Source: Candidatus Thorarchaeota archaeon (lineage in GTDB: Archaea; Asgardarchaeota; Thorarchaeia; Thorarchaeales; Thorarchaeaceae). Taken from it: a DNA stretch of 31,060 nucleotides. The DNA lies in the NCBI GenBank assembly GCA_048884785.1, contig JBHLQM010000030.1:6240-37299 (forward strand), written 5' to 3'. Of the stretch, positions 1 to 31,060 are shown piece by piece; the stretch's first letter is position 1; the number at the start of each line of letters is the position of its first letter. The position numbers were made by a program, and so were the translations under genes. The notes under the pieces are model-generated. The model ran no database searches. It was not told where the DNA came from and worked only from the letters and a program-made list of their open reading frames with translations.

Positions 1-170
1 TGAGTGACTTCTATCTCTGAATGAGAGTCAGGAAGGTTCAATTCGCCTCTAAAACGAAATTTAGCAGGGATATTCTGAAACAGGTCCTCAAGATTTGATT
101 TGCCTATAGATTCAAGCATTTCTTGTTGGGTTTCCTCAGTGATAGGAATCCAGGGATGTTTCCAGTTCAT
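1..170 (-). CDS. gcvPA: Glycine cleavage system P protein subunit 1, N-terminal part (runs off window start; not in ORF track)
   Basis: Manual translation from ATG at 170: MNWKHPWIPITEETQQEMLESIGKSNLEDLFQNIPAKFRFRGELNLPDSHSEIEVT, matching the GcvPA N-terminal pattern (P.T.E...EML..IG....EDLF..IP...R....L.LP...SE.E). Confidence 0.85.
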   Translation of the reverse strand, partial: MNWKHPWIPITEETQQEMLESIGKSNLEDLFQNIPAKFRFRGELNLPDSHSEIEVT

Positions 171-318
171 CAGATATACACCGACCATCCAGTAGTAATT
201 CTGGTCGGACTACTCCCTCCAATTAGCCTTTCGCATTGTGCGAAATATCTATGAGCGGGACGTATTATTTTTAAACAGTCACACATGACCCCACGCTACC
301 ACATAGGTGATAGCAAAC

Positions 319-633
319 ATGAAGCATTGGCTCATGGAAATCCTGATTTGTCCTATGAAAGACTGCAAGAGTGAGCTTAATCTTGAAATCTACGAAGCTC
401 ATCAAATGGAGCTTGAGGAAGAACAGATAGAGGAAATCGATGAGGGGCTTCTGACCTGTCCCAAATGTGGTCGATGGTATCCTGTAATCAGTGGAATTGC
501 CTGTCTGCTTCCTGATGATCTAAGGATATCGGGAAAGCAACATGCAGAGGAAACCAAGTTCCTTGAGAAATGGAAGGAGAAAATCAGCTCTAAGATCCTT
601 CAAAATGGGATTCCATTTGGTCTTGCTTCTTAG
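319..633 (+). CDS. trm112: Trm112-family methyltransferase activator (Zn-binding)
   Basis: MKHWLMEILICP..C...L.L...EI.EGLLTCPKCGRWYPVISGIACLLPDDLR is the archaeal Trm112 signature. ATG 319 chosen because GGTGA (306-310) precedes it. Confidence 0.88.
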   Translation: MKHWLMEILICPMKDCKSELNLEIYEAHQMELEEEQIEEIDEGLLTCPKCGRWYPVISGIACLLPDDLRISGKQHAEETKFLEKWKEKISSKILQNGIPFGLAS

Positions 634-645
634 GCCATAATTAAG

Positions 646-753
646 AGCCCCGTGGTGTAGCGGTCCATCATATCGGGTTTTGGAGTCACATAGACTCACT
701 CTATGTGATGAAAACCCCCGGTGACCCAGGTTCGAGTCCTGGCGGGGCTACCA
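646..753 (+). tRNA. tRNA-Gln(TTG) with 32-nt intron (684-715) at canonical position 37/38; CCA encoded
   Basis: Acceptor AGCCCCG/CGGGGCT, A73, CCA; D-stem GTGT/TCAT; anticodon stem TCGGG/CCCGG with TTG at 680-682; T-arm CCAGG-TTCGAGT-CCTGG. A1-U72 is typical of archaeal tRNA-Gln. The intron forms a bulge-helix-bulge, and removing it gives 76 nt. Confidence 0.95.
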
Positions 754-755
754 TT

Positions 756-1619
756 TTAGCCTTTATTGGACATTCTACTGACTGGCGGTTCAGGTATGTC
801 GCCGACTGTGTCTCTATGAAGTCTGGGAACTTGAGATAGAACAAGTCGATCTCCATTAACTAGCACATCCACGTTGATATGCTCCTTTAGACCACTTGTT
901 GAGATTTTCTTAACAAGAACAGCTTCAACCTGAAAGACACCTGCGGGATTATCCATTGCAACAGTAATATGAAGTGGTTTTTCCTTTCCTTTCTCAAGGA
1001 TAACATCATTGATTGCCATTGCACTGACACTATGTATGTCTACTTTTCCCTGATGAAAGGGAACCATGGTACGTCCCTTGGTCATATCACAGCCATCGCC
1101 CAACTTGGTGATTCCAGCCTCAAGTGTCAGGCATTGCGTGTCGTCATCATGGGCATATATCCCATGAAGTATTGTTGAGAGAATGTCAGAGGCTTTTCCA
1201 GGGTCATCATATATGTGTTCTAGTTTCCTTTCTAAAATCGGAGCTGATAGTTGGATTGCGGCCTGATAGTGTTCTTGTCTATGAATTACCATTCCGAGGT
1301 CATGTAGGTATGTTGAAGCCAACACTACAAGCCGAGCATCATCTGAATCGCCAATACCCTCTGCGACTATATTTGGTTTGAATGTCTGATCAAGTATATC
1401 AAATATCTTCAGAGCGTTCCATGTGGCGACTTCGGCATGTACTGCTCCATGATCAGTATATCCAAGACGCGACACTGCCATTCGATTTGCAGTACGTAGA
1501 TAAGACTGTACTCGAGGAGAACCATGCAAGTATTGGTACATCTCAAGAGATTTTGTGTTTGGTTTGAGAAGCTCTCGAGGGCTCACCTTCTCTCTATCTA
1601 GGACTTGTACGTTATTCAT
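756..1619 (-). CDS. HD-superfamily metal-dependent phosphohydrolase (COG3294-like)
   Basis: Motifs RLGYTDHGAVH, YLHDLG, IYAHD, KLGDGCDMTKGR, DIHSVSA, NPAGVFQV. Confidence 0.85.
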   Translation of the reverse strand: MNNVQVLDREKVSPRELLKPNTKSLEMYQYLHGSPRVQSYLRTANRMAVSRLGYTDHGAVHAEVATWNALKIFDILDQTFKPNIVAEGIGDSDDARLVVLASTYLHDLGMVIHRQEHYQAAIQLSAPILERKLEHIYDDPGKASDILSTILHGIYAHDDDTQCLTLEAGITKLGDGCDMTKGRTMVPFHQGKVDIHSVSAMAINDVILEKGKEKPLHITVAMDNPAGVFQVEAVLVKKISTSGLKEHINVDVLVNGDRLVLSQVPRLHRDTVGDIPEPPVSRMSNKG

Positions 1620-1686
1620 CTAGGGAACCTCAGAGGGACCTCAAAGGAGGCCCCCAAGTTTGATAAGACTTCCGACAGAGGAATTC

Positions 1687-4641
1687 TTAGATTTCGCCAG
1701 CTTCTTCCTGAATTGTCATCAGAATTCTGTCAGTCGCTGTCGTGGCCCGCTTTATGGTTTTCAGATAATCCTGTCTGGACTTCTCAAAAGCGGCACGGCT
1801 AATCCTCTGTTTCTTCTTTCTAATGAGGAGTTGGCGAAGGCCAGCTTTGGCACCTTCAATCTTCTCATCTTGCAGCTCAAGTTGAGAGATTAAATCACGA
1901 TAGCGAGCGCCGTGTTGTGATAAATCACTCTTCAGGGAGGGGAGAATGCTATCAGTCTCTTGGATTTGCGTCTTAAGATCACGCTCACGAATCATAAACT
2001 CCTTCTTGCTCACCTTCCCCTTTCGTCTTGCAGCCTCGAGTTTTTCAAAGTCCATTGCAAGAGCAGTCTTTCTAGAGAATGCTTTTGCAAACTCAGAGAG
2101 GAGTTCAGGAGGCGCACCTGCCTGACGGGTTTCGGAGAACCTCTCACCTTCAGTTATTTGCGTAGAGTCTTCAGCGAGATCTGTTCGCCTATACATGATG
2201 TAAAGGCCGGCTATCAGACCAATAATCAATGAGAATACTGCAGGTCTTGCCAGAGCTGTGATATTCGTAGTATAGACCAACGAAATCTGAACGGGATTGT
2301 ATCTCGTAGTGTTGTATGTGACATATTGAACAGTAGTATCAAAGATACCAAATAATAGTCTGTATTCACCACTTGCGGAATTCAAACCTACTGAATTTGG
2401 CAGTATAACATTCACCACATGTTTTGTGATAAGTACGTCTCCCAAGGTCCCCATAGGAAGATTGATGCGGTCGCCTAGTGATTCCTGTGAATAATATCCA
2501 ATCATCTTAACTTTGAAGTCGATGTAGAATGTATACTGGTATCCAGGCCAGAGGCCGTCCTCTCCAAAGCGATCCTTTTGGAGATTCACTTGCAAATCAA
2601 CAGTAGTATTTAGATCCCAAGTGCCGCCAGGTTGAGAATCAGCAAGAATACCTACCTCATCATATATTGTGACCGTTGTCGTATATTCAGGACAGGTAAA
2701 AAGGAAAATACTTTCTCTTGTAGGACCGATATTCTTCAAAGAAATTGTTTCTCTGAAAATAAGCCATCCCCACGGGTCCACAGTCACATCAGTTCTTCTC
2801 TCAGCAACAATAAGCGGAGTGAATGACCTCATTGAAAATGTGAACTTCTCATCCTGCAACGGGACTAAGTTATTCTTTAGTCCTTCAGGACTTGCACCAA
2901 AGAGGCTGTCACCACTTCGAAATGCAAGGGTTAATTGAGAACTCCTTATGACGTAGGGGAGCATTGGATGCCTCGGAAATGTAACTTCATACTCGTTTTC
3001 ATCAAAGTCTGTAAGTGTATGGATTGAATGAAAATGATAGACTATGGTAAATGTATAGCTCTCTTGGAAATCAATTGGGTTGTACATATAGATGCGCCAA
3101 TGTTTGAGCCCCTGATAATCCTCAAGAGACACAATTTCAAGAGCGTTATCTTCACTATCAATGCCAGTTATATCAAGTAGTCTATTGGCATATTCAAATT
3201 GCATGAACATCTCTATTGCGCTGATAGGTGCAGATCCGTTGTTCGTAGCTCTGAATTCATCTCTAACTTCATCAGAATGATAGAGTTTTGAGGAGAATGT
3301 TCGAGTTATATCAAGTTTCATACCCAGAAGTGGCAAGTATGGTCGCTCAATAGTAATATTGACTGATATGATGCCTGTCCGATTTGAGATATCAGTTGCA
3401 TTGAACCAGATTCTATGTACTCCAATAATATACTCTGAGAGGTCAATTGACGTTTCCCACAAATCCGTCTTAAAATCATAGATTATTTCTGACCAATTCT
3501 CATCGTTCATTCGATAGAATGTCCTTCTAACATAGATGTTGTCAGTGATGTTGAGAGATATTTTGGCAACATATCCCAGCGTCGCGTTCTCTTCAGGACT
3601 CAGAATCATAATATCAGGAGCCTGATCCTTAATGAATGTCATTTGTGGGGGGGTTGCCCATTCTGAGTGCTGGATAGGTAGATCCCTAATATCCTCACTA
3701 TCGCTGTACATGAGAACAAACGGATAGGAGATATCAGTCATGTTGAGTAGAGGAATATCATGAGGGTCCGTGCTATTCATTTGGACGTAATATTCCAAAC
3801 GAGTCGTCGACCCATCATCAGTTCCATCAGCAGCAAGAATTCGACTTTGATTTACGTCAGTCTTATGTTGAAATGTGCTTATTCCATACTCATCGCTATA
3901 CACGATTGCACTTCTATCCGCTGGGTCAATGTAGTTGCTGTTGATTCTTGTTAGAGTAATGACGTACTCCAAATCTTCTCCGTACATAGGATGACTTGGC
4001 TGATTATAGGCGTCTTTTGCGGGAATGATGAAATGTCTCACTTCCCCAATTCGCATCCCAATTATCATATCTTTGTAGCCCTGAAGGAGACTCTCTTGGG
4101 ATATTGGAGTTGTAGACTCATCATTCGGAACATCGCCTTCCTCGAGTATTGTTCCATTTCGATGGGAGAGAACATAATGAACTGAAACGACATCACTTGG
4201 TCCCACGCGAGGAACATTGTCATATACTTCTCCCGGGGTATATCCGAAGAGGAGATCAGAATTGTTCAGCCCATCTTCTTTGAAGTCATCTGTATAGTTC
4301 TTCCAGCCAATAGCAATCCATCCACTAGTGTCAGCTTCAAGACCAACAAATAGTACTGTAGCATTCTGCTCCATGTATACGGTGATTCCTGTTATTGAGT
4401 CTGTGTAGCTAAATGCGTATTCTGTGGGATCGATAATGCCATCCGCACTACCGTAATGTTTGTAGACATAGGGAATAGATAGATTGAGAAGTGACTCCGA
4501 AGCCTGCGCTTGCTGCTTTATGCTTGGATTCACTAGACTCGAATCCCATGTGTCATCTACTGGTATAGTCGCCATGATACTACTCGAGAAGAGAAGTGTC
4601 AGTAACAGTATAGATGCAATTCTTTGATTCAGTAGACCCAA
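1687..4641 (-). CDS. Type-I membrane protein: signal peptide, DOMON-like domain with inserted FKBP-type PPIase, Ig-like domain, ribophorin I (OST1/RPN1)-like luminal domains, TM helix, helical cytoplasmic tail
   Basis: TTG start with GGTGA upstream; hydrophobic signal aa 8-24; DOMON motifs GWIAIGW...SDLLFG and D.Y...H..D...G.DDG.TT.LEY...D.HD...H; FKBP motifs DVVSVHY, QGYKDMIIGMRIGE...IPAKDAY, HPMYGEDLEY; ribophorin I motifs RTDVTVDPWGWLIFRETISLKNIG, TIYDEVG, RF...LWPGYQYTFYIDF, VVNVILP; TM aa ~797-817. Confidence 0.8.
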   Translation of the reverse strand: MGLLNQRIASILLLTLLFSSSIMATIPVDDTWDSSLVNPSIKQQAQASESLLNLSIPYVYKHYGSADGIIDPTEYAFSYTDSITGITVYMEQNATVLFVGLEADTSGWIAIGWKNYTDDFKEDGLNNSDLLFGYTPGEVYDNVPRVGPSDVVSVHYVLSHRNGTILEEGDVPNDESTTPISQESLLQGYKDMIIGMRIGEVRHFIIPAKDAYNQPSHPMYGEDLEYVITLTRINSNYIDPADRSAIVYSDEYGISTFQHKTDVNQSRILAADGTDDGSTTRLEYYVQMNSTDPHDIPLLNMTDISYPFVLMYSDSEDIRDLPIQHSEWATPPQMTFIKDQAPDIMILSPEENATLGYVAKISLNITDNIYVRRTFYRMNDENWSEIIYDFKTDLWETSIDLSEYIIGVHRIWFNATDISNRTGIISVNITIERPYLPLLGMKLDITRTFSSKLYHSDEVRDEFRATNNGSAPISAIEMFMQFEYANRLLDITGIDSEDNALEIVSLEDYQGLKHWRIYMYNPIDFQESYTFTIVYHFHSIHTLTDFDENEYEVTFPRHPMLPYVIRSSQLTLAFRSGDSLFGASPEGLKNNLVPLQDEKFTFSMRSFTPLIVAERRTDVTVDPWGWLIFRETISLKNIGPTRESIFLFTCPEYTTTVTIYDEVGILADSQPGGTWDLNTTVDLQVNLQKDRFGEDGLWPGYQYTFYIDFKVKMIGYYSQESLGDRINLPMGTLGDVLITKHVVNVILPNSVGLNSASGEYRLLFGIFDTTVQYVTYNTTRYNPVQISLVYTTNITALARPAVFSLIIGLIAGLYIMYRRTDLAEDSTQITEGERFSETRQAGAPPELLSEFAKAFSRKTALAMDFEKLEAARRKGKVSKKEFMIRERDLKTQIQETDSILPSLKSDLSQHGARYRDLISQLELQDEKIEGAKAGLRQLLIRKKKQRISRAAFEKSRQDYLKTIKRATTATDRILMTIQEEAGEI

Positions 4642-4819
4642 TACTAATCACCGTTATTGTTATAGGGCTATGGCGGCCTCAGCGGCCGGACCTATGAACG
4701 ATGCGCTCCAGTTTCGGGTTCGTTAAAATAGTTTCCGTTAGATTAGACCTTGTACCTAGTGCGAAAAACGAAAAGCGTAAAATGGCTATCATGCTGCGGA
4801 ACTTAAGGAGAATAATTGA

Positions 4820-5830
4820 ATGCTGACCATCCTAATCGCTCTGCTGCTATCATTCATCATTGTTTTGATTTTCATGCCAGGAACCATACAATTACTGAGA
4901 GAAAGAAACATGGTGGGCATAGATGTTCACAAGCCAAATAGGCCAGAGGTTCCAAAGGGAGGCGGTTTTCTTGTCCTCTTTGCCATTGTAGCTGCACTCC
5001 TAGTGGTAATTGGGATAGCTACTTTCCAACAAGGAACCGTAAATCCCGGCCTGCTTGCAGCACTTGTGTCGATTTTGATGGCGGGAATGATCGGACTTCT
5101 GGATGATAATTTTGATTTTAGAAACAGAACCAAAGTGACCCTGCCAATAGTAGCATCAATTCCTATGATAGTAATGCAAGTCGGTACAACCACCATGCAG
5201 GTTCCCTTCATTGGAACTCTAGACCTCGGAATCATCTATCCCTTGATTGTGGTGCCTCTAATGATGACCTTCATTATTGATTCTACCAATATGTATGCCG
5301 GCATGAATGGTCTAGAAGCCGGTCTTTCCATAGTAAATTCATCAGCATTGGTATTCTACCTAATATTGAGGCCAATCGCAACCGGAGATCAATTGACTGG
5401 AGCACAGATTGATGCAGGAACTGTTGCTGCAGCTCTCCTTGGGGCATCAATAGCATTTCTTGTATTCAACAGATATCCGGCAAGAATCCTGTCCGGAGAT
5501 GTTGGTCTTCTTCCCATAGGGGCAACGATGGCATCAGCATTAATTCTTGGAAATATGGATAGATTGGCATTTGTTTTCTATGCACCCTTCATGGTTAATT
5601 TCCTTCTCTATGTCGTCTACAGACTCCATGTTAAGAAAACAAATGAGAGGTGGACCAAGTTTGCTAGCCCCAGGGAAGACGGAACTCTCGAGGTCATTGG
5701 ACCATATACATTATACTGGATACTGCCTTCAGTTTCAAGAAAGATTACCGAAAAGAGAAATGTCATTTTGCTTGTCCTCGGACAGGCAATTCTGGTGTAT
5801 ATTGCACTTGGATTCATCCTATTTGGATAG
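4820..5830 (+). CDS. aglH: UDP-GlcNAc:dolichyl/polyprenyl-phosphate GlcNAc-1-phosphate transferase (GPT/DPAGT1/AglH; MraY/GT4 family)
   Basis: Polytopic membrane protein with GIDVHKP.RP.VPKGGG, GLLDD, NMYAGMNGLEAG and FNRYPARILSGDVG; AGGAG upstream of ATG. Confidence 0.85.
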   Translation: MLTILIALLLSFIIVLIFMPGTIQLLRERNMVGIDVHKPNRPEVPKGGGFLVLFAIVAALLVVIGIATFQQGTVNPGLLAALVSILMAGMIGLLDDNFDFRNRTKVTLPIVASIPMIVMQVGTTTMQVPFIGTLDLGIIYPLIVVPLMMTFIIDSTNMYAGMNGLEAGLSIVNSSALVFYLILRPIATGDQLTGAQIDAGTVAAALLGASIAFLVFNRYPARILSGDVGLLPIGATMASALILGNMDRLAFVFYAPFMVNFLLYVVYRLHVKKTNERWTKFASPREDGTLEVIGPYTLYWILPSVSRKITEKRNVILLVLGQAILVYIALGFILFG

Positions 5831-5850
5831 CCAATCATCTTTGATTGGCA

Positions 5851-6912
5851 TCATTTTATTTTCAACAGCTTCTGAGGCAAGTATTCATCCACAACAAAAT
5901 CCATCCCGTATCTGCTGAATGCCTGTTGTTCTGCTTTCTTTCTCAGTTGCTGATAGGATTCAATCTCCTTTTGCCAATCTTCTCTGAGATACCTGCTATC
6001 TCGAGTGAGCTCGTCAAGACGTCTCAGATCCCTATCAGTCAAAGCCTCATTAGGCAAATCAAAATCCACAATGTCCTGAGCAGTCACACCAATCCATTTT
6101 GCGTCAGGTATTGCCAATCCATCTATATGGGCTGCGTTTGCGCTTCCTGCGATAATGACTTGGGCTATATGCATACCCCATGGATCACCATCAGTGAATA
6201 TTGCAACTGGCAAATCAAGATCTTTGTGAAGACAGTGCATTAGTCTTCTGGTCGAACGAGGAGCTTGTCCTCCAAGGTGAACTAAAATAATCTCGAATCT
6301 TTCCCAGCTTCTTGTTTCAATTAGCCTCGAAAACATACCACCGGATTCAACTGCCAGAATCATTTTCGCATCAGTTCTGACAGGTTCTGCTGTGGTAAGT
6401 GCAGGACCAATAGGAAGACCATCAGGGCTAATAGTGAGATCAACCTCTCTGTTTTCATATCCTGATACTGTATATTTCATAACCACTCTGCCATAAATCG
6501 AAGAATGTTCTTCAGGAAAAATGCCAAAGGCTTCCCGAGGATGACCCGTGATACATTCCAAGTCAGATACAATTCTATCTGATTCATCTTGATTCTTGAA
6601 GTCAACACCAAATGCTTCACTGGAGTAGTATAGATCTCGCAATGAACTGGTCCGACCAGTATTCAAGAGCCTCTTCGCATAGGATGCTGTCCACATTAGC
6701 TGCATGAAGCTCTTAACGTGCTTGATATTTGATGAGTCTCGACGGGACTTTGCATTGCCTAAAATGAATTGACCTGTTTCTTGATTGAAGACAATGTTAC
6801 TCGTACTCCTATCAGGGATGTCAAAGGAAGGATAATCACCACACTCGACTGAACGCAGAACTGTCTTCCCAAGTTCAGTGAGCTTCTCTGAGGGACTACT
6901 GATTCTTGACAT
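5851..6912 (-). CDS. top6A: DNA topoisomerase VI subunit A
   Basis: Catalytic SLRDLYY, F.NQ.ESD, TOPRIM VESGG and TDGDPWG, KKAEQQAF. Start 6912 follows GAGGTGG (6918 is the alternative); overlaps the top6B end. Confidence 0.95.
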   Translation of the reverse strand: MSRISSPSEKLTELGKTVLRSVECGDYPSFDIPDRSTSNIVFNQETGQFILGNAKSRRDSSNIKHVKSFMQLMWTASYAKRLLNTGRTSSLRDLYYSSEAFGVDFKNQDESDRIVSDLECITGHPREAFGIFPEEHSSIYGRVVMKYTVSGYENREVDLTISPDGLPIGPALTTAEPVRTDAKMILAVESGGMFSRLIETRSWERFEIILVHLGGQAPRSTRRLMHCLHKDLDLPVAIFTDGDPWGMHIAQVIIAGSANAAHIDGLAIPDAKWIGVTAQDIVDFDLPNEALTDRDLRRLDELTRDSRYLREDWQKEIESYQQLRKKAEQQAFSRYGMDFVVDEYLPQKLLKIK

Positions 6913-8422
6913 CGTCATCCACCTCGAAGAGTTTCCTAATCATTTGGTCGGCATCAGGTAGTTTAGCTGCCCCAGCAACTTCGCCACTGAACTTCACGAT
7001 TAGTTTGAATGCCCTTGAAAACTCTCTATATTTCCTCTGGTATCGTCCTGCAGCTATATGCTTCTCTGAAATCTTGTTTAAACGTCGACCTAATTCCCTG
7101 TAAAGACTTAGAATCTCAGAGTCTATTGTACTTACAGATGCTATTGATTGCTTGCCCGCCGCGGAATAGGGCACTCTGGTAGAACAAAAATGTACAAAGA
7201 GTGCTACATTGTTTCGCTCCTTCAATCCATACTTATTCCAAGGAATTTTCTTGAGAACTTTTGCAAAGACATCATCCGTGGTATCATATAGCAGTGGAAC
7301 TCTGTTTGCAAATCTTATGAGCAAAGGTAAGTCATTGCTCTGGAATTTATCACCGAGTGCTAATGCCCCTTCTATGATATAGGGAAAGCCATCCCAATCT
7401 AATGGACCTCTAGTTCCATACGACATGACTGTGGATTCAAACTCAGCTTTTATTGACCGGAGAAATTGCTCCTCTCCAATTGGGCTCAGGCTGTCCGCCC
7501 GAGGACGTCCAAACTCCGAGTATTTTCTTAAGGAGTGACTGATACGAGAAACATCAGCTCGAGAGAGAGTTCCAACACTTACTTGGGGATCCTGATTAAT
7601 GAATTTGAGAAACTTTCGTGCTGTTTGAACACCTATTTGCTGGAATGAATCAACAAGAAACTCAGAAAGTCGTGCATCAGATCTTTCTGCTATTAAGCGG
7701 CGAAGAAGCTCCATATCTGCAGCATGCGGGTGAGGTTTCGAAACAGTTGGAAGTTGTGGGAGAGTCTTAGTGAATCCTCCAAATCGCAATTGATCATGGC
7801 CTATGATGTCCAATTCAAAAAGAGCGTAAGGCGATGATATTCCAGACAGTCTGATATACTCGATTATTCTCTCACGCGCTCGTGGAAGGTCCCCCTGAAG
7901 TTCAACGGTGACAGTTGTTCCAACTTCGGATCGAGGCTTCTTTTTAATCCAATGGATTATTGGAGCGTTCTTTTCGACATCTACTAATATGGAATATTCC
8001 ATGCCCTCTGAATCAGAAGTTCTGGTGTGAATAATAACTGGAGAGTCTGCGGTAATCTGTCCGTAGAGGACTGACATCGTCACGCCCAATCCGAAGGTAC
8101 CTCTTCGTTGACGTGAATTATATTTGCTCCCGTATAGAACTTGACCAAATGCTTCAGGCACAACATCAGTAGGGACGCCTGTACCATTGTCTGAAACAGA
8201 AACCAGAACTACATTCGGAGTTTTTCTATCAATTGTTATCAGGATTCTAGGTAAAACTCCTGCATCTTCACAGGAATCAAGGCTGTTCTCAACTAATTCC
8301 CGAACTGTGGTAAATAATGCCTGCGTTGGATTACTAAATCCAGCCATTTGCCTGTTCCGATAGAAGAATTCTGCCGGAGATATACCTCTGAAGGTATCAA
8401 CAGACGGTGATTCAATCATCAT
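6896..8422 (-). CDS. top6B: DNA topoisomerase VI subunit B
   Basis: ISPAEFFYRN, GHKL motifs RELVENSLD, DNGTG, SKY..RQ.RG.FGLG, GTTV; RFANRVPLLY; STRVPY.SAGKQSI. Start could be 8428, 8422 or 8419. Confidence 0.95.
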   Translation of the reverse strand: MMIESPSVDTFRGISPAEFFYRNRQMAGFSNPTQALFTTVRELVENSLDSCEDAGVLPRILITIDRKTPNVVLVSVSDNGTGVPTDVVPEAFGQVLYGSKYNSRQRRGTFGLGVTMSVLYGQITADSPVIIHTRTSDSEGMEYSILVDVEKNAPIIHWIKKKPRSEVGTTVTVELQGDLPRARERIIEYIRLSGISSPYALFELDIIGHDQLRFGGFTKTLPQLPTVSKPHPHAADMELLRRLIAERSDARLSEFLVDSFQQIGVQTARKFLKFINQDPQVSVGTLSRADVSRISHSLRKYSEFGRPRADSLSPIGEEQFLRSIKAEFESTVMSYGTRGPLDWDGFPYIIEGALALGDKFQSNDLPLLIRFANRVPLLYDTTDDVFAKVLKKIPWNKYGLKERNNVALFVHFCSTRVPYSAAGKQSIASVSTIDSEILSLYRELGRRLNKISEKHIAAGRYQRKYREFSRAFKLIVKFSGEVAGAAKLPDADQMIRKLFEVDDDVKNQ

Positions 8423-8474
8423 ATTCAAAGAAGTTCAAACATGATAACGATTTCAGAGCGCGTATTACGGAGAG

Positions 8475-9038
8475 CTAGAAATCGTTTGTCCATAACTCCG
8501 TTTTTTGTCGGTTGAGTTCTCTGCGCATCTTCTCAAGATATTTGTAAACTGCAGCATGGGGTGCACCATCAATCAGCATGGTGACAGCTCTTGTTGCATA
8601 GTCAAGGCCCGGATCAATGCCAATTAGCGCTACTGTCTTCCCATATACTGATACCAATGATTCAGTGGTTTCTTCGATTACCCTTCGACTCCTGCCATTC
8701 TCGCCAATAATTCTTCCTGCCACTCGTTTTAGTTGAGCAGGAGAATTACCAACAAGATCTCTTAATGAAATAACAATGAGTCGTGCATCTTCATCAATAA
8801 GACTCAATGCGCGTTTTGGACTGAAGCCACGAGCCATAGCACGTATGATGTCCCTGGCTTTCCACACTAATACGGGATCTTCTGTGGTTTCAGGACTAGA
8901 TATTGTGACAATACCTTCCTTGGATACGGTGATGCTTGTATTGGTAAGCTTCTCAACTCGCTTTCGAACCTTGCCATTTCTTCCAACTATCACCCCTACT
9001 CTCTCTTCGGGTACTCTGATAGTTTCATGATGCATCAT
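8475..9038 (-). CDS. KH-domain pre-rRNA processing protein (Dim2/Pno1 family)
   Basis: Two KH GxxG motifs (GVIVGRNG, GRIIGENG), RGFSP, SVYGKTV, GAPH..VY; GGTGA before ATG 9038. Confidence 0.92.
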   Translation of the reverse strand: MMHHETIRVPEERVGVIVGRNGKVRKRVEKLTNTSITVSKEGIVTISSPETTEDPVLVWKARDIIRAMARGFSPKRALSLIDEDARLIVISLRDLVGNSPAQLKRVAGRIIGENGRSRRVIEETTESLVSVYGKTVALIGIDPGLDYATRAVTMLIDGAPHAAVYKYLEKMRRELNRQKTELWTNDF

Positions 9039-9825
9039 TAGATTTGTCACCTTTTGATAAGATATGTCTTGTAATTACTTGGGGGTCTACCGTTTCAACC
9101 CCAAGTTTGTTAAAATAGAATGTCAGGTTTTGAATGTCGCGGTAAAGGTACTTTGCAGCATTATCATGTCCCTTTAAGACCGCTTGAGATACATCAATGA
9201 TAACAGGCCCATCATTCCAGAGTATATTGTATTCACTCAAATCCGCATGGACTAGATCGGCCTTAGTGTATCCCAGTTCAATCATCCTGATAATCTGATT
9301 GTAGGTGTCTGCAGGAGAGGCAATCTTAACATTCCTAAGGAGAGGCGCCGCAACTCCGTTGTCATCACCTATCCACTCCATGACCAACACGTTGCGTTCT
9401 ATATCCAATGGTTCTGGGACTCGAACACCAGCCTCATGGTATCGTTTGAGGTTCTTGTATTCTTTCAGCGCCCATTGAGGTACCAAAGCTCGACTCCTCT
9501 TACCAACTCGCTTGAATCTAGGGTCGCCAGTAATATACTCCCGCATAAAATCGGTTTCAGCGGTGGATACTCGGAAAATTTTAACGGCAAGGGATTTTCC
9601 ATCGGTTGTTTCGGCTCTATACACATTTGCTTCTTTCCCTGCACTCACGACGCCATGAACTGCTGTGAATGTGTTTCGACTAAGCAATTTGTAGAGAGAT
9701 TTCAATGTGGGAGGGTCAATGACTCCTTCGATGACCTTGAATTCATCATCATCTCGTACTCGTTTCATCTTTCGGCGTTCGATTTCGTCCTCAATACGCC
9801 TTCGCTTAGTTTCCACTTTTTTCAA
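9025..9825 (-). CDS. rio1: RIO1-family Ser/Thr kinase/ATPase
   Basis: SAGKEANVY, AVKIFR, YITGDPRF, HADLSEYNIL, IIDVSQAV. Confidence 0.95.
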   Translation of the reverse strand: MKKVETKRRRIEDEIERRKMKRVRDDDEFKVIEGVIDPPTLKSLYKLLSRNTFTAVHGVVSAGKEANVYRAETTDGKSLAVKIFRVSTAETDFMREYITGDPRFKRVGKRSRALVPQWALKEYKNLKRYHEAGVRVPEPLDIERNVLVMEWIGDDNGVAAPLLRNVKIASPADTYNQIIRMIELGYTKADLVHADLSEYNILWNDGPVIIDVSQAVLKGHDNAAKYLYRDIQNLTFYFNKLGVETVDPQVITRHILSKGDKSNDAS

Positions 9826-9900
9826 TTGAACCTTTCACCCAGTTCTGCAATCACGTCTTAGGAGAATCTAGGGACAAAATTAGAAAAACCTTGAGAATTC

Positions 9901-10230
9901 TTAGAACATCTTGAGTATGCCACGTTTTTGAAGCCATTCAATCTCATTGTTCCTATATCGGTGGACAACATCACCCTTCTCGTCGCTTTGGAATTCCCAA
10001 GGAACAATTAAGACAGTATCTCCAACACGCATCCATACTCTTTTCTTAAATCGTCCAGGGATTCTTCCGATACGAATATTCCCATCCTCGCATCTTACTC
10101 TGATTCTGTCATGCCCAAGCATCTGAATAATAATACCGAAGAGTTCACCATCATTTCTATTAGGGGTTCTTACTCGAAATGGCTCTCCTTCTGGAGCTTG
10201 TCCACCTCGGCCTCTATTTCTATCTGACAA
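9901..10230 (-). CDS. eif1a: Translation initiation factor aIF-1A
   Basis: MLGHDRIRVRCEDG..R.GRIPGRFKKRVWMRVGD.V...PWEFQ..KGDV..RY; TTG start after GGAGGT. Confidence 0.96.
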   Translation of the reverse strand: MSDRNRGRGGQAPEGEPFRVRTPNRNDGELFGIIIQMLGHDRIRVRCEDGNIRIGRIPGRFKKRVWMRVGDTVLIVPWEFQSDEKGDVVHRYRNNEIEWLQKRGILKMF

Positions 10231-10329
10231 AGTATACCTCCAATTAAGGGCCTAGAAACACTTCTTCTCAGACCAATGATTTCAAGGTCCTGAGATGACA
10301 TTTAAGAGTAACGAAACATGAAACCTTCC

Positions 10330-10336
10330 AAAAAAA
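10330..10336 (-). terminator. Probable oligo-T terminator after NMD3
   Basis: T7 run on the minus strand 6 nt after the NMD3 stop codon. Confidence 0.45.
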
Positions 10337-10342
10337 CTCGCT

Positions 10343-11428
10343 TTATGAGGTCGTTTGATTCGTTTGCGGCACAATAAACCATTCGTCTTCATGTTTTAGC
10401 ATGTAAATCACATCACCTGACTGGACACTCAGTGTGTCTTCACTCTGACTGATCTCAACTATCTCAAAGGTCTTAGTATCCATTACTTGTAGAGGCTGAC
10501 CGAAGACATTGGCTACTACACTAAACGGCCTTTTCTGTGACTCTTCGGCGATGAATGAGAGGGTCTGCCATTTTGCGCTTTTCTTGTTAATGGTGAAATT
10601 TTGTTTGTCAATTAAGTCATAGCATGCTAGGCCCCCTTTTCCAAGGTCAATAACCTGACAAGGATGCCCTGATATTTTTACAAAATCACCAATAGAATAT
10701 CGTGGAAGACGAAGGAGTATCGTGATTCTGTACTTTCCTTTTCCACCTCGTTCTTGGGAGACTAGCTTATAGTTGTCCTTACGCTCTGCCAAATAGAGTG
10801 ACTCAATCTCTTCAGCAATTAGCCGACATAGATGTTCAGAGCCAATGTAGAAATCAACGCCATACTTATCGTTAATAACATCAACAATAAAGGCTCTGCT
10901 GTCCCTACCATAGGCTGAAATTGTGCGCTCGGTAACAAATTCTGCAATTGACCGTTCCTCATCCTCATTGACAGGTCGGCTATCAGCTCTAATCTGAAGA
11001 ATTGCCTCATAGTATCCACCACTCATCATGCTGCAAGTATCACAGATTGAATTGGAGAACCTGATTTCAACAGGGTAGGTTTCTTCATGTTCATCTAAAG
11101 AAGGAGCGGATCGTCCTTGGGCAATAACTCTGAGGTGAAGCACTCGATCAAGGCGATTCTCCTCTTCAAGGGAGATATTAACTCCCTTTACCAAGGGTTT
11201 GATTTCAGCATCTAAGAGAATTTGCACCTGTTCCTCTCGAACCTCATCTGGAGTTCTTCCGTTAATGGTCTTCCAACCACCAGGAACCTTTACGGCACCA
11301 CATCTCTTGCAGGTTTCCACTGAGAGAGGAGTAGAGAACTCGATTAATGGATGGTCCTTGTTGTAGCATTTCTGACAAAGACCTTCCAAAACTGAAGGCT
11401 CTCCACATAGATAACATGGAGCGGTCAA
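10343..11428 (-). CDS. nmd3: NMD3-family large-subunit biogenesis protein
   Basis: Four CxxC pairs (CYLC, CQKC, CKRC, CDTC), GYYEAILQIR, GVDFYIGS, YRITILLRLP, C-terminal LQVMD..TFE region. Confidence 0.92.
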   Translation of the reverse strand: MTAPCYLCGEPSVLEGLCQKCYNKDHPLIEFSTPLSVETCKRCGAVKVPGGWKTINGRTPDEVREEQVQILLDAEIKPLVKGVNISLEEENRLDRVLHLRVIAQGRSAPSLDEHEETYPVEIRFSNSICDTCSMMSGGYYEAILQIRADSRPVNEDEERSIAEFVTERTISAYGRDSRAFIVDVINDKYGVDFYIGSEHLCRLIAEEIESLYLAERKDNYKLVSQERGGKGKYRITILLRLPRYSIGDFVKISGHPCQVIDLGKGGLACYDLIDKQNFTINKKSAKWQTLSFIAEESQKRPFSVVANVFGQPLQVMDTKTFEIVEISQSEDTLSVQSGDVIYMLKHEDEWFIVPQTNQTTS

Positions 11429-11561
11429 GGTATGATTTTAGATAAGTGTGACTTCTTGTATTTATCCATAAGACTATGAAAAAAATTGGATATTACAAAT
11501 CGTAAAGGATTGCTCTTAAGACAACTCGAACAGCAACTCAGGATAGACTCAATGGGTAGGA

Positions 11562-11687
11562 ATGAGGGTCGTCATGGGTGAGGGAACTACTGTGAATGAG
11601 GTCATTGAGAATTATTTGCAAGGAACTGCGAAATCTTTTGGAGAAGATGAACTATGTGGTCACAGTTCCAAACATCATCAACATTGA
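11562..11687 (+). pseudogene. Probable remnant (C-terminal part) of a NifB/NifX-type dinitrogenase FeMo-cofactor-binding family gene
   Basis: 41-aa ORF MRVVMGEGTTVNEVIENYLQGTAKSFGEDELCGHSSKHHQH resembles the family C-terminus (G..V..G..GTV.E.IE.YL.G.L...C..H.H); in-frame TAG 6 codons upstream. Confidence 0.45.
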
Positions 11688-11705
11688 AAAAGCACCAACA
11701 ATGAT

Positions 11706-12008
11706 TTACAGTTTGACCCATTGAGCATGAGGTTCTCCTTCAATATAGAGGACTGCGGCCTCATGAACAAGCCCAGCGTCAATAGCAGCTTTTACAGTGT
11801 TTTTTCCTACCATATTTGCCACAGTTGCGCCTTTGAGAAATTTGACACAAGTACTGGTATCGACTAGCTCGCCGCCGTAGAAGTCAGGATTTACGGTGAA
11901 TTTAATATTCCCTTCAGTAAGAGTCTTTCCGAGAAGCTCTTCGTCGCAAGCTGAAACAAGAACATGGTCAATTGACTCACGCACTCGAATATATACAGAC
12001 TTGGCCAT
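11706..12008 (-). CDS. DUF424 family protein
   Basis: VLVSACDEELLGK...V...FYGG...ATVANMVG...V..AI..G......V..I.G.PHAQ; ATG 12008 follows GAGGT. Confidence 0.9.
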   Translation of the reverse strand: MAKSVYIRVRESIDHVLVSACDEELLGKTLTEGNIKFTVNPDFYGGELVDTSTCVKFLKGATVANMVGKNTVKAAIDAGLVHEAAVLYIEGEPHAQWVKL

Positions 12009-12018
12009 GATTGGTACC

Positions 12019-12432
12019 TCACACTGGACGAATTGATGTGCTTGCACCGCATGCGGAGCATTTTAGGTAATAGGCACCTGCTTCTTTTTCCATATTTGTA
12101 TCTGGACGGCCACAGACGGGACAGATTACATACGCATCGATATATCTGGCAAGAACGTCGTCAACACTTTCAGGTGTGAATTTGCCCTGAAAGATTGCAC
12201 TTCCACCCTCAATATTTCCGGCTGTTGCAAGTTGACCTGCGACGTATTTGAGAACCTCTTTTCCAGGTCTATTAAGAACTGATAGAATCTCTTGAAAGTT
12301 CTGCCAAATGCTTCTCGTTCCCTGTACCATCAATTGGACATCAGGGACTTGAAAGCGCTCTCCAGATCTCTTGAATGCGTCCTCTGGAACATTTGCTCGG
12401 GCTCTATCAAGAATCTTCTCGTAGTCGTCCAT
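12019..12432 (-). CDS. eif2b: Translation initiation factor aIF-2 beta subunit
   Basis: DYEKILDRA, ERFQVP, NF.EI...LNR, YVICPVCGRPDT, LKCSACGA. Confidence 0.96.
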   Translation of the reverse strand: MDDYEKILDRARANVPEDAFKRSGERFQVPDVQLMVQGTRSIWQNFQEILSVLNRPGKEVLKYVAGQLATAGNIEGGSAIFQGKFTPESVDDVLARYIDAYVICPVCGRPDTNMEKEAGAYYLKCSACGASTSIRPV

Positions 12433-12484
12433 ATATCATATCTCCTCGTGATAGTTATTGAAGGTTCTTATTGAGTAGTTTCTG

Positions 12485-13180
12485 CTAAACTATGGCTCTG
12501 TAGAGACCCACCTCTTCTTCAATGATTTTTTCTTCGTCAACCAAGACTATCAATTCTAATTGTATCTTCACTGATTCTATCCCTTTTTTCTCAAAATGCT
12601 TGGCAATGTCCTCAATACGAACTCCACCTTCTGGACTGCTAGCTTTTATGTAATCAAGAATTTCACTCGCAAGATTTCCCAGACTGGTGCTTCCTTTTGC
12701 TTTCTTTTTAGTTTCTACAGAGGTGTCATATGACATAAGTTCACCTCCATCAATATCCGCCTGCGTTTTTGTATGCTCCTTGCCACCTAGTCTTAGAATT
12801 GCAAGCTGTCTTTCAAAATTGTGAAGGGTGATTAGATTTGGATCATCAATCTCGCGTACAATCTCAGGTCCGATGTATATTTCGCCTTGATACTCGCGAA
12901 CCTTGCCAATTACAAGAGCCATAATGTTACCGCTTATTTTCTGAAGCATGTCTCCCTCTGTGCCCCAAGCTTTCACACGAATGGTTTCAGTTCCATCATC
13001 AATGGTTATACTGGCGTAGTTGTTGTTTCCTGTGACTTGATCTACGATATTACCGATAAGTGCAACTCTGCGTAATTCCACTCCTTTTGGAGAAATTACT
13101 CGTGGTCCGTCATCATCTCCAAAATCGCCATTCATAATATCAGCAACCGATGCGCGTATGGCCGTCATTCGCTCTCTCAT
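12485..13180 (-). CDS. OB-fold ssDNA-binding protein, RPA2/RPA32-like, with probable C-terminal winged helix
   Basis: R.TA....ADI..G, RRVALIG.IVD, ITIDDGTETIRVKAW, VIGKVREY.GE..I.PEIVR; linker, then ILDYIK...GV.IEDI...L..L.DE.KI.E...G.YR. ATG 13180 follows AGGTGA. Confidence 0.8.
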   Translation of the reverse strand: MRERMTAIRASVADIMNGDFGDDDGPRVISPKGVELRRVALIGNIVDQVTGNNNYASITIDDGTETIRVKAWGTEGDMLQKISGNIMALVIGKVREYQGEIYIGPEIVREIDDPNLITLHNFERQLAILRLGGKEHTKTQADIDGGELMSYDTSVETKKKAKGSTSLGNLASEILDYIKASSPEGGVRIEDIAKHFEKKGIESVKIQLELIVLVDEEKIIEEEVGLYRAIV

Positions 13181-13260
13181 AGTCAAGTCACCTGTCTGCC
13201 AAGTCTTCCTCATGACCATGCTTTATAGAGTTCTCGGAAGATTGAGCAAGTAGGGATGAC

Positions 13261-14295
13261 CTAGAAGAAATCTGTTAAGGAACTCTGCTGGGAGGACCCT
13301 CGTATCTCCTCTAGTTTTTGAGTCAACTTCTCAAGAGAGCTCTGTACACGATTCTCGCTGAAGTCGTGCTCTGAACAGAGGATTTTGATAAGCAGATCCT
13401 GATTGGGTAGTTTCCATTCAGGTGAAGAAACATCAACACGTGGAGGGTTCAGAAAAATCTCTCGGATCTCCTCATAAGGAAAGTCAATTTCCAATTTACC
13501 TTCCTTTACGGCACCTTCCAGACTTCCGTGCTTCTTTATCAGCTTCAGAGCAGTTTTTTGTCCTATACCAGGGACTTTGTCATTATAGTCGGTGCCAACA
13601 AGCATTGCAATGTCAATAAGTTGCTCTCTTGTAATATCAAGATACTTGAGATTAAAATCAAGGTCGATGAGCTCAGGTGATATCGTCTTGAATGTCCGGG
13701 CACGTGATACCCTTCTACGTCCAGTAATGGACAGATTCCTAATCATTCGTGGACAATTATACAACAACGAGTCGTTATCTTGACTTGCACTTGCCCATAC
13801 AACTCTATCTCGAGCCATCTGGGCAGCTAGTGCCTCACCTTCTGATGGAGCTTGGATATGGGGAATTCCCAATGCAGTAAGAGCCCTCTTACTTTCTTCC
13901 ACCATTTCATTTGTGAGCCGTGAGCTTGCTTGAGCCGCTTTCCGAGCATCTTCAATGCGGCCCTCTTCCTTGGCAATCTCCCATTCCTTTTCTGCGGCAT
14001 CTCTAATCTCCCTCCGGCGCTCAACCTCTCTTGCCTTGAGCTGTGGTGATTCTCCATCAAATACAAAAACAGGACGGATACCTTGTTCTAGTAGATTGAT
14101 ATTCCTATAGAAGAGACCACTCAAGTGACTTGTCACTCTTCCCTTTCTATCCATTAAAGGAGTGCCGTCAGGTTGTCTAATTATGGAGAGAAACTGATAG
14201 AGTGTATTGAAAGCATCTATTGCAATTTCCTTCCCCCTAAGATCTGAGAGTGTGATAGACTGTGCCGCTATAATATCACCGAGCTTCGTTCCCAC
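13261..14295 (-). CDS. fen: Flap endonuclease 1
   Basis: AIDAFNTLYQFLSIIRQPDGTPLMD, TSHLSG, FVFDG, APSEGEA, SQDNDSLL, VGTDYN, GIGQKTA; C-terminal PIP box QSSLTDFF. GTG start at 14295 gives the canonical MG..LG N-terminus. Confidence 0.97.
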   Translation of the reverse strand: MGTKLGDIIAAQSITLSDLRGKEIAIDAFNTLYQFLSIIRQPDGTPLMDRKGRVTSHLSGLFYRNINLLEQGIRPVFVFDGESPQLKAREVERRREIRDAAEKEWEIAKEEGRIEDARKAAQASSRLTNEMVEESKRALTALGIPHIQAPSEGEALAAQMARDRVVWASASQDNDSLLYNCPRMIRNLSITGRRRVSRARTFKTISPELIDLDFNLKYLDITREQLIDIAMLVGTDYNDKVPGIGQKTALKLIKKHGSLEGAVKEGKLEIDFPYEEIREIFLNPPRVDVSSPEWKLPNQDLLIKILCSEHDFSENRVQSSLEKLTQKLEEIRGSSQQSSLTDFF

Positions 14296-14454
14296 AATAT
14301 CCACTCCAAAATACGAGTTGTATTCAGTCAAATCAGTCATATAATAATTGGGGCCGTGCGATTTTGGGTTCATACGTACTCTTCGTTAAGTTTATAATTG
14401 TCCCACAAGGTGGGCCCAAGGAACACCAACAAAATACTATACTCTGGTGATACT

Positions 14455-14631
14455 TTGTCGACACTAAAAGCAATCAGATGTACATCATGCCATGGTTCGG
14501 TTTCTCCTCAGGAACATAGTGTGAAAATGGCATGTCCAAACTGCGGTGGATTCACAATATGGCGTTGTGAGTCTTGCAGGCGATTCTCAAACAGATATAC
14601 TTGCCCAAACTGTGGCTTTGAGGGACCATAG
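14455..14631 (+). CDS. Small Zn-ribbon protein (DUF1610 / HVO_2753 family)
   Basis: CTSC...CPNCG...IWRCESCRR...YTCPNCGFEGP; usual position upstream of aEF-1beta; TTG 14455 after GGTGA. Confidence 0.9.
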   Translation: MSTLKAIRCTSCHGSVSPQEHSVKMACPNCGGFTIWRCESCRRFSNRYTCPNCGFEGP

Positions 14632-14650
14632 TATTCTAGGTGTGAGAAGA

Positions 14651-14920
14651 ATGGCGCGAGTCATTATTACTGTAAGGGTCATGCCAGAAGACATCGATGT
14701 GGATTTGGAGAATCTATTTGAGCGAATCAAAGAGAATGTTCCAGAGGGCACGGATGTCAGAGCAAACGAGATTGTGCCAGTGGCTTTTGGATTGAAGGCA
14801 TTACGAATTAATTTTGCACGTGATGAGTCACTTGGCGGAACGGATGATATCGAAGAAGCGATTGGAAAGCTTACCGGTGTTTCGCAGGTTGAAGTTGAGG
14901 TTGTTTCGAGAATCTCATGA
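14651..14920 (+). CDS. ef1b: Elongation factor aEF-1 beta
   Basis: MARV.ITVRVMPE..DVDL, PVAFGLKAL, GGTDDIEEAI..L.GVSQVEV..VSRI. Confidence 0.95.
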   Translation: MARVIITVRVMPEDIDVDLENLFERIKENVPEGTDVRANEIVPVAFGLKALRINFARDESLGGTDDIEEAIGKLTGVSQVEVEVVSRIS

Positions 14921-15040
14921 TTCAGCAATTTCTCGTTGCAAAAAGGATCATCAGGTTATTGGCGCTGATTTTGTATCCTAACTCAGAGTTTAAATTAATA
15001 GAGTCTACGCACCAGCTATCAACCCATAGATGATAGTTGA

Positions 15041-15048
15041 TTATATAT
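15041..15048 (+). promoter_or_regulatory. Candidate TATA box of the cdc48 operon
   Basis: TTATATAT within the 241-nt intergenic region upstream of cdc48. Confidence 0.4.
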
Positions 15049-15080
15049 GATGAGAAATACTCATTATCAGTAGTCTTTGA

Positions 15081-17360
<2,280 letters not shown>

Positions 17361-17369
17361 TGATGATAA

Positions 17370-17630
17370 TTGGCCCCATGGAACGCAATGCCACTTAGGA
17401 ATATGATAATCGCAATCATCCAGAAACGTCGAGGAATAATATTGGATGATGAACTAACTAGGGCACTAAAGAAGGAACTGGGTAGTGAGCCAAGCGAGGC
17501 CGAGTTGAACTCTGCCTTGTTGAAGCTAGAAATCAATGGGATAGTTCATGTCAGTCAAATCACTAAGACCAAACGTCGAATCGAAGTGATTACAGATGCT
17601 CATGAGTTCCTCGCAGTTGATGAGGATTAG
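17370..17630 (+). CDS. Small conserved archaeal winged-helix-like protein downstream of cdc48
   Basis: 86 aa, 9 nt after the cdc48 stop; W...PL...I..I.....G...D.EL...L.....S..ELN.AL.KLEI.G.V.V pattern fits a wHTH. Confidence 0.7.
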   Translation: MAPWNAMPLRNMIIAIIQKRRGIILDDELTRALKKELGSEPSEAELNSALLKLEINGIVHVSQITKTKRRIEVITDAHEFLAVDED

Positions 17631-17657
17631 CTATGCTCAGGCGATAGGTGATTGTAT

Positions 17658-18119
17658 ATGGTGGGAAAGCGAGTTCTCGCTGCAGGAAAATTCGATATTC
17701 TCCACCTGGGACATCTTGCCTATCTCGAGCAATCGAGAGAATTAGCTGGCCCGGATGGTGAGCTAATAGTTGTCATAGCAAGGGATGATACAATAGAGAG
17801 AGAAAGAGGAGCCCCTCCAGTTTTTCCCCAAGAGCAGAGACGCCGTCTAGTTGAATCACTAAGAATAGTCGATAAAGCAATCATAGGGTACAAAACTGAT
17901 GACCACTCATTAATTGTCAGAGACATAATGCCAGACATAATCGCACTGGGATATGACCAGAGGACAAACATTGAACACCTCGAACGTACGTTCCGTGAAA
18001 TGGGATTGAAAACGCAGATCAAGCGTTTGGAGAAGCGAGATGCAGATGGATTGTGCTCCTCAAGTCTCATCCGTAGCAAAATAATTGAGTACTACAGAGA
18101 GAATGGGCATCCTCACTAA
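17658..18119 (+). CDS. ribL: Archaeal FAD synthase (cytidylyltransferase-like family)
   Basis: GKFDILHLGH (HxGH), VIARD, P..P.EQR...V.SLR.VD.A..G, PDIIALGYDQ, CSSS.IR.KI. Confidence 0.8.
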   Translation: MVGKRVLAAGKFDILHLGHLAYLEQSRELAGPDGELIVVIARDDTIERERGAPPVFPQEQRRRLVESLRIVDKAIIGYKTDDHSLIVRDIMPDIIALGYDQRTNIEHLERTFREMGLKTQIKRLEKRDADGLCSSSLIRSKIIEYYRENGHPH

Positions 18120-18122
18120 GAT

Positions 18123-19463
18123 TCAAATCACTAATTCGCCGCGTGCCTCAATTTCACGAATCTGACGTGCTCTTGTTTCTCTCATATTAAAGCTCCACTT
18201 CCACAGGATGTATGATGCGACAATCGCTCCAAGCATTATCAAGATGAGTCCTATTGATTCTGTAAATGATAGCGGGAAATTGGCTAGAAAGTCAGGCAGA
18301 GGACCGAGAATAAAGTATGGCCAATTAGCGAATACTCCAAGCACATATAGAAAACCTACGATTGTAATCTCTTTCAGATATCCGACAGCATGTTCGTTAG
18401 TATCAAAGAGGAATATTATGCATCCAAACCAGAAGAGATACCAGGGCATCACCCATCTGAAGATAAACAGAAGACCTGGAATAAGATAGAGGTATAATGG
18501 GCGCAGCATTAAGATCCTTTGTTTCCAAGATGCGGCTGCGAGTGCTTCTTTCTGAGGGAGATACTGGTGTATAGTGAAAAGCAAGAATGCCGCATAAACT
18601 ACCAGAGGAATCAATGCTGGCGGCCAGATGTAGGAGGTTGACGATCCAGCTACTAAGTCAGGAGTTTCCCACGCTAGGCCTGGAAACATTGGATTCACAA
18701 CATATGCACTATATTCAGTTGTATTCAGGAAATGCTGCAAGAGGGAGTCAAAACGGGTTCCAATCGCGAAGGGTATGATTGTTATTAATAGTGAAAGAAG
18801 AAGCCAGATTATAGAAATAGGTGAAGCAAGAAAGAGAATAGGTAGTGCTACAATAGAATAGATCTTTGTTTGGATTGATAGCCCTAGTGCGACCATTGCT
18901 TTGCCATTTTGACCCTCTCGGCTCAAAACTATAGCCATAAGCATTAGACAGTCAGTGATTGGTTCAAGTTTACCGCCGCCTGCAGACATTATCAGACCAT
19001 AGGTGAAATAGCCGGCAAAGAATAGGCGAGCCCATCTCACATTATACATCTTGTCCCTCAAAAGGATGGCAATAAGAATCAGGTTCAGGTTGAAAACAAG
19101 AACCAGAATGAAATTTAGCCAAAGGTGTTGCAGACCACCCACTCCAGGGTATAGCCATGTGGCTATTGCAAAGAAAATCAATCCAAAAACAGGATATTCG
19201 AATGTTATATTCCCCAGATACGGAGGGAGGGTATGATGACCATCATTGTAAGGGGGACCCATTACCTCAGCTACTTCTGTATCAGTCATCTCGTAAACTG
19301 AAAAACCATAGATCCAGAATGCTTCTCCATACATCTCACTGCGATTTCTATCTCTTTGAATTACAAGGGTGTCAGCTATAGGAATTGCAATCATAGATAT
19401 CATGAGCGAGAGCACTAGGTACTTTCGCATTTCGTATATCTTGAAAGAAATCGCGCTTAGCAA
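18123..19463 (-). CDS. Polytopic membrane protein, GT-C-fold glycosyltransferase-like (GT87/PIG-M-like)
   Basis: About 10-11 hydrophobic segments, first-loop FEYPV, GKLEP..D, ALGLSIQTKIY..VALP, PWYLFW. Start may be ATG 19430. Confidence 0.6.
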   Translation of the reverse strand: MLSAISFKIYEMRKYLVLSLMISMIAIPIADTLVIQRDRNRSEMYGEAFWIYGFSVYEMTDTEVAEVMGPPYNDGHHTLPPYLGNITFEYPVFGLIFFAIATWLYPGVGGLQHLWLNFILVLVFNLNLILIAILLRDKMYNVRWARLFFAGYFTYGLIMSAGGGKLEPITDCLMLMAIVLSREGQNGKAMVALGLSIQTKIYSIVALPILFLASPISIIWLLLSLLITIIPFAIGTRFDSLLQHFLNTTEYSAYVVNPMFPGLAWETPDLVAGSSTSYIWPPALIPLVVYAAFLLFTIHQYLPQKEALAAASWKQRILMLRPLYLYLIPGLLFIFRWVMPWYLFWFGCIIFLFDTNEHAVGYLKEITIVGFLYVLGVFANWPYFILGPLPDFLANFPLSFTESIGLILIMLGAIVASYILWKWSFNMRETRARQIREIEARGELVI

Positions 19464-19595
19464 ACTCTCAACCGCCGTATTTTGGGAATTTATTTATTTC
19501 AAATGCCTCGCAGCAAGACGCATTGTTAACTCTTTTGACAGATATTCTCCTCTCAATCTGTCGTGATATATCTAGGCTTGTGATATAAACAGTCA

Positions 19596-21596
19596 TCAAG
19601 TGAGATAAGTTGGACATGGCCAGCTATCACATTTCAAACAGTGCGTGCATTTTCTTTCATCAACGGACGTCACACCATCCCTTAGATGAAGTGCCTCTTG
19701 TTCACATTGGGGAATACAAGTTCCACATCCTTGGCAAAACAGCGCTCGTGTGACGGCGCGTTCTATCTTCCTTGAGAGTTGTTCAATTTGACGTTCGTCT
19801 TCACCTCTGATCACAAGAGAGCCCGAGTTAAACATCATTATCGCATTCTTACCGGCTATGGTTCTTAAGGCGCCCAATTCTTCAGAGTATTTAGTTGGTC
19901 CGAAGATACGCATAACCTCTGAAACACGATCAAGATCAATCCCTTTTGAGAACTGACCTTCCAGGCTAAAGCCTGAGGAAGTGCATGGTGAAACGCCCTT
20001 GACAATATCTAGCTTCATGGCTTCAGAGGGAGATTGTCTCTCCATCTCAATCTCCAGCTGCAATTCCTCTACAAGTTTCATCTGACCGGGAGGCAGTTTC
20101 TTCCATCGCCAGAATCCATGAGAAACCCATTCAGAGGGGTATCTTAGTTTCTCTGCCCACTCAGAGAGCTTGTCCTCCCACCGCCTGTATAAGTCAGGAT
20201 GTGTTTCGCTGAGACTGTGAAACTCTGCGAGAGGAGATGAAGGGCATAGATAACAGCCCATTCGGTGATACCCTTGATTATAGAGGGGATTGAAAGAAGC
20301 CTTCTCACGGAAGATATACAACCAGACTTCGAGCGCATTCCAATTCTGTATTGGGTTGGCGGAAGTCTGTCCGGGAACCCATGGATTTGAGGTGACTCTT
20401 GGTTCAATCGATCGTTGAAATGACTCCAATTTGCGCTGGCCCATGAAAGATAGACTCCTTCCTCCCAAATGTTCAGAGATTGATGTGGCTGCAGGGCCAA
20501 GCTTCAGGACCTTGCAACACCATCGAAAATCACGCGCAGGTGGACCAAAAACATCGACTGATTCCCAGAACTGCTCATTTGCCGCCTGCGTTATTATCTT
20601 GGCGTTGTGCTGTTCTGCAAACTCATTGATATGTTGAAGAGTTTCTGGGAGCTCTAATCCGGTGTCCAAAAAGAACATCGGCGGACTCATTCCAGTAGCT
20701 TTCTCTACGACAAGATAGGTTGCCAATGAGTCCTTTCCTCCACTGAATCCAACAACCACGGGTGCATCCACTTTTTCAATTGTACGTCTAATGAATTCCA
20801 TAGCTTCTCGTTCGATTCGTTCAATGTCTGCTGAATTTGATGCAACAACATGGTCCCACGTGGCAGATTTCTCATTGACATTTGATTTAGATGGGTCTGC
20901 TACCTCTCGTATCTTGACAGCATGTCCCTTCTCTGACTTCGCCATCTCTGGGCCAGTCATCTTTGCCGTTCCTACCCCAATAACTGAACCATCAGGGTCA
21001 ATGATCCATACATCATCATCAAGTTCTATCCCTGAGTCACAGCCCACAACACCAGGAACGAGCAGATTGGCACCTTCTTTTAGAAATTTCAACACGCCTT
21101 CATGACATGACACCCATTTTTGACGAGCAATGCTCCCAACTCTTCTACCGCCCTCCAAGGAGAGAAGAAATCTGTAGTCTTTGATAGGAATATCAAAACG
21201 ATAGCGACCAACCATCTGGCCATCTACAATGAACTCATACATAGCATCAAGTGATGAAACTTTATTCATCACAATGGTCTTGTCTGCCGGCAGAAGATGA
21301 GATCCAATCCCCTCTCCAAATTGTGCATCCAATGTTCTTCTGGCACTTCTGATGTGACCATCCATGGCAGGATACGGGTCCCCGGGAGGAGAGAGTGGTA
21401 CTTCTCGAGACATAGTTCCACATGTTGAACATTCTGTCAATGCAATTCGAGGCACGTTGCATGTGTCGCACCAGTAGAATCGTATTTTGGTCAGATACGG
21501 AGGATGGCCTCTTCTGAATGTTCTCTTGCGACGCGTTTTTTTCGCCAGGGCTATCAGACTCCAGTTATTACGGGCTGCTTTCGATTCACATGTCAA
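19596..21596 (-). CDS. PAPS-reductase-family (PP-loop) protein with N-terminal Zn ribbon, PUA domain and C-terminal ferredoxin-like Fe-S domain
   Basis: WCDTCNVP...CSTCG; PUA (GANLLVPGV...D.V.I......GVG); FSGGKDS, DTGLELPET, RWCCKVLK, GQRKLESFQRS, NPLY.QGY.RMGCYLCP; CQGCGTC...C and CTHCLKC...CP. Start uncertain (TTG 21596 or CTG 21548). Confidence 0.85.
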   Translation of the reverse strand: MTCESKAARNNWSLIALAKKTRRKRTFRRGHPPYLTKIRFYWCDTCNVPRIALTECSTCGTMSREVPLSPPGDPYPAMDGHIRSARRTLDAQFGEGIGSHLLPADKTIVMNKVSSLDAMYEFIVDGQMVGRYRFDIPIKDYRFLLSLEGGRRVGSIARQKWVSCHEGVLKFLKEGANLLVPGVVGCDSGIELDDDVWIIDPDGSVIGVGTAKMTGPEMAKSEKGHAVKIREVADPSKSNVNEKSATWDHVVASNSADIERIEREAMEFIRRTIEKVDAPVVVGFSGGKDSLATYLVVEKATGMSPPMFFLDTGLELPETLQHINEFAEQHNAKIITQAANEQFWESVDVFGPPARDFRWCCKVLKLGPAATSISEHLGGRSLSFMGQRKLESFQRSIEPRVTSNPWVPGQTSANPIQNWNALEVWLYIFREKASFNPLYNQGYHRMGCYLCPSSPLAEFHSLSETHPDLYRRWEDKLSEWAEKLRYPSEWVSHGFWRWKKLPPGQMKLVEELQLEIEMERQSPSEAMKLDIVKGVSPCTSSGFSLEGQFSKGIDLDRVSEVMRIFGPTKYSEELGALRTIAGKNAIMMFNSGSLVIRGEDERQIEQLSRKIERAVTRALFCQGCGTCIPQCEQEALHLRDGVTSVDERKCTHCLKCDSWPCPTYLT

Positions 21597-21609
21597 TATC
21601 GTCTTATCG

Positions 21610-23409
21610 CTAGCTGCCAATTCCGAGCTTCTCAAGAGTCTGCTTGGTTGGATTCCCTTGGGCATCCCAGCCGCGTATACGGTAGTACTCAGGCAGCATC
21701 TCGTCAATTAACGCAACACGATTTCTGGAGTTGCCCTCCGGCAAGGGTTTCGAGAATCGTGGAGGCAGTCGATCATCTTTGGTACCAAAGCCCTCTCGTA
21801 TATTGAACATGCGCTCCAGATTCCAGATCCTCTCACCAATCTTGAGAAACTCATGTCCACTCATCTCAAGGCCGGTACTGGCAGACACCATTTCAGCATA
21901 TATGTCAACGGGCCAAGCAAAATTGGTGAAGCGGCACACAATCATTGTATCCATGGCAGCAGAGAGGTCCTGGTAGAGTTTGACAAGACCGGGTTTTCCA
22001 TTTGTTCTATCACGGTCCACAAGAACAGGGCTTCCCATGATCTCAGGTCCGATGAGGTAGGACCGCAAGTGACATCCACCTCTATTGGACGTGGCATATC
22101 CAAGAGCGTGACCCTGCACTCCACGAGGGTCATATGCAGGAATCTCAAGGCCCTTGGCATGCATGGCAAGTTCTGGAGCTCCGTACTTTTCTGCAAGTCT
22201 GCGAGAACCCTCGCTGAGGTCTGCTCCCAACCCTCGCTTGTATGCAATGTCTTCAATCAGTTCAAGCACGCCAGTGGTGCTTCCAAATTTAAGATGGGTC
22301 TCCAGCTTTCCTTCTTGTGCCAACTCCATGGCACACCCGATAGTACTTCCTACAGATATTGTATCTACACCCATTAGATTACAATGATGGTTGGCTTCTG
22401 TAATCCATTCTAGGTCATTGATTCCACATTGTGGTCCGAGAGCCCAAATACTCTCATACTCGGGTCCGCCTACAACCTTTCCGTGGACTCTACTCACTCT
22501 ACCGCATCCTATTGGACAACCAAAGCAGTTGTAGGTCTTCTCAGAGAACCGCTCAAGGAGTTTCTCTCCTGAAACACCTTCGGCATCATTGAAGTTGCCT
22601 TCCTGGAAATTATTCGTGGGCAGCATTCCGTACTCGTTTATAACATTGACAAGGACAGCTGTACCATACACTGGAAGTGCTTTGTCAGTGACACTATTCT
22701 TCTTAATGAGACGCCGCGCTCGTGTTACAACTTCATCCAAACGTTCCTTGTCTTGAGGCGTGATGGATTTTTGTCCTCGAGCCACAATCGCCTTCACGCC
22801 CTTGGACCCCATCACAGCACCAACGCCACCACGCCCAGCTGCTCTATGTTTGTCATTCATTATTGCAGCAAGTTTGACCAGGTTCTCTCCTGCGGGCCCG
22901 ATGCATGCAACCTGTGCCTTAGCATCTGTTTCTTCTAGGAGCATATCCGTTGTTTGTTCTACGTCCTTCCCCCATACCTTTGATGCGTCGCGTATCTCCA
23001 CATCATCATCATTGATCCAGAGGTATACTGGCCGCTCAGATTTGCCAGTTAACACAACTGCAGCATAGCCTGCTCGTCTGAGCTGTGGTCCAAAGTACCC
23101 TCCACAATTTGAGTCAAATATAGTTCCTGTCTGAGGAGACTTTGTAACAACTATGAAACGGCCTGCAGTAGGTACTGTTGTCGCTGTACTCGGACCTACG
23201 GTAACGATAAGCCAGTTATCGGGCGAGAGAGGATCTATTCCTGGTGCGAGATTGTCATAGAGAAGTTTGACTCCAAGACCGCGTCCGCCGAGATATTTCT
23301 TGTAGATTCCATCTGGAACTCTCTCTTTCTTAATATCATACGAATCGAGCGATACGTAGAGAATCATTGAGTCTTCATAGGGTTGTGCTGGGTTGATCTC
23401 GGTCATCAC
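21610..23409 (-). CDS. aor: Tungsten-containing aldehyde:ferredoxin oxidoreductase
   Basis: YLGGRGLG, KSPQTG, CIGPAGENLV, RAAGRGGVGAVMGSKGVKA, CFGCPIGC, GPEYE, DTIS.G, RGGCH, VCRF, EYY..RGWD..G.P. Confidence 0.93.
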   Translation of the reverse strand: MMTEINPAQPYEDSMILYVSLDSYDIKKERVPDGIYKKYLGGRGLGVKLLYDNLAPGIDPLSPDNWLIVTVGPSTATTVPTAGRFIVVTKSPQTGTIFDSNCGGYFGPQLRRAGYAAVVLTGKSERPVYLWINDDDVEIRDASKVWGKDVEQTTDMLLEETDAKAQVACIGPAGENLVKLAAIMNDKHRAAGRGGVGAVMGSKGVKAIVARGQKSITPQDKERLDEVVTRARRLIKKNSVTDKALPVYGTAVLVNVINEYGMLPTNNFQEGNFNDAEGVSGEKLLERFSEKTYNCFGCPIGCGRVSRVHGKVVGGPEYESIWALGPQCGINDLEWITEANHHCNLMGVDTISVGSTIGCAMELAQEGKLETHLKFGSTTGVLELIEDIAYKRGLGADLSEGSRRLAEKYGAPELAMHAKGLEIPAYDPRGVQGHALGYATSNRGGCHLRSYLIGPEIMGSPVLVDRDRTNGKPGLVKLYQDLSAAMDTMIVCRFTNFAWPVDIYAEMVSASTGLEMSGHEFLKIGERIWNLERMFNIREGFGTKDDRLPPRFSKPLPEGNSRNRVALIDEMLPEYYRIRGWDAQGNPTKQTLEKLGIGS

Positions 23410-23418
23410 TTGTAGCTC

Positions 23419-24240
23419 CTAATCGTAGAAAATATTCTGGTCGCTGTGTTCGCAGGTAACACATCGTTGCTTGTACCAGAGGTAGACCTCTTTTGGTTGC
23501 TTTGCCATGCTTGCTTGTCTACTTGGACAAGTCCAGCAGGGTTTGTCGGGCTCCAGCCACGCATCGCTATACTGTGCCCATCGAAAGTCTTCAATAATAG
23601 CTACCCCTGCACTTGCCCCAATCCTGTCTGCTCCTGCCTCAATTACTCTAAACGCATCTTTGAACGTGCTAATGCCTCCTGCGGCTTTGACGCCCATGTT
23701 AGGACCAACAGTTTCTCTCATCAGACGAACATCATGGGGAGTAGCCCCCATCGGTCCAAAACCAGTAGATGTCTTGACAAAGTGTGCCCCCGCCTCTTTG
23801 CAGATAAGACAGGCCTGAATCTTTTGCTCATCAACAAGGAAACCTGTTTCTAGAATGACCTTCACGTGTGCGTCACCTGATGCTGCAACCACGGCCTCTA
23901 TGTCACTTTTCACCAAGTCGGTATTTCCATCACGCAATGCACCCACATTCATGACCATATCAATCTCAGAAGCTCCATTGGCAACGGCTTCTTTGGCTTC
24001 AAATGCCTTGGATTTGGATGTCATTGCACCCAATGGAAAGCCGACAACACTGCATACTTTAACATCTGAGTCCTTTAGCAGTTCTGCAGCATATTCCACA
24101 TGAACTGAGTTAATGCATACGGCTACAAATCCATATGTGAGTGCTTCATCACAGATCTCTTTCACCTTGCTTCTCTTTGTATCTGCTTTGAGAACGGTAT
24201 GATCAATCATCTTTGCAAGTTTTTCAACCGTGAGGTCCAT
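23419..24240 (-). CDS. deoC: 2-deoxyribose-5-phosphate aldolase with ~56-aa C-terminal four-Cys extension
   Basis: [29 protein letters not shown], Schiff-base [20 protein letters not shown]. Confidence 0.95.
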
Positions 24241-24397
24241 GAAACCAGCTCCAGAGGTTTGGTCTGTTCTCTGGTGCTATTAACATCTTCGCATATGCAA
24301 ATTGTCAACCAGAATTTCTTTGAAAACTAATTGGTCAAAGTCCTATTCTACTCGCCCATGCATTTCTCCAATATCCTGGAATGCGACGATGTAGAAG

Positions 24398-24748
24398 TTA
24401 TCTTCCACCAAGATAGCTACGGATATCATCAAGAACCTCTTTCTGCAGTCTGATAACGTCATGCACTTCAATTTCCTCAGCGTCATTGACTCCAGAATTT
24501 AATTGAACAACGGTTCCGACAGCCTCTATCTTATCAAATCCAACAGGAAATTCAACTTCTGCACCCTTCACAATTAGCTCGGTACGTGTTGGATTTAGGG
24601 CGATTCTAACACTTCTGACAATGCCTATTCTCCGTGCCCTACTATCGAGCACTTCCTTACCAAGAATTCTCCCGGGCATGCTTAGCTCGTACAGCTCAGC
24701 CTCAATGCTAGGCATGTCGTCTTTGTTCACCATATCTTGTAGCACCAT
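24398..24748 (-). CDS. PRC-barrel domain protein
   Basis: ILGKEVLDSRARRIGIVRSVRI...ELIVK....FPVGFDKIEAVGTVVQL fits the PRC-barrel pattern; extra C-terminal helix. Confidence 0.75.
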   Translation of the reverse strand: MVLQDMVNKDDMPSIEAELYELSMPGRILGKEVLDSRARRIGIVRSVRIALNPTRTELIVKGAEVEFPVGFDKIEAVGTVVQLNSGVNDAEEIEVHDVIRLQKEVLDDIRSYLGGR

Positions 24749-24818
24749 AGATTCGAGTATGTAGGAGCCTTTTTACAGTGTGTAATACCATCTGATAATA
24801 GGAATATTCGGAATTGGT

Positions 24819-27137
24819 GTGAAACTGAACTTGAAGAATAAGGCAGATACTGTCGAGTGGCCTATGGTCAAGAGCGGAACTGTCGATTATAGAGAATATC
24901 AGCTGAACTTGGCTAGTATCGCTGCCACTAATAACACTCTCATTGTCTTGAGTACAGGTCTTGGAAAGACAGTGATAGCAGGTCTTGTTGCCGCAAAACG
25001 ACTTGCAGATTTCCCAGAATCTAAAGTAGTGTTTCTGGCCCCTTCGAGACCTCTCGCAGACCAGCAAGCAAGATTCCTAAGACGCATTTTAGACCTCGAT
25101 GAGAGTGATGTGGTCTGCCTTACAGGACATGATGGCCCCGAGAGAAGACGCGAAGTCTGGAACCTAGTCAGAGTTATTTCTATGACCCCACAAGCCCTGC
25201 AAAACGATTTGATTCAGAGAAGCTACGATTTGAGTAATGTTTCCTTAATCGTCTATGATGAGGCGCATCGTGGAGTTGGCGACTATGCATATACCTTTGT
25301 TGCGGAACTCTATGAAAAACAGGGTAAGAACCCCTTAGGACTAGGTCTGACTGCCTCTCCAGGACATCAAGCTGACCAAGTTCGTACAGTATGTAAGAAT
25401 CTCAATCTGAATCAAGTGGAGATTCGAACTGAAAAGAGCCCAGATGTTCGTGGCTATATCGTGTCGGTTGAGAGTGACATACGATTTATCAATCTGCCAT
25501 CAGAGGTGGAGGTCCTTCGTGACCTTCTTTTTTCTCTTCTAGATGATTACCTTTCCCCAGTTAGAGATCATGGCTATTCCCTGCCCAACAGTAGAAGACT
25601 CAGTAAGAAGGAGATACTGAGGACGCAGGCGCTTGTTCGCAAGGAACTTGGCACGCAGACCAATCCATCACCAAAGCTCTTTCTACTAATCAGGAACCTC
25701 ACAGCGGCTCTAAGAATTGCGTATCTGATTGAGTTCGTTGGGACCCAAGGGCTTTCACCAACACTTCGATATATTCAAGGAATGTATGAAGAGATACGCA
25801 ACAAAAAGAGCTCGAAAGGTGTCAAAGACCTTGTTTCGCGTTCTGAGTTTACTCAGTTTGAGAATCTACTTCAGGCCTTGGTTTCAAAGGGGTATCGACA
25901 TCCGAAAGCAGACGCCCTCCTTGAGTTGGTCAGCGAACAGCTCTCGATCAACCTCGACTCAAGAATTCTCATCTTTACGAGGTTTAGAGACACAGCTGCG
26001 GAGGTTGCAGAAACACTGGAAGAGCTTGATGATGTCAGGATAAGCAGATTTGTGGGTCAGAGCTCGAAGGGCATAGACAAGGGATTCAGTCAGAAGAAAC
26101 AGATAGAGGTGCTTGACGGGTTCAGGAGCAATGAGTTCAATGTCCTTGTTGCTACTCAAGTTGGCGAAGAAGGACTTGACATACCAGAATGTAACTTGGT
26201 AATATTCTATGATTGCGTGCCTTCGGTTGTCCCGTATATTCAGCGAAAGGGAAGAACAGGGAGACAGGCGCCTGGAAAAGTTGTGATTTTTGTTGCAAAG
26301 GGAACTCATGACGAGTTCTACCATTGGAGTGTGATTAGCAAGTTGAAGAAGATGCCATCTGCGTTGAAAGAGGTTGAGGAAGAACCAGATGATAAACAGA
26401 CGAGCTTGGATGAGTTTGTTGATGAGAGAATTCCGGTTGATGGCACTGAAGAAGCTAGTTTCAAACACCGACCGTCAGATGATAAGGTAAAGATGATAGT
26501 TGATTCCCGAGAGCTTCCGACAGCTGTTGCTAGGGAACTGACACGTCTCGATGTGGTGATATCTGGTGAGAGTCTCGAGATTGGAGATTATATAGCTTCA
26601 GAGGAAGTGGGTATTGAGCGAAAGGAATCAATGGACTTCATCCAATCCCTCATCGATGGTAGATTGTTCGTCCAACTGAGTGCGTTGAGGTCGGCGTATC
26701 GCAGGCCTGTGCTCATAATCGAAGGAGAGCAAATTACGGGACTGAGAGCGGTGAATCCAGCCTCTATCTATGGTGCACTTGCATCCATTGCTATAAGGAT
26801 TCAAGTTCCGATCATATGGACTCGCAATGCAGAAGAAACTGCAAATGTCCTGTATCGCATTGCGCATATGGAACAGATCGACGCTAGGAAACCTCTTAGA
26901 ACACGCTCCGGCGATGCAGGGGGTTCTGATGCAGAAACCTTGGAGTACATTCTATCAGGGTTTCCAGGGATAGATACTGTGACATCGCGTAGCATCCTGG
27001 CAGAGTTTGGCACACTTGAGAAGATCTTCTCTGCAGAAATGAAAGACCTTCAAAGAGTCAAGGGAGTAGGTCCAAAGATTGCAGGAAGAATTCGGAGGCT
27101 TTTGACTACAGAATATCCAGCTCATGTGGAGAGTTAG
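24819..27137 (+). CDS. hef: Hef: SF2 (FANCM/Mph1-like) helicase fused to an ERCC4/XPF nuclease and HhH domain
   Basis: REYQ, STGLGKT, LAPSRPL, DEAH, GLTASP, HPK, ATQVGEEGLDI, QRKGRTGR; nuclease VDSRE, GDY, IERK; HhH FPGID and VKGVGPK. Confidence 0.95.
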   Translation: MKLNLKNKADTVEWPMVKSGTVDYREYQLNLASIAATNNTLIVLSTGLGKTVIAGLVAAKRLADFPESKVVFLAPSRPLADQQARFLRRILDLDESDVVCLTGHDGPERRREVWNLVRVISMTPQALQNDLIQRSYDLSNVSLIVYDEAHRGVGDYAYTFVAELYEKQGKNPLGLGLTASPGHQADQVRTVCKNLNLNQVEIRTEKSPDVRGYIVSVESDIRFINLPSEVEVLRDLLFSLLDDYLSPVRDHGYSLPNSRRLSKKEILRTQALVRKELGTQTNPSPKLFLLIRNLTAALRIAYLIEFVGTQGLSPTLRYIQGMYEEIRNKKSSKGVKDLVSRSEFTQFENLLQALVSKGYRHPKADALLELVSEQLSINLDSRILIFTRFRDTAAEVAETLEELDDVRISRFVGQSSKGIDKGFSQKKQIEVLDGFRSNEFNVLVATQVGEEGLDIPECNLVIFYDCVPSVVPYIQRKGRTGRQAPGKVVIFVAKGTHDEFYHWSVISKLKKMPSALKEVEEEPDDKQTSLDEFVDERIPVDGTEEASFKHRPSDDKVKMIVDSRELPTAVARELTRLDVVISGESLEIGDYIASEEVGIERKESMDFIQSLIDGRLFVQLSALRSAYRRPVLIIEGEQITGLRAVNPASIYGALASIAIRIQVPIIWTRNAEETANVLYRIAHMEQIDARKPLRTRSGDAGGSDAETLEYILSGFPGIDTVTSRSILAEFGTLEKIFSAEMKDLQRVKGVGPKIAGRIRRLLTTEYPAHVES

Positions 27138-27145
27138 AGTCCACT

Positions 27146-27847
27146 CTAGAATACCTCGGGATTCTTGCCCTTACCTCTACGATAGGCATCCCGAAGGACA
27201 TCATTGATTCTCCGATGAACCTTCCAGTATTCTTCATAGTCTTGGTCATCTAGACGAACTACGCTGAGGATTCGTCGAAACATCACGTATAGCTTGGGAT
27301 CAATCTCACAGGCGTCCCGTAGAGTCTCCTTGGCACGCTCAAGACCCCGAGTCATTATATCACTGCGAGCCTGAAAGTCCTTCTGAAGAATCTCCATCTC
27401 CTCATTATCTTTCATTACCAGACCAAGCTGTTTCATCACGCCCACTAGGTCAAGGGTCCGGTCCAAGTCTGTAGAGCTCCTATCTGGCAGGCCGTCCATG
27501 TCACCTGTAGCAATGAAGATATTCTCAGCTGTTGCACGCCAGATCTTCTTCATTATGTGACTATCACCGTTGCCAGTGGGCTCGTAGCCATCCTGCTCGA
27601 TGAGTCCGCACTTTTCAAGTTCCTTTAGATGATAGCGTACGGTCTGTGGTTTCACAGCCTTGTCACAAGTTGGGTCTGAGAGAAAATCAACAAGCTCGGA
27701 CGTGGACATTCGTCGGGCTCTAAGTGCGTGCAGGATCTGCCGGCGGTTCTCATCATTCAATGCCTTTACTGCGTCTATTGCCTGCGTCCCTGTAAGTACT
27801 TTCAAGGTGTCAATGTTTTTCAAGCCCTGCATCAAAGTTTCCTCCAT
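27146..27847 (-). CDS. ArsR-type winged-helix transcriptional regulator with C-terminal helical domain
   Basis: KALNDENRRQILHAL....MSTSEL...KPQTVRYHLKELEKCGLIE...KKIWRATA. Confidence 0.8.
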   Translation of the reverse strand: MEETLMQGLKNIDTLKVLTGTQAIDAVKALNDENRRQILHALRARRMSTSELVDFLSDPTCDKAVKPQTVRYHLKELEKCGLIEQDGYEPTGNGDSHIMKKIWRATAENIFIATGDMDGLPDRSSTDLDRTLDLVGVMKQLGLVMKDNEEMEILQKDFQARSDIMTRGLERAKETLRDACEIDPKLYVMFRRILSVVRLDDQDYEEYWKVHRRINDVLRDAYRRGKGKNPEVF

Positions 27848-27888
27848 CGACCCGGTATCCGATTCAAGTTACGAAGCCTGAGACACCT

Positions 27889-27907
27889 AATAGCCGCCCT
27901 GGCTATT
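27889..27907. promoter_or_regulatory. Inverted repeat AATAGCC-N5-GGCTATT, candidate operator
   Basis: Perfect 7-bp arms 42-60 nt upstream of the ArsR-type gene start. Confidence 0.4.
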
Positions 27908-27954
27908 GGTATCTAATTCTCTCTCTAATAGTTTAATGTTCTAAATTCACGTAT

Positions 27955-28200
27955 CTATGCTGGGACGTAAATCCATTGCCTCATGTCTTGTAGGCATGGA
28001 ACACGTTTGATTAATTTCCTCTTCAGTAGCTTTCGAAGAGCGTATCTGACAGTTCTGGGTGCGAATGAAACCTTGTCCAAGAGCTGCTTGGGCGTTACGC
28101 CATCCTTGCCACTACTTCGGAGGATGTCGAGCACAATAAGCTGGCTCTTTGTGAGCTTCATTGTCTTGAGCTCTTCCTGGAGCTTTTCTTTGCTCATCAT
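27955..28200 (-). CDS. Small MarR-like winged-helix protein
   Basis: LTKSQLIVLDIL...GVTPKQL....FAPRTVRYALRKL....LI......DMRQ.IY; ATG at 28200 after GGAG. Confidence 0.8.
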   Translation of the reverse strand: MMSKEKLQEELKTMKLTKSQLIVLDILRSSGKDGVTPKQLLDKVSFAPRTVRYALRKLLKRKLIKRVPCLQDMRQWIYVPA

Positions 28201-28471
28201 TTTCTTTTCACCATTATAATTATCAATAGTTAAGGACTTGCCTCTAACCACTGTATATTAACATTACAAAGACCTTTATTAACTTATCGCAGTGTGGGAC
28301 CGCGGTAGAAAAGCGAAAGACTGCGGAGTTAGATGGTCATTTGAATTAGGCAATTTCATAGCTAGACCCCTAAGAATGGCGCCTATTAGGCAAATTGCCT
28401 CTCTGCAGGTGCGTTATTCATCTGGCCGGCAAACTCTATAACACCCTTGATGACTCAATACAGGACCAACA

Positions 28472-29755
28472 ATGAAGAAGGCTGTCCTGATGGCCGCGGG
28501 CGACTCCACGCGGATGATGCCACTATCGGCCAATATCCCGAAACATCTCCTCCCTGTGGGGGGCCAACCATTCATCTTTCACACACTGAGAGCCCTACGA
28601 GATGCAGGGATAGAGGATGCACTCATCATCTATGGATACCATGGAGATGTACTACGCGAGGCCGTTGATGCAGTGGACTGGGGGACAATGAAGATCTCAT
28701 ATGTTCACCAGCGCGAGAGAAAGGGAACTGCACATGCTGCAGGACATGCCCGAGAGTTTGCAGGTGATGATGACATCCTTCTGATGAATGGTGATATCAT
28801 GCTTGGTCCGGACACCTTTCCATCGCTCATCAAGGCTCATAGAGAGGGAAGGTTCGAGTTCACGCTCAGTGTTCGGCCTGTTGAGGATCCATCAGACTAT
28901 GGGCTAGTTGTAGTGGAGAAGGGGAGAGCAGTCAATCTCATCGAAAAACCAAAGCCAGACCAGATGATGAGCAACTTGGTTAATGTGGGCCTCTACGCCG
29001 CCGGAAAGAGTCTGTGGGATGCAATTGACAAAACAAAACTATCTGAACGAGGAGAGTATGAAATCACAGAATCGATCATGATGCTAATCAAGGAGGAAAA
29101 AGTGGGAGCGCATACGATTCCGTCATGGTGGCTCGATATCGGCAAGCCATGGGACCTCTTAGATGCCAACGAGAAGGTCCTTAGTAACGCAATGAGAAGA
29201 ATCGAGGGAATTGTAGAGGAAGGAGCAGTCATCAAGGGAAATACCATTGTGGAGCCATCCGCCACAATCAAGAGTGGAGCATACATAGAGGGTCCTGCGT
29301 ACATAGGACCGGAGTGTGTGGTAGGTCCTAACTGCTATATCAGAGCTTTCACATCGCTTGGAGGAAAGGTCAAGATTGGGAATGCAGTTGAAGTAAAGAA
29401 CAGCATAATCATGGACAACACGAATGTAGGACATCTCTCCTACGTCGGAGACTCAATAATTGGGAGGAATTCCAATTTCGGAGCAGGAACTATAACTGCC
29501 AATTTGCGCCATGATGATGGCGCAGTAAAGGTGACCGTCAAGGGAAAGAGAGTCAGTTCTGGGCGACGAAAGCTGGGTGCAATAGTCGCAGACGGTGTCA
29601 AGACGGGGATAGGGACATCCATTGGACCTGGTGTCATACTTCACCAGGGTGCCAGAACAGGTATCGGAGTCATTGTTGAAAAGGACATACCACCTTTTAC
29701 CTTGGTAGTTGCAAAGCAGTCAAAACAAGAGAATGAATTGAAATCGCCTGAATGA
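28472..29755 (+). CDS. glmU: Archaeal bifunctional sugar-1-phosphate nucleotidyltransferase/acetyltransferase (GlmU-like)
   Basis: AVLMAAG.STRM.PL....PK.LLPVG, Q.ERKGTAHA, NGD, IEKP, SERGEYEIT, WLDIGKPWDLL; hexapeptide region VEVKNS, HLSYVGDS, GAGTITANLR, GRRKLGA. Confidence 0.9.
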   Translation: MKKAVLMAAGDSTRMMPLSANIPKHLLPVGGQPFIFHTLRALRDAGIEDALIIYGYHGDVLREAVDAVDWGTMKISYVHQRERKGTAHAAGHAREFAGDDDILLMNGDIMLGPDTFPSLIKAHREGRFEFTLSVRPVEDPSDYGLVVVEKGRAVNLIEKPKPDQMMSNLVNVGLYAAGKSLWDAIDKTKLSERGEYEITESIMMLIKEEKVGAHTIPSWWLDIGKPWDLLDANEKVLSNAMRRIEGIVEEGAVIKGNTIVEPSATIKSGAYIEGPAYIGPECVVGPNCYIRAFTSLGGKVKIGNAVEVKNSIIMDNTNVGHLSYVGDSIIGRNSNFGAGTITANLRHDDGAVKVTVKGKRVSSGRRKLGAIVADGVKTGIGTSIGPGVILHQGARTGIGVIVEKDIPPFTLVVAKQSKQENELKSPE

Positions 29756-29765
29756 GGGGTATGAT

Positions 29766-31060
29766 GTGCCATATGAGGCATTTCGCGAATATAACGTAAT
29801 AGTGAAGGATGCATCGAAGACAGATATTCTGTTTGGCTTATGCTATCCTTCTACTTACAGAGCAGGGATGGCAGGGCTAGCCATCCACCTGTTCTATTCG
29901 TTACTTAACATGAGATCAGATACATCATGTGAACGCTACTTTCGTTATGATACTAGAAGCCCTGTCAACTCGGTAGAAACCGGGCGACCCTTGGCCAGCA
30001 ATCATATCATCGGGTTCTCATTGACCTACGAAGAAGACATTCTCGGTCTAATCCAGATGCTCGACAAAGGAGAAGTGGCAATCAGGACTGAGGATAGAAA
30101 GGATGATGATCCAATAGTCTTAGTGGGAGGGCCTGTTGTTAGTGCAAATCCTGAACCCTATGTGGATTTTGTGGATGCATTCGTAATAGGAGAAGGCGAT
30201 CTGGTCATCCATTCTATTATGGATTCGCTCAGTGATGTGTCATCAAGAGTTGAAGCACTTCAGGCATTATCCGAAATTGAGGGAGTGTATGTACCGGCTA
30301 TCCCTCAAGGGAAGATTGCCAGACTAACTATGCATGATTTTGAGTCACTCTTTCATCCCACATCTCAAGTAATTGCTGATGTGGAAGAAGATTCGAACCT
30401 TGCATCTGTGTTCGGGAGATCACTCTTGGTAGAGGTTAGTAGGGGCTGTGGTCACTCATGCAAGTTCTGTCTGGTGGGTCACATATGCCGTCCTCGAAGA
30501 GTGCGGTCAATTGAGAGGTTACTATCAATCATTGAAACAGGCCTGAAAGAAACTCCAGTCAACAAAGTATCTTTGATTGCATCGTCCCTAGGAGACCTCG
30601 ACAATTTAGAGAATCTTGCAGAGTGGATTGTTGAGAGAGACCTCCAAATCTCAGCACCATCTCTCAGGGCAGATAGAGTGACTCCGACACTCCTAGGTCT
30701 TTTGAAGAAAGGAGGACAACGTACACTTACAATAGCCCCCGAAACAGGGTCCTATCAATTGAGAAAAAAGATGGGAAAGGGACTTGATGATGAGGCCATA
30801 TTCAATGCAGGAACATATGCCAAGGAAGTGGGACTTTCATCCATTAAGGCGTATTTCATTATTGGACTGCCCGACGAAACGGATGAAGATGTAGTGGCAA
30901 TTGGCACAATGGTGAAGAGACTTGCTGAAGAAACAGGTCTCAGAGTCATAGCAAGCGTTAATCCATTCATCCCCAAGGCGCATACTAGGTGGCAACGAGA
31001 GGCACAGACCAATCTAGAGGTCCTTAGAGGCAGGGTCAAATTACTTGAGAAAAGCCTGAG
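29766..31060 (+). CDS. Radical SAM protein with N-terminal B12-binding-like domain (partial, runs off window end; not in ORF track)
   Basis: Manual translation from GTG 29766 (GAGGGG upstream): MPYEAFREYN...LCYPSTYRAGM...GFSLTYE...VGGPVVSANPEP...FVIGEGD...EVSRGCGHSCKFC (CxxxCxxC at 30447-30470)...SLRAD...TIAPETGS...YFIIGLPDET...NPFIPK; open to the window end. Confidence 0.9.
   Translation, partial: MPYEAFREYNVIVKDASKTDILFGLCYPSTYRAGMAGLAIHLFYSLLNMRSDTSCERYFRYDTRSPVNSVETGRPLASNHIIGFSLTYEEDILGLIQMLDKGEVAIRTEDRKDDDPIVLVGGPVVSANPEPYVDFVDAFVIGEGDLVIHSIMDSLSDVSSRVEALQALSEIEGVYVPAIPQGKIARLTMHDFESLFHPTSQVIADVEEDSNLASVFGRSLLVEVSRGCGHSCKFCLVGHICRPRRVRSIERLLSIIETGLKETPVNKVSLIASSLGDLDNLENLAEWIVERDLQISAPSLRADRVTPTLLGLLKKGGQRTLTIAPETGSYQLRKKMGKGLDDEAIFNAGTYAKEVGLSSIKAYFIIGLPDETDEDVVAIGTMVKRLAEETGLRVIASVNPFIPKAHTRWQREAQTNLEVLRGRVKLLEKSL

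Follow-up and report, generated by a model that had tools for sequence, protein, structure and literature searches.

The OST1 locus

The window analysed here is a stretch of 31,060 nucleotides from the genome of a Candidatus Thorarchaeota archaeon. On its minus strand, a single unbroken open reading frame (1687–4641) encodes a protein of 984 aa and begins with TTG. A Shine-Dalgarno-like GGTGA can be read in the sequence at 4648–4652 (minus strand), and because it lies 6 nt 5' of the TTG at 4641, this start is favoured over an internal ATG (M23). Starting at M23 would remove the signal peptide, and the N-terminus is kept among the full-length homologues. The public annotation has a shorter start (962 aa) and names the product only 'FKBP-type peptidyl-prolyl cis-trans isomerase'. 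The product is a type I membrane protein and the single orthologue in its genome of OST1/ribophorin I, an accessory subunit of the N-glycosylation apparatus that docks ribosomes (this gene is the sole OST1 match; the genome is 91% complete). It consists, in order, of a signal peptide, a DOMON domain with an inserted FKBP domain, an Ig-like domain, two OST1 beta-sandwiches, a transmembrane (TM) helix and a cytosolic four-helix bundle; all of these are encoded on the minus strand, and their positions below are those of the window. There are two hydrophobic stretches by hydropathy, at aa 7–29 and aa 793–818. The first falls to the signal peptide (aa 1–25; 4567–4641), which has an Arg in its n-region and SSSIMA before its end. 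It is followed by a poorly conserved linker modelled with low confidence (aa 26–53; 4483–4566; mean identity 0.26, pLDDT ~30).

The gene stands head-to-head with a divergent neighbour (4820–5830, plus strand), not part of the protein, which matches Pfam Glycos_transf_4 (PF00953, E 9.5e-29). It is a polyprenyl-phosphate sugar-1-phosphate transferase of the AglH/Alg7/WecA/MraY type; in NCBIfam it shows MraY/WecA matches at sub-threshold level only. The adjacency of OST1 and this AglH/Alg7-type (GT4) gene is kept in the family of the window's organism and in a sister family, and in 7 of 10 other Asgard genomes a GT4 gene occurs ≤5 kb from OST1, in varied arrangements. Downstream and co-directional, the gene at 756–1619 (minus strand) has a weak HD-domain match (PF01966, E 5e-4, below the cut-off), and two Thor MAGs and the sister family have this HD-like neighbour beside OST1 too. 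Elsewhere in the genome there are genes for an OST3/6-like protein and, on another contig, for AglB. The genome's own AglB is interrupted by a run of N; in relatives the protein has 926–929 aa.

The ribophorin I core and cytosolic tail

The last 550 aa of the protein constitute a genuine ribophorin I, as the first-pass annotation had proposed for aa 441–820 from the letters alone. With the modelled ribophorin region (pLDDT 87) as query, the eight best Foldseek matches are all RPN1/Ost1 chains (E 8e-30 to 3e-19; next 1e-7). VIA structural alignment to human and yeast RPN1/Ost1 gives Z 27–32, the next unrelated fold having Z 13; for 6s7t_E, Z is 30.8 and rmsd 3.8 Å over 375 aligned residues (model 3–392, chain 29–464). 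A broad Asgard OST1 profile with the window protein as its first row finds human RPN1 over its full length (E 1.2e-41; profile 28–563, chain 25–604), and yeast Ost1 with E 2.9e-21. Pfam Ribophorin_I (PF04597) matches 9 of 26 orthologues (best 9.6e-10); the window protein alone gives no direct match to it at E≤10, and a PF04597 scan of its own genome is blank.

Extracellular beta-sandwich 1 (aa 436–610; 2812–3336) is modelled with pLDDT >90 and aligns to RPN1/Ost1. Beta-sandwich 2 (aa 611–792; 2266–2811) is placed by HMM alignment to human RPN1 and by structural matches, and has the conserved motifs WG...E...LKN.G, YDE.G, RF.G...Y and ILP, with W624, G625, E631, N637, G639, D661, G664, R691, F692 and G693 invariant. 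The four motif parallels with RPN1 listed in the first-pass annotation are reproduced in the profile alignment to the human protein. The single TM helix (aa 793–820; 2182–2265) coincides with the second hydropathy peak and with a helix at model residues 359–385, and it aligns with that of RPN1/Ost1. Compared with the eukaryotic proteins (6S7O, 6S7T, 8B6L; 6EZN, 6C26), there is full-length homology with the same fold and the same motifs in sandwich 2, although identity is only ~12–15%, the membrane is that of the cell rather than the ER, and the N-terminal head is extra.

A disordered juxtamembrane linker (aa 821–842; 2116–2181; pLDDT <50, mean identity 0.27) leads to the cytosolic four-helix bundle (aa 843–984; 1690–2115), which is present in RPN1 also, while yeast Ost1 is without it. 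The bundle is the best-conserved part of the protein (mean identity 0.73). By sequence, aa 840–974 match 8WHN, the ribosome-binding domain of MK-D1 OST1, with E 2e-5 as a single sequence and 5e-9 as a profile; superposed on 8whn_A, 141 of 142 residues align (Z 17.6, rmsd 2.0 Å). The tail has homologues in the cytosolic domains of MK-D1 and human OST1, both of which bind ribosomes in pull-downs (PMC11417166).

An FKBP domain nested in a DOMON-type sandwich

Between the signal peptide and the OST1 core there is an extension of ~410 aa, in which an FKBP domain is spliced into one loop of a DOMON-type sandwich and an Ig-like spacer follows. The first-pass annotation, whose boundaries throughout the protein are correct to within ~10 residues, had listed all three domains; their presence holds, and the arrangement is now seen to be FKBP inside DOMON, then Ig. 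The model of aa 26–438 has pLDDT 83 and pTM 0.78.

The DOMON N-half (aa 54–140; 4222–4482) and C-half (aa 238–338; 3628–3930) are recognised as one sandwich since structural alignments to DOMON proteins span model residues 29–313, i.e. run across the FKBP insertion (aa ~54–338). The best match is the gamma subunit of EBDH (2ivf_C, Z 15.4, rmsd 2.8, 169 of 214 residues aligned), followed by Nxr gamma (7b04_C, Z 15.3), the DBH DOMON (4zel_B, Z 13.1), and CDH cytochrome (1d7c) and CBM9 (1i82), both with Z 11.8. A structure search of the Atlas led to clusters in which PF03351 accounts for 100% of the members, at a TM (by target) of up to 0.77. By sequence, Pfam DOMON (PF03351) matches 1 of 26 orthologues (6e-5), the C-half of a paralogue fragment (P0122) matches weakly (0.017), and the two halves of the window protein scanned alone give nothing. 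The N-half has a motif, H-x-G-x-x-DGIIDP-x-EY...TD, that is invariant across the family, the sister family and the paralogues. The strand signatures DG..D..E(Y/W) and GW.a.GW, which we take to be typical of the superfamily, are present. There is an acidic cluster of D67, D71, E74, D81 and D129.

Relative to the known superfamily (DBH, CDH, EBDH/Nxr gamma, CBM9), the sandwich is the same (Z 11–15), but it is split by a 97-aa FKBP domain and the Met/Lys that ligate heme are not conserved. The closest structural matches are heme-binding DOMONs, not lectins, and sugar binding, as first suggested for this domain, is a candidate role only. The same matches (EBDH gamma and Nxr gamma at Z 15.4 and 15.3, and the CDH and PDH cytochromes at Z 11–12) could be read as pointing to a bound heme or metal, and to a redox role of the head in extracellular electron transfer or oxidative folding, in line with an invariant H62 and with H325, which every fusion retains. 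This is nevertheless very improbable. Neither DOMON half has a conserved Met or Lys, the kinds of residue that act as axial ligands in domains of the EBDH and CDH type. Two paralogues have lost H325, there is only one Cys in the entire protein, and the FKBP insertion may fall near the axial-Met loop of EBDH gamma, judged from rough position only.

The FKBP domain (aa 141–237; 3931–4221) is of the short type without an IF insert. Pfam FKBP_C matches aa 147–230 with 31.1 bits against a cut-off of 21.1 (E 3e-7), and matches 24 of 26 homologues. The fold aligns by VIA most closely to SlyD (Z 12.5, 27% identity), then to FKBP2 (Z 11.6, rmsd 2.0, 92 aligned) and FKBP11 (Z 10.7), and the sequence, too, can be aligned to FKBP2 and FKBP11. 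Pocket residues were mapped through a HMMER alignment to FKBP2 and the family alignment, and are numbered after FKBP12 (Y26, F36, D37, F46, V55, I56, W59, Y82, F99), which we assume to be the canonical set. All 26 orthologues share Y156, L186, Y189 and Y212 in the pocket. Within the window's family Y26 (Y156) and Y82 are kept and the rest has drifted (F36 to L/V/I, D37 to E/Q, F46 to S/T, W59 to Y, V55 to L, I56 to L, F99 to Y), so that catalytic activity there is uncertain. In the sister family the pocket is close to canonical, with Y26, F36, D37, V55, I56, Y82 and F99 kept and W59 replaced by F. SlyD and archaeal IF-type FKBPs (3CGM, 3PRB, 1IX5) also nest an FKBP with a second domain, placing a binding surface beside the PPIase pocket. 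The topology here is inverted: an FKBP without an IF domain is itself the insert, within a DOMON, and the protein is extracellular, whereas the SlyD type is cytosolic.

The Ig-like (FN3-like) domain (aa 339–435; 3337–3627) aligns by VIA to 6tn6_A (Z 13.8, rmsd 1.7, 90 aligned) and is matched by Big_7. Overall, the Pfam families anticipated in the first-pass annotation were recovered in part: FKBP_C directly, and Ribophorin_I, DOMON and Big_7 in 9, 1 and 15 of the 26 homologues, with Ribophorin_I and DOMON not found in the window protein itself.

Distribution, origin and conservation

Of 85 genomes from the window's family (16 genera), 82 carry the fusion intact, as open frames of ~985–1000 aa. 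The sister family has a protein of 1018 aa with the extension, and its cluster is 32% identical to the window protein end to end. The uninterrupted frame is also seen in over 200 database proteins, which come from independent assemblies and in some cases from contigs of up to 1.5 Mb. A joining of an FKBP/DOMON surface protein to OST1 by misassembly or gene calling, which the first-pass annotation had named as a risk, has a negligible probability and is rejected on these grounds, with nothing found in its favour; the fusion is genuine.

The other Asgard archaea differ. The OST1 of MK-D1 ('Ca. Prometheoarchaeum syntrophicum', 607 aa; PMC11417166) matches the Asgard OST1 profile with E 2.4e-36 and has in common the signal peptide, two beta-sandwiches, TM helix and four-helix bundle. 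In it and 13 other Asgard OST1 proteins the OST1 fold comes directly after the signal peptide, whereas the window protein has ~410 residues more. None of the 13 genomes examined from 11 other families has the extension on its OST1, and in these non-Thor proteins the OST1 match begins at residue 36–73. An architecture survey had been proposed earlier, and its outcome is that, among the Asgard families sampled, the extension is confined to two sister families of a single order, one of them the window's. It arose once, before these two families split. The literature search found no published description of an OST1 with an FKBP-in-DOMON head; the first-pass annotation, too, knew of none.

There are also rare paralogues, in which the head and a second Ig domain are carried on their own C-terminal TM anchor without OST1. 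As these bear the head on a plain anchor, it is a self-sufficient unit.

The extension is held under strong purifying selection. Mean identity is 0.65 in the DOMON N-half, the best-conserved extracellular segment, and 0.60 in the FKBP domain, compared with 0.43–0.49 in the OST1 sandwiches. There are 18 N-X-S/T sequons in aa 26–793, roughly threefold the number expected by chance (shuffled sequences give 6.3±2.2, and none of 1000 exceeds 13), and none in the tail. The head holds 14 of the 18, and the majority of the sites recur in 20 or more of the 26 orthologues; the head itself is probably heavily N-glycosylated.

Archaeal AglB is classically a single-subunit enzyme, and we know of no archaeal OST1–AglB complex that has been shown biochemically. 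The contact with AglB supposed in the first-pass annotation is putative, and Asgard OST1 might instead act apart from oligosaccharyltransferase, as a surface chaperone or receptor tethered to ribosomes. The location of AglB on another contig and the occurrence of the head without OST1 would fit this, as would the loose, lipid-mediated interface of Ost1 and Stt3 in yeast (PMC7226087). The alternative is improbable all the same: the entire RPN1 architecture, TM helix included, is conserved from Asgard archaea to eukaryotes, OST1 is linked to the GT4 (AglH/Alg7-type) gene across Asgard families, and OST3/6, plus Ost4/5 (PMC10307638), co-occur in Asgard archaea.

Possible role of the N-terminal head

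The function of the head, as foldase or binding module, is inferred from its parts. It is likely that this OST1 with its added head acts as a built-in co-translocational holdase/foldase, a lineage-specific analogue of eukaryotic accessory factors. In the cytoplasmic membrane the protein would be a neighbour of SecY/Sec61 and AglB, like RPN1 in the ER. Its tail would hold translating ribosomes, the OST1 core would be located just beyond the glycosylation site, and the head would extend above the nascent polypeptide. In that position the FKBP pocket, perhaps jointly with the adjoining DOMON surface, may bind or isomerise proline-containing segments of exported, newly glycosylated proteins. Yeast Ost1 is known to bind glycosylated peptides (PMC7226087).

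The two eukaryotic systems to which the first-pass annotation likened the protein are real. FKBP11 binds the ribosome–Sec61–OST-A translocon (PMC12804085), and human FKBP11 (9N9J/9YGY) likewise has its FKBP on the exoplasmic side, together with a membrane anchor and a cytosolic part that touches the ribosome. However, it is a protein in its own right, recruited by substrate and anchored by a TM helix of its own, whereas the FKBP domain here is a covalent part of OST1 nested in a DOMON, and there is no sign that the arrangement is of common descent. Malectin binds ribophorin I (PMC9144812, PMC7226087) in metazoan and plant ER quality control, which similarly puts a beta-sandwich ligand-binding domain on the lumenal/extracellular side of ribophorin I; malectin, by contrast, is a separate protein of another fold family with a Glc2-glycan ligand, and the DOMON-like domain is a candidate binder. 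The head reads as an analogue of FKBP11 and malectin, which are recruited separately in eukaryotes, and not as their ancestor. Of the earlier phrase 'analogue or precursor of ER quality control', the first term stands, as a lineage-specific analogue, and the second is not supported, because the extension is restricted to a single order among the families sampled.

The human protein also suggests a different reading, since FKBP11 at the translocon is an adaptor for CCDC134, with its pocket buried, and not an isomerase (PMC12804085). By analogy, the FKBP domain could be a non-catalytic binding or adaptor module, the head serving to recruit a factor or to anchor the complex to the S-layer or a partner protein. 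The drifted pocket in the window's family agrees with this, and the head, to judge from the pTM of its model, looks rigid and suited to docking. We regard this reading as unlikely: pocket residues do not vary among members of the family and are close to canonical in its sister, which fits a retained peptide-binding pocket, and the analysis turned up no candidate partner. The PPIase activity proposed at the outset is putative.

The built-in holdase/foldase remains the favoured interpretation. A stronger version, in which the FKBP-in-DOMON head is an active co-translocational foldase/lectin acting on nascent glycoproteins at a ribosome–SecY–AglB–OST1 supercomplex, is put forward tentatively, with doubt outweighing confidence. 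If true, Thorarchaeia would have evolved, independently, a single polypeptide in which N-glycosylation is coupled to protein folding and perhaps to the reading of glycans. The protein would then be a natural 'Rosetta stone' fusion, predicting a functional coupling of FKBP/lectin and ribophorin I in the Asgard/eukaryote lineage.

Identification of the C-terminal half as ribophorin I

The only long open reading frame in this part of the window (1687–4641, minus strand) encodes P0001, a protein of 984 aa with a TTG start. One public call of the gene begins at an internal ATG, giving 962 aa. Since a Shine-Dalgarno-like GGTGA lies 6 nt 5' of the TTG, and residues 1–25 are conserved among full-length homologues, TTG is the preferable start. 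The hydropathy profile has two hydrophobic stretches, a predicted signal peptide (aa 7–29) and a predicted transmembrane (TM) segment (aa 793–818).

Pfam and NCBIfam scans with the single sequence return FKBP_C as the sole match; Ribophorin_I is not matched by the full protein in these scans, nor by aa 436–830 alone. A PF04597 search of the organism's own genome was blank, as were the control genomes, so that this search carries no information. The C-terminal half is an orthologue of ribophorin I (OST1), and the homology suggested in the first-pass annotation stands, with Foldseek, VIA-align, an Asgard profile and the structure 8WHN in agreement. The eight best Foldseek matches to an AlphaFold2 model of aa 436–984 (pLDDT 87) are RPN1/Ost1 chains of the human and yeast oligosaccharyltransferases (OST; E 8e-30 to 3e-19), the first match after them standing at 1e-7. 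By VIA-align, RPN1/Ost1 chains score Z 27–32 (6s7t_E: Z 30.8, rmsd 3.8 Å, 375 aligned) against up to ∼Z 13 for unrelated folds. The tail (aa 840–974) matches PDB 8WHN with E 2e-5 as a single sequence and 5e-9 with the family profile, and superimposes on it with Z 17.6 and rmsd 2.0 Å (141/142 aligned). 8WHN is the OST1 cytosolic domain of the Lokiarchaeon MK-D1, and both the MK-D1 and human domains pull down ribosomes (PMC11417166).

Two narrow family profiles (A1 and A3) reached only 8WHN and FKBPs among PDB sequences, not RPN1, and a broader profile was therefore needed. It was built from P0001 and 13 OST1 proteins of 11 other Asgard families. Its match to human RPN1 covers the whole of that protein (E 1.2e-41), and yeast Ost1 is matched at 2.9e-21. 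All four motif parallels to RPN1 that had been picked out by eye (WG..E..LK..G, YDE.G, RF..G..Y and ILP) are reproduced in the profile's alignment. Pfam Ribophorin_I is matched in 9 of 26 orthologues (best 9.6e-10), and the OST1 profile has one match in the organism's own genome, which is 91% complete. Proteins of this type are publicly named ‘FKBP-type peptidyl-prolyl cis-trans isomerase’, ‘Ig-like domain-containing protein’ or ‘hypothetical protein’, and their reading as OST1 is a correction of that annotation.

Domain organization of the N-terminal extension

The N-terminal extracellular extension, here called the head, was modelled as aa 26–438 (pLDDT 83, pTM 0.78). Foldseek with the whole model was swamped by multi-Ig proteins; VIA-align separated three domains, the DOMON-like, FKBP and Ig-like domains first proposed from sequence. 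A DOMON-superfamily sandwich (aa ∼54–338) matches EBDH gamma (Z 15.4), Nxr gamma (15.3), the DBH DOMON (13.1), the CDH cytochrome (11.8) and CBM9 (11.8). Inserted inside it is an FKBP (aa ∼141–237; SlyD Z 12.5, FKBP2 11.6, FKBP11 10.7), and an Ig-like domain follows (aa ∼340–434, Z 13.8). An Atlas structure search independently returned DOMON and FKBP clusters; a feature-based Atlas search yielded nothing usable. The FKBP is of the short type and lacks the insert-in-flap domain found in SlyD-like archaeal FKBPs; a search among shorter proteins for close stand-alone relatives gave only fragments of the P0001 fusion family. Overall, the head is a compact, well-predicted and soluble-looking unit of ∼410 aa.

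Distribution and age of the fusion

Of 400 genomes surveyed across the phylum, 297 have a match to the OST1 profile. In 82 of the 85 genomes (16 genera) of the window's family, OST1 lies in a frame of ∼985–1000 aa, and the sister family, represented by a single genome, has a 1018-aa protein built in the same way; the sister cluster and P0001 share 32% identity from end to end. In all other Asgard families the frame is ∼510–710 aa, and in the 13 non-Thor proteins examined directly the OST1 match begins at residue 36–73, directly after the signal peptide. The fusion cannot be put down to a chimera or to a recent event: its recurrence in 82/85 genomes of the family and in the sister family rules out an assembly artefact. 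OST1 is ∼680–700 aa long in one other Asgard family (L022:2057–4093 (-) = G085:C101, and relatives), where the additional residues form no N-terminal domain but a divergent or expanded stretch that separates the sandwich 1 match from that to sandwich 2 (profile 6–107 at aa 73–183; 182–544 at aa 291–667).

The full head is restricted to the window's family and its sister. When 1.84 billion representatives were searched exhaustively by profile, it appeared in only about eight clusters, namely two fusion clusters, three clusters of 567–586-aa paralogues, and fragments; the remaining matches were to the Ig part only, in Ig repeats of giant proteins. The suggestion that a head-bearing OST1 is a precursor of ER quality control is not borne out: with the extension limited to a single order, the head is a lineage-specific analogue.

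Head paralogues without OST1 are rare: within the family, 2 of the 85 genomes have one, and a few MAGs do so too. These proteins are 567–595 aa long (L005:3130–4890 (+) = G336:C125; L006:3034–4821 (+) = G318:C23). A signal peptide is followed by the DOMON, with an FKBP nested in it, then by an Ig domain and a second Ig-like one, and a Ser/Thr-rich linker leads to a TM anchor at the C-terminus. P0126, one of them, shares 46% identity with P0001 across aa 8–470. Because these paralogues carry the head on a TM anchor of their own, the head is a self-sufficient membrane-tethered unit. The genes next to them (UbiA, carotenoid synthase, aldo-keto reductase, DUF362) offer no clue to function.

Conservation, putative binding pocket and glycosylation sites

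Among 26 orthologues, 48–68% identical overall, mean identity is highest in the cytosolic bundle (0.73), followed by the DOMON N-half (0.65), the FKBP (0.60) and the OST1 sandwiches (0.43–0.49). Residues invariant across the family, the sister family and the paralogues fall in two clusters, one in the DOMON (H62-x-G-x-x-DGIIDP-x-EY...TD81) and one in the FKBP (V154, Y156, G163, M196, R197, E200, Y220, L224).

Pocket positions were transferred through a HMMER alignment to FKBP2, in FKBP12 numbering (Y26, F36, D37, F46, V55, I56, W59, Y82, F99). The sister family's pocket is canonical, keeping Y26, F36, D37, V55, I56, Y82 and F99, with W59 changed to F. In the window's family F36 is replaced by L/V/I, D37 by E/Q, V55 and I56 by L, and W59 and F99 by Y, all of them conservative changes, and F46 is lost; at the level of sequence, the putative binding pocket is clearly maintained there. 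The head might instead be an FKBP11-like adaptor, a reading favoured by the pocket changes in the window's family and opposed by the canonical pocket of the sister family, and which we consider unlikely.

No Met or Lys is conserved in the DOMON, which argues against canonical heme ligation. A redox role for the head could appeal to H62, which is invariant, and to H325, which is kept in the fusions and lost in two paralogues, but with the canonical Met ligand unsupported it is highly improbable.

N-X-S/T sequons number 18 in the extracellular part, where 6.3±2.2 would be expected (at most 13 in any of 1000 shuffles); there are none in the tail. The head holds 14 of the 18, most being kept in at least 20 of the 26 orthologues. 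Conserved sequons include N93, N115, N126, N162, N289, N300, N364, N414, N468, N678 and N777. The head is thus probably a surface module with dense glycosylation.

Genomic context

Head-to-head with the P0001 gene, with 178 nt between them, is a Glycos_transf_4 (GT4) gene of the AglH/Alg7/WecA type (4820–5830, plus strand), for which NCBIfam gives sub-threshold MraY/WecA matches only. The block NMD3-eIF1A-RIO1-KH-TopoVI B/A-GT4<>OST1-HD-Trm112 keeps its synteny in two further Thorarchaeota MAGs, and its GT4<>OST1-HD core is retained in the sister family. Outside the Thor lineage, 7 of 10 Asgard genomes (G126, G236, G185, G308, G002, G097 and G105; 6 of 8 families) likewise have a GT4 gene within 5 kb of their OST1, which lacks the extension; orientations and distances vary. 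This looks like a phylum-wide linkage of OST1 to an AglH/Alg7-type enzyme, presumably of the first step of glycan assembly.

Beginning 68 nt downstream of OST1 is a 287-aa gene (756–1619, minus strand) with a sub-threshold HD-domain match, which may be co-transcribed with it; its position is conserved in the family and sister family (L007:1997–2869). Adjoining the glycosylation pair, 5851–11428 (-) is a conserved informational block (Topo VI A and B, a Krr1/Pno1-like KH-domain protein, RIO1 kinase, NMD3), identical in order in the two other MAGs, which add eIF1A between NMD3 and RIO1.

AglB/STT3 and an OST3/6-like frame lie together on a contig other than that of OST1. The AglB gene (L001:49–2115 (-) = G000:C49) is broken by an N-run (34 X in translation); in close relatives (L010–L012) AglB has 926–929 aa. 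Its last ∼190 residues open with QLDGAISATE, reminiscent of the DG..D..E start of the DOMON/CBM9 type, and Pfam matched the STT3/PglB core alone. A small ORF ∼3.4 kb away from AglB (160-aa frame; L008, G000:C49:12878–13189 (-)) scores 33 bits, above cut-off, against the C-terminal membrane portion of OST3_OST6; a second match, to the thioredoxin-like part, is on contig C24 (L009).

Proposed role and significance

These comparisons establish that P0001 is an OST1 orthologue and that its nested architecture is old and under constraint. By homology with the ER translocon, translating ribosomes would dock on the tail, and AglB would be flanked by the TM helix and the sandwiches. In yeast, Ost1 binds glycosylated peptides and makes a loose, lipid-mediated contact with Stt3 (PMC7226087). 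P0001 might act independently of AglB, whose gene is on another contig; set beside the OST1-GT4 linkage, such a role seems quite unlikely. For the preferred arrangement beside AglB, the architecture suggests that the Ig spacer would hold the head so that the FKBP pocket, beside the DOMON surface, faces emerging chains, with the head acting as a holdase or foldase.

Asgard OST1 has already been published (PMC10307638, PMC11417166). In eukaryotes a translocon-bound FKBP11 at OST-A (PMC12804085) and malectin on ribophorin I (PMC9144812) are separate proteins, whereas the Thorarchaeal order has a single OST1 polypeptide. The first-pass annotation knew of no description of the architecture, and full-text literature searches likewise found no paper on an FKBP/DOMON-OST1 fusion. 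The present analysis adds the sequon enrichment, the canonical sister-family pocket, the anchored paralogues and the apparent phylum-wide OST1-GT4 linkage.

Asgard OST1 is counted among the ‘eukaryotic signature’ parts of the translocon. The order with the extension is not the closest to eukaryotes, so the finding bears on analogy, not ancestry. The compact, soluble-looking build of the head makes the question of a ribophorin I function beyond scaffolding approachable in a simpler system. The lasting gain of an outward-facing FKBP and a sandwich of ligand-binding type is a concrete, testable hint to the role of OST1 in archaea: it suggests that OST1 is located where nascent exported chains fold, and where foldase or ligand-binding functions are useful.

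Follow-up and report, generated by a model that had tools for sequence, protein, structure and literature searches.

A Thorarchaeales homologue of OST1/ribophorin I with a predicted FKBP-in-DOMON head

An OST1-like gene with an extended N-terminus

We analyzed a window of 31,060 nucleotides (the whole stretch of DNA under study) from a Candidatus Thorarchaeota archaeon. An earlier note, made from the letters of the window, had placed an FKBP domain inside a DOMON fold at positions 3658-4446 (-). This interval encodes aa 66-328 of a 984-aa open reading frame at 1687-4641 (-), a homologue of OST1/ribophorin I with an N-terminal head made up of DOMON(FKBP) and an Ig-like domain. The domain order is signal peptide, DOMON(FKBP), Ig, ribophorin double sandwich, transmembrane (TM) helix, and cytoplasmic domain. 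Public records name such proteins just FKBP-type isomerases or hypothetical proteins. A divergently oriented neighbor at 4820-5830 (+), outside the nested module, is a GT4 gene (AglH/Alg7-type GlcNAc-1-P transferase-like; PF00953, E 9.5e-29). The head-to-head pair of OST1 and GT4 genes recurs in one genome of the sister family and in one of another genus.

The product begins at a TTG start with a predicted signal peptide (aa 1-25, 4567-4641 (-)), visible as a hydrophobic segment at aa 7-25 and as a hydrophobic N-terminus kept in the family consensus. Together with one TM helix (aa ~794-826, 2164-2262 (-)), which appears as a hydropathy segment at 793-811 and as a long helix at model residues 365-397, it gives a type I topology in which the head is membrane-distal. 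All 18 N-x-S/T sequons lie at or before the TM segment. The Ig-like domain (aa ~342-430, 3352-3618 (-)) was assigned to Big_7 (PF17957) mainly via orthologues: the match is weak in the 984-aa protein (E 0.12), and 22 of 49 orthologues match, with a best E of 2e-11.

The extracytoplasmic part that follows the Ig-like domain (aa ~439-791, 2269-3327 (-)) was modeled by AF2 with a pLDDT of 90.4 as a double beta-sandwich. Its best Foldseek match was 8b6l_O (E 2.2e-22, TMq 0.70), and RPN1/Ost1 chains took the first eight places (E 2e-22 to 6e-17, TMq 0.63-0.72), ahead of a ninth match at E 6e-7. VIA searches agreed, returning human RPN1 (6s7o_E, Z 29.5) and yeast Ost1 (6c26_1, Z 26.2), with the next chain at Z 13.0. 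The Pfam Ribophorin_I profile (PF04597) found no match in the whole protein (E<=1) or in aa 328-984 (E<=10); it matched 8 of 49 orthologues, with a best E of 9.6e-10. For the cytoplasmic helical domain (aa ~832-974, 1720-2148 (-)), a family profile matched 8whn_A, the cytoplasmic domain of OST1 from Prometheoarchaeum MK-D1, at E 2.1e-8. The MK-D1 domain binds eukaryotic ribosomes (PMC11417166). Judged by sequence and model, the 984-aa protein outside its head is ribophorin I/OST1. STT3 is encoded on another contig of the same genome (E 5e-37), and homology suggests that the protein would associate with AglB/STT3 and Sec61 at the translocon.

Nesting and distribution of the head

The profile, alignment, AF2, and VIA evidence agree on the nesting that the earlier note had proposed. 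As a reference we used contiguous DOMON-only relatives of ~200 aa that match both flanks of the insert (55 representatives); PF03351 was found in all ten that were scanned (E 1e-11 to 1e-18). Aligned with such Pfam-verified proteins, the N-terminal half ends at about aa 136 (...SDLLFGY(TPGE)) and the C-terminal half restarts at about aa 245 ((RS)AIVYSDEYG), and the contiguous relatives have a tight hairpin alone where the FKBP insert sits. A profile of 204 positions built from 20 relatives matched the intact sequence twice, at positions 23-108 and 112-193. After excision of aa 137-244, the check that the note had suggested, the rejoined flanks (aa 25-136 plus 245-345) gave a single domain match over positions 23-193 with 115.7 bits, and the FKBP insert alone gave no match to this profile.

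The predicted structure gave the same picture. An AF2 model of aa 25-345 (pLDDT 86, pTM 0.81) was matched by VIA to DOMON-superfamily chains spanning about model residues 28-316: 2ivf_C (Z 16.1, 168 aligned), 7b04_C (Z 15.6), 4zel_B (Z 13.7), 1d7c_A (Z 12.6), and 1i82_A (Z 12.5). These matches cover 141-186 residues across both halves and describe a beta-sandwich of 10-11 strands. FKBP matches were limited to model residues 117-213, with SlyD (3cgm_A) at Z 11.9 and FKBP2 (2pbc_A) at Z 11.7. Foldseek against the PDB retrieved FKBPs alone with the nested model (96 matches at E<=0.001, FKBP-type PPIases throughout the matches listed), and the DOMON fold surfaced just in the exhaustive VIA search. 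The Pfam DOMON HMM found no match in the whole protein (E<=1) or in either half (E<=10); it matched 7 of 49 orthologues, with a best E of 3.2e-5. A PF03351 search of the protein's own genome also returned no match, but its control likewise matched in no genome, so this negative carries no information.

Sequence and model comparisons thus confirm a complete minimal FKBP domain of ~108 aa (137-244, 3910-4233 (-), linkers included) in the beta-hairpin tip of one DOMON-superfamily beta-sandwich; this segment is missing from the DOMON-only relatives. The insert limits of the earlier note held, and its DOMON limits had to be widened. Alignment to relatives, profile positions, model strands, and VIA matches place the start of the N-terminal half at aa ~52 (aa ~52-136, 4234-4488 (-)). 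The C-terminal half runs to about aa 336 (aa 245-336, 3634-3909 (-)), as judged from profile positions, conservation, and VIA matches reaching model residue 314-318. The linkers also carry conserved residues (R145 in 115 of 116 orthologues, and N239/P240), and from the high confidence of the model (pTM 0.81) we take DOMON(FKBP) to be one rigid unit.

Homologues of ~930-995 aa number more than 217 and are almost all labeled Thorarchaeota. Of 76 genomes of the family, 73 have the full nested head, as does the one genome of its sister family, and it was not found in other sampled families of the phylum. OST1 itself was found in 242 genomes out of 301, and outside the order its ORFs measure ~570-640 aa. 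Among the sampled genomes the head is therefore confined to one archaeal order, Thorarchaeales, which points to a lineage-specific innovation and not to an ancestral eukaryote-like trait. Short paralogues carry a signal peptide, the same nested head, Ig-like domains, a Ser/Thr-rich linker, and a C-terminal TM segment, but no ribophorin part; the nested module is hence not strictly OST-dependent. They occur in 2 of the 76 sampled family genomes, nearly all of which have the OST1 form, and their gene neighborhood is unrelated and lacks the GT4 gene.

The FKBP and DOMON pockets

Pfam FKBP_C (PF00254) matched aa 147-230 at E 3e-7 with 31.1 bits, above its gathering threshold of 21.1, and the match takes in positions 6-93 of the 94 in the profile. 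This match corresponds to 3952-4203 (-), close to the ~3940-4209 first proposed for the FKBP, and all 49 orthologues share it. VIA superimposed the fold on 3cgm_A (rmsd 2.0, 84 aligned) and 2pbc_A (rmsd 2.1, 92 aligned). The insert consists of four strands and a helix, without the first FKBP strand and without an insert-in-flap (IF) domain. An IF domain would have no room, because Y212 and Y226 are just 14 residues apart; correspondingly, the alignment to SlyD covers 84 residues over chain range 1-137 and skips its IF domain. The lack of an IF domain, as described earlier, is borne out; the description as SlyD-like is right in two respects only, the shortness of the flap and the absence of the first strand. 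The nearest solved FKBPs by sequence are wheat FKBP73, FKBP11, and FKBP2. Membership in the SlyD family was rejected, as there is no IF domain. In VIA, several FKBP12-type chains align from model residue ~39 onward. We considered a segment of the N-terminal DOMON half as the missing first strand and dropped the idea as unsupported, since DSSP assigns no strand to this segment.

HMMER alignments to FKBP2 and FKBP11 identified Y156 as Tyr26, Y212 as Tyr82, L166 as F36, E167 as D37, and Y189 as W59, and a manual alignment identified Y226 as F99, in agreement with the substitutions noted before. Among 116 orthologues, Y156, Y212, and a GMRxGE motif are invariant, and Y189 (Y in 114, F in 2) and Y226 (Y in 112, F in 4) are nearly so. 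The sequences thus indicate that the pocket is under constraint across orthologues. At the F36 position the orthologues have I, L, or V; at the D37 position 89 of 116 have Gln and the 984-aa protein has Glu; and a polar stretch, ESTTP, stands in place of the F46/F48 strand. Given these differences from FKBP12, catalysis could be weak or lost.

A non-catalytic FKBP could act as a binding or adaptor module whose pocket holds a fixed partner, such as an OST or translocon subunit or a proline-containing loop. We consider this possible but on the unlikely side. SlyD-type FKBPs also lack Trp59, yet are active, and the invariant Tyr26/Tyr82 equivalents and the Tyr residues at the W59/F99 positions of the 116 sequences argue against a purely passive pocket; moreover, the proposal names no identified partner. 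The changes at F36, D37, and F46/F48 speak for it, as does the apparently rigid embedding of the FKBP between conserved linkers. A precedent is human FKBP11, whose pocket is buried by CCDC134 and for which the authors argue against an isomerase role (PMC12804085).

The host domain retains its framework but not its haem ligand. The N-terminal half carries a DG.I...EY motif (aa 67-75), GWIAIGW, and Leu125 at the haem-Met position, and the C-terminal half carries SDEYG..FQH (His259), a TRLEY strand, and LPIQH325SEW328. The Met/His equivalences come from two sources, the ligand motif with its spacing as given in PMC10691727 and an alignment with the DOMON-only relatives; in CYBDOM/CDH, haem ligation is Met-His with an SxDxxMGxD motif (PMC10691727). 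By sequence, the profile of 20 DOMON-only relatives retrieved nothing among PDB chains at E<=10. Position 125 is L in 105, I in 10, and F in 1 of the 116 orthologues, and never M, H, or K, whereas the contiguous relatives have M (or H/K) there. The combination by which we recognized haem-b DOMONs, an axial Met in a ..M.G.D loop with a C-terminal His, is therefore not found. ALAD (PF00490) was found in none of 58 genomes of the family with at least 85% completeness, and its control was found in 11 of 14 genomes. These two observations support the reading of the domain as a non-haem DOMON, as the earlier note had supposed from the Leu, and we rejected haem binding on the same grounds. Three residues of the former ligand pocket, His259 (111 of 116), His325 (H in 104, R in 11, Q in 1), and Trp328, are nevertheless conserved.

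These residues leave room for the view that the head is a cell-surface ligand-binding unit, for lectin or adhesion functions, that was recruited onto OST1, with a glycan-binding DOMON at its center and the FKBP as an accessory. CBM9 belongs to the DOMON superfamily, the short paralogues carry the same head without the ribophorin part or the GT4 neighbor, and malectin, a lectin, is a binding partner of ribophorin I in animals and rice (PMC9144812). We regard this view as improbable, however, because no sugar-binding residues can be mapped and the folds nearest to it, EBDH gamma and Nxr gamma, are those of haem-b DOMONs. CBM9 1i82_A is similar at the level of the fold and ties in VIA with the CDH cytochrome domain. 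The DG.I...EY motif, previously taken as a CBM9-like sign of possible sugar binding, proved equally conserved in Met-bearing DOMON-only relatives and has lost that meaning, and the short paralogues are rare beside the near-universal OST1 form. An extracellular electron-transfer unit, with a redox cofactor such as scavenged haem on His325 alone or on His259/His325, would suit the conserved histidines and the haem-b subunits among the best structural matches, but is scarcely credible given the lost Met ligand, the Arg or Gln at His325 in 12 sequences, the ALAD result, and a fusion partner that is a glycosylation subunit and no redox enzyme.

A proposed role, and comparison with known systems

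The reading we favor, to which we give a probability of about 0.55, is that the head is a putative PPIase or holdase tethered to the translocon-OST by being part of OST1. The head would sit at the membrane's outer face, next to the exit of the Sec channel and the active site of AglB/STT3. There, secreted or glycosylated chains that emerge still unfolded may be the substrates of the FKBP pocket, which would work as prolyl isomerase, holdase, or both, with the haem-less DOMON as its rigid pedestal. Since His259, His325, and Trp328 are conserved, the DOMON might also serve, in a secondary role, to bind a glycan, metal, or peptide. The earlier note had cast the DOMON as the substrate recruiter in place of the IF domain; as the module is the distal head of OST1, substrate delivery is explained more simply by the translocon/OST itself. 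A bolder version, which we think doubtful, makes the DOMON a lectin for N-glycans fresh from AglB/STT3, or for a conserved glycan that the module itself bears at N126, in what was once the haem loop, and the head a one-polypeptide checkpoint for glycoprotein folding. If true, these archaea would have arrived by convergence at a translocon-bound pairing of lectin and prolyl isomerase that parallels malectin-ribophorin I and FKBP11-OST-A in the eukaryotic ER.

A translocon-tethered PPIase or holdase would bear on the role of OST1, a "eukaryotic signature" translocon protein of Asgard archaea. The head suggests that OST1 serves as an outer-face platform for nascent-chain handling in one archaeal order, a task that eukaryotes leave to distinct binding partners of OST-A (FKBP11) and of ribophorin I (malectin). 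The head is also a clean natural domain-in-domain insertion of two well-studied folds with contiguous relatives for comparison, useful for protein engineering and for domain annotation, as the split DOMON escapes Pfam. OST1, FKBP, and DOMON are known families, and the FKBP-in-DOMON head on OST1 appears to be a new combination; among the papers searched, we found no description of a DOMON+FKBP or DOMON/ribophorin architecture in Thorarchaeota/Asgard OST1, though one may exist.

Human RPN1 (6S7O, 8B6L) and yeast Ost1 (6EZN, 6C26) share the double beta-sandwich, the TM helix (aa ~439-826), and the type I topology, and the tail is homologous to that of MK-D1 OST1 (8WHN, E 2e-8). Eukaryotic Ost1 and other Asgard OST1 proteins (~570-640 aa) lack the ~400 extra N-terminal residues seen here and have no room for the head. 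With FKBP2/FKBP13, FKBP11, and SlyD/SlpA, the insert has in common the FKBP fold, Tyr26/Tyr82, and the GM.xGE motif. Human FKBP11, a membrane FKBP at the OST-A translocon (PMC12804085), is likewise extracytoplasmic beside OST, the position that homology suggests for the archaeal domain. The Thorarchaeota FKBP shares the short flap and missing first strand of SlyD, but has neither its IF domain nor its metal-binding tail, and it differs from the FKBP12 pocket at F36, D37, W59, and F99 (L/I, E/Q, Y, and Y) and in its polar F46/F48 strand. It is neither free-standing nor terminal but inserted in another domain.

The host sandwich is that of the DOMON superfamily (PF03351, CDH cytochrome domain, EB_dh/Nxr gamma, DBH DOMON, and CBM9), with direct sequence homology to the ~200-aa PF03351 proteins, and 90% of orthologues keep the C-terminal His. 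It differs from other DOMONs in the 108-aa FKBP interruption, the exchange of the haem Met for Leu, Ile, or Phe, and a host family in which ALAD was not found.

In design, the closest parallels are SurA, PrsA, and PpiD, with parvulin inserts, and trigger factor, with an FKBP, in which the host domain is discontinuous and two linkers connect it to a PPIase; SlyD is the converse case, with a chaperone IF domain inserted into an FKBP. PrsA and SurA, too, handle newly exported chains beyond the cytoplasmic membrane. The logic of SurA, PrsA, and trigger factor, a PPIase inserted in a scaffold or chaperone domain, is alike. In contrast to these proteins and PpiD, however, the predicted Thorarchaeota host is a DOMON ligand-binding sandwich and not a helical chaperone domain, with no homology between the hosts, and the module belongs to the polypeptide of an OST subunit.

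FKBP nesting in a DOMON domain

The nested feature at window positions 3658-4446 falls within a single long minus-strand ORF (1687-4641) of 984 aa, to which residue numbers refer. Its close homologues comprise more than 217 matches of about 930-995 aa, nearly all labelled Thorarchaeota, and database records name the orthologues 'FKBP-type peptidyl-prolyl cis-trans isomerase' or hypothetical. The earlier note had proposed that an FKBP domain sits inside a DOMON fold, and had named excision of the insert and structure prediction as ways to check this; we carried out both. Pfam placed FKBP_C at aa 147-230 with a score over the gathering threshold (E 3e-7), and detected no DOMON whether the full protein or each flank by itself was scanned. 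Using aa 25-345 as the HMMER query in an exhaustive search over 1.84 billion representatives, we found many proteins of about 200-260 aa that match two separate stretches of the query (query positions about 27-110 and 211-301), which follow each other without interruption in the target. All ten of these relatives that we scanned were Pfam DOMONs (E 1e-11 to 1e-18). In a MAFFT alignment, their tight hairpin fell exactly at the site of the query's approximately 108 extra residues, with insert borders at ...SDLLFGY(TPGE) before and (RS)AIVYSDEYG after.

For the excision test, we built an HMM from 20 relatives that have the DOMON only, and compared it with the rejoined flanks (25-136 + 245-345), the intact sequence, and the insert alone. 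The rejoined flanks matched as a single domain (profile positions 23-193 of 204, 115.7 bits), the intact sequence matched in two pieces (profile positions 23-108 and 112-193), and the insert alone gave no match to this profile. An AlphaFold2 (AF2) model of aa 25-345 with 48 homologues reached pLDDT 86 and pTM 0.81. In an exhaustive structural search, DOMON-superfamily chains aligned over both halves (model residues ~28-318), namely ethylbenzene dehydrogenase gamma (Z 16.1, 168 aligned), Nxr gamma (Z 15.6), the DBH DOMON (Z 13.7), the CDH cytochrome domain (Z 12.6), and CBM9 (Z 12.5); FKBP chains were confined to model residues 117-213 (SlyD Z 11.9, FKBP2 Z 11.7). Because Pfam, alignment, excision test, AF2 model, and structural search converge, the nesting is real, far beyond chance.

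Conserved residues of the two folds

HMMER alignments to FKBP2 and FKBP11 equate Y156 with Tyr26, L166 with Phe36, E167 with Asp37, L185/L186 with Val55/Ile56, Y189 with Trp59, and Y212 with Tyr82, and a manual alignment equates Y226 with Phe99. These assignments recover the retained Tyr26 and Tyr82 and the F36L, D37E, W59Y, and F99Y changes claimed previously. Across 116 orthologues, Y156, Y212, and a GMRxGE motif are invariant; Y189 is Tyr in 114 and Phe in two, Y226 is Tyr in 112 and Phe in four, and the D37 position holds Gln in 89 and Glu in 25. Strong conservation of the pocket tyrosines and of both linkers is established. Only 14 residues separate Y212 from Y226, so the insert-in-flap (IF) domain is absent, as had been claimed. 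The label 'SlyD-like' held for the short flap, but the nearest solved FKBPs by sequence are wheat FKBP73, FKBP11, and FKBP2. For want of an IF domain, we rejected membership of the SlyD family. The AF2 model builds the FKBP from four strands and a single helix, without the first strand of FKBP12.

The haem-Met loop of CDH/CYBDOM proteins reads SxDxxMGxD, with a His about 93-98 residues later (PMC10691727). This Met position is M (or H/K) in DOMON-only relatives and Leu125 in the query. It is L in 105, I in 10, and F in one of the 116 orthologues, so that loss of the haem Met, and with it the earlier reading of Leu at this site, is firm. The C-terminal His H325 is retained in 104 orthologues, His259 in 111, and a family-specific Trp328 in 113. 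ALAD (porphobilinogen synthase, PF00490) was found in none of 58 family genomes at ≥85% completeness (the window's own and 57 others), with the control positive in 11 of 14 reference genomes. This absence suggests that the family makes no tetrapyrroles, and independently supports the non-haem DOMON that the earlier note had proposed. The DG.I...EY motif is present as described (aa 67-75), but it is equally conserved in Met-bearing DOMON-only relatives and is therefore uninformative on sugar binding.

The OST1 body, its locus, and its distribution

The predicted fold of aa 430-835 (pLDDT 90.4) identifies the body of the protein as OST1. In Foldseek, RPN1/Ost1 chains from human and yeast OST take all of the first eight places (E 2e-22 to 6e-17, TMq ≤0.72), and the ninth match drops to E 6e-7; the exhaustive structural search gave human RPN1 at Z 29.5 and yeast Ost1 at Z 26.2, with the next fold at Z 13. 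The cytoplasmic tail matches PDB 8WHN (E 2e-8), which is the cytoplasmic domain of OST1 from Prometheoarchaeum MK-D1; that domain binds eukaryotic ribosomes (PMC11417166). Pfam matches among 49 orthologues were FKBP_C (49), Big_7 (22), Ribophorin_I (8), and DOMON (7). Read from the N-terminus, the protein therefore consists of a signal peptide, the DOMON with its nested FKBP, an Ig domain, the ribophorin I sandwiches, a TM helix, and a tail of the ribosome-binding type. No other part of the protein is as conserved as the tail (window 1720-2148, minus strand; aa 832-974), in which columns at least 90% identical come in long runs. The topology is extracytoplasmic, and none of the 18 N-x-S/T sequons falls C-terminal to the TM segment. 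The nested head holds eight sequons (within window 3740-4485, minus strand; aa 53-302), mostly conserved across the 116 orthologues (N53, N93, N115, N126, N162, N289, N300); N126-N-S128 falls within the loop that bears the haem Met in other DOMONs.

P0002, a 100% identical database protein of 962 aa, begins at Met23, a start that would cut off the hydrophobic signal peptide. The TTG at 4641 yields the N-terminus MGLLNQRIASILLLTLLFSSSIMA... (signal peptide region, window 4567-4641, minus strand); this longer start appears more likely, because the family consensus keeps the hydrophobic N-terminus.

The genome bin containing the window is 3.6 Mb and 91% complete, and archaeal genes surround the ORF (topoisomerase VI A and B, RIO1, NMD3, FEN1, CDC48, and a Hef-type helicase). 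A GT4 gene (AglH/Alg7-like; GlcNAc-1-P transferase-like) lies head-to-head with the OST1 gene at window 4642-5830, followed by topoisomerase VI subunit A. The sister family and a further genus of the order keep this arrangement (loci L010:6190-7167 and L011:2361-3413). The STT3/AglB catalytic subunit (698-aa ORF) is on a separate contig (G000:C49:8876-9400, the window's own genome), and therefore outside this locus. Downstream of the OST1 gene, a 287-aa ORF (window 756-1619, minus strand) has a weak HD-domain match below cut-off (E 5e-4). ORFs of 290 and 288 aa at the equivalent position in G112 (sister family) and G075 (the other genus), which are of similar length, gave no match in a Pfam scan at E≤1e-4.

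We surveyed 300 genomes sampled across the phylum for the nested head. Of the 76 genomes from the window's family, 73 carry it in full, as does the one sister-family genome (a 1034-aa ORF, 40% identity). It was absent from the 28 remaining families sampled, which yielded nothing beyond FKBP-only or DOMON-half matches. The OST1 part is present in 242 of 301 genomes. Since OST1 ORFs outside the order are about 566-640 aa and the head is confined to the order, the head is an order-specific addition to OST1. Among 147 representative matches, the order DOMON-N, FKBP, DOMON-C occurs in only five (plus one fragment); 55 are contiguous DOMONs and 61 are FKBP-only.

Possible function and known systems

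We propose, with a probability of roughly 0.55, that the head is a putative PPIase/holdase for newly translocated chains. It would be positioned on the outer membrane face beside the Sec exit and AglB site, where it could handle unfolded, newly translocated, or glycosylated chains; the DOMON would serve as a rigid pedestal, and possibly as a second binding surface. Alternatively, the FKBP may be a non-catalytic adaptor, the role put forward for human FKBP11 in the OST-A translocon, where CCDC134 buries the pocket (PMC12804085); we consider this unlikely. That the head is a surface lectin or adhesion unit merely recruited onto OST1 seems less probable still, and is favored by short paralogues of about 570-600 aa that bear the same FKBP-in-DOMON head in two sampled genomes (P0124 and P0125; G299:C125:6285-7160, within L012:3630-5390, plus strand, and G182:C23:20701-21606). 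These consist of the head, Ig-like domains, a Ser/Thr-rich linker, and a C-terminal TM helix, without the ribophorin part, and the one in G299 adjoins genes for UbiA prenyltransferase and carotenoid synthesis instead of a GT4 gene. A residual redox cofactor in the DOMON, set beside the Leu125 position and the missing ALAD, is highly improbable.

SurA, PrsA, and trigger factor are foldases with an inserted PPIase domain, a design that the nested head shares; SlyD is its topological converse. All three folds are known, as is Asgard Ost1 (PMC10307638). What is new is the nesting of FKBP inside DOMON and its attachment to OST1, of which we found no description in the literature searched. A PPIase/holdase head on OST1 may functionally echo two eukaryotic pairings, FKBP11 with OST-A (PMC12804085) and malectin with ribophorin I (PMC9144812). 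Because the nested head is restricted to one order, we read this likeness as convergence, not ancestry.
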